A stretch of DNA of 64,000 nt, taken from contig CAWJPJ010000008.1 of the NCBI GenBank assembly GCA_963844715.1, positions 480,001 through 544,000 of the forward strand. Direction: 5' to 3'. Made by a program: the position numbers and the translations under genes. The notes below the pieces were generated by a model. That model was given only the letters and a program-made list of their open reading frames with translations, ran no database searches and was not told the DNA's origin. This document shows, one piece after another, positions 1 to 64,000 of the stretch. Each line of letters opens with the position of its first letter. The first letter of the stretch is position 1. This DNA comes from an uncultured Phycisphaerales bacterium (GTDB lineage: Bacteria > Planctomycetota > Phycisphaerae > Tepidisphaerales > Tepidisphaeraceae).

Positions 1-800
<800 letters not shown>

Positions 801-958
801 GATTAACTTAGATTCCGAACCCAGAGCGATCTGGGGCTCGGAACACTTTGTCAGCACTCCCCTCGTCCAAGGGCCTTAAAAACCCGAGGCAACGCCCGCG
901 GCGACGCGAGCGAAGGGCTTTTTCGATTATTCACTTGTCAAAGCGCCGAACACCCACA

Positions 959-989
959 GCCCGGAGTCGAAAGACTCCGGGTTTTTTTT
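959..989 (+). terminator. Rho-independent terminator downstream of 16S
   Basis: CCCGGAGTC-GAAA-GACTCCGGG hairpin followed by a T8 run. Confidence 0.9.
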
Positions 990-1021
990 CGCCACGTTCT
1001 ATTCCGTTGCAAATGGGAAAT

Positions 1022-1380
1022 CTATTTCAAGCCGAATGCCCGGGTCAGTTTATCGTTCAGGGACCCGATTGTGACGGGACCGAGCGATCCCAGGCGGGGG
1101 CAATGACGTGAATTGACAATGTCGCGACCTTGTCCAATCTGATAAGAGAGTCAACTTTAAGGCCGCTGAGAGCGAATTCCGGATCTGATCGCAAAAGCTC
1201 CACCTCGGCCCCGCGGGGCGAACGATTTCCAAGGACACTTGTGATGAAGGCTAGAACCAGTTCGTCCGCTTGCGGGTCAGCAGAGATCACCACCGCCGGA
1301 CGCAATTTCCGGCCGGCAAGGTCGGCGAACGGAAACGGCACAAGAACCACCATCCCCCGATGAAATTGAGTTTGCGCCAT
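1022..1380 (-). CDS. MazF/PemK family toxin (1-nt indel near 1095; corrected C-terminus ...RLGSLGPVTIGSLNDKLTRAFGLK*)
   Basis: RGMVVLVPFPFADLAGRKLRPAVVIS and GLKVDSLIRLDKVATL are typical PemK/MazF motifs; follows an antitoxin-like gene. Confidence 0.85.
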
Positions 1381-1382
1381 TC

Positions 1383-1601
1383 TTAGACAGTCTCGCCGTC
1401 AGTATCCGAATAAATGTCCTCGCGCGGATCGTTCAAAAACTCGAACGCTCGGTCCTTACCGGCCAATTTCGCCATCCCCTCGGCAGGCAGATCGTCATTG
1501 TCGAGCAACGCGATCATCAATCGGGTGTCTTCTGGCAGATCGATCGGGTCGAGCGGCTTGAGATGCCCGTGTTGAAAAATGGCTCGAATCGTTCTTATCA
1601 A
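1383..1601 (-). CDS. DUF104/AF2212-like antitoxin
   Basis: MIRTIRAIFQHGHLKPLDPIDLPED N-terminus, acidic tail EDIYSD, 2 nt upstream of the MazF-like gene. Confidence 0.75.
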   Translation of the reverse strand: MIRTIRAIFQHGHLKPLDPIDLPEDTRLMIALLDNDDLPAEGMAKLAGKDRAFEFLNDPREDIYSDTDGETV

Positions 1602-1652
1602 AGACCTCGCCCTATTTTATATAGCCGTAATCGGCCAATCCACCCCAAACCA

Positions 1653-2225
1653 TTATCGCTTCTTTGCCACGATGCAGAGTTGCGAGACCACGGTGGGCAG
1701 GCGTGTCTGGTCGAAAATCCCCGCGTTGTAATTGTAGCCGAAGTCCTCGAACGTGAAGCGAACGAAGTCCATGCCGAGCTGTTTCATCAGGGGTTTCAAG
1801 TCATCCTCGATGTGCCAGTGATTCGGCCGTTGCACGGCGCGCCGGGGAACCATGGCCGAAAAACTCTGCTTGTGATCGTAGTTGTGCCGCGACGGCCAGG
1901 TTAGCTTCTCATAGAGCAGATAGTCCGGGACGACGAAGTAGAGGAAGCCGCCCGGCTTCAATATGCGCGTCCAATTGGCCAGGGTTTCCGGGACGTCGCG
2001 CATGTGCTCCAGGCAGTGGGAGGAATAGACGAAATCGAATTCGCCGTCGGGAACGCCCTTCATGAGTTGCGCGTCGCCGTCCCCCACGTCCCAGGGGCGG
2101 ACATTTCCGTCGTCGACTTTCAAGCAATCGTCTCCGCAGCCGATATCGATCCCCTTGCCGTGTAAGAATTGCTGAAAGTCGCCGCGGCTGCGGCGAATAT
2201 CGTTCATTTTTCCTGTTTCCTGCAT
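1653..2225 (-). CDS. Class I SAM-dependent methyltransferase
   Basis: GIDIGCG motif I, FDFVYSSHCLEH, RILKPGG. Confidence 0.85.
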   Translation of the reverse strand: MQETGKMNDIRRSRGDFQQFLHGKGIDIGCGDDCLKVDDGNVRPWDVGDGDAQLMKGVPDGEFDFVYSSHCLEHMRDVPETLANWTRILKPGGFLYFVVPDYLLYEKLTWPSRHNYDHKQSFSAMVPRRAVQRPNHWHIEDDLKPLMKQLGMDFVRFTFEDFGYNYNAGIFDQTRLPTVVSQLCIVAKKR

Positions 2226-2261
2226 ATGGCGTGGGATTGTCCGCTGCCGGAGCGGTCGCCG

Positions 2262-3470
2262 TCAACTGGGCGGGACGACGCGGGCGAACTTGCGGCTGCC
2301 GAGTTGGATGACGGCGGGCTTGGCGAACCGATATTCCTTTTGCGGGTCGATGATTTTTTCGCCGTCGATGCGGACGGCGCCCTCGCGGATTTTGCGGATG
2401 GCCTCGCTGTTGGATGCGGCCAGTCCGGTTTGGACGAGCAGCGGGGGGAGCTTGTGCGGGCCCGAAGCAACCGGGAATTCCGGCACGTTCTCGGGGATGC
2501 CGCCGTGGGTGGCGGTGACGAATTCCTTCTCCGCGGCGGCGGCTTCGGCTTCGCCATGGAGCCAGGTGACCAGCTTCTTGCCAAGCTGCACCTTGGCGTC
2601 GCGCGGATGGGATTGAATGAGCGGCCGGAAATGCTCGGGCGCGTCGTCGGTGAGGAGTGTGTAATAGTTTTCCAGCAGGGAATCGGGAAGGCGCATGATC
2701 TTGCCGAAGATGCCGTCGGGTCCGCCGGGGGGATCGGTGAGTCCGATGTAGTTGCCCTTGCTCTTGGACATTTTGGCGACGCCGTCGGTGCCGACGAGCA
2801 GCGGCGTGACCATGACGACCTGCGGGTCCTTCCCCTCTTCCTTCATAAACTCGCGCCCGACGAGATTGTTGAAGAGCTGGTCGCTGCCGCCCATTTCGAC
2901 GTCGGCGTTCACAATCACGCTGTCCCAGCCTTGAAGAAGAGGATAGAGAAATTCGTGGATTCGAATGTCCCCGCCGACCTGGAAGCGTTCCTTGAAGCTG
3001 TCGCGATCGAGCATCTGCGCGACCGACTTTCGGCTGGCGAGCCGGATGATCTCGATCAGATTCATCGCCCCGAGCCATTCGCCGTTCCAGCGGACTTCGA
3101 GATGCTGGGGATCGGTCATGAGAATCTTGCCGATCTGGCTGACGTAGGTTTTGGCGTTGGCCTCAATTTCCTCGCCCGTAAGGATGGGGCGGGTGGCGTT
3201 TCGCCCGGAGGGATCGCCGACCCGCGCGGTGTAATCGCCGATGATGAGAACCGCCTTGTGCCCGAATTCCTGGAATTGCCGGATGACTTTCAGCGGGACG
3301 GCATGCCCCAACGTGACGTCCGGGGCCGTCGGATCCATCCCCAGCTTGATCCGCAGCGGATGGCCCATGGCGGAACTGTGCTCGAGCTTCCGGCGAAGGT
3401 CCTGCTCGGTCAATATCCGCTCGCATCGGCGGGACAAAAGCTGAATTTGTTGATCTATTGAGTGGGGCAT
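2262..3470 (-). CDS. tyrS: Tyrosine--tRNA ligase
   Basis: KLGMDPTAPDVTLGH (HIGH-like), EFLYPLLQGWD, GGSDQ, KMSKS, C-terminal S4 domain. Confidence 0.97.
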   Translation of the reverse strand: MPHSIDQQIQLLSRRCERILTEQDLRRKLEHSSAMGHPLRIKLGMDPTAPDVTLGHAVPLKVIRQFQEFGHKAVLIIGDYTARVGDPSGRNATRPILTGEEIEANAKTYVSQIGKILMTDPQHLEVRWNGEWLGAMNLIEIIRLASRKSVAQMLDRDSFKERFQVGGDIRIHEFLYPLLQGWDSVIVNADVEMGGSDQLFNNLVGREFMKEEGKDPQVVMVTPLLVGTDGVAKMSKSKGNYIGLTDPPGGPDGIFGKIMRLPDSLLENYYTLLTDDAPEHFRPLIQSHPRDAKVQLGKKLVTWLHGEAEAAAAEKEFVTATHGGIPENVPEFPVASGPHKLPPLLVQTGLAASNSEAIRKIREGAVRIDGEKIIDPQKEYRFAKPAVIQLGSRKFARVVPPS

Positions 3471-3519
3471 GTAATTGATCGTAAAAGTTACTTCCCAGAG
3501 CGAAGGGATTGTCCCGTCC

Positions 3520-3612
3520 GCTTCTCCGTGTGCTCTAAGGAGAGGGTGGGGTGAGGGTTCTTCGCGACATGCCCCTCACCCTAGCCCTCTCCCCGAGTAC
3601 AGGGAGAGGGGA
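3520..3612. repeat. REP-like palindromic doublet (CCCTCACCCTAGCCCTCTCCC...GGGAGAGGG family), left arm degenerate
   Basis: GGAGAGGGTGGGGTGAGGG ... CCCTCACCCTAGCCCTCTCCCCGAGTACAGGGAGAGGGGA; same family at 33190 and 50593. Confidence 0.8.
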
Positions 3613-3946
3613 CCAATTTCATGGCGCCGGTAAAGGATCGCGCCGCATACAGGATCTCTCGAGTGGTCAAAATCTCATGACGACGAAATGGATTACGCAA
3701 TAGTCGCTTTTCGACCAGATCAATTGGTCTTTCCCCGAAAATCGTCGAAAGCTCGTCTCGCATTTCCAGGAAGCCCTCGAAAGTCATCGCGCTGCCGGGA
3801 ACGAAGCTTACCAGTACGTCAACGTCGCTGTTGGCGTCAAAATCGTCGCGCAAGACCGATCCGAAAATTGAAAGCTCCTGCACTCCCCATTTTCGACAGA
3901 ACACCTGCACCTTTTCGGGCGAGACTTCAAGTTTGCCAACCGTCAT
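3581..3946 (-). CDS. Minimal nucleotidyltransferase (MNT, antitoxin-type), no intact HEPN partner
   Basis: LSIFGSVLRDDFDANSDVDVLV (GS...DxD); probable ancestral stop at 3638-3640 now reads CGA so the ORF runs into the REP. Confidence 0.85.
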   Translation of the reverse strand: MTVGKLEVSPEKVQVFCRKWGVQELSIFGSVLRDDFDANSDVDVLVSFVPGSAMTFEGFLEMRDELSTIFGERPIDLVEKRLLRNPFRRHEILTTREILYAARSFTGAMKLVPSPCTRGEG

Positions 3947-3999
3947 GGTTCACTCCGATGCCATCAACTATACCGCGCCTAAGCAAGCAAAAACATACG

Positions 4000-5689
4000 C
4001 TAAACGTGGGACGATTCGATGGGTTTGGGGATCGGCGTCTCCATAGGCCGGCGCCATTGCAGGTGCATTCGCCAATGCTCGTCGTCGGTGGCGGGATAGT
4101 CGGTTCGCCAGTGCGCCCCGCGGCTTTCGGTGCGGGAATAGGACGCCGTCGAGATCAGAAAACAGACGGTCAGCATGTTCTGCAATTCCCAGCCGGTGGA
4201 GGCGGATTCGTTGCGCTCGGGACTGGCGCCGGGCCAGAAGGTCTTGTCCATGACATAGCGGCTCCAGAAGGCGATGATCTCGCGCGTTTCGCCGAGGCGG
4301 TCGCCGGTGCGCTCGATGCCGACGTTGCGCCACATTACGCTGCGCAGGCTGCTCTTGACGTCGACGAGGTCCAGCTCGGTCTTGTTGGACGCTGGGATCT
4401 TGTGCTCGAGGTGGTTGGGGAATTTGACGTCGTGGGACATCGCCCAGGCGGCGGCATCCACGCCGGCGCGGGCGCCGAAAGCCAGGCCTTCCAGAAGCGA
4501 ATTGCTCGCCAGGCGGTTGGCGCCGTGGAGGCCGCTGCAACCCGCTTCGCCGGCGGCATAAAGGCCGGGCAAGGTCGAGCGGCACTGCATGTCCACCGCG
4601 ACCCCGCCGATCATGTAATGCGTCGCTGGATGGATCGGAATCAGGTCCTTCGCCGGGTCGATATCGAACTGGGCGAGGAGTTGCGCCAATTGCGGAAAGC
4701 GCGCCTTGAAGGGTTCGGTCGGCAGGTGGCGCACGTCGAGATAAACGTGCGTGTAGTTGGTTTTGCGAATTTGCTGCACGATGGCCCGGCTGACCACGTC
4801 CCGGGGGGCGAGTTCGCCCGCCGGGTGATAATCCTTCATAAACCGGCGGCCGGCGCGATCGATCAGATACGCCCCCTCGCCGCGAACCGCCTCGGTAATC
4901 AGCGCCGCGGCTGGACCCGGCGACATAAAGCGTCGTGGGATGAAACTGCACCATCTCCATGTCCTGAAGGGTCGCCCCGGCTCGATAAGCCATCGCATGC
5001 CCGTCAGCGGTGGCGATCTTGGGATTCGTCGATTCGCGATAGAGCTGCCCCGCGCCCCCGCTGGCGAGAATCGTTCGCTTGGCCCAGATGAGATTCACCT
5101 GCCCGTTGATCAACGCCAGCGCGCCGACGCACTGGCCCTGATCGGTCACCAGATCGATCACGAACGATCGCTCGGAAACGCGGACGGATTCGCGGGCGCG
5201 GACGGTGTTGATCAGCGTCTGGGCCAGTTCCTTCCCAGTTGCATCCCCGGCGGCGTGGATAATTCGGGCGAAACTGTGCCCGCCTTCCAGGCCGAAGGAG
5301 AGGTCGTACGCATTGCCCGCTTTTTTATCGAAATGTGCTCCCCAGGAGAGCAACTCCAGGACGCGCTTCGGACCCTCCTCGATGACGATATGGACGGCTT
5401 GCTCATCGCACAGCCCGCCGCCGCAGGCGATGGTGTCCTTGATATGCGACTCGATGCTGTCGCTTGGCTGCAGAACAGCCGCGATGCCGCCCTGGGCATA
5501 CCAGGTGTTGGATTGATCGATGGTGTCCTTGGTGAGAACCAGGACGTCCGCCCCAGCGTCCGCCGCGGCGATCGCGGCTCGCAGGCCAGCAACGCCGCCG
5601 CCGATGACCAGAACATCCGCCACTTGCTGGGGAACGCGCGTCGCTTTGAAAGGAATCAGATACCTGCGCTCGGTAAGCGGTTCGAACAT
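4000..5689 (-). CDS. nadB: L-aspartate oxidase (frameshift near 4910, likely sequencing error)
   Basis: VIGGGVAGL, AQGGIAAV, EGGHS, QFHPT in one frame; LITEAVRGEG, ELAPRDVVSR, HYMIGG, HGANRLASNSLLE in the next. Confidence 0.93.
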
Positions 5690-5712
5690 AATTTGGGACG
5701 GTCGAGGACGCC

Positions 5713-6495
5713 CTATTTTAGGCGGCCAAAAAAGAGACGCGTATCGTATTGCTGGATGACGCGGCCGTCCCTGGCATGTCGTGCAAATACCTCTCGCAGT
5801 TCGTCAAGCATCTCCTGGCATCGCGGCTGTCCCGGCAAGGGCAGATTCGAGGACGAGAGCGCCTGCGCGAGCAGGGTTTCCAAATCGAGCGATTGCGAAT
5901 TGTCGAATTGCCGGGTCTGGAACGTCTGAGGTGCAAAGAATTCCCGAAGCTCGGCCGGGTCTTCGGTGCTCAAAAGCCCGCGGGCCGCGTGGTTCGGATC
6001 GATCTCATATTTTCGCACAATTCGCTCGTATTCCCGGTTTAGGTCATCCTCGCGCCGCCGTTTGTTCCAGACAAGCAAGACATATCCGCCCGGCGTCAGA
6101 ATCCTGGAAAACTCCAGTTTGGCGCCGTTGCGGTCAAACCAGTGAAACGCGGTTCCCGCGACGACGAATTGAATGGATTCATCGGGCAGGCCTGTCGATT
6201 CGGCCGACGCGCTGCGACTGTGGAAATTAGGGAAGCGCGAGAGAAGTCGTTCGGCTGCCTGGCGCATTTCCGGATTGGGCTCGATGGCAAAAACAGGGTT
6301 GCCGTTGGGCAGGAACAGTTCGCTGAGCAGTCCGGTTCCAGAGCCAACGTCGGCTATCGCGTCGCCGGGGCGAAGTTCCAGATCACTGCGGCAGAAATGG
6401 AGAAGGGCCTGCGGATAATGCGGCCGGGCGCGAAGGTAGTATTCGGCTCGGTCCGAGAATCGCCGCGTCGGGTCGCGTGGGGAGGTGGTTTGCAT
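5713..6495 (-). CDS. Class I SAM-dependent methyltransferase
   Basis: RFSDRAEYYLRARPHYP, ADVGSGTG, AFHWFD; ATG overlaps nuoC stop. Confidence 0.88.
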   Translation of the reverse strand: MQTTSPRDPTRRFSDRAEYYLRARPHYPQALLHFCRSDLELRPGDAIADVGSGTGLLSELFLPNGNPVFAIEPNPEMRQAAERLLSRFPNFHSRSASAESTGLPDESIQFVVAGTAFHWFDRNGAKLEFSRILTPGGYVLLVWNKRRREDDLNREYERIVRKYEIDPNHAARGLLSTEDPAELREFFAPQTFQTRQFDNSQSLDLETLLAQALSSSNLPLPGQPRCQEMLDELREVFARHARDGRVIQQYDTRLFFGRLK

Positions 6496-7082
6496 CACGT
6501 TATGCCCCTTGCGCGCGTGATGATCTGGTAATCTTCCCTTTCCCCGACGCCACGCAGCGGATAATCCTTCCGCAGCGGATAGCTCCCGAATCCGTTCCAG
6601 GTGAGAATCCTGCGCAGGTCGGGATGCCCGACGAAGATGACCCCGATCATGTCGTAAACTTCGCGTTCCATCCACTCCGCGCCTGGCCAGATGCCGCAGA
6701 CGCTGTCGACTTTCAGGCCCGGGTCTCCCTTTTCGATAATTTCCTCATCCCTGATGGCGGTTTTGGGATCGGTCGGCTGGGTGGGATCGAGGAAGACCTT
6801 GAGCCAGAGGCGGCTGTTGTGGGTGACGCTGGTCAGGCCGTAGTTAACGCCGAAGCGATGATGCGCGCCCGGATAGTTCAGGTAATCGACGCCGTTCACT
6901 TCCGCCAGCATGTCGTAGCGCAAGGCGGCGTCATCGCGCAAGAAGGTGCAAACCGGTTTGATCTGCTCGCGCGGCACCACGACGGTCACCATATCGCGAA
7001 ATTCACCGGCCATCAGCGGAACATCCGCGAAACGCGCTTTCAGCGGCTGAAGGGCGGGATGAACGATCTGGTGAGCGGCCAT
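6495..7082 (-). CDS. nuoC: NADH-quinone oxidoreductase subunit C
   Basis: WMEREVYDMIGVIFVGHPDLRRIL and YPLRKDYPL motifs. Confidence 0.93.
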   Translation of the reverse strand: MAAHQIVHPALQPLKARFADVPLMAGEFRDMVTVVVPREQIKPVCTFLRDDAALRYDMLAEVNGVDYLNYPGAHHRFGVNYGLTSVTHNSRLWLKVFLDPTQPTDPKTAIRDEEIIEKGDPGLKVDSVCGIWPGAEWMEREVYDMIGVIFVGHPDLRRILTWNGFGSYPLRKDYPLRGVGEREDYQIITRARGIT

Positions 7083-7116
7083 GAGCGCTGGATTGTTAGG
7101 GAGATACCCGCCGCCG

Positions 7117-8219
7117 TCAAGATTGAACCAATCCGGCCACGATCTTCGCCACATTTTCCGCGGCGTCGGGCTTTCCGAGCTTTCTGGCGGCGTCGGCCAT
7201 CGATTGCCTGCGCGGCGCGTCATAAAGGAGCGATTCCAGGATGGGGCGAAGCTTGTCGGCGTTCTTTTGGGCGTGTTTCTCATCATCCATAAGCACGGCA
7301 GCGCCGGCGTCTTCAAGGACTTTGGCGTTGGCGCGCTGATGCAAATCCTTGTGGAAGGGATAGGGCATCAGAACCGACGGCACGCCGCACGCCGTGAGTT
7401 CCGCGCAACTGCTGGCGCCGGAGCGGCTGACGGCCAGATCGGTCACCGCCCAGACGTCCGCCATCGCCGGGGTGAAATCGACCACGCAAGCGGGAACGCC
7501 TTTTTCGCGATACCCGCTGCGGACTTTCTCAACGTGATCGCGCCGGAAAGATGGAGAATCTGCCAGCCGTTGAGCGTAATGGTCCCGGCCAGGGCGAGCA
7601 TGGCTTCGTTGACGGTCAGCGCGCCCTGGCTTGCGCCGGTGATCAGAAGGGTATGAAGCATCGGGTCGAGCCCCAATCGCCCGGCGGCCTCCTGACGCGT
7701 GGGAAGCGTGCGCACGGCCTTTCGAATCGGGCAGCCGGTGACTTTGATTTTCTTTCGGTGTTCGGCGGGAACATAGGCGGTCGAATCAAACTGACACGCA
7801 ACCGCCTGAACATAAGGCATGAGGAACTGGTTGGCTTTACCGGGGATGGCGTCCGGATTAACGAGAACCGCCGGGATTTTTTTCGCGCCCGCCAGTTTAA
7901 CGGCAACTCCGGCCGCATATCCGCCCAATCCCAGGACGGCCGCGGGCTTCCTCAGCTTGAGAAGCTTGCGGACCATGTCTTTGGTGTCCCGCCAACTCTT
8001 CCAGAATTTGAGCAATCCGCCGACGCTCCGGGTGGGGGGAATGATCGGCTGCTTCACAAACTCAAACCCGGTCGGCTCCAGGATCACGCGGTCGATTTCC
8101 CGCGTGGTGCACAGAAAGACGGCCTCGGCGCCGGGCAGAGCTTCCCGCAGCGCTTCGGCGACGGCGATTCCAGGGTAAAGATGTCCGCCGGTGCCCCCGC
8201 CGGCAAGGTAAATCAACAT
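7117..8219 (-). CDS. murG: MurG glycosyltransferase (frameshift near 7540)
   Basis: AGGGTGGHLYPG, GLGGY, GASQGA; C-terminal SRSGASSCAE and HQRANA in the second frame. Confidence 0.92.
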
Positions 8220-8258
8220 ACTTATTGGGCATGATGAATCTGGATCGATGAATGTCAA

Positions 8259-8828
8259 TCAATCGCCGTGCCGGTCCCGTAATCGGGGGCTTAAACGGAG
8301 CATGAGCTGGACGCGTTCGATTTCGCCGAGCCAATCGGCCAGGGTTGCCGCCAATTCATTTTGATCGGGGGCGACGATGCCGGTGGGGCAGGCGGGTCCG
8401 AGTTGGCGTTGGGCGACGGCGCGGTAGCGGTTGAGCGTGCGGTCCCCGGCCAGAGCGCAGAATTCAAAATCCTCGGCCAGCAGAAGCACCACCGGCACGC
8501 GATTGCCGCCATTCAGAATGAGCTGGGAGGAGAGGTCGCCATGGGCGTCGCGATCGAGAAGACGAAGATGAATTTTGGCGGGATTCGCCTCGGCGATGCG
8601 CGCGACCAGCGGACATTGCTGCACGCAGTCGCCGCACCAGATGCCGCTGACAATCAGAAGGTTCATCTCGCGGACAAAGCCGCCGAGCAGTTTTTGTTGG
8701 GCATCAGTCAACGCGGCGGCGGCGTGGACTTGCTTCCAGCGTTGCCTTTGCGAATCGTTGCCGGTTTCCAGATAAGCGGGATAGTCGAGTGCGGCGGAAA
8801 ACTTCTCTTCCAGGAATTCTCGTTTCAT
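8259..8828 (-). CDS. Thioredoxin family protein
   Basis: WCGDC motif, NGGNRVPVV. Confidence 0.85.
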   Translation of the reverse strand: MKREFLEEKFSAALDYPAYLETGNDSQRQRWKQVHAAAALTDAQQKLLGGFVREMNLLIVSGIWCGDCVQQCPLVARIAEANPAKIHLRLLDRDAHGDLSSQLILNGGNRVPVVLLLAEDFEFCALAGDRTLNRYRAVAQRQLGPACPTGIVAPDQNELAATLADWLGEIERVQLMLRLSPRLRDRHGD

Positions 8829-11800
8829 TTATCGTGGTTCCATGGTGTTGTTCTGAAGATTAACGCGAACTTCCTTGAAATGCGCCTGGGCATTTCCCTG
8901 ACTGTCGACGATGGTGACATCTCCCTCGTCGCCGGCCCGGCAAATCAGGATCTGTTTGATGGGATCATAGTCCGCCTGACCGCACCGGAGCGGGCCGGAG
9001 GCGGTATCCACTTCCACATGGTGCTCGGCCGATAGATGGCTGATCTGAAGAGCCGGGGTGTCGTCCGAAGGCGTCTGGGTATCGTCGCTCTGTTCGATCG
9101 GCTCAAATTCCGCATGGACGGTGTCGGCGGACAGGAACATCGGATTGGGATGGTCCCCGTCGTCCCAATGACGAATCTTGACATCGCCCTGGATATCCGC
9201 GCGTGCGCGACAGTTCGTCGTAGAGGAGTTGCTGGCTCCATTGAAAAGCCGTGCGCCCGCGTCCTCCGCCGCCAATTCCCACCTGTCCGCCATTTTCTGC
9301 TTGCGCTTTGGTGTGATCTTCGACCAGCATCTGCCCCGGCACCGGGACGCTGAGCTTTCGACCGATGGTGTCGTAATCGATCTGGTTACTGCGGATGTAA
9401 TACCGGCGAAGAATCGATCCGGAGGCGTCGCAGAGGGTCGATTCGACCGAAGCCTTATCGCGGAGCGAAACCGACTGGAGCTGCTTATTGCGCATGAAAT
9501 TGAAGTCGCTTTGGCCGGCAACGGGGATGGACGGTTGAGTCGAAGCGGCGGGAATCAGCGTGGCGATCATTTCGCTGCCGTGCGCGGTGTTGACGGTTCC
9601 GTCGGCGGATGTCGATTGCGCGCTAACGTCGCCCAGGACATGAATCTGGTTGGATTTCCCATCCAGCGTCGCGCTTTTTGTCCAGGTGATTTTCATCGGG
9701 CGGGGGGACAGGGGGCGCGAGTCGGGGGTCGGCGAGGGGCCGGGGGCGCGGCGGCGTTTCCCGAGAGCGTGTCCAACTCGCCGGCGCCATCCACTTTGGA
9801 GAATTGATCCATTGCGGAGAGACGAATCGTCCGGGCGATCAGCTCGGAATCCTTGTCCTTGGCGATCGCCGGGGCGCCTCGGAGGGTAATCTGGGCGTGG
9901 CCGTTCAGCATCGCGATGGTGAGATTGTTTCCCGTCGCCGACGAGCCGTTGGGAGATTGGACCTGAACCGAATCGGTGGCGTCGAGTTCATTTAGTTGCA
10001 CGTCCCCCTGGTTCTGGGTTTGGTCGTCGCCAAGATCGGTGTGCTGCGGGGCCGGCTTGGGGACCAATGAAATGAGGATATGCTCGGCGTTGAGATTGTC
10101 CTGTCCCTGAGTTGCCTGGGCCGCGCCGTCCGCCTTGATGGTTTTCGCAAAGAGTCTGCCTGTCGGATCGCGGGCGGTGAATAGCTGAAGCTCCTGGCCG
10201 GAAAGGCTTCGCGCCGTCTGGTCCGTTTCATGAACCACGCACTGGGCGTTGCCCGTGGCCCGTACGCTTTTTAGTTGCCGCGACGCGCCTTCCTGCAAAG
10301 GTTCGCCGAAGACCAGGCCCAGATCGTCGGCGCTGAGTTCAAAGCGTGGATGATCGACGGTCACCTGCCCGGCGAGATCGGCCGAGGTTATCTGCGGCGT
10401 GCCGCCGTCCAGAGACGTCAGATGCACGATGCAACTCTTGTCCCACGACGCGTCGAGCGCCGTATTGGGTTCGTTCGGATCGGGGAAATGAGCTTTGCCG
10501 GCTCCCTCGACCACGGCGATCTGATTCAATCGCGAATAGAGCAGTGAGTTGCCGGTCAGCGTGGAGAGCAGCCCGTTGTTTTCGCGTTTCTGGGAAACGA
10601 GCATCGGGAAATTCTCATCGCCGATGAGATGAGCGCTGGAATCGGCGGTGTGATAAACCAGCTTTGCGCAGGTGCCGGTGCTGTCGGTTCCGTCCTCGGG
10701 GGAAACATGGTGGAGATGCACAGGCGTTCCGGTGAGGGTGACGATCGACTCGCCGGGGTCGAGCCGCTCGGCTTTGCTCTCGTCGGTGGGGACCATGTGC
10801 ATCTTTCCGTCCCAGGTGACGATGATCGGAGATTGCTGAGGCTGCGATGCGGGCGGGGCCTGCGGAACGGGCGGGGCCGCCGGCGCTGGCGGAGTCGATT
10901 GATCGGTTGCCGGTGCGGCCGGTGCGGCGGTTGTTTCGTCTGTCGCACTGCCGCGAGGCAGGAAATCGACCTGCATGAGTGCCGCCTGCACGAGGGGGAG
11001 CTGATCTTGGGAAATGACGACGTTGTCGTAAAACGTCGCCAGATATCGATTGCGCACAGCGGGTTCCGCCGGCGGATTGGCGGGCGCTGACATCGTCGGC
11101 AAGAATCGGCATACCCGGCGCGACGGGCGACGTGAGATTGGGGGCGAGCGCGGCGTCGGCGGATGGGGTCGCCCCCAGCGACAGCCCGCTGGTGTCATAA
11201 ATAATCAGTTGCTTCCCGTGGGCGATATCCAGCGACTTGAGCCGCCGGGTCATCTCGTCCCAGTACATCACCAGCCCCGAGCCGTCGAAGGCGTATTGCT
11301 TGGCGCGAATCGTCACCGGCACGTCGTCGGCCCGCACGGTTTGTCCCTGGGCATCGACATAATCTTGCGTGAAAAGGCGGAATGTATCGTTGTCAAACTC
11401 GACGTGGCTCGTGTACATCGTCACGGCGGGATTTTGCCGAGCCTGCTCCTCGACCGACGAATAAATCCGCACGACGACGTGGTTGTTGAGGGTTCCGTAG
11501 CGCGGCGGCTCGACGGGGACGCCGGTCATCGTGTTGCGATCGGCGCCGGGGGCGACGCGGAGGATGCCGTCGTCGGATTCGATGTGCACGACCTGCCCAT
11601 CGGAGAGAAAGAACTCGATCATCGGGCGCGTTACGCGCACGGTGCCGTCAGGCTGGTTGTCGTAAAAATCGGCCTTGAACTGGTAGGCGCGTTTTCCCGT
11701 GTCGCGGTCGTATTGGGTGACCCATACCCCCTGGCCGGGGCCAACGAAGACGTCCTGGTTCTTGGCGCCGGGGGAGATATCGGCGGGTTGGGCCGTACCG

Positions 11801-11901
11801 GTTCCGCCCGAATAGGGAACATGCGGCTGAAATCGGAGGCACAGCATGAAACCGGCGGTGACAGCCAGAAACGTCAGGATGATGGGAAGAAATCTCCGCA
11901 T
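8829..11901 (-). CDS. Large membrane-anchored LptC/LptA(OstA)-like beta-rich protein (~1000 aa) broken by several indels
   Basis: N-terminal TM (MRRFLPIILTFLAV), LptC-like segment, repeated beta-strand units such as VRATGNA and LSAEHHVEV across ORFs 10615-11964, 9693-11198, 9103-9696, 8829-9521; directly downstream of kdsD. Confidence 0.55.
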
Positions 11902-11926
11902 ACCGTCCGTGATAGACGATCCCACC

Positions 11927-12934
11927 TCACGGCTCCGGTTCGACATCGAGCATCTTGAGCACAACCAGGTCCTGCACGTCGATCAGCCCAACGGGACGAT
12001 CCTGATCGTCCACCACGGGCAATTCGTCAATTCGATATTGTCGAAGGATCGCCATCGCCTCGCTCGCCAGCGCGGATTCGGAGATGCGTTTGGGATTGGC
12101 GGTCATGACTTGCGCGATGGGGCGCGCCAGGGCGCTGACGTCGTTGTCGGTCACAAGTCGGCGGAGATCGCCGTCGGAGAAGATGCCGGATAGTTTTCCG
12201 GTCTTGTCCACGAGAATGACCGCGCCGCTGCGCCGCTTGATCTGGCTCACTTCGTGCAAGACCTGCCCGACGGACAATTGATCCGACGCGACAGGAAGAT
12301 TTTCGCCAAGACGGAAAGTCATCGCTTCCTTGACGCGGATGAGCTTCCTCCCCAGTTGCCCCGCGGGGTGGAACATCGCGAAATCCTCGGCCGTAAAATC
12401 GTGCAGCTTCATCACCGTCAAAGCCAGCGCATCGCCGAGCGCGCCCATGGCGGTGGTCGAGGCGCTGGGCGCCAGACCCAGGGGGCACGGCTCGGGAATC
12501 GTACCGATCTCAATGACTACATCGGAAAACTTCCCCAGGCCGCTGAAGGCCGAGCCGGTTATCGAAATCACCGGATGATTCAATTTTTTGAGCAGGTTCA
12601 AGAGGCGCAGAATCTCATCGCTTTCGCCGCTGGCGGAGAGGATGAGAACGACGTCCCCTTTTCGCACCGAGCCGAGATCGCCATGCACGGCATCGGCGGG
12701 AGAGAGGAAATGGCTGGGCGTGCCGGTGCTGGCGAGTGTTGCCGAGAGCTTTCGCGCTACGTGGCCTGCCTTACCGATCCCGCTGGTCAGGACCGATCCC
12801 TTGCAGTCCTGGATCAATCGGACGGCCTTTACAAATGCCGGCCCCAGCGCCGCGGCCATCCCCTCGACGGCCTTGGCCTCCGCCTGGAGCACGTCCCGGG
12901 CAAACTGAATGATCGAATCGTCTTTCAAGAACAT
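11927..12934 (-). CDS. kdsD: KpsF/GutQ family arabinose-5-phosphate isomerase (SIS + 2 CBS)
   Basis: SGIGKAGHVARKLSATLASTGTPSHF, HGDLG, GLAPSAST, FHPAGQLG, CBS pair. Confidence 0.93.
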   Translation of the reverse strand: MFLKDDSIIQFARDVLQAEAKAVEGMAAALGPAFVKAVRLIQDCKGSVLTSGIGKAGHVARKLSATLASTGTPSHFLSPADAVHGDLGSVRKGDVVLILSASGESDEILRLLNLLKKLNHPVISITGSAFSGLGKFSDVVIEIGTIPEPCPLGLAPSASTTAMGALGDALALTVMKLHDFTAEDFAMFHPAGQLGRKLIRVKEAMTFRLGENLPVASDQLSVGQVLHEVSQIKRRSGAVILVDKTGKLSGIFSDGDLRRLVTDNDVSALARPIAQVMTANPKRISESALASEAMAILRQYRIDELPVVDDQDRPVGLIDVQDLVVLKMLDVEPEP

Positions 12935-12980
12935 TGGATTATGAAGCACGGGACACTAAAATCAATTGCCCCAACCAAGG

Positions 12981-13839
12981 ATGGACGTGGAATATCGCGT
13001 GGAATTGGATGTTTACAACGGCCCGCTGGACCTGCTCCTTTACCTGATCCGCCGCGACGAACTGGACATCTACGACATCCCCATCACCAGGATTCTCGAT
13101 AGCTACATGGAATATATGGAAATGCTCCGGGGGATGGAGCGCGAAGAGGGGCTGGATATCAACGTGGCCGGGGAGTTTCTGGTGATGGCGGCGACGCTGA
13201 TGGAAATCAAAAGCGCGATGCTGCTTCCCAAGCAGCCCGCCGCGACCGGGGAGGGATCATCGGCGGCGGAGGAACTGGCCGATCCTGCGCCAGGAACTGG
13301 TTCGGCAATTGTTGGAATACAAGAAGCTCAAGGACTCCGCCGCGCTGCTTCAACAGAGACAGCAAACGCAGGAGCAGCGATTCGCGCGTTCCCCCGCGCC
13401 GCTGGCGGGGCACGCCGATGAGCCGCCGCCGCTGGATTTGGAAGAGGTGCAAATCTGGGATTTGCTGACGGCGTTTGGCCGCTTGATGCGGGAGGTGACG
13501 GTTCGCACGCCGCGCGAGCACGAGGTGATCTACGACGACACGCCGATCGATCTGCACGCCGCCGACATCATGGACCGCCTGGGCCGCGAGGGGAGATTGA
13601 CGCTGCGCGCCCTGATTCTCGGCCGGCGCAGCCGCAGCGAGATGATTGGGATTTTCCTGGCCATTCTGGAACTGATCCGCCAGAAAAAAATCGCCGTGGC
13701 GCAGTCGGCGGATTTGGGCGAGTTGGATATTGAGCCTGCCTCGCCCGTTCATCTCGAATCATCCGACGCACCGGCCCCGTCGGAACCGGTCCCGTCGGAA
13801 CCGGCCCCGGCGGCGCCGCAGCCGGAAAATCTGGCATGA
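12981..13839 (+). CDS. scpA: Segregation and condensation protein A (frameshift near 13288)
   Basis: YNGPLDLLLYLI, EFLVMAATLMEIKSAMLLP; FLAILELIR winged-helix C-terminus. Confidence 0.92.
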
Positions 13840-14774
13840 AGACTTTCTGGCTGGGGCTCGTCCTGATCCTCGCCGCCGAATGCCTGCTCTTTTACGACGT
13901 TCGATCTTCAAATCGCGGCCATATTGAAAGCGAATCGGCGATTCTTTCGCTGCCGGGTCCCACTACGCCCCTGGCTTGGGCCGCGCGGTGGACCGCCGTT
14001 TACATGACGCCGATCGCGTGGTTCGGGTACCTGTTTGTTCTGGACGGGCTTCTGGCTCGCTCCAGTGCGGGAAGCCCGGCGCGGCGGCGGCCTCACGCCT
14101 TTGCTTTCTGCTGCCTGTGCAGCATCGTGATCTGGTGCGTCTTTGACGTGATCAACTTTTATTGCTTTTCCCCGCCGGCATGGACGTATATCACGCCGGT
14201 GCTGAATTGGCCGCAGCGATTTATTGGTTATGTGATCGCCTTCGCGGCCGAGCTACCGGCAATGTTCATGAGCGGACAGGTGCTCTTCGATCGGCTGAAG
14301 CTGGATCGCCTTCGCAGCCGGCCCTGGCGGTTGCCGGGTTGGGCGATGGGGGTGATCAGCGTCGCCGGAGCCGGATTGCTCGCCTGGGCGATTCTCGGAC
14401 GCAACTCCATCGCCAATTACGGCCTTTGGTGCAGCTTTTTCTTTTTGCTCGACCCGATCAATCTAAAGCTCGGCCGGCCCAGCCTTTTGAAAGATTGGCA
14501 GGAAGGCCGCTACGGCCGCACCCTCGCGCTCTTCGCCGGCGGCTTATGCTGTGGGTTCCTTTGGGAGTTTTGGAATTACTGGGCGCTGAGCAAATGGGTC
14601 TACCATCTCCCCTTTCTGGGCGGCGTCGAGCAGATCAAGTATTTCGAAATGCCGGTCCCGGGTTTATTGGGGTTCCTGCCATTCGGAGCGGCGTGTTGGG
14701 CAATGTGGCAAACCGCCGCCACACCCCTTCGCGGACTCGCCGAGCCGCTGCCGAATGACGTGACCCTCATTTAG
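13836..14774 (+). CDS. Integral membrane protein of unknown function
   Basis: Multiple hydrophobic helices, GFLWEFWNYW...KWVY and FEMPVPGLLGF motifs; ATGA overlap with scpA. Confidence 0.75.
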   Translation: MKTFWLGLVLILAAECLLFYDVRSSNRGHIESESAILSLPGPTTPLAWAARWTAVYMTPIAWFGYLFVLDGLLARSSAGSPARRRPHAFAFCCLCSIVIWCVFDVINFYCFSPPAWTYITPVLNWPQRFIGYVIAFAAELPAMFMSGQVLFDRLKLDRLRSRPWRLPGWAMGVISVAGAGLLAWAILGRNSIANYGLWCSFFFLLDPINLKLGRPSLLKDWQEGRYGRTLALFAGGLCCGFLWEFWNYWALSKWVYHLPFLGGVEQIKYFEMPVPGLLGFLPFGAACWAMWQTAATPLRGLAEPLPNDVTLI

Positions 14775-14796
14775 CTGCTATGATTGACCTCCAACT

Positions 14797-15369
14797 ATGA
14801 TCCGCTCCGCGACCATCCATGATGTTTTGCGCATCCAGGAGATCATCAACAGCCACGCCGAGCTGGGGAAGATGCTCTTCAAGAGTTTGGCGCAGATTTA
14901 CGAATCACTGCGCGATTTCGCGGTGTATGAAACCGACGGTGAGATGATCGACGGCGAGCGCTCCGGCCCTCGGCCGCGCGTGATCGGGTGCGTGGCGTTA
15001 TCGATCATCTGGGCCGATCTGGCGGAAGTGCGTTCGCTCGCCGTCGAGGAGGAGTTTCGCGGGCGGGGAGTCGGCCGGCGGCTGGTGGAATGGGCCATCG
15101 ACGAATCCCGCCGCCTGCAAATCCGAAAACTCATGGCCCTGACCTACGAACAGGCTTTTTTTGAAAAGCTGGGATTTGAAGTCGTCACCAAGGAGAGCCT
15201 GCCATTGAAGACCTGGAGCGACTGCGTGCGCTGCCCGAAGCGCGACGGGTGCGACGAGATCGCGATGGTTTATTCGCTGAAGGATGTGCCGATGATCGTG
15301 ATGCACCAGGCTCCGCCGACGCCTCGAGGAATGAGCGTGCCGGTGTTTGAGGGTCCGGTGGAAGACTAG
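14797..15369 (+). CDS. GNAT N-acetyltransferase, short ArgA-like
   Basis: [37 protein letters not shown]. Confidence 0.85.
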
Positions 15370-15393
15370 GTTCTTTGCGAGTACACTTTATTC

Positions 15394-16516
15394 ATGCTCC
15401 ACGAGAATCTTTCCCAATCGATCGAAGACCTTTCATCCCGGATGTTCGCCATTCGGGACTCTCTTTGACCTGCCTGCCAGGCAATCGCGCAGAAAAGAAC
15501 TGGAAACGCAGATGAGCGACGCCGGGTTCTGGAACAACCAGGACCAGGCCAAGCGCGTCGTCGCGGAAGTGAAGACGCTTAAGGCGGCGATTGAGCCGGT
15601 CGAGGAGATGCTGCGCGGGGTGGAGGACGTGCGGGCGCTGTATCAACTGGCCAAGGAAGCCGGGGACGACGCCTCGATGCAGGAGGCGGATCAAACGCTG
15701 GATCAGCTCGAGAAAAAAGCCGAAAAGGTGGAGCTGCAATCGCTTCTGGATGGAAAGAACGACCCGCGGAATTGTTTCGTGCAGATTCATGCCGGCGCGG
15801 GCGGAACCGAGGCGCAGGATTGGGCGGAAATGCTGCTGCGCATGTATCTCTATCATTTCGAGCGGCGCGGGTGGGACGTTTCGGAAGTCGATCGCAATTG
15901 GGGCGAGCAGGCGGGAATCAAGAACGTCACGCTGCTGGTCAAGGGGCAATACGCCTATGGGTATATGCGCGCCGAATCGGGCGTGCATCGGCTGGTCCGC
16001 CCCAGCCCGTTCAATGGCAGGGAAAACGGCAAACGAGCTTCGCCTCCGTCGATGTGGTGCCGGATTTTGAGGAGGACGATTCGGAAATCGAAATTCCCGA
16101 GGGCGATCTGGATATCGTGGCGTTCGTGGCGCGCCAGCGGCCCCGGCGGGCAGAACGTGAATAAAGTCGCCACCGCCGTGCGCATCACACACAAGCCGAC
16201 GGGGATTCAAGTCACCTGCTCCGTCGAGCGAAGCCAGCAGCAGAACAAGCGGCTGGCGCTGGCCCTGCTCAAAGGGCGCCTCGAGCAGATCGAGCAGGCG
16301 AAGCGCGACGAGGAACTCAAGGCGTTATACGGCGACAAGGGCTCGATCGCCTGGGGGAATCAGATCCGCAGCTATGTTCTGGACGATCGCCGCGTGAAGG
16401 ATCATCGCACAGGGGTGGAGACGACGAACGTGGAAAGCGTGTTGGATCGCGGGGAACTCGACGCGTTTATTGATGCCGAACTGCGGCGGAAAAAGAAGGC
16501 CCGGGCCGGAAAATAA
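15394..16516 (+). CDS. prfB: Peptide chain release factor 2 with programmed +1 frameshift at CTT TGA C (15463-15469); two further compensating indels near 16017 and 16130
   Basis: MLHENLSQ...RDSL* then +1 frame [29 protein letters not shown] (SPF), [11 protein letters not shown]. Confidence 0.95.
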
Positions 16517-16633
16517 GGGCGCAACGTCCCATATTCGCGCTTTGTTTGGTTCCTTAGCAATATTCAGGCGGGAAGACTCGTTAAGCGGGGCGTCCCATTA
16601 CTCGATTAGAGAAGTGGGAGACCCTGAACGACA

Positions 16634-17554
16634 ATGTCGGCACTACCGTCACGACCGCCCGCGGCCGCACCTCCGCCAAGTTCGGATGCCCTGATTCGGC
16701 AGGCCATTCGCAAAGTGGCCGCCCTCGCCACTTTGCCGCAGGTCGCCAGCAAAATTGTCCAGATCGTCGAGGACCCGCACAGCAACGCACATCATCTTAA
16801 ACAGGTAATTTGCAACGACCCCGCGCTATCGACGCGAATTCTGAAAGTGGTCAACAGCGCCTTCTACGGCCTGCCCGGGCAGGTGAATTCCGTCGACCGC
16901 GCGATCGTCATGCTGGGTTTCCGCGAGGTGAAGAATATCGCCATGGCGGCGAACCTGAGCGTGCTGTTCCGCGGCGCGGAACTGAGCGGGCCGTTCACGG
17001 CTGAGGATCTGTGGCGGCATTGCGTGGCGGTGGGCGTCGCGTCCAGGCAGTTGGCGAAAAAAACTCGCCGGCTTAATGGACGCGGCTCCGACGCATTTCT
17101 CGCCGGGCTCATCCACGACCTGGGACTTCTGATCCATCTACAAGTCAATCCGGAAAAACTCGGTCAGGTCTGCAAAACCGCCCAGGAGCAAATCCTGGCC
17201 GGGTCGCAAACCGTCAATTTCTGCGCCCTGGAGCGCAACATCATCGGGGTCGATCACGAACAACTCGGCCAGGCGATGACCGAATATTGGCGCTTCCCGG
17301 AAGAATTCCAGCAGGTGGTCGGATTTCATCATCATCCCAAGCTCTCTCGGAGCGATACGCGCGAGATCGTCAATCTGGTTTATGTGGCCGACACGCTGGT
17401 TTGCCGAATGGACGACTGTTTCAACGCCACGGCACGGTGCCAGCAGTGGGACCAGGCCGTGCTCGAAGAGCTGGGTCTGGACGAGGCGAAGATTCAGGGC
17501 GTGTTTGCGGAGCTTCCGGAGATGATTTCGGATGCGGCGGCGATCTTTAAATAA
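16634..17554 (+). CDS. HDOD domain protein
   Basis: DPALSTRILKVVNSAFYG, LWRHCVAV, AFLAGLIHDLG, WRFP...HHHP. Confidence 0.92.
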   Translation: MSALPSRPPAAAPPPSSDALIRQAIRKVAALATLPQVASKIVQIVEDPHSNAHHLKQVICNDPALSTRILKVVNSAFYGLPGQVNSVDRAIVMLGFREVKNIAMAANLSVLFRGAELSGPFTAEDLWRHCVAVGVASRQLAKKTRRLNGRGSDAFLAGLIHDLGLLIHLQVNPEKLGQVCKTAQEQILAGSQTVNFCALERNIIGVDHEQLGQAMTEYWRFPEEFQQVVGFHHHPKLSRSDTREIVNLVYVADTLVCRMDDCFNATARCQQWDQAVLEELGLDEAKIQGVFAELPEMISDAAAIFK

Positions 17555-17618
17555 GCATATAGCGACGGAGAGACAAAGGGACGGAGAGACGAAGTGGGGG
17601 GTCGCCGCGGCGATCTAG

Positions 17619-18993
17619 CAGGACGCTGAAAAACCCTCTTGACGAATGTTCTCGGTGGCGCTGAACTGTGTGACACCCAGACACGGAGGTCATTCATGCG
17701 AGGCAAGGCCGATCCCCAATCCATTTTGTTCATCGCGGCCATCGATCTGGAACAACGCGTCCGTCCTGATCATCCGCTGCGGGCCGTGAAGTGCATGGTC
17801 GATGAAGACTTGAAGGCCATGAGTCGGCGTTTTGATGCCGCCTACGCGGCCGAAGGCCGGCCCAGCGTGCCGCCGGAGCGGCTGATCAAGGCGTTGCTTT
17901 TGCAATCGATCTATTCGATTCGCTCCGAGGCGCAGCTCGTGGAACGGATTGATCACGACCTGCTGTTCCGTTGGTTTTTGGACCTGCGGATCGACGAAGA
18001 GGTATTCGACGCCACCGTCTTCTCGCACAATCGCGGGCGGCTGGAAGAGCACGGGCTGATCGGCGCGTTTTTCGACGGCACGGTGCGTCGGGCCATCGCC
18101 GCGGGACTGGTCAGCCCCGACCACTTCTCGGTGGATGGCTCGCTGATCGAGGCGTATGCGTCGATCAAGAGCTTCAAACCCAGGGATGAAAAGGACAAAA
18201 AAGACAATGATGCGGGAGATAACAACGGTTTTAAGGGCCGCAACGCCGAGGTGGACTTCCACGGCCAGAAGCGGTCCAACGACACCCACGAATCAACCAC
18301 CGATTCCGACGCGAAGCTGGTCCGCAAGAGCGACGGCAAGCCGGCGTTGCTCAGCCATGCGCTGCACGCGATCGTGGAGAACCGCCACGGGCTGGTGCTG
18401 GCGGTGGAAGTCAACTCGCCGCTGGAGAACAGCGAGCCGGTCACCGCGTTGTCGCTGATCGATCGGGTCAAGAAACGTTTTGGGCTCAAACCCAAGACGG
18501 TTGGGGCCGACAAGGGGTACGACCAGGGTCCGCTGTTGCGTGGGCTGGAGCGAAGAAGAATCCGTCCGCACGTGGCGGTGAAGGAGGGCAAGATCGGCGG
18601 CGACACCGCCGCCTATCGCTGGAAGAACCGAGCCAACATCGCGGCCCGCCAGCGGATGCGTCGGCGCGCGAAGACCCTCGGTTACGCCATCAGCCAGCGT
18701 TGCCGCAAGAAGATCGAGGAATGGATCGGCTGGGCCAAGACGATCGGCGGCCTGTATCGCACCCGGTTGATCGGACATTCAAAAACCGGCCAGCAGGCCC
18801 ACCTGGCCGGGGCGGCGTTCAATCTGATCCGGATGCGCAACCTGAGTACCGTGTGAAACTCAACCTGGGCATGCAATCCGCCAACGAACTCGAACGAACT
18901 GAAGCCCTTGGAACGATCCGAGATGGAACCCGCCATTGAAAAGCGGCCAACAGACAGGAAAATGCGCCAACTCCCGAGTTTTTCAGCGTCCTG
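17619..18993 (+). mobile_element. Complete IS5-family insertion sequence (1375 bp) with CTAG target duplication
   Basis: Perfect 16-bp terminal IRs CAGGACGCTGAAAAAC (17619-17634) / GTTTTTCAGCGTCCTG (18978-18993), flanked by CTAG at 17615-17618 and 18994-18997. Confidence 0.93.
17696..18856 (+). CDS. IS5-family DDE transposase
   Basis: GRPSVPPERL, LFRWFL, VDGSLI, GADKGYD, RKKIEE; uninterrupted. Confidence 0.93.
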   Translation: MRGKADPQSILFIAAIDLEQRVRPDHPLRAVKCMVDEDLKAMSRRFDAAYAAEGRPSVPPERLIKALLLQSIYSIRSEAQLVERIDHDLLFRWFLDLRIDEEVFDATVFSHNRGRLEEHGLIGAFFDGTVRRAIAAGLVSPDHFSVDGSLIEAYASIKSFKPRDEKDKKDNDAGDNNGFKGRNAEVDFHGQKRSNDTHESTTDSDAKLVRKSDGKPALLSHALHAIVENRHGLVLAVEVNSPLENSEPVTALSLIDRVKKRFGLKPKTVGADKGYDQGPLLRGLERRRIRPHVAVKEGKIGGDTAAYRWKNRANIAARQRMRRRAKTLGYAISQRCRKKIEEWIGWAKTIGGLYRTRLIGHSKTGQQAHLAGAAFNLIRMRNLSTV

Positions 18994-19043
18994 CTAGAGG
19001 GTCGACAGTTGAGAGTAGAAAGCGGAGAAGACGGCGGGGCTTT

Positions 19044-19850
19044 TTATTTCGCCAAGCGAGCGACTAGGCGCCAGACCTGGTGGGGGCCGAGGGGTCTTGC
19101 GCGGGTTTTGTTGAAATCGTTTACAAGCTGATCGAACCGCGGGGTGTAGGGGAGGCGGTCGCGTTTGCCTATGTCTTGGCCTAGGAGTTGTTTTAGGGCT
19201 TCTTGTTGTTCGGGGGTGAGGCGCGGGGGCGGGCCGGTGGCGGGGCCTAGGCGGGGGAGTTTGCCGGCTTTGCGGAGGTTGAGGAGTTGGCGCCAGACTT
19301 CGCCGCGGGTGGGGTGGGGAGTTTGTTTGGCGGCGTAGAGGCTCCAAAGCTTTTCGAATTGAGGCGTGTAGGGGAGATCGTCGGCGGTTCGCGCGATTTT
19401 TTGATAGAGGTCGATCAGCAGATCGGGTTGTGCCGATGCCTCGGGTTCGACTCCTGCAAATAAAGCGGTCGGCGCGGCGGCGTCTTCGACCGCGGCTGAA
19501 TCGCCTGTTTCCGTTGTTCGATCCAGGAGCAATAGCACATTTCCGAATGGATCGCGCACGGCGGCCGTGTATCCGCGCGAAACGGCGCGCGGCGGATGTA
19601 CGAACGAAAGCTTCAATTCCTCCCGCCGATCGTAGAGTAGCCGAACATCATCGACGAGATAATAGACTTCCCCGCTGGTTTGATCGGGATCGGAGCGGAG
19701 GACCAGTTCGGTCGCGCCATCCGACATCAAAAAACTGGCGGCTTGCTTGTCCTGGCGGAGTAATTTCAATCCAAGCGTGTCGCGATAGTAGACGACCGCG
19801 CTTCCAAGGGCGGGAACGCTGAGGAGAATTCGGTCGATTCTACGAAGCAT
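19044..19850 (-). CDS. VOC/glyoxalase domain fused to two tandem helical repeats
   Basis: YYRDTLGL...RDPFGNVL VOC fold; repeats DDLPYTPQFEKL...VWRQL and DRLPYTPRFDQL...VWRLV. Confidence 0.8.
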   Translation of the reverse strand: MLRRIDRILLSVPALGSAVVYYRDTLGLKLLRQDKQAASFLMSDGATELVLRSDPDQTSGEVYYLVDDVRLLYDRREELKLSFVHPPRAVSRGYTAAVRDPFGNVLLLLDRTTETGDSAAVEDAAAPTALFAGVEPEASAQPDLLIDLYQKIARTADDLPYTPQFEKLWSLYAAKQTPHPTRGEVWRQLLNLRKAGKLPRLGPATGPPPRLTPEQQEALKQLLGQDIGKRDRLPYTPRFDQLVNDFNKTRARPLGPHQVWRLVARLAK

Positions 19851-19859
19851 GATTCTCCG

Positions 19860-21038
19860 TTATTTGCCGGGGCCGTCGTCAGTATCTTCCCGCTCGACTT
19901 GTTTCTGTTCGGATTCGGATGGGGCGTGGTATCCGCCGCGGAGGACGAAGAAACCGCCGGTCAGGTTCCAGATCATTTGGGTTAGGCGGATGGACATGGT
20001 GAGGGCGAAGGCTTGGCCGACGTTGACTCCCTGCGGCACTAGCAGGTTGATGGCGAAATATTCCATGACGCCGGCGCCCTGGGGACTGATCGGGATTGAA
20101 CCCACCAAGACGAGAACGGGGACGACCATCCAGTAATAGAAGGGTTTGATCGGCAATCCAAATGCGATGCCGCAGAACATGGCCGAGGTGATCACGACTG
20201 CGTGGACGGGGAAGCTGGCGAATAGGGCGCCGATGGCGAGCAGGGGCCGGCGGCCGTAGATGTGCATGGCTTCAATCGCCTTGACGACCTGTTTTTGCAT
20301 GGGCAGGCGGGGAATCAGGAAATCCAGGCCGCTGATTCGGCGCAAAATGGGGTTGTAAAACAGGATCATCCCGACCGCGGTGAGGGCAAGGATCAGCCCG
20401 CTGGTCACGGCGACCTGGCGGCATTTGTGGATGTGCCACTGCAAGCTCGCCATGACGCCGCCAAGAATAATTAGCGCGATCAAGCCGATGGCCCGATCGA
20501 CGAGGACCGACATCACGGCGCGGGTGCGATGGTGGGTTTGCTTGGCGACATAATACATTTTGAGCGCATCGCCGCCGGTCGAACCGAGCATGAAGGTGCT
20601 GTAGAAGAGCCCGACCATGTTCAGGACGAAGGTGCGCGTCACCGGCAGGCGAATGTCCAGCGCTTTGAGTAATTCATGCCAGCGGAAGCTGGTGATGATG
20701 ATGGTGAGGGGAAAAATCGCCAGGGCGGCGGCGAGCCATTTGGGCCTCGCCTGGCGGACCATCCGGATCACGCCGATTTCGACGATCGGATGATTTGGCG
20801 GGGGCTTGACCTCATCGCGCGGGACCGCAATCGGCTTGCCGGTGCGCGGATCGAGTACGGTGAAGGTGGGATCGGTGTCCTGGGCGTTTTGCGTCAGCAG
20901 GCTCAGCGGCTTTTGGCTGAGGCTGGGCACGTAGACCTGGTCGTGCCAGGACATCTTGCTGATAACATAGAGAATTCCAAAAACGGCGATGCCCCAGCGG
21001 ACGGTGGACCAAAGGATCGGGAGTAGCTTTTTGCGCAT
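19860..21038 (-). CDS. Lysylphosphatidylglycerol synthase TM-domain / flippase-like protein (UPF0104)
   Basis: RWHELL, GGDALK, VDRAIG, PISPQGAGVME. Confidence 0.85.
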   Translation of the reverse strand: MRKKLLPILWSTVRWGIAVFGILYVISKMSWHDQVYVPSLSQKPLSLLTQNAQDTDPTFTVLDPRTGKPIAVPRDEVKPPPNHPIVEIGVIRMVRQARPKWLAAALAIFPLTIIITSFRWHELLKALDIRLPVTRTFVLNMVGLFYSTFMLGSTGGDALKMYYVAKQTHHRTRAVMSVLVDRAIGLIALIILGGVMASLQWHIHKCRQVAVTSGLILALTAVGMILFYNPILRRISGLDFLIPRLPMQKQVVKAIEAMHIYGRRPLLAIGALFASFPVHAVVITSAMFCGIAFGLPIKPFYYWMVVPVLVLVGSIPISPQGAGVMEYFAINLLVPQGVNVGQAFALTMSIRLTQMIWNLTGGFFVLRGGYHAPSESEQKQVEREDTDDGPGK

Positions 21039-21127
21039 CGAAAAGTACCCGGGCATTATCGGCAAAATCGAGGCACTTTGCCAAGCGAACCGCATCCTCT
21101 ATAGTGTGGAGGGGAACGAGGCACTGC

Positions 21128-22204
21128 ATGATTGGGCGAAAGATTTGGATCCTCGCGCTGGCTGTCTACGCCGCCATCATGATCGGCGCCCTGTTTCATG
21201 GCGGGGCGGTTGCGGGCAGCGCCGAGGAGCTGCCGGCGGTGCAATCCCTGACGGGGATGCGCCGATTTACGGGCGTGGCCATCCAGCTTCAGCGCGTCGA
21301 TTGGGTTCCGCAGTATGAAAAGTTGATCGACAAAATCGCCGACGACGGCGCCGATACCGTTTCGCTGGTCGTCGATGCGCGGCAGGAGAATTTCCAAAGC
21401 GAATTCATGTATATCGATGTCCGCAAGACTATGTCGGACGCGCAACTCGCGGAGATTATCGATCACGCCAAGACCCGGCGCCTGCGGGTGATCCTCATGC
21501 CGATCGTTTTGCTCGACGATCCAAACGACACGCACTGGCGCGGCACGCTTGACCCGAAGGACTGGCACGAATGGTTCGAGAATTACCGCGACTTGCTGAC
21601 GCATTACGCCTGGATCGCCCAGGATCATAACGTCTATATGCTGGTCGTCGGGTCGGAACTGGTCACCTCCGAGGAGCACGTCGACGAATGGATCGACACC
21701 ATCAAGGCCGTGCGCGACATTTACAAGGGGAAGCTCACCTATTCCTCCAACTGGGACCGCTATCGCAAGGTGAAGTTCTGGAAATACCTCGACGTCATCG
21801 GCATGAACAGCTACTGGACCCTGGGCGAGGATCGCAATGTGACGGTCGATGAGATCAAGCAGAATTGGCAGGATATCCAGAAGGACATGTTTAAGTTCCT
21901 CGACGAGCAGCATAAGCCGGTGATTTTGCTCGAGGCCGGGTGGTGCAGCCTGGCCAACGCCGCCAAGGACCCATGGGATTACACGCAAAAGCAGCTTGAC
22001 GCGGACAACGATCTTCAGCGGAAGTTATACGAAGGTTTTTTTGAGAGTTGGTGGGGTCAACCCAGATTGGCGGGATTTGTGATCTGGTCGATGGACCCCG
22101 GCGGCGATCCCGACGGGCGCGGATACACGCCCCAGGACAAGCCCGCCGAACAGGTCATGCGGCATTGGCTCAGCCAGCCGCGTTGGGATATCATGGTGAA
22201 GTAA
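21128..22204 (+). CDS. Exported glycoside hydrolase, GH113-like TIM barrel
   Basis: Signal peptide, HWRG, VVGSEL, LTYSSNWD, LLEAGW, YTPQDKPA. Confidence 0.75.
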   Translation: MIGRKIWILALAVYAAIMIGALFHGGAVAGSAEELPAVQSLTGMRRFTGVAIQLQRVDWVPQYEKLIDKIADDGADTVSLVVDARQENFQSEFMYIDVRKTMSDAQLAEIIDHAKTRRLRVILMPIVLLDDPNDTHWRGTLDPKDWHEWFENYRDLLTHYAWIAQDHNVYMLVVGSELVTSEEHVDEWIDTIKAVRDIYKGKLTYSSNWDRYRKVKFWKYLDVIGMNSYWTLGEDRNVTVDEIKQNWQDIQKDMFKFLDEQHKPVILLEAGWCSLANAAKDPWDYTQKQLDADNDLQRKLYEGFFESWWGQPRLAGFVIWSMDPGGDPDGRGYTPQDKPAEQVMRHWLSQPRWDIMVK

Positions 22205-22222
22205 TTCGAGCTCCCGTCGGAG

Positions 22223-22435
22223 ATGTTTATGGTTCTCAAAGTGGTGATCGAACCGGGCGAAGATTCTGGCTTCGTCGCTCATGTCCCGGCCTTGCGCGGA
22301 TGTTGGTCGCAAGGAAAGACGCGCGATGAGGTATTGTCCAATATCCGCCAGGCGGTCGAAGCATGGCTGGAAGTCGAACAGGACAAGATGGAGCAGCCGG
22401 GTGGCGAGGAAGAAGTCGAGTTGATCACGGTATAA
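22223..22435 (+). CDS. hicB: HicB-like antitoxin
   Basis: GFVAHVPALRGCWSQGKTRDEVLSNIRQAV. Confidence 0.85.
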   Translation: MFMVLKVVIEPGEDSGFVAHVPALRGCWSQGKTRDEVLSNIRQAVEAWLEVEQDKMEQPGGEEEVELITV

Positions 22436-22451
22436 GGGCTGGAATGCGCGC

Positions 22452-22676
22452 ATGCCGCAATTGCCGGTCATCAGCGGCCGCGAGGCCCGCCGGGCATTCG
22501 AAAAGGCTGGTTGGAGTTTCAACCGTCAGCGCGGAAGCCACATGATTTTGATCAAGAGTGGCGTTTCCGTGAATCTATCCGTTCCGGACCATCGTGAGTT
22601 GGATCGCGGTCTGCTTCGCGGACTAATTCGTGACGCGGGAATCACCGTCGACCAGTTCATCGAACTATTGAAGTGA
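22452..22676 (+). CDS. hicA: HicA toxin
   Basis: RQRGSHMIL...SVPDHREL...GLLRGLIRDAGI. Confidence 0.9.
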   Translation: MPQLPVISGREARRAFEKAGWSFNRQRGSHMILIKSGVSVNLSVPDHRELDRGLLRGLIRDAGITVDQFIELLK

Positions 22677-22682
22677 CTGTCA

Positions 22683-24475
22683 ATGGAAGCCATCCGCACC
22701 CGATATCGTACTCACACTTGCGGCCAACTTCGCGATAGCGATGTGGGTCAGGCCGTCCAATTGGCTGGGTGGGTCCATTCCTATCGCGATCACGGGAATT
22801 TGGTGTTTGTGGACCTTCGCGATCGCGATGGCCTGACCCAACTGGTGTTGGACCCCGATCTTTGCGGAGAGGCCCACCACGACGAGGCCCGCAAGCTTCG
22901 CGGCGAATGGGTCATCAGCGTCAGCGGGGAAGTCTCGGCCCGCGCGGCGGATGCGATCAATCCGAAGCTGCCGACTGGGAAGATCGAGGTGCGGGTCAAG
23001 GATTTGACGGTGCTGAGCACGTCGCCGACGCCGCCCTTTTCGCCGGACGAGCATGAGACGGTTTCGGAAGAGAAGCGGCTGACGTATCGATATCTGGACC
23101 TCCGACGGGCCGTGATGCAGCAGACTCTGCGCATTCGCCACCGGGTCACCAAGATGATGCGGGATCATCTTTCGGATCAGGGATTCTGGGAGATCGAGAC
23201 GCCGTTTTTGACCAAGTCTACGCCGGAGGGGGCGCACGATTTTATTGTGCCGGCCAGGCTCATGCCGGGAAGTTTCTATGCCTTGCCGCAGTCGCCGCAA
23301 CTCTTCAAGCAATTGCTGATGGTCGCGGGGTGCGACAAATACATGCAGATCGTGCGCTGTTTCCGCGACGAGGACCCCCGCGCGGATCGGCAGGCGGAAT
23401 TCACGCAGCTCGACGTCGAGATGTCGTTCGTCGATCGGGAAAACGTGATCGCCGTCATCGAGGGTCTGCTGCGGCGGATTTGGAAGGAAATCCTCGGCAA
23501 GGAAATCCCCAACCCGATCCCACACATGGACTACGACCAGGCGATGAACGAGTACGGCTCGGATCGCCCGGACTTGCGCTTCGGAATGAAGCTGGCGGAC
23601 GTCACCGATCTGGGCCAGCGCACGGATTTTGGGGTGTTCAAGAATGCGGCGATGGTCAAGGCCATTGCCGTGCCCGGCGGCGGGAAACTGAGCCGGAAAG
23701 ATACGGACGCGCTTGCCGAATGGGCGAAGGGATTTGGCGCAAAAGGGCTGGCGGTGACGAAAGTCACGGCCAATGGGCCGGATACGGGTGTCGCCAAGTT
23801 CCTCGCGCCGATTGCGGCGGATTTGATCCAGCGCACGGGCGCGAAGGAGGGCGATCTCCTTTGCTTTGCAGCCGACAAGCCCAAAGTCGTGCACAAAGTT
23901 CTTGGCGAGCTTCGCCTGAAGATGGCGCCGATCTTAGTCTGACTCCATCGGCGGAATTCGCCTGGGTCTGGGTGGTCAACTTTCCGCTTCTGGAATGGGA
24001 TGAGGAGGAGAAGCGGTTTGTCAGCACGCATCATCCCTTCACGTCGCCGCTAGATGAGGACGTGTCGAAACTCGATAGCCGCGAGCAGGCGGTTGTCGAG
24101 TCGATCAAGGCCAAGGCTTATGACATCGTGGTCAACGGCAGCGAAGTCGGCGGGGGGTCGATCCGTATCCATCGCATGGATGTTCAGCAAAAGCTCTTTT
24201 CCTTGCTGGGCATCGACGACGCGGCACAAAAGCTGAAATTCGGATTCCTGCTCGATGCCCTGCACTATGGCGCTCCGCCGCACGGCGGGATCGCCCTGGG
24301 TGTCGATCGGCTGATCATGATTCTCCGCGGCATCCCCAACATCCGCGACGTCATCGCGTTCCCCAAAACTCAGAGCGGGGCCGATCTGATGTGCCAGGCG
24401 CCTAGCCCCGTCGATCAGCGGCAACTGAACGAAACGCACATTCGCGTCGTCTTGCCGCAGAAAAAAGAAGCCTGA
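22683..24475 (+). CDS. aspS: Aspartate--tRNA ligase (frameshift near 23927)
   Basis: RTHTCGQL, FVDLRDRDG, LPQSPQLFKQ, CFRDED; HHPFT, GGGSIRIH, GAPPHGG in the second frame. Confidence 0.96.
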
Positions 24476-24484
24476 TTCGAAATC

Positions 24485-25279
24485 ATGAGCTCCGATCCGC
24501 GCGACAAGGTCTATCACGATCTGATCGACCGCCAATTGGTCGAAGACGAGGCCAAAACGCGCGCCTCAGCGCATCAAATCTTCAAAGTCCTTTTCGAGTT
24601 CGTCCGGCCGCAATCCGTTCTTGACGTCGGCTGCGGCGTGGGGAGCTGCCTCAAAGCGGCGCAGGAGATCGGGGTCGCCGAAGTCCGCGGGATCGAAGGG
24701 AATTGGCTGGATCGCTCCAAACTCGTGGTTGATTCCGCCTTGGTGGAGACGCGCGATCTGGAACAGGGCTTTTCCCTGGGCCGGCGATTTGATCTGGTGA
24801 TCTGCCTGGAGGTGGCCGAACATCTCAGCCCGGAATCGGCCAATCGTTTTGTGGAGAATCTTTGCGCTCATGGCGATTTGGTTCTCTTTTCTGCTGCCAT
24901 TCCGTTCCAAGGCGGGCACCATCACCTGAACGAGCAATTCCCGGATTACTGGGCCGGGCTTTTTTCATCGCAGGGATTTCGATCCGTCGATCTGATCCGT
25001 CCGCGGATTTGGAACGACGAATCGGTCTGGTACTGGCTGAGGCAAAACACGATTCTTTTCGCGCACCAGCGCGTCCTGGATTCGAACGAAAAGCTCCGAC
25101 AGGAGTCCGAGCAAAGCCGACCCCTGAACCTGGTGCACCCCTTTTATTACCTGGTGCGGATGAACGAAGTGAAGAAAATCACCGATCAGCACAACGCGAT
25201 AATCAACGTCCTGAAAACCGGCGGGGTCTTCGACGTCACACCCCTGCCGGACGGCAAGGTGAGGATTACCAAGCGCTAA
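24485..25279 (+). CDS. Class I SAM-dependent methyltransferase
   Basis: VLDVGCGVG, FDLVICLEVAEHL, FSAAIPFQGG. Confidence 0.85.
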   Translation: MSSDPRDKVYHDLIDRQLVEDEAKTRASAHQIFKVLFEFVRPQSVLDVGCGVGSCLKAAQEIGVAEVRGIEGNWLDRSKLVVDSALVETRDLEQGFSLGRRFDLVICLEVAEHLSPESANRFVENLCAHGDLVLFSAAIPFQGGHHHLNEQFPDYWAGLFSSQGFRSVDLIRPRIWNDESVWYWLRQNTILFAHQRVLDSNEKLRQESEQSRPLNLVHPFYYLVRMNEVKKITDQHNAIINVLKTGGVFDVTPLPDGKVRITKR

Positions 25280-25359
25280 CGATCTTGCAGCCGCGCAAGG
25301 GCGCTCCGGGGTCGCCTCCTGTTGCAATTGCAGCGGCAAAGCTCACAATCCATTCCGGT

Positions 25360-26860
25360 ATGATTCGTACGAAGATCGTCGCCACCATGGGTCCAGCGTG
25401 TGGCGACGTGGAGATGCTGTACTCGCTGTTTCAGGCCGGGGTTGACGTCTGCCGGCTGAATTTCTCGCACGGGGACCTGGACGCCCATTTGCAGATGCTT
25501 CGGAACATTCGCGAAGCCGCGGCGCGGTGGGACCAGCCGATCGCTGTTTTGGGGGATTTGTGCGGACCGAAAATCCGGCTGGGGAAGATTGCCGACGTGG
25601 ACGGGACCGGCGGCCTGTCAATCAACTCGGGTGAGCAACTCATCATTCAGCGCCGCGATATTCCGGGCGCCGGCAAGCGCGTCACCAGCATCTATGCCCA
25701 TCTTGTCGACGATGTGCAGGTCGGTCATCGCGTCCTGATCGAGGACGGCCTGCTCCGCTTCATTTGCACGGAAAAGAATTCCAACGAGGTGAAATGCAAC
25801 TGCACAGTCGGCGGGATTCTTCGCAGCTCCAAGGGAATCAACCTTCCCGACACAAGCGTGAATATCGCGTCGATCACCGATCGCGATTGGGAATGCGTGG
25901 ACTGGGCGGTGGAGAACGATCTGGATTATCTGGCCCTCTCCTTTGTCAGGAAGCCGGAGGATCTGCAATTGCTCCGGGAGCATTTGCGGAACAAGGAGAG
26001 CGACATCCACCTGATCGCGAAGATCGAAAAGTCCGAGGCCCTGGATCACATCGAGGCGATAGTTGAATCGAGCGACGGCCTGATGATCGCCCGGGGCGAT
26101 CTGGGCGTGGAACTGGACATCGCCCGGGTACCGATCATTCAAAAAGACCTAATCCGCCGCTGCCAGACCTCGGGCAAGCCGGTGATCGTCGCCACGCAGA
26201 TGCTGCAGACGATGATCGAGCAGGCCAGTCCCACTCGCGCGGAAGTCAGCGACGTCGCCAACGCGATTTTTGACGGGACCGACGCGGTGATGCTGAGCGG
26301 GGAGACGTCGGTGGGCAAATTCCCGCTGGGATCGGTGCATATGATGTCGCACGTGGCGGGCGTGACGGAGGATTATTTGATCGCCTCGCGGTCGGCGCAG
26401 GCGACGCTTCCCCAGCCGGGCTCGCCGACGCTGCGATTTTCGGTGGCGGTGGCGCCGCGGGGTGAGGCAGATCGTCGCCGATCTGAAGGTAAAGCTGGTG
26501 GTGATCTGGAGCCAGACGGGAGCGACGGCGCGGATTTTTTCCAAGAGCCGGTTTCCGGTTCCGCTGGTGGCGCTGTCCAGCGACCATCGAGCGCTGCGGC
26601 GGGCGGCGCTGCATTATGGCGTGATTCCCTTCGAAATGGCGCCGCCGCAAACGATGCTCGATCTGGTTGAAGGCGTGGACAACATGGTTCGCACGCGCAA
26701 ATTTGCCACGCCGGGCGACCGCATTGTGATCGTCACCGGGGCGGCCCTGGGGACGCCGGGGACGATGAACGGCATTGTGATTCACACGGTGGGCGAGAGA
26801 TGGAGCGGGCAGGTTGAGAACGACCTCCCCGCCGCCGCGACGGAATCAGGATGGTCATGA
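25360..26860 (+). CDS. pyk: Pyruvate kinase (frameshift near 26455)
   Basis: RTKIVATMGP, RLNFSHG, IAKIE, MIARGDLGVE, ATQML, DAVMLSGET. Confidence 0.95.
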
Positions 26861-27501
26861 ACGCTCGCGTTGGTCTGCTTCTGGTGTTGCTGCTGGCGCC
26901 GCTTGGATGCGCCTCGGAGCCGGAAGGGGTTTCGATATCCCGGTCCGGGCCGGAGCGAACGATGGCCGCCGACATTCCCCCCGAGCAGGCGACCGCCACG
27001 TATTGGCTGGGGCAACCGACGCATGCTTCGGTGATGGGGTTCGATTTCAATAAATTATGCGATGCCTGTCTGGACGCGGCCAGGGACGAGCAGTTTACCA
27101 TCGACCGGACGGATTACCGCGACGGCCTGATCACGACACGTCCGCAAATCTCCCCGCAATTTTTCGAATTCTGGCGCCGCGACGCCGGGAGCTTTACGGA
27201 CGTCATTCAAAGCTCCTTGCAGACGATTCGCCGGACGATTCGCTTTGAGCTTTCGCGTTCCGAGGACGGCCTGTTTACGGCCCGGCCGAAGGTGCTCGTC
27301 GAAAAGTTATCGATCGTCCAGCGGCGGATCACCTCGGTGGCGCAATATCGTTATGTGTTTTCACCGCTCAGCACGGATGCGACATTCACGACGTCTGAGG
27401 GGAAAAGCGTGCCGACGCGATATTGGTACGCGATCGGGCGCGACGAAGCGATGGAACGGCAGCTCGCCGACGCGGTCGCCAGAAAACTGCGGGACGACTG
27501 A
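26851..27501 (+). CDS. Putative lipoprotein
   Basis: Signal peptide with lipobox LAPLGC; coupled to pyk. Confidence 0.7.
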   Translation: MVMNARVGLLLVLLLAPLGCASEPEGVSISRSGPERTMAADIPPEQATATYWLGQPTHASVMGFDFNKLCDACLDAARDEQFTIDRTDYRDGLITTRPQISPQFFEFWRRDAGSFTDVIQSSLQTIRRTIRFELSRSEDGLFTARPKVLVEKLSIVQRRITSVAQYRYVFSPLSTDATFTTSEGKSVPTRYWYAIGRDEAMERQLADAVARKLRDD

Positions 27502-27502
27502 A

Positions 27503-28294
27503 TTATTCGTAAAGAACCAGCGGCCTGGGCGGAGAGATAAGGCCGTATTCGCTTGCCAGGCGGTGAAAGAGTTCGATAGCCGCCAATTGCACGGGGCCGA
27601 CATCGTACTTGAGATGCTCGGCCAAATACCGGCGGGCCAGGTCGGGTGGCCAGCCGCGGGCAGCGGCGTGCTCGGCGACGATCGATTCCAAATTGGCCCG
27701 GCCCGCTTGTTTCGCCTGCTCCAGTCGGATCGGCAGGTCTCCCAAATCGACCCCGGCACGTGCGGTCCAGACGGCAAAAACGAACGGCATCCCGGTCAAT
27801 TCCTTCCAGGCTTCTCCAAGATCCATCTGATGCTCCATCCCGGGCGGATCGGTGATGACCTTATCCCCGATGAGGAGCACTGCGACTACCGTTTGGGTTT
27901 TCGCGCGGTCGGTTGAGGTCCAGAATCTTCGGCACAAGTTCCATTTCTGCTTCAAAATTATTTGCGCCAGCACCACGGAGGTGTGGCTTTCGACGTCGCA
28001 CGCGAGCGATTCGATTTTGGACAGCGGCGAAGGGCTAAAGATGCGAACGGTCAGAGTCGGTCCATCCGAGCCGATGCCGCCGCTGGGAACAACCTTCAAG
28101 CCGGCCAATCGCTGGTAATCGATTACGGGCAATAGCGCCACGTCGCAGCGTTGGTGGCGCAAGCCATCGAGGAGACGGGCGGGAACGTCGAGGACCATTT
28201 CGATGTCGGGATCGTGGTCCAAATCGTAAATCAGAGGTTTGGCGTTCAGATAGCTGACGCTGCCAATGCGCAGAATCTTCCTCGTTTGATCCAC
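27503..28294 (-). CDS. mqnA: Chorismate dehydratase MqnA (futalosine pathway)
   Basis: GSVSYLNAKPL, SHTSV, LIGDK, DLGEAWKELTGMPFVFAVW. Confidence 0.9.
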   Translation of the reverse strand: MDQTRKILRIGSVSYLNAKPLIYDLDHDPDIEMVLDVPARLLDGLRHQRCDVALLPVIDYQRLAGLKVVPSGGIGSDGPTLTVRIFSPSPLSKIESLACDVESHTSVVLAQIILKQKWNLCRRFWTSTDRAKTQTVVAVLLIGDKVITDPPGMEHQMDLGEAWKELTGMPFVFAVWTARAGVDLGDLPIRLEQAKQAGRANLESIVAEHAAARGWPPDLARRYLAEHLKYDVGPVQLAAIELFHRLASEYGLISPPRPLVLYE

Positions 28295-28354
28295 GGCAAG
28301 ACCATAGCGAAAGGCGGAAGATTTGTGGAGATGCCAAGTATCGATTGCGGTGAA

Positions 28355-29499
28355 TTATTGCGGGGGAGACGCGGAGGCCTTGGAAGCGAGCCGTCGCCAG
28401 CGGGTTGGCGTCAGGCCGGTCGCCTGCTTGAATCGGCTGGTGAAATGGCTCTGATGCGCAAATCCGCACAATCGCGAGATTTCCACAAGATCCTTCTCTC
28501 CGGCGACCAAAAATATCTTCGCGCCAGCAGATTTGCCACTCGAGCAGAAAATGCTTTGGCGTGATCCCCAGGAGTTCGCTGAACCGGCGATGGAAATGAA
28601 AGGGGCTTAAATGCACGGTCTTGGCGATTTCATCCAGCGATGGGCCGCGCGAAATGCTCGCGCATGAACTGAACGGCGGGGATGAGGCGGGAAATCTCGC
28701 TGTCGGCGGCAAAATCCGCGGCCCGCAATACTTGCCAGTCCCAGGGATCAGGCTGAAGACAATAAAAGAGAATCGGGCCCTTGCCCAGCGCCGGATAGCG
28801 CTGGCAAAGGACGACATGAAACGCCCGCAATTCTCCATTTGAATCGGCGACGCTGAAGCGATTGCCCGGCTCGGCGCTGTCGAACGATTTAAAGCGCTCG
28901 CGCGCATCCTGGAGGACCTGGTCGAGCACGCGCGGGCCCACGCCGGTGCCTCCGACCGGTAATACGGCGCGGAGGTTGGAGTCGAAGGCAAAAAGCCTGC
29001 CGGTCGGCCGGTGCATCCACGCCGGCGGTTTGGGGTAGGCGGGCTCGGCGCGGCTTAACCGTTGCGAGGCGGCGATCTGCTGGGCCTGCTTGCCGAAATG
29101 ATCGAGTGATTGCATTTCCGCGTCGGTAAAATCCCCAAGGTCGGGTGAGCGATAGACCTGAAGCGCACCGGGATATCCGCCGAAGATGGGGGATTCGACC
29201 GGCACGGCCGCGGCGAAGCCGAATCGGCCCGACTGCATCAATCCGGTGTAGAAATTGGATGCCTCGAATTGTCCGTCGGCCCAGGCGTCGCGCGCCGGAC
29301 GGCGCGACGCTCGGCGATGGCGCGCCAAGTCATGGCATCTTCAAGATGCCAATCGCGCCGCGTAGCCCCTAAGCAGATCTTCGCGCACCGTCCCCGGCTG
29401 CACGACCTGAAGCCCCCCCCGAGGCATGGATGTCACAATCCATGCATCCGACAAACGTACGCTTTTTGCTAAGGTCTCAAAAAATGGACGATATGCCAC
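28355..29499 (-). CDS. AraC-family transcriptional regulator with large N-terminal sensor region (several indels)
   Basis: GTG at 29499 with GAGGAG RBS; SLDEIAKTVHLSPFHFHRRF and GFAHQSHFTSRFKQATGLTPTRWR HTH segments in alternating frames. Confidence 0.8.
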
Positions 29500-30167
29500 G
29501 TCTCCTCGGCAGTTCAGAACGCCCTAGGGTCGTTCGCTTACATAATGATTTCTGTGCCATAGCTCACCGATTATCTCGCAGGCGAGCCACACATATCGTG
29601 ATCAGAACTACTCACTTTCATCCAATTTGGATGGAAATAATTTGATCTCGACACAATTGGAGACCGAGGCAATTTGTTAACGTACAACATCATATGTGTC
29701 AACATATTTATGACCTAACACAAACAATCACAATAATTTATAAATCGTGGTCTCTTAACAAACCATTCATATCTAAAACAATCCACTGTTGTTTTGTGCA
29801 ATTATAGAGTGCAGAAAGTCAAATTGCACGTGCATGCACAGTGCTGCAGTTTTGGGGTTTTCGGAGAGCGGTGTTGCGTCGGGGAGACGCAGGTCAATCG
29901 AATGAGGTGCTCAGGCGACAGACGGAATAAACGGACTCAACTGGCGCGGGTCACGCATCACGTATCTCAAGGCTGGCGCGGGGGCTGGCTCAATTTCCGA
30001 TCGGCGGCACGGCACTTGTATACTCTGACCGCTAAGGAAATTCCCCATGCTGGCGCAGACTCACAAGTTCTCTGTTCTGGGACAAAAAGATCCGCATCGC
30101 GATCCTCGCTTTGGCGAGCTATCTGGCGATGTGCTAGATCGAAGTCCAAGACCTCGGCCTCGTCCAA

Positions 30168-30692
30168 TCACCCATGATCCGAACTGCTCCGCTTGCCGCT
30201 TGCTTTGGCTTCCGGGCTTACCCCAAAGATGTGGAATTGGTGTGAAAGCGGCTCGTACCCGTGCTCGCGGCAAATTTCGTCGCGCAGCTTTTTGAGCTTA
30301 TCGCTGTTGAATTCGATGACCTTCCCCGTATCGACGCAGATCAGATAATCGTACGCCTGCCTGCCCGCGATCACTTCGTAGTAGGACTGCTTGTTGTCGA
30401 AAAATACCTGCTTGAGCACGCCGGCGTCCTGAAGATGGGCGAGCGTTCGATAGACGGTGGCGCGGCTGACGCGATGGCCCAGTTCCCTCAGATGGATCGC
30501 CAATTGATCCGCCTCGAAGAGCCCGGTTTGCCGCAGGACCGCGTCGAGAATCATCGCGCACTCGGGAGTGAACTTCAGTTTCTCGCCATGCAAATAGCGG
30601 CGGAAAACCGCACATACCGGCTCGTAGGGCAAGGCGGATCGACCTGAGGGAACCTTGGGAAGATTAGGCAGAATGTGGCTGCCGGAGGACAT
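30168..30692 (-). CDS. Fur-family transcriptional regulator
   Basis: VSRATVYRTL, LICVDTGKVIEF. Confidence 0.9.
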   Translation of the reverse strand: MSSGSHILPNLPKVPSGRSALPYEPVCAVFRRYLHGEKLKFTPECAMILDAVLRQTGLFEADQLAIHLRELGHRVSRATVYRTLAHLQDAGVLKQVFFDNKQSYYEVIAGRQAYDYLICVDTGKVIEFNSDKLKKLRDEICREHGYEPLSHQFHIFGVSPEAKASGKRSSSDHG

Positions 30693-30733
30693 GATTTCAG
30701 TTTAGCCTTGCTTGAAGGGTTTGGCCAATTGGC

Positions 30734-30862
30734 GCGAAAACCAGAAACCCGGACCCAGAATGTCGAATCAATGCCCGAATGCTCAAATGACGGGAAAGCC
30801 CTTTCGCTCATTCGGATTTCGGGCTTGATTCTGGTTTCTAGTTTCGGATTTCTGGTTTCCGC
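30734..30862. repeat. Heptamer-repeat palindromic element (GAAACC[AC] family), copy A
   Basis: GCGAAAACCAGAAACCCG ... CGGATTTCTGGTTTCCGC arms with 7-nt periodicity. Confidence 0.85.
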
Positions 30863-30864
30863 AA

Positions 30865-31176
30865 CTAGCGGGTCAGGTTTCTTCCCGCCAGCGCTCGTGC
30901 GATGGTGGCGGGCGAGTTGGGGACGGAATTGGGGCCGTGGTCGTCGATGAGTTGGGCGGTGAGGCGGCGGTTTCCCTCGACCAGGGGCTTGCCGATGATC
31001 TGGGCGATCTGGTTGACCTCGTCCTGCTTGGCGGAGAGCTTCTTCTCCATCTCCTGGAGTTCCAGCTCGATCTGCTGGTATTCCCTGAGGGAAGCGGCGT
31101 ACAAATCCTCCCCTTCCGCGATCCACTCGGCAATGGACTTGGCCACGGTATTTACCTCCAAAATCCCCATGATCAT
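30865..31176 (-). CDS. Small coiled-coil hypothetical protein
   Basis: Heptad-like YQQIELELQEMEKKL, high-GC codon usage. Confidence 0.75.
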   Translation of the reverse strand: MIMGILEVNTVAKSIAEWIAEGEDLYAASLREYQQIELELQEMEKKLSAKQDEVNQIAQIIGKPLVEGNRRLTAQLIDDHGPNSVPNSPATIARALAGRNLTR

Positions 31177-31255
31177 GGTACATCCTGACTGTCGTCTAAT
31201 CCTGTGGGGACCATGACTAATTTAACTATTTTTGGCGTCCTATAAAACGGGAAAA

Positions 31256-31377
31256 GAAACCCGAAACCAGAAACTCGAATCCCGAATCAAACCAGAATGT
31301 CCGAATGACGAAACGACTTTTCGGTCATTTGGACATTCTGGTTTGGTTCTGGTTTCGGGTTTCGGATTTCTGGTTTC
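31256..31377. repeat. Heptamer-repeat palindromic element, copy B
   Basis: GAAACCC GAAACCA GAAACTC GAATCCC GAATCAAACCAGAATGTCCGAATGAC ... GTCATTTGGACATTCTGGTTTGGTTC TGGTTTC GGGTTTC GGATTTC TGGTTTC. Confidence 0.9.
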
Positions 31378-31415
31378 GCTTGACGCCGCTGCCTCTGGCC
31401 GCGAGATTCCCGCGC

Positions 31416-32593
31416 ATGGGCCGGTCTCGTGTGGGTGAAATCGCTCGCTACTTTACGCGGCTGGGTTTGACGGCCTTTGGCGGGCCGGCTGTGCATATTG
31501 CGATGATGGAAGAGGAATTGGTGGGCCGGCGGAACTGGCTCGACCGCCGGCAATTCCTGGATCTGGTCGCGCTGATCAACTGCATTCCGGGGCCGAATTC
31601 GACGCAATTGGCGATCGCTCTTGGGCGGCATCGCGGGGGTTGGCGCGGGCTGCTGGCGGCGGGGGCGTGCTTTATCTTGCCGGCCGTCATCATCATTCTG
31701 CCGATCGCCTGGCTGTATGTGACGTATCGGCGGCTTCCGAGCGTCACGGGGATGCTCCGGGGGATCGACGCGGCGGTCGTGGCGATTGTGATCATTGCCG
31801 TGGCGCGGTTCGCGCGATCGGCGGTTCGCAATCCTTTTGCGGCGGTGGTCGTGGGGTTGGCTTTTGCCGCGGAAATCGCCGCGCGGCATTTCAGATTTCC
31901 GATGGGGGATCTGGCGATCTTGGTCCTGGCTGGTGTTCTTGGCGCGAGCCGTTCGGCAAAACTGCGCATGGCCGCGCTCAATCCTCTGCTTCCGCTGATC
32001 GGAAGCTATCTGGCGGCGATCTCCGGGCCCTTGCTGATGGTCCTGCTCTTTTTACAGATCGGCGCCACGATTTTCGGAAGCGGGTACATGCTAATTTCGT
32101 ATTTGCAGACTTCCTTCGTCGATCATCACCACTGGCTCACGCAACGACAGTTGGTCGACTCGATTGCGGTTGGGCAAATCACTCCAGGCCCACTTTTAAC
32201 GACCGCGACGTTCGTCGGTTTTCTGCTGGGGCACAATCAATTCGGCTACGGCGTGGCTGGCTGCGTCGCCTGCGCCCTGGCGGCCACGGCGGCGATTTTG
32301 CGCCGTCGTTTGTGCTGGTGGCGATACTGGGGCGGTGGGTGGAGAGGATTCGTCGCTCGGATTCCGGCCGCGAGGCTTTGGACGCGATGAGCGCGGCGGT
32401 CATGGGGTTGATCGCCTACGCGGCGGTGGTGATGGCGGCGCAGGCGCTGGAGCCGCCGACCTCGTGGATTTGCGGCGGGATTCTCTTGGGGGCCCTGGGG
32501 ATTTTGATCATTGTTCCCAGGATCAATTCGACGTGGATCATTTTTCTGGCCGCGGTGGCGGGGTGGCTGCTGCTTTCGCACTCACCGGTTTAG
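31416..32593 (+). CDS. chrA: Chromate efflux transporter, long-chain CHR (frameshift near 32298)
   Basis: GLTAFGGP, IPGPNSTQ, GATIFGSGY, GQITPGP. Confidence 0.9.
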
Positions 32594-32604
32594 GTGAGTG
32601 GTCT

Positions 32605-32991
32605 TCACCGTTGCACCCATCGGGCCAGCAATTCGCCGCGGCTGCACACTCCAAAAGTCCTGTAAATCGACTTCACATAGACGTGGACGGTATGCCGGCT
32701 GATGGCGAGGCGGTTGGCGATTTCCTTCTCGGCGTTGCCTGCCAGAAGCAGTTCGAGGGTTTGCCGCTGGCGGGGGGAGAGGGGTTCGGTCGAGGGGAAC
32801 TTGGGCGGCTCGCCGTCGCCCTGGCGCGCCTGGTCGCCGAGCATTCTGCAAAACATGGCCACCAATCGGCGTTTTTTGGTGATGGAGTCGGAAAGATCGT
32901 CGGGGTCGGCGGAAAGCGAGCTGCGCATCACGCGCATCAAAGCCCGCACGTCGCCGACGCGGCTGCTCTCTTGTCGAATCGAAAAATGCAT
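32605..32991 (-). CDS. LuxR-type HTH transcriptional regulator
   Basis: LSPRQRQTLELLLAGNAEKEIANRLAISRHTVHVYVKSIY. Confidence 0.88.
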   Translation of the reverse strand: MHFSIRQESSRVGDVRALMRVMRSSLSADPDDLSDSITKKRRLVAMFCRMLGDQARQGDGEPPKFPSTEPLSPRQRQTLELLLAGNAEKEIANRLAISRHTVHVYVKSIYRTFGVCSRGELLARWVQR

Positions 32992-33189
32992 TGCATCACC
33001 ACAATAGGCGAATTGCTGGGTCGATCGGACGGCCCTTAACTATACCCGCCATGCTGAGCGGCGGCCAAGAGAATCGCGGAAGTGTTTTGCGAACTCTTCC
33101 TCTACGCCGGGCTGGCAGCGCACTTTTGGGCTCGTCGCAATTGGCGTAACAAAGTACTTCGCCGGAATTTCTGCGGTTTGCGGGCGGGA

Positions 33190-33230
33190 CCCCCCACCCT
33201 GGCCCTCCCCCCGAGTACGGGGAGAGGGGA
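33190..33230. repeat. REP-like palindrome, single copy
   Basis: CCCCCCACCCTGGCCCTCCCCCCGAGTACGGGGAGAGGGGA matches the 3572 and 50659 copies. Confidence 0.8.
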
Positions 33231-33283
33231 AAAGGAGTGCGCGGCCCGGGGAATTCGGCAGAACAATATCAAAGGAGTTTGCC

Positions 33284-33568
33284 ATGTCTCCGATCTTTCG
33301 TAAGTCCGGCAGGGATTGCTGGGTGGATGTGTATGACACGAGTTACTTTGGGGGGAAGTTGCGCCGCATATTCGGGCCGGTCGATCTGCGGCGAATGAGC
33401 GGCGGGAGCGTCATTGTCGGGCCGGGGGCGAAGGTTCAGGTTCTGGGCCGGCGCGGGCAAAAGCCCGTGGTGATCAATCTGAAGCCGAATCGAGTGGTGC
33501 CCGATCTTTCGGCGTCGCTGCGTGGCTCGGCAATTCAATCGGCCCGGGTGGACCATCCGGGGGCGTAG
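33284..33568 (+). CDS. Small basic protein, possible beta/gamma-crystallin-like fold
   Basis: AGGAG RBS; CWVDVYDTSYFGG...GP and SVIVGPGA resemble bacterial crystallin-like motifs. Confidence 0.55.
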   Translation: MSPIFRKSGRDCWVDVYDTSYFGGKLRRIFGPVDLRRMSGGSVIVGPGAKVQVLGRRGQKPVVINLKPNRVVPDLSASLRGSAIQSARVDHPGA

Positions 33569-33600
33569 CGCAATCCGCGGCCCCAACGCGGTTCAGCGGC

Positions 33601-34020
33601 TCAGGGGACGATCGCGTCGGCTTCGATTTCGATCTGAGCCTCGGCGTCGATAAGTTTGGCCACCTGGACGATGGCCGTGGCGGGGCGGATTGAGCCGAAC
33701 AGTTCGCCATGGACCTGGGCGACCTGCTCCCATTTTGAGACGTCGGTTACATACATTCGCGTACGGATGACGTGCTCGAGCTTTCCGCCGAGGGCTTCGA
33801 CGGCGGCTTGGATGATCGCCAGGGACCGGCGGGTTTGTTCGGCGAGGGTTTTGGGGTATTTGCCGTCCGGGCCGATTCCGACTGTGCCGGAGACGGCGAT
33901 GACGTTGCCGCTGCGCACGGCGCGGGAATATCCCATTTTGGGTTCCCATGCCGAGCCGGAACTGGCGGTTTGGCGGCCGTTTTTGGTTGTCACGGTGAGA
34001 CGAATGTCGTTTGCGGGCAT
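33601..34020 (-). CDS. RidA family protein
   Basis: GYSRAVR, VSGT, VIRTRMYV, RPATA, IEIEADA. Confidence 0.9.
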   Translation of the reverse strand: MPANDIRLTVTTKNGRQTASSGSAWEPKMGYSRAVRSGNVIAVSGTVGIGPDGKYPKTLAEQTRRSLAIIQAAVEALGGKLEHVIRTRMYVTDVSKWEQVAQVHGELFGSIRPATAIVQVAKLIDAEAQIEIEADAIVP

Positions 34021-34064
34021 TTAGCAATCCTCCGATCGGTGGGATCATAGTAAAATCCGCGGCC

Positions 34065-34475
34065 ATGCAAACTCGCACGGTGCAAACGGATCGGCGCTGC
34101 CAGATGATCGATGTAACCCATCTGGTGGCGGCCGAGGTGAGAGAGGGGAAAATTCGGTCGGGGATGGCGATCGTTTATGTGCCGCATACGACGGCGGCGG
34201 TGACCATCAACGAAAACGCGGACCCGGATGTGCAGCACGATCTGCTGGGTAAGCTTCAGGAATTGGTCCCGAAGTCGGAAAGCTATTACGAACATGGAGA
34301 GGGGAACAGCGACAGCCATGTAAAAACGTCGCTGGTGGGGAGCAGCGTGACGGTGTTAATTGAGGGGGGAGAGCTGGTGCTGGGGCAGTGGCAGGGGATA
34401 TTCTTTTGCGAATTCGACGGGCCGCGACGGCGGAGCCTTATTGTCCGCGTGGTTGATTTTGGGAATAAAGGGTAA
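34065..34475 (+). CDS. yjbQ: YjbQ/UPF0047 family protein
   Basis: PHTTAAVTINENADPDV, HGEGNSDSHVK, LGQWQGIFFCEFDGPR. Confidence 0.92.
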   Translation: MQTRTVQTDRRCQMIDVTHLVAAEVREGKIRSGMAIVYVPHTTAAVTINENADPDVQHDLLGKLQELVPKSESYYEHGEGNSDSHVKTSLVGSSVTVLIEGGELVLGQWQGIFFCEFDGPRRRSLIVRVVDFGNKG

Positions 34476-34482
34476 GAGGAGA

Positions 34483-35231
34483 ATGATGACGAAGATTCGG
34501 CGATTGTTTTTGGCGGCGTTGATGGTTCTGCCGGTGGGGGTGGTTGGCGGGCAGACGTTGCCTTCGACGCAGCCGGCGCAGCAAATCGTGGGGGAGCAGG
34601 TTCCTTCGGACGATGCGGTTCTGAAGGATTTTCATTCGCTGGGGCTGGTTGACGGAGAGGTCGATATTTTTCGATCGGCGTGTCCGGTGCGCGATCTGGG
34701 GAAGAAGATGGCGACGACGCAGCCTACGGACGCGGAAATCGACGCGGCGGTGGCGCGGATGCGGCGGCTGCGCGATCTGGGGATTCGGACGGATATCTCA
34801 TTTCTGAATCCGGAAGCCGGCGCCGATGATGACAAAAGCATTCAGGCGACGGTGAATTTGGAGCAGGCGGCGGCGAACGAGGTGGGGCTGAATTATGTTG
34901 CCTTTCCGATCAGCAACGCGGGGGCGAATTCGTTGGAGGAGATGTCGGATCAGGATGTGAAGAACTGGCTGGACCGGGTTACCGCCGCCATTTTGAAAAC
35001 GCCAAAAGCGGCGGGGTGGTTTTCCATTGTTCGGCGGGGCATGACCGGACGGGGCTGGTGACGGCTTATATCCGCATCAAATATCAGCATTGGCCGGTCG
35101 AGCAGGCGGTCGACGAAATGCGCCGGTATGGGCATAACTGGGTGAAGTACTCCGCCGATGGGGGGATCTCTTCCTGGCACGAGGATCATCTGCGGGCGAT
35201 CGCGGAGATGCTGAAGGCCGAGTCCAACTGA
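34483..35231 (+). CDS. Exported tyrosine/dual-specificity phosphatase family protein (frameshift near 35005)
   Basis: Signal peptide; CX5R motif HCSAGHDRTG in the second frame. Confidence 0.8.
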
Positions 35232-35274
35232 CTCGGGTGCGGGTCGCGGGGTTATTCTGTAAGATTTCCGGGCG

Positions 35275-36456
35275 ATGACGCGGGTTCCGGTTCAGGAAGT
35301 GATGCAGGCTGCGCAGAATCACGCCGAGGGCGGCGAGTATGCGGAAGCGGAGCAGGTGTATCGGGCCATTGTGGCGCAGGCGCCGCAGTATGCGGAGGCC
35401 TGGTATGCGCTGGGGATGCTTAAATCGCGATTCGCGGATTATGGCGAGGCGATTGAATTGCTGGGCAAGGCGATAGCCGCGAATCCGGGGGAGGCACGAT
35501 TCCATGACAGCCTGGGGACGATTTTTAAGGGGGAGCAACGGATTCCGGAGGCGATTGCTTGTTTTGAGCGGGCGGTGCAGCTTCGCCCGGATCTGGACGA
35601 GCCGAAGTGGCGTTTGTCTAGCGCGCAGATGGAAGAGATGGAGTTGAGTGCGCCGGCGTGCCGGGTTTCGTATCTCATCGCGTCGCGAAACGATCATTTT
35701 TGCGGGAATCCGATGGATCGGCTGCGGCTGGTGCTGCGGCGGATTTTGGATGTGGGGGGAGATTTTGAAGTGATCGTGGCGGATTGGGGGAGCGATGTTC
35801 CGATTTATGAGGTGATGAAGACGCGTCTGCCGGCGACGGGGAAGATTCGGTTTTTGCATATTTCCGAGAGTGTGACGGAGGGAATGAAGACGCCGTTTTC
35901 GGAGGTGCATGCGTTGAATGCGGCGGTGCGGCGCAGCCGGGGGATATTCGCGGGGAGGCTGGATCAGGACACGCTGATCGGGGACCGGTTCGCGGGGTGG
36001 GTTGGGAATGTTCTGGAGGAGGATGATCGGCGGGCGTATTTTTCGATGAGGCGGGACCTGAAGCCGGGAGCGACGGCGATCGATCGCAAGGCGGCGATTT
36101 GGCGAGGGGTTTCGGCGGATTGGCCGCGATATTTCACCGGGGGGGTGGGGATTCTGCTGGCGCCGCGGCGGCTTTGGCACTGGACGCGCGGGTATGACGA
36201 GAGCCTGGTTTTCAGGAACCACATGGAACACGATTTGTGTCTGCGGTTCGCGAATTTGTGTGGACTGCGGAACCTGGGAGTGCTGATCGAGTGCGATTTT
36301 TATCATCTTTGGCATGAGGAGCCGACGGGAGTGGTGGTGAATAAGCCGAAGGCGCTGGAGCAAATCGTTGCCGATGCGCGGGCGAATCTGCGCGTGAATG
36401 ACGCGAGCTGGGGATTGGGGGAACGTGAGGGGGAGATCACGGAGAGGGTTCATTAG
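35275..36456 (+). CDS. TPR-repeat protein fused to a GT2/GT-A-like glycosyltransferase domain
   Basis: N-terminal TPRs (AWYALG...AIACFERA); EVIVADWGS, NAAVRRSRG, DQD, GYDE. Confidence 0.75.
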   Translation: MTRVPVQEVMQAAQNHAEGGEYAEAEQVYRAIVAQAPQYAEAWYALGMLKSRFADYGEAIELLGKAIAANPGEARFHDSLGTIFKGEQRIPEAIACFERAVQLRPDLDEPKWRLSSAQMEEMELSAPACRVSYLIASRNDHFCGNPMDRLRLVLRRILDVGGDFEVIVADWGSDVPIYEVMKTRLPATGKIRFLHISESVTEGMKTPFSEVHALNAAVRRSRGIFAGRLDQDTLIGDRFAGWVGNVLEEDDRRAYFSMRRDLKPGATAIDRKAAIWRGVSADWPRYFTGGVGILLAPRRLWHWTRGYDESLVFRNHMEHDLCLRFANLCGLRNLGVLIECDFYHLWHEEPTGVVVNKPKALEQIVADARANLRVNDASWGLGEREGEITERVH

Positions 36457-36472
36457 CGGGAGTGGTGTTTCG

Positions 36473-37678
36473 ATGCGGTTTATTTATGCGGACCCGGGAC
36501 TGAAGGATGAGGTGGGGCATCACGCCAACGCGTGCCGGGCGATTACGGGGGAATTGCGATCGCGGGGGATCGAGCCGGAGGTTTTGGCGTTTAAGGATGC
36601 GTCGGCGCGGGTTTGCGAGGCGCTGGGGGCGCGGCCTTATTTTCGGGCCCATACCTACTGGACGACGGATGGGGATGCGGTTTGCGGGTGGCTGAGTAAT
36701 TTTCAGCGGTGTTGGGAGCTGACGGCGGAAGATCTTGCGAGGCTTGCGCCGATGGGGGCCGGGGATGCGTTGTATTTGAACTCGGGGCAGCCGAGCCAGT
36801 TCATGGGGATTGCGCAATGGCTGCGGCGATTGCCGGATGGGCAGCTTCCGCATGTGGTGATGGAATTTGGGACCGATCCGGGCGTGGAAATAAAAGAGAG
36901 CGAGCACGGGTACTCACTGGCGCTTCCCGATCCGCGGGTTGATGAGCGGCCGACGCTGCACCGGTTTGCTTCGCTGTGCGTGCAGCAGCGGACGGCTTCG
37001 CATCTGCATCTGGCGACGTTCGATCCGTTTAGCTCGGAGGTGTTCGGGATTTTGATCAATCGGCCGGTGGGGGTTTTGCCGCTGCTGCAAGGGGCGGCGG
37101 GGAAACTTCGGCTGCGGGAGGGAGGGGGAGGGATTACGGTGGCGGTGCTGGGGCATCAGCGGCCGAGCAAGGGGTATGAGCTGGTGCCGGAGGTGGCGCG
37201 GCTGCTTTTGAAGGCGGATGCGCGGGTGAGATTGCTGATTCACAATGGGGAGCCGTCGCGGTTGCCGGAGGCGCAGGGGGAGATTCGGAAACTGGCGGCG
37301 AGGGAATCGCGCGTGCGCGTGGATGAGCGGGTGGTGGGATTGGAGGAGTGGGGAGGTCTGCTCGAGGAGGCGGATGTGATTTTGTGCCCCTATTTGCCGA
37401 AGGCGTTTCGGGCTTCGTATTCGGCGCTGGCGGCGGAGGCGGTGGCGTCGGGGATTCCGCTGGTGGGGCCGGAGAAGACGACGGTGGCGAGTTTGATGGA
37501 AAGGTTTGGGGTTGGGGCGACGTTTGAGAAATTCGATCCGGCGAGCATCGCGGGGGCGGTTTTGAAAGTGGTGGGGGATTTTGAGAATCAGGCGCGGCGG
37601 TCCCTGGCGGCGGCGGAGAAATGGGGGGAGAGGTATGGGGTGAAAAAAACGGTGAATGCGATTTTGGGGGTGGGGTGA
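36473..37678 (+). CDS. GT-B (GT4-like) glycosyltransferase
   Basis: DPGLKDEVGHH, LGHQRPSKGY, DVILCPY, SALAAEAVASGIP. Confidence 0.75.
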   Translation: MRFIYADPGLKDEVGHHANACRAITGELRSRGIEPEVLAFKDASARVCEALGARPYFRAHTYWTTDGDAVCGWLSNFQRCWELTAEDLARLAPMGAGDALYLNSGQPSQFMGIAQWLRRLPDGQLPHVVMEFGTDPGVEIKESEHGYSLALPDPRVDERPTLHRFASLCVQQRTASHLHLATFDPFSSEVFGILINRPVGVLPLLQGAAGKLRLREGGGGITVAVLGHQRPSKGYELVPEVARLLLKADARVRLLIHNGEPSRLPEAQGEIRKLAARESRVRVDERVVGLEEWGGLLEEADVILCPYLPKAFRASYSALAAEAVASGIPLVGPEKTTVASLMERFGVGATFEKFDPASIAGAVLKVVGDFENQARRSLAAAEKWGERYGVKKTVNAILGVG

Positions 37679-38156
37679 GGTTTGCTGGTGGGTAGGGAGT
37701 TGAGGGGAGAAAGTAGATCGGGGTCGCGGTCGGAGAATTCGACATCTGCGAAAAAGGGTGGGGGGATTTGCTACGCGGGTTTCGCGATTCGACCTGTAAT
37801 TGGGGGAATTTCCTGGGTAAGTGTTGGATCGGGGTTTTAATGGGTTCCGGCGCGGGGGACATTCAGAGATATGGCGACGCCTTTTCTAATGGGCTTTTTG
37901 CGCCCGCTGGTAGAGGGCGTGCGCTGAATGTTTGAAGATGGATTTGCAATTCGATGAAATACAAATGCAATGCAGGGGAGGAGGAAAAACCCCATAAGGC
38001 CCGTCCTGCGGAAACTGCCGGAGTCCTCGCCTGCAACCCTACCACTTTTTCCGACGTCCCCTAACCGTCCATGGGAAAGAACAGTGCGCGCTCGAAAGCA
38101 TCGCAACCCCCCGGTCAGTGAACGCATAAGGCAGCTACTTTATATTTTGTCTGCGG

Positions 38157-38268
38157 TTCAAGGTCACAAATTGTGACTTTAAAAATCGGGGAAGAGTTGG
38201 ACGTTTGAGGTGCCGGCTTGGAACTTCAAGTTCGCGAGGGGAGCTTGGTATCGCAATTTGCGTTACCC
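38157..38268. repeat. Three tandem ~25-bp imperfect palindromes
   Basis: AAGGTCACAAATTGTGACTTT; TTGAGGTGCCGGCTTGGAACTTCAA; TTGGTATCGCAATTTGCGTTACC. Confidence 0.65.
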
Positions 38269-38349
38269 GTTCTCGGGGGATATTTGAAGATTAGGGACGC
38301 GCCGTGCGAGCACGGCCGCTAAAGGGGCGGGGTCCCAGCGTGGGAGGGG

Positions 38350-39810
38350 TTATAGGTTTGGTCGGCGGGTGTGCCAGTCTGTGGCTTTTTCGTACATGCG
38401 GGCGATTTTTAGGAGGGTTTGTTCGCCGAAGTGGGGGCCTAGGAGTTGTAGGCCGATTGGCAATGGTTTTTCTGCGGTGGTGAAACCGCAGGGGAGGCTT
38501 AGGCCTGCGATGGCGGCGATGTTGCAGGTGACGGTGAAGACGTCGCAGAGATACATTTGGAGGGGGTCGCCGGTTTTTTCGCCGGCTTTGAAGGCGGGGG
38601 TGGGGCTGGTGGGGCAGAGGATGACGTCGCATTTTTTGAAGGCTTGGTCGAAATCATTTTTGATTAGGGCTCGGATTTTTAGGGCGCGGAGATAATACGC
38701 GTCGTAATAGCCGGAGGAGAGGGCGTAGGTTCCGATCATGATTCGGCGTTGGACTTCTTCGCCGAAGGCTTCGGCTCGGGATTTGGAGAAGAGTTCGATG
38801 ATGTCCTTGACGGGATCCTTGGTGCGATGGCCGAAGTGGACGCCGTCGTAGCGGGCGAGGTTGCTGCTGGCTTCGCAGGGGGCGATGACGTAGTAGGCGG
38901 CGATGCCGTATTCGGTGTGGGGGAGCGAGACTTCGACGATCTCGGCGCCGAGTTTTTTGTAGGTTTCGATGGCGGCATCCACGGCGGATTTAACCTGGGG
39001 GTCGAGGCCGGCGGTGAGCTGGTATTCCTTGGCGATGCCGATGCGGAGGTTGGGGAAGGGCTGGTCGAGATCTTTTAGGTAATCGGGGACGGGGGTGTTT
39101 ACGCTGGTGGAATCCTTGGGGTCGTGGCCGGCGAGGACGTTCATCAGGAGAGCGGCGTCGGGGACATTGTGTGCGAAGGGGCCGATCTGGTCGAGGCTGG
39201 AGGCGAAGGCGACGAGGCCGTAGCGGGAGACTCGGCCGTAGGTGGGTTTTAGGCCGACGAGGCCGCAGAGGGCGGCGGGTTGGCGGATGGAGCCGCCGGT
39301 GTCGGAGCCGATAGATGCGCAGCACATTCCCGCGGCGAGGGCAGCGGCGGAGCCGCCGGAGGAGCCGCCGGGGACTCTAGTGGTGTCCCAGGGATTGCGG
39401 GTGGTTTTGAAGGCGCTGTTTTCGGTGCTGGAGCCCATGGCGAATTCATCTAAGTTCGTTTTTCCGACGGGGATGGCGCCGGCGGCTTCTAGTTTTTTGC
39501 AAATGGTGGCGTCGTAGGGGGCGCGGAAATTTTCCAGCATTTTGGAGCTGCAGGTGGTGGTGCCGTAGCTGGTGCAGAGGTTGTCCTTGAGAGCGATGGG
39601 GACGCCGGCGAGGGGGCCGGTGATTTTTCCTTCGTCCACTTCTTTTGCGCGCTGGAGGGCGCGGTCGGGGTAGAGGGAATTGAAGGCCTGGATTTTGGGA
39701 TCGAGTTTTGCGATCTGGTCGAGGGCCTGCTGGGTGAGCTGGACGGCGGAGATTTTTTTATCTCGGACGGCGTTTCTGGCGGCAAGGAGGGTGTCGTAGG
39801 CGAGGGGCAT
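38350..39810 (-). CDS. gatA: Asp/Glu-tRNA amidotransferase subunit A
   Basis: KTNLDEFAMGSSTE, GGSSGGS, GSDTGGSIRQPA, SSNLARYDG. Confidence 0.97.
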   Translation of the reverse strand: MPLAYDTLLAARNAVRDKKISAVQLTQQALDQIAKLDPKIQAFNSLYPDRALQRAKEVDEGKITGPLAGVPIALKDNLCTSYGTTTCSSKMLENFRAPYDATICKKLEAAGAIPVGKTNLDEFAMGSSTENSAFKTTRNPWDTTRVPGGSSGGSAAALAAGMCCASIGSDTGGSIRQPAALCGLVGLKPTYGRVSRYGLVAFASSLDQIGPFAHNVPDAALLMNVLAGHDPKDSTSVNTPVPDYLKDLDQPFPNLRIGIAKEYQLTAGLDPQVKSAVDAAIETYKKLGAEIVEVSLPHTEYGIAAYYVIAPCEASSNLARYDGVHFGHRTKDPVKDIIELFSKSRAEAFGEEVQRRIMIGTYALSSGYYDAYYLRALKIRALIKNDFDQAFKKCDVILCPTSPTPAFKAGEKTGDPLQMYLCDVFTVTCNIAAIAGLSLPCGFTTAEKPLPIGLQLLGPHFGEQTLLKIARMYEKATDWHTRRPNL

Positions 39811-39814
39811 GGGC

Positions 39815-40132
39815 TTATCCGGCGGAATCTTCGTCGCCGCCGATGACTTTGGGCACCTTGAAGAAGGGGCCGTCGGAATCGGGGGCGTTTTCGAGAACTT
39901 TTTCGAGGGGGAGACTGGGCTCGACGATGTCATCGCGGAAGACGTTGTGGATGGGCAGGGCGTGAGCCATGGGCTCGACGCCGGTGATGTCGACCTTGGA
40001 GATTTGGGCGACGTAGTCGAGGATGGATTCGAGTTGTCCGGCGAATTTTTGCAGGCGCGATTCGTCGAGGGCCAATCGCGAGAGCATGGCGACGTGGCGG
40101 ACCTGGTCGAGGGTGATTTTCTGGCCGGGCAT
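39815..40132 (-). CDS. gatC: Asp/Glu-tRNA amidotransferase subunit C
   Basis: VRHVAMLSRL...LENAP...FFKVPKVI, upstream of gatA. Confidence 0.93.
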   Translation of the reverse strand: MPGQKITLDQVRHVAMLSRLALDESRLQKFAGQLESILDYVAQISKVDITGVEPMAHALPIHNVFRDDIVEPSLPLEKVLENAPDSDGPFFKVPKVIGGDEDSAG

Positions 40133-40171
40133 GGAGACTAGGGTAACGGCGAAGAATAAAAAGACAAAATG

Positions 40172-40288
40172 AACCGCCAAGCCGCGGAGGACGCCAAGAT
40201 AAGACCGCCAATAAAAATACAGAGGGATTTAAATTTCTTCTTGCGCTCTGAGCTTGGCGTGCTTGGCGTGCTTGGCGTCTTGGCGGTT
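40172..40288. repeat. Nonamer-repeat palindromic element
   Basis: AACCGCCAAG...GACGCCAAG left arm; CTTGGCGTG CTTGGCGTG CTTGGCGT CTTGGCGGTT right arm. Confidence 0.8.
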
Positions 40289-40293
40289 TTATA

Positions 40294-40545
40294 TCAAGCC
40301 GCTGATTTTGTGCGATGCTTGGGTTTTTGGACGAGGCCGTTGCGGATGGCTTTGGCGCTGACTTTGATTCGGACGACCTGGCCGTTGATGACGGCTCGGA
40401 CGCGTTGGATGTTGGGTTTGAATTTTCGGGAGGAGATGCCGGTGATTTTGGTTCCGACGCCGCCGAGGTATTTGGCTTTGCCGCGGTGGGTGACCTTGTG
40501 GCCGTAACTGGTTTTTTTGCCGGTGAAATGACAAGTGCGTGGCAT
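40294..40545 (-). CDS. rpmB: 50S ribosomal protein L28
   Basis: MPRTCHFTGKK...RGKAKYLGGVG...RKFKPNIQ. Confidence 0.95.
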   Translation of the reverse strand: MPRTCHFTGKKTSYGHKVTHRGKAKYLGGVGTKITGISSRKFKPNIQRVRAVINGQVVRIKVSAKAIRNGLVQKPKHRTKSAA

Positions 40546-40737
40546 AGGGGGCCTTGATAGAGAGTTAAAAACTGGTCGGGGGGGACACTTTAGCGAATGC
40601 GGGGGATGATGCAAGTGGGGGGATGGAATGGTGGTGGGGTGGGTTGGGGGTGGGGGGGACCGCGCGGTGCTGCGCACCGCCGCTAAATATGGGGAGGGTG
40701 GGGCGAGATTTTGTGGCTGGCGATGAAAGGGGGATGT

Positions 40738-41795
40738 TTAGGCGGTTAGGGCGGAGAGGCGTGGGATTTGGGGTCTTGGTGATTCGCCGGCGACGTCGGG
40801 GATTTGGACGAGGCCGAGGGGCGCTGTGGTGCCGCGGTCGAGGATTTTTCCGGTGAGCCAGAGGAGGGTTGGGCGACCGGTCTGGCCGTGGCGGAGTAGA
40901 TCGGCGACGGCGTTGGCTTCATCGGCGCTGGTGACGAAGTAGCCGGTGCAGGGGGAATCGTCGGCGCAGCCGATGGCGGCAATGGAGATTCTGCCCGGGA
41001 CGTCGACCTGGGCCTGGGCGAGAAGGTTCAGGGTTTCGCGCGCGCCGGAGAGTGAATCACAGATGCAGGCGGTGGCGCCGTTTTCGACGGCGACGAGGAT
41101 GTCGCGCGGATAGCATGAATCGACGGAGACGTCGGCGCCGTAAGAGGGAGCGAGACGGCGGATGGTTTCGGTGATGAGGGTCTGGTTGCGTCCTTCGACG
41201 GCGACGAAGCGGCGGTGACCGCCGAGGAGAAGATTTCGGGCGATGTGGGAAGCGCCGAGGCGCGGTCGACGAGGACGGCGCTGGTGGAATAGGTTCGGGG
41301 CTCGCGGCCGACGGTGACGACGGGGATGTTTCTCACGAGCAGGTCGCGGACGAAGGGCTCGGGGGTGTTGCCCGCCAAGTCGACGACGGCGGCGAACTGG
41401 CTGAGGAAGCTGGGACGCAGGAGGGCGAGATCGGCGGTGACCTGAGCCTGGGGATTGAGGCTGCGCAGGTGATGGACGATGGCGGGCTCGACATCCTGAT
41501 CGGTGACGAGGAGCCAGGGTCCGTCGGCAGCGGCATCGGCGGCGCTGGAGCCGCGGACAAAGGTGCCACGTCCGATACTGCGGGCGAGCAATCCTTCGGC
41601 GGCGAGATCGGTGAGGGCTTTGCTGAGGGTTTTGGCGTTGACGTGGAAGCGTCGCGCCAGCTCGCGTTCGCCAGGAAGTTTTCCTGAGAGTTCGCCTGAC
41701 TCCACCGCCTGGCGGATTTTTTCGCGCAAGCGTTGGAACTTGTAGCTCATCCCCATGGTTCGACGTCTGGGATGAGTAGAATCTCCGGTTTCCAT
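40738..41795 (-). CDS. GntR-family regulator with LacI/periplasmic-binding-like C-domain (frameshift near 41250)
   Basis: LPGERELARRFHVNAKTLSKAL...GRGTFV; second frame LLGGHRR...VDVPGRISIAAIG. Confidence 0.82.
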
Positions 41796-41809
41796 TTCAA
41801 ATCCTTTTG

Positions 41810-41828
41810 GATGTACGTTACGTACATC
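41810..41828. promoter_or_regulatory. Perfect inverted repeat, candidate GntR operator
   Basis: GATGTACGT-T-ACGTACATC, 15 nt upstream of the GntR start; fits the GT...AC GntR operator pattern. Confidence 0.6.
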
Positions 41829-42092
41829 AGCCGGTAGAAAAGTTTCGACTTATGTTATCGGCCCCATCGCTGCAGGCGAAAAGTGAACCGTGTTACCTTA
41901 TCATTCGGCCAGCGAGTCGCCTGCATTAGACTAATTTTTCGGACGGAGCCTAGATTTAGCAGATTTTGCAATTTCGTCCATATCATCTGTTAGGAAAAAG
42001 ACAAAAGAACGGGCAATGATTCGCCGGCGAACGGATGTTATGCTTAAAATGGGGGCAGGTTGGTGCACCGGGGATTTTAGGAAGGAGCGGGG

Positions 42093-43151
42093 ATGAAACT
42101 ACACAAGGGTTGTCTTTTTGGATTGCTCCTTTCGCTTTTTGCGCCAGGACGGGCCGCCGCAATGGATTGGAAACAGCTCGGGGGGATCGAAGCGGGGGTA
42201 TTGAACAGCCCGGGCTGGGATTTGGCGGCGGATGTGCTGGACCGGTGGGCTTGGAGGCATTCGGGGCGGGAATTGGCGGCGCAGGAGCGGACGTGGGGGC
42301 TATTTTTGCCAGGGAAGATCGACGAAAAGCGGCCGCTGGTGATCTTGGTGCATGGATTGGATGGGGATCGGGGGTCGTGCGCGGATTTGTCGCGGTTGCT
42401 GGAGGCGGATGGATTTCAGACGGGGGTTTTCTGTTATGCGGGGGAGGCGCCGCTGGGTTGCAGCGCTGCAATACTGGCGGAGAATTGCCGGGCGCTGCAT
42501 GAAACGTTTCCGAAACTAACTATCGACTTTGTGACGCAAAGCATGGGGGGGCTGATTGTGCGGGATTATGTGGAGGGGGACGATTACCGCGGGGGGGTGG
42601 ATCGGCTGATCATGATCTGCCCGCCGAATGAGGGGTCGAAGTGGGCGGCGCTTTCGCCGATCAGCAAGCTGGCGGTAAACGAATGGCGGTGGCGGCATGA
42701 TCCGGGGTGGAGCGCGGTGTGGATGATCGGGGAGGGATTGTGCCAGGCGGGGAGGGATTTGGTTCCGGATTCGCGATTTTTGGGGGAGCTGAATGAGCGG
42801 GAGCGGTGCGCGGGGGTGAAGTATACGATCATTGCGGGGAATGAGCCGGTGGGGGATCGGGTGGCGGCGGATTTTTTGGAGGTGGTGGGGAATGCATTGC
42901 CGCTGGCATTGGATGGGGCGTGGCCGAGCAAACAGATTCATGCGTGGGCGACGGCGGGGGCGGAGGCGCTGCGATTCAAGATCGGGGCGAGCGACGGGCC
43001 GGTGAGTTTGCAGAGCGCGGGGCTGGCGGGTGTGGGGGACGTCGTGGTGGTACATGCGGATCATCTGGCGCTGTTTGAATCGGAGGGCGGCGGGGAGCCG
43101 GCGGCTTGGCCGGTGATTCGCCAGCGGCTGGAAGCGAGCGATGGGCACTGA
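42093..43151 (+). CDS. Exported alpha/beta hydrolase (lipase/esterase-like)
   Basis: Signal peptide, ILVHGL, TQSMGG nucleophile elbow, PPNEGS, SDGPV, DH. Confidence 0.85.
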   Translation: MKLHKGCLFGLLLSLFAPGRAAAMDWKQLGGIEAGVLNSPGWDLAADVLDRWAWRHSGRELAAQERTWGLFLPGKIDEKRPLVILVHGLDGDRGSCADLSRLLEADGFQTGVFCYAGEAPLGCSAAILAENCRALHETFPKLTIDFVTQSMGGLIVRDYVEGDDYRGGVDRLIMICPPNEGSKWAALSPISKLAVNEWRWRHDPGWSAVWMIGEGLCQAGRDLVPDSRFLGELNERERCAGVKYTIIAGNEPVGDRVAADFLEVVGNALPLALDGAWPSKQIHAWATAGAEALRFKIGASDGPVSLQSAGLAGVGDVVVVHADHLALFESEGGGEPAAWPVIRQRLEASDGH

Positions 43152-44030
43152 ATCGGATTTTTTGCAATGGATCGCGGGACAGTCGGCGGGCTCGCCGCTC
43201 GTGAAAGTCGGCGTGGGGGATGACCTGGCGGTGCTGAAATGGGCGGGGGACGATTTGCTTTTGGTGGGGGTGGACCAGGTGATGGATGGGGTGCATTTCG
43301 ATTCGAAGAAACATTCGCCGCGACAGATTGGGAGGAAGGTGGTGAATCGGAATTTTTCGGATTGCGCGGCGATGGGGTGTTTGCCGGCGGCGATCGTGGC
43401 GACGGTGGCGCTGCCGCGGGATTATTCGTGGGAGATGGCGAAGGAGTTTTATTTTGGGCTTGCGCGATGCGGCGGATGCTTTTTCTTGCCCGGTGGTGGG
43501 CGGAGATACCGGGGTTTGGGATGGGAAACTTGTCGCGACGGTGACGGTGCTGGGGAGAAGCGCGGGGGTGAAGCCGGTGACGCGCGGGGGAGCGAAGGCG
43601 GGGGATAAGATTTTTGTCACGGGGGCGCTGGGGGGGAGCATTCTTGGTCGGCATATGGATTTTGTTCCTCGAGTCGAGATGGGGAGGGAGATTGCGCCGC
43701 GGGCTTCGGCGATGATTGATATCAGCGATGGGTTGCTGCGGGATTTGGGGAATATTTGCCGGGCTAGCGACGTGGGGGCGATTGTGGAATCGGCGCGGGT
43801 GCCGATTCATTTGGATGCGGTGGAGTTGGCGAAGCGGGATGGGGTTTCGGCGGTGGAGCATGCTTTGCGCGATGGGGAGGATTATGAGCTTTTGTATTGC
43901 TGCGCGGAGGAGATTGGGGTGGGGAGCTGCGTGGGGAGGATCGTTAGCGAGGCGGGGATTTTTTTGGAGGATGAGAGGGGGAGAGGAGGGCGGCGGAAGT
44001 GCGGGGGTGGAACCCGGAGATTGGTAAGAG
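43141..44030 (+). CDS. thiL: Thiamine-monophosphate kinase (indel near 43455, 3' end uncertain)
   Basis: GVGDDLAV, VHFD, NFSDCAAMG, GGDT, IDISDGL, GEDYEL. Confidence 0.9.
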
Positions 44031-44117
44031 CTAGGCTGGTGGACTCGAGAGGGGCGTGCGGTTGCGCGAAGGCGTTCTTGGGTGGCGATTGGCGTCTTGC
44101 GGCGCCGCGGCTTTCTG

Positions 44118-44447
44118 TCAAGGCTCACACGGCGGATCGAACAGGACGGCGGGTATGTCGCGGGCGCCGTGGAGGACGCGAATCACGTCGATGATGTCGT
44201 CGTGGGTCAGATAGAAGATGAAGTATTTGCGGAAGCCGGGGACTGAACACTTGCGCAGCGTGGCGAGTCTGGGGTGGTCGAGTTCATAGCGCGGCCAGCG
44301 AAGGGGATGGCTGCGGATCTGGCTGTATGTCATTTCAACGGCGTCGTAGAAACGCAGGGCTGCGTTGAGATTGTCCTGGGCGATGAAGAGGGCGGCATCG
44401 TCCACGTCGGCGTCAGCCGCGGGATAGATGCGGAGGCGATATTTCAT
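44118..44447 (-). CDS. RelE/ParE family toxin
   Basis: ADADVDDAALFIAQDNLNAALRF...YFIFY...VIRVLHGARD. Confidence 0.88.
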   Translation of the reverse strand: MKYRLRIYPAADADVDDAALFIAQDNLNAALRFYDAVEMTYSQIRSHPLRWPRYELDHPRLATLRKCSVPGFRKYFIFYLTHDDIIDVIRVLHGARDIPAVLFDPPCEP

Positions 44448-44736
44448 GAGTTCTTGGCGGCGCCGCGGGGCTTGGCCAAGGCGGTTTTTTGGCGCGGAAG
44501 TGCCCTCGCTTGAAGGGGGCGGGGTTGCCGCTGGCGAGTCCATCGAGGAGTTTGGAGGTCAGGGCCTGTCTGGCTTGCTGCCTCTCCTGATCCTGCTGAT
44601 AGCGCTCGCGAAGGACTTCGCGGACGAATTCGCTGGCGGAGCCGTAGACGCCGGATGAGACTTTGCCGTCTACATACTGCTTGAGGGGATGGGGCAGGGA
44701 GACATTCATGGTGACTGTGGCGGGATCGGAGGGCAT
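44444..44736 (-). CDS. ParD-like (RHH) antitoxin, probable 3' indel
   Basis: MNVSLP...YVDGKVSSGVYGSASEFVREVLR; directly upstream of the ParE gene. Confidence 0.85.
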
Positions 44737-44814
44737 AAATCTATTTTATCCTATCGGCCAATTATTGGCAATATTTGGCATAAAGTCCGGATTCCGAACA
44801 CCAAAGCTTTGGCA

Positions 44815-45243
44815 TTAGGAGGGATTTCCATCCAGGAATTCCTGAAGGAAGATGGCGGCGGCGTGGGCGTCCTGGCGGGATTTTTTTTGTTTTCTGGTGA
44901 GGTGTTCGCCGGCCTGGGAGCGGGAGCGGAGGTGCTGGTCGGCTTGGAAGCTGGTTAGGCGCTCGTCCACGTAAATTATGGGTTTGTTGGCGCGGGCGGC
45001 GAGGTCTTGGCCGAATTTTTTTGTGGATTGGGCGGCGGGGCCTGGGGAGCCGTCCATGTTTAGGGGGAGGCCTATTACGATTCTTTCTACTTGTTCCTGG
45101 GCGATTACTTTTAGGATTTTTTCTATGGCTTGGGCGGGGGTTTTGATTTGTAGGACGGAGTGGGGGGTGGCTAGTTTTGCGGCGGCGTCGCTTAGGGCGA
45201 GGCCGACTCGGCGGGTGCCGAGGTCGATCGCGAGAGTTCGCAT
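44815..45243 (-). CDS. ruvX: RuvX/YqgF pre-16S rRNA nuclease
   Basis: LAIDLGTRRVGLALSD, IGLPLNMDG, DERLTS, DAHAAAIFLQ. Confidence 0.93.
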   Translation of the reverse strand: MRTLAIDLGTRRVGLALSDAAAKLATPHSVLQIKTPAQAIEKILKVIAQEQVERIVIGLPLNMDGSPGPAAQSTKKFGQDLAARANKPIIYVDERLTSFQADQHLRSRSQAGEHLTRKQKKSRQDAHAAAIFLQEFLDGNPS

Positions 45244-45400
45244 TTTGTTATTTTATACGGATCATACTTCAATCGCGCGACGGGTTTGACGCTTTATTCC
45301 GGTACGAAAGGCAAAGAACCCTCACCCGTCCTGCGGAAACTGGCGGAAGACAGGGCGAGGGAGAAAACGGGCGCACGAGCTTCGAGCGCGAACCGTTTCA

Positions 45401-46497
45401 TTACTGATATTTGTCTCCGAATTTTTCTTTTAGCTTGGTGACTAGTTCTTTGACCCGTTGCGCTTGTTCTTTGGGGCAGACGAGGGTTACGTCGCGGCAG
45501 TGGACTACGATCATGTCGCTTAGTCCTATGGTGGTGACGAGATGGTCGGGGTCGTCGCTGACGATGACGTTGTCGTCGGAGTCGAGGAAGAGGCCTTTGG
45601 GGCAGCTTACGGCGTTGTTGTGATCGTCGGTGTTGAGGGTTTCGGCTAGGGCGGGCCAGGAGCCTACGTCGAGCCAATCGACGGGCATTTCTACGACGAC
45701 GACGTGGGCGGGGCCTTTGGTGTCGTGGCTGGCGGGTTCCATGATGGCGTAGTCGATGCTGATTCTGGAAGGCGCGGGTAGACCTCGCGGAGAACGGCGT
45801 CCTGATTTGGCGTGCCCCAGGCGTTGGCGATCTGCTGAAGGCCGCGATAGGCGGCGGGGAGATGGGTCTGCAATTCGGAGAGGACGGTTTTGCAGCGCCA
45901 GACGAACATGCCGCTGTTCCAGTAGTAGCGGCCGGATTCGACGTAGCGGTCGGCCAGCGCCTTGTCGGGTTTTTCGTAGAAGCCCAGGACGCGATAGGCG
46001 CCGGGGACGTCGATGGCTTCGCCGCGGTGGATGTAGCCGAGGCCGGTGTGGCCGTGGGTGGGGACGATGCCGAAGGTGACCAGGGCGCTCGGGCGCTGGG
46101 CGACGACAGTGAAGGCGGTTTCGAGCGCTTTGTGGAATTTTTCGATGGGTTCGATGACGTGGTCGGCGGAGACGACGGCGCAGACGGCTTCGGGGTCATT
46201 TTTTGAGAGGATGGCGGCGGGGAAACCGACGGCGTTGGCGGTGTCGCGGCCCATGGGCTCGCCGAGGAGATTTTTTGGGGGAAGCTCGGGGAGATTTCGC
46301 AGGACAGCTTCGGCGTGGGCGGCGGCGGTGCAGACGTAAATCTGTTCGGCAGGGATCATGCCTCGGAGGCGTTCGTAGCTGAGTTGGAGGAGGCTTTTGC
46401 CGTCGACGATGGGGAGAAGCTGCTTGGGAACGGTGCTTCTGGAGAGAGGCCAGAGGCGAGTTCCGGACCCGCCCGCCATGATCACGCCGTATCGCAT
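45401..46497 (-). CDS. manC: Mannose-1-phosphate guanylyltransferase (frameshift near 45768)
   Basis: IMAGGSGTRLWPLSR..PKQ, EPMGRDTA, EKP, WNSGMF, SIDYAIME, WLDVGSW. Confidence 0.92.
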
Positions 46498-46580
46498 AAA
46501 TTCTGACTGGGATTATAGCAGGAAGAGGGGAAGGAAACGATGAAGGATGAACGATGAATTATGAAGTGAAGACAGCGCTC

Positions 46581-47741
46581 TTATTTAAGCGGGGACAAGA
46601 GTGGGAGGGTGGGGAACCAGAATTTGGCGGAGTTGAAATCGACTCGGTCGTCTACGTCGACGGGGGTGAGGGATTTTCCTTTTAGGGGGCCGGCGATGGC
46701 GTGGCCGTCGGCGGTCCAGAAGCTGCGGCTGTCCATGTCGATCATGATGGCGGGGGCGTGTTTGTGGGCGCGGTCGGGGATGAATTGGGGGAATAGATCT
46801 TCGTCAACCTGGCGGAGGAAGACGCGGGCGGAGCCGGTGGCGGGATCGCGCAGGATGAGGAGGGGCGGGTCGGAGAAATTTTTGGGAGCGGCGCCGATTT
46901 GATCGTCGGGGACGGCGGAGGTTTGTGTGGTGCAAATGAGAGCTACGGGCGTGTTTTTGGGGAAAACGGCGTCGGGGGTGGGATAGGCGGTGAGGAGGGG
47001 GCGGGTGGGGGCACCCGCGACGTCGGCGTCGGGAGGATAGAGGACTCGGGTTTGGGGATGATCGAGGGCGCATCGCTTCCAGGTGGTTTTGACGGTGGGG
47101 ATGGATTGGCCGAATCCGGCGGGTTTTTCGCCGCGCGGGGTGAGGCCGGTCATGCCGCTGATGAACTGGCCGAGGCGTGTGTTGTAGATCAGCAGCGTGT
47201 TGGCGGGGATGGAGACGATCTGAAGATCGCGGGGCTTGATGGAGCGATCGATGCGGATGGCCAGGGCGCGGTTGGCGAAGGCGGACCAGATGAGGACGAG
47301 GGGTTTATCCTGCTGGGTTTGAATGACGAGGGGGCGGGAGTAAAGGAAGCGGTATGGGTAGGCGATGGGGCCGTCGGAGTCGATTAGGCCTACGACCCAA
47401 TCGTCGTCGGCGGTGAAGTTATCGGCGGAGACGAAGACGGGGTCGGTGTTGACGCGAAAAGTCTGGGCCGAGTCGGGGGAGAAATGGTGAGCGAGTAGGG
47501 CCAGGACGGGGGCGAGGCCGAGGAGCCACCATGATCGAGTTCTTCCAGCGACGACGAGAGCGATGAGGATTAGGCAGAGGATGATGGAGACAGCGACGAG
47601 GGGCCATTCAAGGCGGCGGGTGAGGAGAATGAGCTGGAGGCCGAAATGGAACTGGCACCAGCCGGGGTGAACGCCGAAGGCGACGATTAAAACGGCAATT
47701 ACGGCGGGGATCAGAAGGGCCAGAGGCAAAAACACTTGCAC
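46581..47741 (-). CDS. Membrane-anchored DUF3179-like protein
   Basis: Three N-terminal TMs; DDWVVGL...IAYP, TTWK...HPQTRVL, GHAIAGPLKG; start uncertain. Confidence 0.6.
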   Translation of the reverse strand: MQVFLPLALLIPAVIAVLIVAFGVHPGWCQFHFGLQLILLTRRLEWPLVAVSIILCLILIALVVAGRTRSWWLLGLAPVLALLAHHFSPDSAQTFRVNTDPVFVSADNFTADDDWVVGLIDSDGPIAYPYRFLYSRPLVIQTQQDKPLVLIWSAFANRALAIRIDRSIKPRDLQIVSIPANTLLIYNTRLGQFISGMTGLTPRGEKPAGFGQSIPTVKTTWKRCALDHPQTRVLYPPDADVAGAPTRPLLTAYPTPDAVFPKNTPVALICTTQTSAVPDDQIGAAPKNFSDPPLLILRDPATGSARVFLRQVDEDLFPQFIPDRAHKHAPAIMIDMDSRSFWTADGHAIAGPLKGKSLTPVDVDDRVDFNSAKFWFPTLPLLSPLK

Positions 47742-47758
47742 AACGGTACACTTTCGGC

Positions 47759-48712
47759 ATGAGTCGGCAAGACGCATTGGTGATCATGACGGAAGGTTCT
47801 GACGCGCGTCCGAAGGAGTGGCTGCGCGAGCGGGTGAGGCTGGTGGAGATGCCGGCGACCGATCCGCAATTTATTTCGCAATTAGCGGAAGCGCAGGGAT
47901 TGCTCGTGCGGACGTATACAAAGGTGAATGGGGCGCTATTGGATAAAGCGCCGAAGTTGAGAGTGGTGGGGCGGGGCGGGGTAGGGCTGGAGAATATTGA
48001 CGTGAAGGAGTGCCGGCGGCGGGGGATTGAGGTGGTGTATACGCCGGATGCGAATACCTGGGCGGTGGGGGATTTTATTTTTGGGTATATCCTTCAGCTT
48101 TTGAGGCCTTGGGAATTTTTTCGGGACAAGGCGTACGAGCCGAAGGAATTCAAACGGATTCGGGACACGGGTCGGGGGAGGCAGCTGAATGAATTGACGA
48201 TCGGGATATTGGGGATGGGGCGCGTGGGGCGGCGCGTGGGGCATATCGCGGCCAATGGGTTTGGGATGCGGGTGATTTACAACGACGTTCAGGATGTGGG
48301 CGGGCTGGTTAAATTTCCGGCGGAGGCGGTGGAGAAGGATCGGCTTTATCGCGAGGCGGACATTTTGACGATACATGTGGACATGCGCGAGGGGAACGAG
48401 AATTTGGTGGGGGCGGCGCAGATTGGGATGATGAAGCCGACGGCGATATTGCTGAATACAAGCCGGGGGGAAGTTTTGGACGCGGGGGCTTTGGCGAGCG
48501 CGATTCGGGAGAAGAGGTTGTTTGGGGCGGCATTGGATGTGTATTGGCCGGAGCCTCCGAAGGGGGATTTTCCGCTGTTGGGATTGGAGCGGGTGCTGCT
48601 GACGCCGCATCTGGCGGCGCGGACGACGACGGCGATGGAAAATATGAGCTGGGTGGTTCGGGATATTGTGGAAGTGCTGGAAGGGAGAAAGCCGAAGTAT
48701 CCGGCTCCGTGA
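47759..48712 (+). CDS. D-isomer 2-hydroxyacid dehydrogenase (SerA-like)
   Basis: GRGGVGLENID, GILGMGRVG, LNTSRG, ALDVYWPEP, TPHLAA. Confidence 0.9.
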   Translation: MSRQDALVIMTEGSDARPKEWLRERVRLVEMPATDPQFISQLAEAQGLLVRTYTKVNGALLDKAPKLRVVGRGGVGLENIDVKECRRRGIEVVYTPDANTWAVGDFIFGYILQLLRPWEFFRDKAYEPKEFKRIRDTGRGRQLNELTIGILGMGRVGRRVGHIAANGFGMRVIYNDVQDVGGLVKFPAEAVEKDRLYREADILTIHVDMREGNENLVGAAQIGMMKPTAILLNTSRGEVLDAGALASAIREKRLFGAALDVYWPEPPKGDFPLLGLERVLLTPHLAARTTTAMENMSWVVRDIVEVLEGRKPKYPAP

Positions 48713-48727
48713 AGGAGAGGGAGTAGG

Positions 48728-50495
48728 GTGGGATTTCTGGAAAATCTGGAAGCGCGGGGAGAGAGCGTGGAGTCGCTGACTGCGGCGAGGGAGGCGCGGC
48801 GCGCGCTGGCGGAATATTGGCTGGAACTTTCGGATGGGGAGGCGGAGCGAGAGTTTTCGGGGGAGATGGGGCGGATTCATTTGCAAATGGCGGTCGCGGG
48901 GGTGCGGGCCGGGATGGTGAGCGGCGCGGATGAGCGCGGCGCGAAAAGGTTTTGGAAGCGGCGGGGGATATGCCGAGCGCGGGGGCGATGTTGGCGGCGA
49001 TGCTGATGTTTTTTCCGCATCAGCTTCCTCGGTTGTGGGAGGTGGAGCGGACGCCGGAATGGCTTACGAGCGCCTATCTGGGGTTTAGCTTGTATCTGCC
49101 TCGGGTTTATCGACAGCGCGATGATCCGGACAGGGCGGTGGATTATTTGCGGGGGCATTTGCGGCGGCTGAGGGAAATTGTGTCGAGCGATGCGCCGGCC
49201 GCGCTGCGCGGGAAGATTCTGGATGCGGCGGCGGGGATGAAGGTGACGCCGGCGTATTTTTCGCGGCGGAATTTGCGCGAGGTGATGCGCGATCGGGCGT
49301 GGCTGCTGGAGGCTTGGCTGACGGCGAGGGGGCACCGGCTGGATCATTCGTTTTCGCGGCGCGTCGGGGGGAGCGGATTCGGGTGGGTGTGGTTGCGCTG
49401 GGGGTTGGGGCGGAGACGGAGACTTTCGCGGCGCTGCCGCTGTATCGGTATCTGGATCGCGGAAAATTTGAAGTGATTTTGATCGTGTGCAAATGGGGAG
49501 AGAGTGAGATGGATCGGTTTTGCCGGGGGCTGGCGGATCGGACGGTGCTGCTCGGCGGGGATTTAGCGGGTCAAGTCGCGGCGATTCGCGCGCTGGATCT
49601 GGATGTGGCGCTGGTCACGACGAACCTCACCGCTGCGACGAATCAGATCGCGATCCTGGCGGCGCATCGGCTGGGGCGGGTGCAGATCGCGGCGGTCAAT
49701 TCGTGTGTGACGACGGGGTTTCGAAATATCGACGCGCATCTTTCGGGGACGCTGGTTGAAGGGGCGAATGCGGCGGAGGATTACACGGAGAAGCTGATTC
49801 AACTCAAGGGGGCGGGGCATTGTTACGATTTTGGAACGGAGCGATTGGGGCCGCCGGAGGAGCGGGTTGGGCGCCGGGAATTTGGCGTTGGGGAAGAGGA
49901 AGTGGTTTTCGTTTCGGGGGCCAACGCGTACAAGATCGTTCCGGAACTGGAAGAGGCGTGGGCGAAGATTTTGGCGCGGACGCCTGGGTCGCGGCTGGTG
50001 CTGCATCCGGATAACCCGAATTGGATGGCGAAATTTCCGTTTGCCGCATGGATCGAGCGAATGAACGCGACGCTGGCGGCGCATGGCGCGGGGGCGGATC
50101 GGGTGGCGCTGCTCGAACGGGCGCCCGGTCGGCAGGAAGTGCTGCGGCGGATGATGGCGGGGGATGTGTATCTGGATTCGTTTCCGTTTTCGGGAGCGAC
50201 GACGATTTTGGACGGACTGGTTTGCGGGCTTGTGCCGGTGACGATGGAGGGAGGGAATTTCAGATCGAAATTGGGGGAAGGGATGATGAGGGAGTTAGGT
50301 GTGCCGGAGTGCATTGCCAGGGATGCTGGGGAGTATGTGGAGATGGCGGTCCGGTTGGGGATGGAGGGTGGGTTTCGGGAGGCGATCAAAAAGAAAATAT
50401 CGGGGGCTTTGAAGGGTGGGCCGCAGTTTTTGGATGGGAGGAGTTATGGGCTCGGGGTTGGGGAAGCGCTCTTGGAAATGACGAATGATAAGTGA
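48728..50495 (+). CDS. GT41 (HMW1C/OGT-like) protein glycosyltransferase, split by indels near 48940 and 49360
   Basis: RLGRVQ, VTTGFRNID, YTEKL, YKIVPE, DVYLDSFPFSGATT. Confidence 0.8.
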
Positions 50496-50767
50496 ACGCT
50501 CCACCCCCATAGGGGGTGGCTTCAGGTAGCCCCGTCGAAGGGGGCGTGGGGGTTTTCGAGGTTCGAATTTTTGTTGGCGTCTCGCGCATCTGTCCCCTCG
50601 CCCCGGTACTCCGGGGAGAGGGTTAGGGTGAGGGGCGGCACTCGACAACCGAAAAACGCCCCTCACCCTAACCCTCTCCCCGTGAGTACACAGGGAGAGG
50701 GGATAAATTTCTCGAACTGCAGAGCCACACAGGGTCGCACGGCCATAGGCCGTGGTTTCATGTAGTA
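50492..50767 (-). mobile_element. Non-autonomous IS200/IS605-family element (PATE-like, 276 bp), inserted 3' of TCAT without target duplication
   Basis: Minus strand: TCAT|TACTACAT-GAAA-CCACGGCCTATGGCCGTG left hairpin; GAAG-CCACCCCCTATGGGGGTGG-AGCGT-TCAC| right end; removal restores the host arm exactly. Confidence 0.8.
50593..50703. repeat. REP-like inverted doublet nested in the IS200/IS605 remnant
   Basis: TCCCCTCGCCCCGGTACTCCGGGGAGAGGGTTAGGGTGAGGGGCG ... CGCCCCTCACCCTAACCCTCTCCCCGTGAGTACACAGGGAGAGGGGA. Confidence 0.88.
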
Positions 50768-50846
50768 ATGACGAATGACGAATCAAATTCCAATGTCCAA
50801 ATGATCGAAGCGCCATTCGGTCATTCGAACATTGATTCGTCATTCG

Positions 50847-51404
50847 TCATTTATCATTCGTCATTTCCGAGACTACGTTTCGCATCTTTTCGTATTCGCT
50901 GTCGATTAGGGCGGGGATCGCGGCGCCGACGTTAACGGCTTTCTCGAGGGGGACCCAGCTTTTGCAGCCGGCGTAGGCGGGGGTGTTTTGGATTGTGATG
51001 GGGGTGGGGAGTTTGTAGGCGCGGACGAGGAGCAGATAGAGGGGGTTTTCTGGGCGGTAGTTGAAGCGCATGTCGATTAGGGCGGGGGTCCAGATGTGAT
51101 GGGCGTCCAGGGCGTCCATGACGGCGCGGGAATGCATGGGGATGATGTCTGTGATTTGGACGGCGGCGGTTAGGTTGATTTGGTCGGGCTCGGCGGTGAG
51201 TTTTTGCAGGTTCACGCCGGGTTTTAGCATTGGGGGGTTTTGATGGACATAGGTCGGGAAGAGGAGAAATTCGGGGTGTTCGATTTCGAATTCGCCGGCG
51301 GATTCGTGGATGCCGCCTTTTCGGAGGAGGAGGATTTGGCGGCCGGAGGCGAGGGCGTCGCAGACGGTTTGCCATTCTTTCAGGGCGACTTGGAGTTGCG
51401 CAGG
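50847..51404 (-). CDS. DUF1802 family protein (start codon unclear)
   Basis: VALKEW...GRQILLLRKGGIHE...FLLFPTYVHQ...YAGCKSWV; open frame extends up to the obgE stop. Confidence 0.8.
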   Translation of the reverse strand, partial: PAQLQVALKEWQTVCDALASGRQILLLRKGGIHESAGEFEIEHPEFLLFPTYVHQNPPMLKPGVNLQKLTAEPDQINLTAAVQITDIIPMHSRAVMDALDAHHIWTPALIDMRFNYRPENPLYLLLVRAYKLPTPITIQNTPAYAGCKSWVPLEKAVNVGAAIPALIDSEYEKMRNVVSEMTNDK

Positions 51405-52512
<1,108 letters not shown>

Positions 52513-52515
52513 GGT

Positions 52516-52767
52516 CTAAACGGCCGCTTGCTCGGCGCGGATGTGGACTTTTCGGCCTTGGAACTCGACTTTGCCATCTTTGAGGGCGAAGAGGGTGTCG
52601 TCGCTGCCGATGCCTACGTTGAAGCCTGGGTGGAACTTGGTTCCGCGCTGGCGGATGATGATGGAGCCTGCGGTGATGAATTGTCCGCCGTAGGCTTTTA
52701 CGCCTCGGTATTGGGGGTTGCTGTCGCGTCCGTTCTTGGTGGAGCCTTGTCCTTTTTTATGTGCCAT
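52516..52767 (-). CDS. rpmA: 50S ribosomal protein L27
   Basis: [24 protein letters not shown]...[12 protein letters not shown]. Confidence 0.97.
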
Positions 52768-52778
52768 GAGTCACCTTT

Positions 52779-53410
52779 TTATCGCATCACGTATTGGGAA
52801 TCCTGCAGAACGAGGCGCCGTCGCCTTCGTGAAGGGCGTCGGCATCGAGATGGAACGTCTGCTGTAAAGTTTTGTGGAGGATGACGGTTTGGTCGCCGAG
52901 TTTGACGGTGGCGGAATCACCCCAGAAGCCTGCGGCGAAGATGGTGAAGGTTCCCATTCGCGGGTCGGGCTCGGGCCAGATGGCGACGCCGTCCTTGGCC
53001 TGGTCCTCGCCCTGATGAATGGGTCCCGCGACGTCGAGGGCCGATTGAAGGAACTTGATGTGTTCCTTGTCCTGAACGGCGGCGAAGACGGCGGGTTTGA
53101 CATCAATGCTGTCGCTGGCGATGAGCTGGCCGTCCTGGGTGAGCATTTGAAAGCTGGGGTAGAAGAGAATCTTGTCCTGATCGGAGTTATTCACGACGTG
53201 ATAGGTGATATACCAGTAGGCGCGCGGGGCGGAGTCGCCGGGGGTTTGGACGAGGATTCTGCGGGGCTTTGCGAAATCGACGGTGAGTTCCCAGGAAGTG
53301 GGGGCGGTGGAGGGGGTCGGGAAGTCGGCGCGGACGCTGGGTGCGGATAGCCCGAGCGCAAGCAGGATCGCTGCGCCGACTAGCGGCAGAAATAGCGTAG
53401 AGCGCGTCAT
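52779..53410 (-). CDS. Exported hypothetical protein (probable 3' indel)
   Basis: Signal peptide ending VRA, beta-rich body [10 protein letters not shown]; alternate frame ends ...LQDSQYVMR* at 52779. Confidence 0.75.
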
Positions 53411-53567
53411 TCCGGGTCTCCGCAGGATAGAAACGGGTTGAAAAAGCCGCCGGCGGATAGCTATCCACCGGCTTTAGGTTATTCTTATCGCCGGTGGCGA
53501 GGTTGTCAAATACGCAATCAGATGAGGGGGACGGCCTGGAAAATGGGCCTTCGCGGCCGCGTATCGA

Positions 53568-54476
53568 GTGCCGCAGGGCGTGGCGACGGAATTGCCGGGA
53601 GCGGCGGCGATGTTTTTGGGGGCGGAGTGCCACCGGGCGTCGGAGTCGCAGACGCTGGATTTTCTGCGGTACGCGGCGCAAAGGCACATCAATCTGGGGG
53701 AGACCTGGGTGGGGTTGGAAGAGGGGAAATTGGCGTGGTCGATGCTGCCGCTGCTGTCGCCGGGGAGGACGGCGCTGCTGTTTACGGCGGCGGAGTGGTC
53801 TTGCGAGAGTGCGGCGGCGGGGGAACTTGTGGGGTGCGTTTGCCGGGATTTGGCGGGGCGGGACGTGCAACTGGCGCAGGTGCTGATCGATCCGGCGCAA
53901 TTGCCGGCACGGCGTTTTTTTGCGCTTCAGGGGTTTTCGGAAATCGCGGAGCTGAACTATCTGCATGGGCCGGCGCCGCGGTCGGCACAGGGGGCGGTTT
54001 TGCCGAAGGAAATGCGACTGGAAAATTATTCGCCGCAGATGCATGAATTGTTTGGACGGGCGATTTTGGAAAGCTATAAGGAGAGCCTGGACTGTCCGGC
54101 GCTCACGGGAGTTCGGGATATTGAGGACGTGATCGCCGGGCATAAGGCGACGGGCGAATTCGATGCGACGCTTTGGCATATTTTGATTGAGAATTCGAAG
54201 GCGCTGGGGGTGCTGCTGCTGAGCCGGGTGATTGGGGCGGATTCGCTGGAACTGGTTTATCTCGGGTTGTCTCCCGAGGCGCGCGGGCGCGGGTTGGGAG
54301 ACTTGCTGATGAGGCAGGCGATGTTGCAGGTGAATCAGCAGGGGCGGAGGCGGCTTTCGCTGGCGGTGGATCGGCGGAATAATCCGGCGCTGAAGTTGTA
54401 TTACCGGTTCGGGCTGGCGCGGCTGACGAGCAAATTGGCGATGATTCGGAACCTCTCGGGGTTATCCACAAAATAA
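53568..54476 (+). CDS. GNAT acetyltransferase (tandem-GNAT/MshD-like); start uncertain
   Basis: LVYLGLSPEARGRGLG, LAVDRRNNPALKLY. Confidence 0.82.
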   Translation: MPQGVATELPGAAAMFLGAECHRASESQTLDFLRYAAQRHINLGETWVGLEEGKLAWSMLPLLSPGRTALLFTAAEWSCESAAAGELVGCVCRDLAGRDVQLAQVLIDPAQLPARRFFALQGFSEIAELNYLHGPAPRSAQGAVLPKEMRLENYSPQMHELFGRAILESYKESLDCPALTGVRDIEDVIAGHKATGEFDATLWHILIENSKALGVLLLSRVIGADSLELVYLGLSPEARGRGLGDLLMRQAMLQVNQQGRRRLSLAVDRRNNPALKLYYRFGLARLTSKLAMIRNLSGLSTK

Positions 54477-54584
54477 TTAACAATCTGCCCACAGGTCCGA
54501 TAATTTTGTGGATGAAAGGGTGAAAAAACTTTTTTTCAGCCTTTTTGGGGCCGATTCTATGGGCGGATTTGTCGTTGTGGACGG
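54462..54584. promoter_or_regulatory. DnaA-box cluster upstream of dnaA (autoregulation and/or oriC candidate)
   Basis: TTATCCACA 54462-54470 (perfect), CTGCCCACA 54485-54493, TGTGGATGA 54507-54515, TGTGGACGG 54576-54584, AT-rich spacers. Confidence 0.7.
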
Positions 54585-54909
54585 AAAATCCGGCAAGTAA
54601 GTCCTTTACAGCAAAGTCTTCCCAGCTTATTTTTCTGATTGTCTTCAGGGATGGTTAAGACAGCGCTTTGAAGGTCACGGGAGTGTGGCGATTTGAGGCG
54701 CGAGGCGGGAATGGCCAGAAGCGGTTTCCCGCAAGACACGTCAGGGAACACATCAGGGACGAATTGTAATCGGGCATGAAGCCTGTTCTTCGCAACGGGG
54801 AAGGATCCCATTGTCATAGGCAAGAGGCGGCTGTGGAGCCGTCCCGGTGCCGTCGCGGCGCGATGATGCGTCGTGACACGGATGGGAATTCGCACGGAAG
54901 GAGCAGGCT

Positions 54910-56475
54910 GTGAGCTGCATTAGCGCGCACGATCCGCAATTGACTCGTTTAGCCAATGCGATCGCACAGCGGGTGGGGCCGCAGCGATTTCACGTCTGGT
55001 TCAATAATTCCACGCGACTGGATTTGAAGCAGGACGGGCTGGAGATCGCCGTCCCGAATGATTTCATCAGCGAATGGATCGGGACGCATTTCGGCGGTCC
55101 GATTCAAGAGGCGGCGCAGGAAGTTCTGGGATGTTCGCTGGCGGTGCGGTTCAACGTCATGCCGCAATTGTTCGAGACAGACACGACGGACGGGGGGGAA
55201 AATAAGAATGGGAATGGGAAGGGTGAGGAGGCCGTGGCGCCGATGGCGGTGGTGAAGGCGCGGCGCGGTGAGACGGTGGCGGCAGCAGCGGTGGCGGAAA
55301 GCACGGTACGCGTGACGACGGCGAATTTGTGGGGATCGAAAATTTCGGGCGGGGGGACGGCGGTAGCGCCGGCGCGGAAGACTTCGACTCTTGACGCGGA
55401 CGCGGCGCTGAGCCGGCTTCGGTTGCGTCACGACATCGAAACGTTCATCATCGGGCAAAGCAATCAACTGGCGCACAGCACGGCGCTTTACGTCTCTGAA
55501 TATCCGGGGGCGCAATACAATCCGCTGTTCCTGCACGGGGGATGCGGGCTGGGGAAGACGCATCTTTTGCAGGGATTATGCAAGCGATTCATCCAGAATC
55601 ACCCGGCGAAGCGATGGATGTATCTGACCGGCGAGGAATTCACGAACGAATTTTTGAATGCGCTGCGGACGAACAAAATCGAGGCGTTCCGGCGGCGGAT
55701 GCGCGAGCTGGATCTGCTGGTGATCGACGACGTGCATTTCCTGGGGGGCAAGAAGGCGACGCAGGAGGAATTCCTGCACACGTTCAACGCCATCGAGGCG
55801 ATGGGCCGGCAAGTGGTGATGGTCAGCGATAATCATCCCAAGCTGATCGAGGAGTTCGGGGAGTCGCTGATCAACCGGTTTATCAGCGGGATGGTGGTTC
55901 GGATCGATCCGCCGAATTTCGCGACGCGGTGCGAGATTTTGCGGAGTTTGGCGCATCGGGCGGGGATCGGGATGCCGGAGGAAGTGGTGGGATGGATCGC
56001 GCGGCGGGTGACGCAGAATGTGAGGGAGTTGGAAGGGGCGGCGATGCGCATAGCGGCGCATGCGACGGTTCAGCAGCGCGACGCGGATGTGGCGATGGCG
56101 CAGGCGGCGTTGGGGGACCTGGACAAGCATCTGGTGGCGCCGGTGAGGCCGGAGGGCGTGCTGGACATTGTCTGCGAATATTTCAGCCTGGATTCGAAGG
56201 ATTTGATGTCGGGGCGGCGACAGCGGACGATCAGCCTGGCGCGCAGCGTGGCGATGTATCTGGTGCGGAAATTGTCGAAATTAAGTTTCCCGGAGATTGG
56301 GATGAAGATGGGTAAGAGGAATCACAGCACGGTGATTTCGGCTTGCCGGCGGATCGAGCGGGCGCTGGCGCGGAACGAGCCTTTGATCTGGAACAATCAT
56401 CTTGGGGAGCGGCATGAAGAGGCGTGTGAGCTGATTCAGCGGCTGGAGGAGCAGAGCCGGGCGCGGGGTAGATGA
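54910..56475 (+). CDS. dnaA: Chromosomal replication initiator DnaA
   Basis: YNPLFLHGGCGLGKTHL, LLVIDDVHFL, TQEEFLHTFN, NVRELEG, RNHSTVI. Confidence 0.96.
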   Translation: MSCISAHDPQLTRLANAIAQRVGPQRFHVWFNNSTRLDLKQDGLEIAVPNDFISEWIGTHFGGPIQEAAQEVLGCSLAVRFNVMPQLFETDTTDGGENKNGNGKGEEAVAPMAVVKARRGETVAAAAVAESTVRVTTANLWGSKISGGGTAVAPARKTSTLDADAALSRLRLRHDIETFIIGQSNQLAHSTALYVSEYPGAQYNPLFLHGGCGLGKTHLLQGLCKRFIQNHPAKRWMYLTGEEFTNEFLNALRTNKIEAFRRRMRELDLLVIDDVHFLGGKKATQEEFLHTFNAIEAMGRQVVMVSDNHPKLIEEFGESLINRFISGMVVRIDPPNFATRCEILRSLAHRAGIGMPEEVVGWIARRVTQNVRELEGAAMRIAAHATVQQRDADVAMAQAALGDLDKHLVAPVRPEGVLDIVCEYFSLDSKDLMSGRRQRTISLARSVAMYLVRKLSKLSFPEIGMKMGKRNHSTVISACRRIERALARNEPLIWNNHLGERHEEACELIQRLEEQSRARGR

Positions 56476-57004
56476 TTCGTCTCTCAGATACGCATCATAC
56501 TTGAGTGTCATGCCCGCCCCTTCGCGTCGTGCCGAAACCAGCGGAAGGGGACAGGGAGTGCTCGCCCGGAATAACGGCGGCGGGGGTGAAACGGCGCGCG
56601 GAGATCGTGGGTCCGGCGGTTTCGAAGTCGAAAATAGATTCTTCGAAAATTGAAAATCAGAAATCAGCCGGCGTTCGGGCCGAGAGGGTCCGATAAGCGC
56701 CGCGGCGCCCATAATTCAGTGCGCGCTGAGTCCAGTCGCGCGGGGGTTTTGGGGGAGGCAGTTTTTCGAGGGCAAGATTGGGCAAAAGCGGGGCAAGGTC
56801 CGAGAAAATCCGGGCGGGAATCAACTGAATCTAACCCAGCGATCCATCCGAGACGATCTTACAGATGTCGTGAACGCTACAGGCGTTGCAGATTAACGGA
56901 TCTGGCAGCGGCCCAAATGTGCGTCACCTCACCGGAGCCCGCGGCGGCGCGAACGTTCCGCGGAGATCAGGACGTGCGGAAGTTCGGCGGCACGAGGATC
57001 GAAC

Positions 57005-59253
57005 ATGCCAAGAGATAGTTGGAAGGCAATCGCGATGGTGTGCGTTCTGTCGGCCGCGTCGGCGGCGATGGGGAGTACGGCCACCACGCAGCCGACGACC
57101 ACCAGCAGCACGACCACGACATCGGTGTTTTCCAGCGACGCGACGACGCTGTCGTCGTCATCGTCGGGCGGGAATGAATTCGGGGGCATGTCGATCGAAG
57201 AGTTGCTGAACGTGGTGGTGGCCTCGCCCGCCGGTTTGACGCCGACGGACGAGCGGGCGCTCCCGGTGGATGTGACAGAGCTGGACGCGAAGGACATCGA
57301 GCAATCGGGGGCGCGGAACCTCGACGAGGTGATGAACATTTTTGTTCCGAACGCGGAGATCATGTCCCACAATTCTCCGCCGGACGCGCTGGGGATTCGC
57401 GGGATCATCAGCGACCGCGAGGATAAATACCTTTATCAAGTGAACGGCGTGACGATGAACAACCGGATGCTGTTCGGGGCGGCGGACGAGCGCGATCTGC
57501 CGATGATGGGGGACATCAACACGTTGGACGTGGTGCGTGGCCCGGCGTCGGCGACGTATGGGTCGGGGGCGCTGGCGGGCGTTGTGGATGTCAATACGTA
57601 TACCGGCCTGACGTTTACCGGGGCGGATTTGACGGTGAAGCAGGGAATTGGGGATCAGTTCACGTCTGGGGAAATTCGGTTTGGGCGCCAATTCAGCGAG
57701 ACGTCGGGATTGTTCGTGTATTACGGAGCGGCCGAGGTGCAGGGGCAGGATTCGCCATATTTCTTTGGGCAATCGGAGCCGGCGGTGAATGGGCTGCCGG
57801 CGAACATCGCGGGGCAGCAGTTTACCGGGGGGCCGATCTCGAACGTGGGCGAGGCGGCGTTTGATCTGCCGTACCAGAAGGCGCATGTGAGTTATGTGAA
57901 CGGGCCGTGGGAGATCTGGGTTCGTTATGTTCAGGACGGCACAGATACTCGGCCGGCGCGAATATTTTCACGGGGACGAAGCCGGCGACGGAAAGCCTGG
58001 CGGACTGGCTGGCGGGGCGCGAGACGCTCAATCAGGTTTATACGAACGCGATCAGTTTCAAGAAGGATGTGTCAGATCAGTGGAATATAAGCGCTCTAAC
58101 GAGTTATGACGTTTGGGTGAATAAGGACCAGCGGGCGGGAGTCTCAACCAACCAGCCGACGCGGGTGTCGAACGAAAACCAGTTGTTCGGGCAGTTAATT
58201 GCGAATTGGAAGCCGGTGGCGAGCCAGTCGGTGGCTTTTGGGACGGAATTTTCGCAGCTTTGGTATCACGATCCGCCGCAGTCGGACGCGTTGGATTTGA
58301 CGCCGGTGGTTCCGACGCGGGATTGGCAGACACAAACGTATTCGTTCTTCGGGGAAGACCAGTGGAAGTTCGCCAAGGGATGGACGTCGTTTCTGGACGT
58401 GCGGGCGGACAAGAATACGTATCAGTACTGGCTAGTTTCGCCGCGCGGCACGATCGTTTATGAGCCGAACAAGAAGGATACATGGAAGGTGATGGGAGGA
58501 CAGTCGGTGCGGTGCGCGGACGACGAAGATATCTGGGGCCAGTGGTATCGAACGCGAACTTATCCGGACCCCGAGAAACTGCTGACGGCGGAATTGTCCT
58601 ACGACCACAAATTCACGGATCAGTTGGACCTTGCGGTGGACGAATTTTACGAGGACTATCACGCGGTGGGGTGGAACCCGAGCGCGACGGAAGAAACGTC
58701 GCTGGGACACTTCCAGATCGCGGGCGGCGAAATCGTGCTGACGTGGAAGGCGGATTCGACGCGGATCATGGCGTCGGAAGGGATTTCAACGCTGGTTTAC
58801 GGGTCGGTGCCCGGCGGTTCGCCGGCGGCATCGCAGGGAATCAGCTCGGCGCCATATGGTTTTGGGGACGAACTGGCCGCGTGGGCGCCGTCGGTGACGA
58901 AGCTATCGGTGATGCACGACCTGGATAGGCACTGGACGGTGAGTTCGTCCCTCGTTTACTACTCGGGGTTCCCGGTGCGGCAGGATTACTCGAATTATGC
59001 GGCGAGTCTGGTGAATCCGCCGGCAGGCGTGCCGCTGAGCGATCCGGGGTATACGACTCCTTACGGGCCCGACGTTTTCTGGAATGTGGGGTTGGAGTTC
59101 CGGCCGAACGATCAGTGGACGTTCCGGATCGACGGGTACGATCTGGCTTACTTGTTCGATCGCAATGTTTCGAAGATCAACGAAATTCTTCGCGAGTCGG
59201 AATACAGCACGTTGCCGGCCTCGCTGGGGGTTTCGGTTCGGTATAAGTTTTAG
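57005..59253 (+). CDS. TonB-dependent receptor (frameshift near 57957)
   Basis: Signal peptide, MSIEELLNV, plug motifs GIRGI and DVVRGPASATYGSGALAGVV, C-terminal VRYKF. Confidence 0.88.
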
Positions 59254-59356
59254 GTCTTTCTCATTTTCCGTCGCTTAGGGGCCTTTTGGGGAACGGAAAA
59301 CGCCGTGGGTGCTAAGCAAGCCACGACTATGATAAAATAGTCTTGGACGGTGCGCC

Positions 59357-59651
59357 ATGTTATTGACCCGGGAAATATTGCAGGAAAAACGGGAGGCGAT
59401 TCTGGAGATTGCGCGGCGGTATGGCGGCGCATGATGTTCGCATATTCGGATCCGTCGCGAGGGGGGACGCGACGGAGGAATCGGATTTGGACTTGATCGT
59501 GCGTTTCGATGAGGGTCGAACGCTCCTGGATCATGGCGGGCTATTGATGGACCTGCGGGAATTCCTTGGGATGAAGGTGGATGTCATTGACGAGGGCGCG
59601 CCAACCGGGCGATTTGGGCAAATCGCGCGTAGCGAGGCGGCGCCGTTATGA
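59357..59651 (+). CDS. Minimal nucleotidyltransferase (MNT), no intact HEPN partner, indel near 59415
   Basis: MLLTREILQEKREAILEIA... then VRIFGSVARGDATEESDLDLIV...LGMKVDV. Confidence 0.82.
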
Positions 59652-59713
59652 AATCTGTGCGGGGCGACCAAACCCCGGCTGTTGTATATGTATGACGCCC
59701 GGCAACTTTTAGA

Positions 59714-60651
59714 TCAGTGTTGCGTCGGGGGTTCGGGGAGTTTGAGGACCATGCCGATTTTGAGGCGGTCTTCGTCCTGGCCGATGGTGGATTGATTGGC
59801 GTCGTAGAGTTTGTCGGCCATGGTGGGATCGTCGTAGAGCTTGCGGGCGATTTTTTCGAGGGAGTCGCCGCTGACGACTACGTATTGAGTTGTGGAGTCG
59901 ATCCTTGGCGTGGCGGCGGCGGATTGGGATGAGCCGGTGGGTTGGCCCAGGGGGGGGATGCTTAGGATGCGCCGACTTTCAGGTGCTTGGGATCCAGGTT
60001 GGAGTTGGCGGCGATGATTTTGGTGTAGTACTTGCCGTTGCCATAGACGGCCTGGGCGATGGTCCAGAGACTTTCGCCCTCGGCGATCACGTGAGTGCGC
60101 GGAGAGGCGGCTGTCGGGGCGGGAGTCGCAGTCGCAGTCGAAGTCGATTGAGAATCAATTGTCGGGGGCGCGGCGGGGACGTTAACCGTTGGAGCCGGGG
60201 TCTCGGCGGGGGCTGAAAGGGCGGGGGGCAGAGACGGCTGAGTGGCTGGCAGGCTGTCGATTAGCTCGGGGTGAACATTCGGGCTTACGCGATCGATGGT
60301 GGGCGTGACCGTGCGCTCGGGGGCGTCAGCGGGTACCTTGCTGCCGTTAGAGAGGGCATTGCCCCAGTCAAATTTCTGATCCGCCGAGGCGGTGGGCTGA
60401 GTGGCGGGGGCGGGGTTGGTGTCGGTGACGGAAGTGGACTGATTGTTATCCGTCGCGGTTGGATTGGGGTTGGCTTGATCGTCGCCGGGGTTGGGGGCGC
60501 TGGAGGAATCGCCGGGCGCGGTGGGCGCGCCTACATTGGCTTCCTCGGATTTGATGGCTTGTCCGCTGCGCGAGAGAACGAGCGCGTAGACGATGAGAGT
60601 AACAACGAGAATCGCACCAACTGTTAATCCGAACTTCACATCCTTGCGCAT
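59714..60651 (-). CDS. Membrane-anchored LysM peptidoglycan-binding protein, two LysM domains (frameshift near 59968)
   Basis: N-terminal TM, P/T/A-rich linker, HVIAEGESLWTIA and YVVSGDSLEKIARKLY. Confidence 0.85.
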
Positions 60652-60698
60652 GATTGGGACTCCTTTCCCGACGGCCCTGAATTGTCACCGGCCTGTCA

Positions 60699-63600
60699 TC
60701 AGCCGGCGGTCCGCTGCAGTTGCCCGGCGCCGTATCTTGCGGCGTAGGGCGAAGTCTTCTCGCGGTGCCAAAGTAACATCGGCGCGGCAATCGCGACCGA
60801 CGAGTACGTTCCCACCAATATGCCAACGAGGAGGACGAAAGTAAAGCCGTGGATGCCGGCGCCGCCCATGAAATACATAAAGGAGACGGTTGCGATGGTG
60901 GTTCCGGCGGTGAGGATGGTTCGCGAGAGGGTCTGGTTGATGGCGTCGTTGATGACCTGGCGGTTGAGGTGGCCGTACTTGCCGCGGTTTTCGCGGATGC
61001 GGTCGAAGACGACGATGGTGTCGATCATGGAATAGCCCATGATGGTGAGGATGCCGGCGACGACGGTCAGATTGATGCGGAAGGGCTCAATCTGAAGGAA
61101 GTTGTGGTGCCAGGCGGCGGCTATGTAGTGGGCGAAGCCGAGGGCGGCGAGGGTGAAGATGGTGTCGTGGATGAGGGCCACGACGGTGGCGGTGCCGTAG
61201 GTGAAGTTGCCGAAGCGGATCCAGATGTAAACCATGATGGCGGCGATGGAGAAGGCGAGCGCCAGAAGGCGTCGCGCTGCATTTCACCGGCAACTTCGGG
61301 ATCGAAGTTGGTTTCCTGCTCAAAGGAGGGGGGGCTGCTGATGGCCTGGCGGGCCAGCTGCCAGACGGGGCTGGCGAGTTCCTCGCTCCATTTTTGCTGA
61401 TCGGCGGTGAAAGAGACGGAGGGATTCCAGGCGATGACCACGGCGAAATCGGTGGGCTTATCCTCGGGCGTGGGGGCCTGGACTTCGTAGTTGACTTCTT
61501 CGGCGCTGCCTTCGCCGCCGGCGGAACTGAGGCGGGTGTGATCGAGGCGGGCGTGAATCTGGTCGGGCGACAAGGGGGGCGAAAGATGGTCCAGGACCAG
61601 GGCGACGCCTCCGACGTGATCCGCCGCGGCGGGCGGGATGAAGCCGTTGACGGAGAATGCGTTGTCGAGAATGGGCAGGACGGTTTTTCCGCGCGCGGCA
61701 AGGAGATCGGACTGGGAATCGTCAAACTGCGAGGCGAGTTGAAGCTTCAAGTCGCTTCCCATGGCCTGGAGGACGGCGGACTTGACGGCGGTGCGGTCGA
61801 TGTTGGGGGTGACGACCTGGTAATGCAATTGATCGGTGCCGACTGCGACGACGCTGGGGCTGGGCAGTTCCTTGGGATGTTCGTCGCTGGCCTGATCGAT
61901 GAGCTTGCGGACGTCGTCCTGAGCCATTGGGTGGGTCAACTCAAACTGCACGCTGGTGCCGCTGGCGAACTCGATGTCCATCATCTGGCCCTGGCGCACT
62001 TTCACGACGAAGAGGATCATCCCCGTGGTGATCATGATGATGCTGAAGGTGTAGAAGATCCAGGCTTTTCCCATCCAGTCCCAATTGGGTTTGAGGAGTT
62101 TGTCCCATTTGGGGAAGGAGAGGGGGAGACTGCCAAGGTGGGTGACGCCGAAGCGGTCGATGAGGAGGGCGAAGACTGTCTTGGTGACGTAGAGGGCGGT
62201 GAACAAGCTGGCGAGGATGCCGATGATGAGGGTGAGACCGAAGCCTTTCACTTCCTCGGAGCCGAACATGTAGAGGCAGACGGAAGTGATGATGCTGGTC
62301 ATGTTGGAGTCGATGATGGCGCTGTGCGCGGTGTTGTAGCTGTTTCGCAGGGCCATTTTGAGCGGGAGTCCGCGATGTTGCTCTTCGCGGAGACGCTCGA
62401 AGATCAGGACGTTTGCGTCGACGGCGGTGCCGACGGTGAGGACGATGCCGGCGATGCTGGGGAGGGTGAAGGTGGCGCTGAGGGCCGCCATGACGGCCAG
62501 AATGAGCATGATATTGAGGCAGACGGCGATGAAGGCGACGAATCCCGCGACGTAGTAGTAGCAGATGAGGAAGACGGCGACGACGACGAGGCCGAAGCCG
62601 CAGGCGATCAAGCCGCGATTGAGATTGTCGGCGCCGATGGTGGGACCGACCTCGGTTTTGCTGATGGGCTCGCTGGAAAGTTGGGCGGGGAGGGAGCCGG
62701 CGTTGAGGGTGTTGATGAGATAATCGGCATCGGCGCCGGCGAAGCCGCCGTTGCCGCCGGTGATGATTCCGCTGCCGCCGGTGATGGGATTGAGGATTCT
62801 GGGCGCGCTGATGATTTTGTTATCGAGGACGATGGCAAGATCGGCGTAGGCGTCCTGGAATTGCCCGCCTCGGCTGCGCGTGTAATTGAACCAGTGAGTG
62901 GTGAGATCGCCGAAGAGTTTTTCGCCAGCGGGGTCAAATTTAAACCCGATGGCGTTGCCGCCGTTTTCGTCGCGAGAGGGGTAAGCGGATTCGAGGCCCC
63001 AGGGGAGGGCGCTGGCCTTGGTCATGGAGGCTTCCTGGGTGACCAGGACCGGCATGTAATGTTTGCCGTTCCATTCGTGGGTTTCGGGGGGCGTGCCGGG
63101 GCGATCGAATTCGGAGACTTTATCGACATCCATCCAACGGATGGTGTCGCCGGGTTCGGGGAGGGGGCCTTTTCCGCCGGGACGCAGGCGGGCGTCCATG
63201 GCGGCGAGGTCGGCGGTGGATGTCGTGGCGGGGGTGGCCAGGATGTGGAACTCGAGGACGCCGGAACCTTGGAGGAGATGCTCGAGGGCGACGGAATCGG
63301 TGACGGCCATGCGGACGGCGTCATAATCCTTGAACTTCGCCTCCATCTGGTCCATGGCGGCGATGCGTGCGGGGTACTGCTCCCACAATCGGTGGAGATC
63401 GTCGAGCTTTCCCTGTCCGGCGAGACGCGTCGCGTCGTCGGGGGAATTGGCCTCCTCGAGGATCGATTCATAATCCATCGAAGTCAGGTTCGTGGGATAG
63501 ATCTGGGCGACCAGGGATGAATAGTTGTCCTCCAGCGGGCCAAGCTTGGCGGCGAGGGAGGGGAGGGAGAGTTTGTCGGGGTTCTGCTTGAAATGCTGGA

Positions 63601-64000
63601 TTTGATCGTAGGTGTCGGTGAGCTGCGCGAAGAGCGTTGTGCGGGTCGGGCAGCCCATGGCGAGGGCGGCGAGTTTGGCTTTGCGTGCGTCGCCGGTGAG
63701 ATGCTCGACGGCGGCGGTGACGTCCTCGGTTTTGATGTTGGTGGCGTCCAGAGCCTGGGAGGCGGCGTCAAAGGTTTTTTTGATTTCCCCGGCCTCGGCG
63801 GCTTCCGGGCTCAGGGGCATTTGGATTTCGAGGCGATTGCTCCCCTCGGGGCGCCAGACGAGGTTGCGGACGCCGTTGGGATCGACGCGGCGTTTAAGGG
63901 CCTGCATGACCTGGGTGGAGAGGTCGTCGGTCTTGGAGCCGGGGGCGGCCTGGATTTCATAAATCAGGCTGGCGCCGCCGACCATGTCAATGCCGGGCTT
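60699..64000 (-). CDS. secDF: Fused protein translocase SecDF (5' end outside window; frameshift near 61262)
   Basis: LAIVLDN, LNAGSLPA, AVDANVLIFER, IIDSNMT (SecD); DIEFASG, IHD, GYSMIDTIVVFDRIREN, GTYSS (SecF). Confidence 0.95.

Follow-up and report, generated by a model that had tools for sequence, protein, structure and literature searches.

Organization of the locus

The window, by which we mean the whole 64,000-nt stretch of contig CAWJPJ010000008.1 that was analysed, comes from an uncultured member of the Tepidisphaeraceae whose genome is here called G000. A glycosyltransferase 41 (GT41) gene and a convergent DUF1802 gene meet there at a heptamer palindrome, and the left arm of this palindrome is interrupted by an insert of 276 nt (Table 1). 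When positions 50492-50767 are removed, segments 50474-50491 and 50768-50786 rejoin into the exact 37-nt reverse complement of 50832-50868, as a preliminary description of this DNA had proposed. Five more copies of the insert in the same genome, together with an uninterrupted paralogous palindrome at C7:713544-713668 that matches the rejoined arm at 34 of its 37 nt, argue against chance as the origin of this nesting. The GT41 and DUF1802 proteins both end in EMTNDK, coded by the palindrome arms, and the last codons and stop of GT41 were left unchanged by the insertion.

Only one alternative register fits the insert, 1 nt to the left, and there is therefore no target duplication. On the minus strand, TCAT lies directly 5' of the insert and TCAC forms its 3' end. 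GAAA stands at the 5' foot of the left subterminal hairpin, and GAAG at that of the right one. The register test and folding thus bore out the arrangement first described, including the absence of a duplication, the subterminal hairpins and the placement of TCAT/GAAA and TCAC/GAAG. The advantage of the end segments over shuffled sequences in folding was modest (z = -1.7 and -2.1); the doublet in the middle of the insert gave z = -12.6.

Table 1. Positions of the features at the interrupted palindrome, numbered from the first nucleotide of the window.
Feature	Position	Strand	Details
Flanking gene, glycosyltransferase 41 domain (PF13844)	49299..50495	+	start unsettled; stop codon from the element's right end
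Heptamer palindrome, left arm, outer part	50474..50491	+	codes final GT41 residues
Non-autonomous IS200-type mini-element (PATE)	50492..50767	-	276 nt; no transposase ORF; no target duplication
Mini-element right end, accessory hairpin and guide	50492..50545	-	hairpin 50545-50529; guide GAAG 50523-50520
Mini-element right end, hairpin and cleavage site	50492..50545	-	hairpin 50519-50501; AG 3' foot 50500-50499; TCAC 50495-50492
Inverted doublet, BoxC/TM-like GC-rich repeat	50593..50703	.	arms 50595-50634 and 50660-50701
Mini-element left end	50736..50767	-	linker 8 nt 50767-50760; guide GAAA 50759-50756; hairpin 50755-50738, closing to 50736
Target site TTCGTCAT	50768..50775	-	TT at -8/-7; core TCAT; +1 T = position 50491
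Heptamer palindrome, left arm, inner part and degenerate centre	50768..50831	+	inner arm 50768-50786
Heptamer palindrome, right arm	50832..50868	+	codes final DUF1802 residues and stop
Flanking convergent DUF1802 gene (PF08819)	50847..51230	-	true start probably further upstream

Copies of the mini-element and its autonomous relatives

A search for further copies brought the total in G000 to six: three complete (that in the window, C7:1051408 with 91% identity and C4:172792 with 76%), a decayed one at C6:328094, one left end and one right end. The left flanks of five of them read TCAT, TCAT, TCAT, ACAT and ATAT, and GTCATT arrays adjoin three of the six copies, each at a different arm position. 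Across the family, the left end of the mini-element was present in 19 of 141 genomes. Genome G386 had 17 matches to it and holds dispersed mini-elements identical over 269/269 nt, in two different types of array, implying recent movement.

Related genomes contain elements in which a single 140-aa tnpA is bracketed by ends matching those of the mini-element. TnpA matches occurred in 9 of the 141 family genomes (including G004), several of them being sister elements with other guides, and G388 has eight tnpA-bearing copies, six of which are identical over 671 nt. This TnpA scored 128 bits against the IS200/IS605 transposase model NF033573 (cut-off 55), keeps the HVH motif and the catalytic tyrosine region EYIQQQ, and matches the sequences of the PDB structures of ISDra2 and IS608 TnpA. 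The parent, 671 nt long, is thus of the IS200 group, with one Y1 TnpA carrying the HuH motif and catalytic Tyr, and no tnpB. Its left end has the same layout as that of the mini-element, the final 60 nt of the mini-element's right end are identical at 54 positions to those of the autonomous element L179, both ends align, and the near-terminal palindromes are related.

These sequence comparisons identify the 276-bp insert as a non-autonomous IS200/IS605 element, or PATE; it has no terminal inverted repeats and no target duplication. The dispersed copies and the tnpA-bearing parents with the same ends support its original reading as a transposase-less Y1/HUH element. The autonomous partner predicted for it was found in relatives; in the 85% complete genome G000, neither tblastn with the cognate TnpA nor the NF033573 profile detected a cognate tnpA, no TnpB was found, and five PF01797 matches considered as partners were read as RAYT-like genes lacking the mini-element ends. 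Searches of G386 for a cognate tnpA and of viral contigs for a relative of the parent TnpA were likewise negative, and among plasmids the best match had 62% identity, with no close named IS. An Rfam search returned nothing at gathering score and just hairpin-like chance matches. An IscB/omega-RNA end was considered and rejected because the parents are tnpA-only. At this locus, the mini-element appears to be an ordinary passenger and is probably inactive.

The central doublet

The doublet had been labelled REP-like and counted as one level of the nesting; the label did not hold. It has no GTAG/GGAG or CGTC tag at the hairpin foot, the mark of a classical REP, and it resembles instead the BoxC/PIT/TMECO intrastrand-triplex repeat, which consists of a C-rich stem and two G-rich stems with a TTA second loop, arranged in tandem inverted pairs, as described in PMC4666352. 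Its first loop is longer than the 3-6 nt of that description: the strict consensus had no match in the genome, and a relaxed one (first loop ≤14 nt) had 62, including both arms of the doublet. Further differences from the BoxC repeats as published there are the location of such arms beside DUF559 genes (flanking 3 of 3) and the fact that the doublet rides in a transposon; for the E. coli motif, the same source reports no transposon association. All six G000 copies contain the doublet, and so it came with the element by inheritance and not through an insertion of its own at this locus. Mini-elements of another genus (g18) have it in the same position, and those of G002, G130, G011, G379 and G383 are without it.

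Guides and cleavage sites

Target choice in the IS200/IS605 family is set by a DNA guide that specifies a site of 4-5 nt. The fourth guide base pairs with position -1, consistent with the pairs AAAG/TTAC and GAAT/TCAA. The first guide base pairs with -3 and the second with -4, and base triplets are supplied by two bases 3' of the hairpin, according to PMC5934647 and PMC3201880. This rule was applied to loci of TnpA relatives, 80 from metagenomes and 22 from genomes. Among ends with a recognizable hairpin, 72 of 81 on the left and 70 of 79 on the right had a rule-matching tetramer at the expected distance, counts that take in repeated copies of some elements, compared with 469 of 4,106 (11%) when guides were swapped between elements. 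At the third guide base, which the rule leaves free, 70 of the matching left tetramers and 68 of the right ones had A. Covarying guide-cleavage pairs included GAAA-TCAT, GAAG-TCAC, AAAC-TTAG and TAAA-TAAT, as well as AAAA-TTAT, GATA-TCAT, AATG-TTAC and CAGG-TGAC. Because guides and cleavage sites covary across the TnpA relatives, the early assignment of GAAA to TCAT and of GAAG to TCAC is well supported.

An extended target, TT-NN-TCAT^T

The relatives that use TCAT appear to favour more than the four bases that the guide specifies. A TT at -8/-7 was present at 55 of 66 sites of the TCAT clade (22 of these 66 come from two genomes) and at 5 of 57 sites of its sister clades, leaving 11 TCAT-clade sites without it; for 22 of 25 sources, at least half of the sites carried the TT. 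Left out of the site count were a sister-guide element, a right end that had been taken for a left end, two internal tandem copies and two duplicate sites. Strictly off-array sites, with low periodicity and no array words, had TT in 13 of 19 cases (p about 1e-10 to 1e-11). The background frequency was 5.7-8.3%, with 4% at stop codons (4/98) and 6% at start codons (6/102), as estimated from G000 and 360 kb of G388 with a crude home-made gene caller (78% coding) that over-calls intergenic DNA. Off-array sites with TT included polypyrimidine flanks without array words. Some sites classed as off-array may be decayed arrays. All seven held-out sites, which an earlier filter had missed, carry TT, three of them with no upstream array.

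Two further preferences accompany the TT. Position +1 was T in 48 of 49 sites (^ marks the cut), and a weaker preference for G at -5 was seen in 10 of 19 strictly off-array sites, compared with a 24% background. The base at -6 follows the host's supply of TTC versus TTK words. The TT at -8/-7 is the cut-site T^T shifted by 7 nt, such that the motif equals one heptamer unit plus two bases; a TTCGTCA array therefore offers a complete target in every unit, and the empty palindrome at this locus would hold eight of them. Taken together, these genomic comparisons make it likely that the TCAT clade favours the gapped target TT-NN-TCAT^T, which would steer it into heptamer arrays. The evidence for the target rule consists of genomic snapshots, shaped by selection.

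Association with heptamer arrays

To score arrays we used the 7-nt periodicity outside the -8..+1 motif, with a threshold of 0.5, a conservative measure that gives 0.43 for the window's own site and so counts it as off-array. By this score, insertion sites lay on arrays in 25 of 66 cases for the TCAT clade and in 1 of 57 for the sister clades. Inspected by eye, all eight G388 copies and nearly all G386 copies are inside heptamer arrays. The preliminary description had called the repeats a landing pad on the grounds that TCAT recurs in them every 7 nt. The tie to arrays is strong, but the reason given for it does not stand, as arrays hold only 2-5% of TCATs: 639 of 33,998 TCAT sites in G000 (1.9%) are on arrays, or 372 of 7,790 (4.8%) in intergenic DNA, rising to 11.7% for intergenic TCAT^T. 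So small a share, set against 25 of 66 insertions, shows that plain TCAT density is not the explanation. The longer motif behaves differently. Background TTNGTCAT^T sites were on arrays in 84 of 248 cases (34%), and in 71 of 171 (42%) when intergenic, near the 21 of 42 observed for insertions, so that most of the array occupancy follows from the longer motif. Some excess was left when the motif was included in a two-sided score (6/8 for G388 and 11/13 for G386, compared with a background of 33-46%), and there is therefore room for an effect of context.

What reads the TT

Mini-elements retain the TT bias with just about 55 nt of each end, and these retained ends have no conserved AA outside the guide. 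Sister elements with an AAAA guide (0/9) or a TAAA guide (0/8) lack the bias. This combination points to read-out by protein, and we infer that the extra TT bases are most likely read by TnpA itself. We also considered a natural counterpart of the pairing between left end and target that has been engineered in IS608 (PMC5934647), as the left foot of the G388 element complements TTCG. It is not supported, because equally TT-biased subfamilies lack this complement and because the -6 base tracks the host's word supply.

The 13 TnpAs of TCAT elements form one branch, with weak support (91/73), that also includes one member with another guide. Position 99 is aromatic in 12 of these 13 proteins and Thr in 38 of 44 others, and it aligns with W107 of ISDra2 (counted on the alignment). 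The aromatic residue at position 99 is thus a candidate TT reader. A clade member with V at this position still shows TT, and the nested member with the other guide does not (n = 1 each).

The palindrome and the gene junction

Period-7 arrays were called beside four of seven four-helix-bundle loci in G000, and the arms around C6:590026 share words with the palindrome in the window. Of 207 arrays, 181 lie mostly in intergenic DNA. Their degenerate 7-nt units, inverted arms and intergenic locations resemble the bacterial heptamer repeats described in PMC4679880. Compared with the heptamer-armed cassettes of four-helix-bundle genes (PF05635/TIGR02436), the palindrome in the window has no gene in its loop.

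Among five genomes checked, G002 alone keeps the GT41/DUF1802 gene pair, and there the two gene tails overlap with no palindrome between them. An empty orthologous site had been suggested as a check on the insertion. None was found for the mini-element in the five genomes, DUF1802 having other neighbours in G001, G384, G386 and G388, and the fragmentary contigs from the sequencing run showed no joint that skips the element; what G002 provides is a junction without the whole palindrome. This suggests that the heptamer palindrome is itself probably an insertion at the GT41/DUF1802 junction, the alternative being loss in G002. Each layer of the locus would then look like the gene-less form of a gene-bearing unit. 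A REPtron-like arrangement, in which TnpA spreads the heptamer arms, was rejected on the grounds that the IS has its own ends and an asymmetric position within the arms.

Discussion

PATEs are known from Haloquadratum (PMC3119063) and Geobacillus stearothermophilus (PMC10055086; see also PMC7290912). As in the descriptions given there, the mini-element has near-terminal palindromes, no terminal inverted repeats and no target duplication, is too short to encode a transposase, and shares its ends with autonomous IS200/IS605 elements. The PATEs described from Haloquadratum likewise contain other small repeats (PMC3119063). Unlike the elements in these reports, the one studied here descends from a tnpA-only element of the IS200 group in a family of Planctomycetes, carries its inner repeat as inherited cargo at a distance from the hairpins of the ends, and is itself the one that targets another repeat. 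It shares with IS608 and ISDra2, as they are described in PMC5934647 and PMC3201880, a guide tetramer 5' of each hairpin with the same cross-pairing, an A at position -2 and a right hairpin with AG or AT at its 3' foot; the preferred +1 base is, as in those elements, the one with which the left end begins. It differs from them in lacking tnpB and in the gapped TT at -8/-7, which appears to be natural here. The natural targets given for IS608 and ISDra2 in these sources are contiguous 4-5-mers plus +1, and for IS608 upstream sequence is described as having little effect, with longer targets engineered through extra DNA pairing (PMC5934647). In the literature searched, which included PMC8266576, PMC3479197 and PMC6006769 but not ISfinder or subscription reviews, neither a gapped target of an IS200 element nor a preference of such elements for heptamer arrays came to light. 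The kind of element and the habit of nesting are already known, and the gapped TT-NN-TCAT^T target is the new feature, at the level of the family. Elements of the IS3 and IS110 families (IS1397, IS621 and ISKpn1) target REP/BIME repeats. Here, too, a host repeat family serves as landing site, but for an HUH/Y1 element on heptamer arrays.

The most probable history of the locus is as follows. The PATE derives from a tnpA-only IS200-group element, whose ends it kept, and it acquired the BoxC-like doublet early. By analogy with IS608 and ISDra2, a Y1 TnpA acting in trans would have mobilized it by peel-and-paste transposition of a single strand. Its left guide GAAA selects TCAT by the known cross-pairing, as the covariation indicates; on statistical evidence, the clade also prefers TT at -8/-7 together with T at +1, and less strongly G at -5. 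At least a third of the best sites are in arrays, and insertions therefore accumulate there. In this order of events, the heptamer palindrome probably entered the GT41/DUF1802 junction first, and the mini-element with its doublet then entered the left arm. We tentatively propose, as a possibility that we hold with some reserve, a two-tier target code in this tnpA-only IS200 clade, in which a DNA guide specifies TCAT and the protein reads TT, tuned to the heptamer period for silent homing and switchable by one or a few residues, with aromatic residue 99 as the candidate.

Much less probable is that only TCAT^T is read and that insertions are drawn to palindromes that open as cruciforms, at stalled forks or when bound by four-helix-bundle proteins, the TT at off-array sites being what is left of decayed arrays. 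IS608 is described as being recruited to stalled forks, and its TnpA as binding branched DNA (PMC5027513), and some off-array flanks do resemble short decayed palindromes. The visible arrays around all eight G388 copies and nearly all G386 copies, and the excess in the two-sided score (6/8 and 11/13 compared with 33-46%), would fit such targeting by context. However, TT is present at 13 of 19 strictly off-array sites and at polypyrimidine flanks without array words, and the motif-excluded score puts the observed 21 of 42 near the 34-42% background.

Differential survival, in which insertion is broad and copies persist only at harmless places such as arrays and stop codons, is improbable. It would agree with the silence of the insertion for GT41 at this locus and with the mostly intergenic position of arrays (181/207), but the sister clades, where selection is similar, have no TT bias and 1 of 57 sites on arrays, although their different hosts make them an imperfect control. 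Moreover, TT is not enriched at stop (4/98) or start (6/102) contexts, and the strongest bias is found among identical, recent copies.

That arrays collect insertions just through the recurrence of TCAT every 7 nt is very unlikely: the guide does predict a TCAT core and the palindrome has five TCATs per strand, but arrays hold 1.9% of all TCATs, 4.8% of intergenic ones and 11.7% of intergenic TCAT^T, compared with 25 of 66 insertions, which contradicts this reading unless the hosts have about ten times the array TCATs of the G000 and G388 sample. A single insertion into a mobile heptamer cassette that was then copied along with the cassette can practically be set aside, for although about 12 nt of left flank are common to several G388 and G386 copies and the palindromes look mobile themselves (being missing at the G002 junction), G386 copies identical over 269/269 nt lie in two different array types, array-linked G000 copies stand at different arm positions, and a mismatch between flank trees and element trees has already been suggested.

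The two-tier code, if true, would amount to a natural specificity of 9 nt, with a gap, among the smallest transposases known. A longer, gapped natural target would extend the guide rule of the IS200/IS605 family, and a 140-aa transposase with higher built-in specificity would result, something that for IS608 was engineered before. The target rule would also explain why such elements lie in heptamer palindromes even though they do not supply the enzyme by which these spread. With an intact autonomous copy in G388 that was amplified recently, and with matching mini-elements, the target claim is directly testable. If the two-tier code holds, the element homes on dispersed, expendable repeats, where its insertion would be silent even when the repeats supply the stop codons of genes.

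Heptamer arrays and gene ends

Both convergent genes beside the mini-element, GT41 and DUF1802, end in the peptide EMTNDK and a stop codon, and these shared C-termini are encoded by the arms of the heptamer palindrome, one arm per gene. The tails of the orthologous genes in another genome (G002) differ from EMTNDK and overlap each other. Between the GT41 orthologue and DUF1802 in G002 (locus L117) lies a second copy of the 3' end of the GT41 orthologue. Genome-wide, 207 heptamer arrays were called in G000, the genome containing the window.

Repeats and selected genes in the window
Feature	Position	Remarks
Gene ends coding for EMTNDK plus stop, within the palindrome arms	50474-50495, 50847-50868	
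Heptamer array	52383-52505	palindrome; flanking genes read as rpmA and obgE
Heptamer array	30811-30863	
Heptamer array	31245-31387	
Heptamer array	46531-46573	
Direct repeat within DUF1802 gene	50900-50919, 51071-51090	20 nt, 19/20 alike
ParD/ParE toxin-antitoxin pair	44118-44736	PF03693, PF05016

Mobile elements and related repeats

Four mini-elements stand in head-to-tail tandem in G386 (C2:31209-32286); the core target is recreated where a right end has TCAT and the next base is T, or, alternatively, junction multimers may have been inserted. A sister IS200 in G708 (L258-L271, 10 copies, guide GAAG, target TCAC^T) served as a control for the TT bias upstream of the target, which was absent from these copies.

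Short motifs, repeated or inverted, flank five Y1 genes (PF01797; L001-L005) that are RAYT-like in appearance. The apparent identity of two of them, L002 and L003, suggests that they moved recently.

All three DUF559 genes in G000 (C8:678010, C4:191818 and C7:1222750; L046-L048) have BoxC-like arms on both sides, suggesting that this repeat has a gene-bearing form. The doublet arms of the mini-element copies at C4:172792 and C6:328094 contain a second inserted word, which recurs elsewhere in G000, for example adjoining a DUF559 gene (C8:678330). This pattern is a hint of conversion between variants of the repeat.
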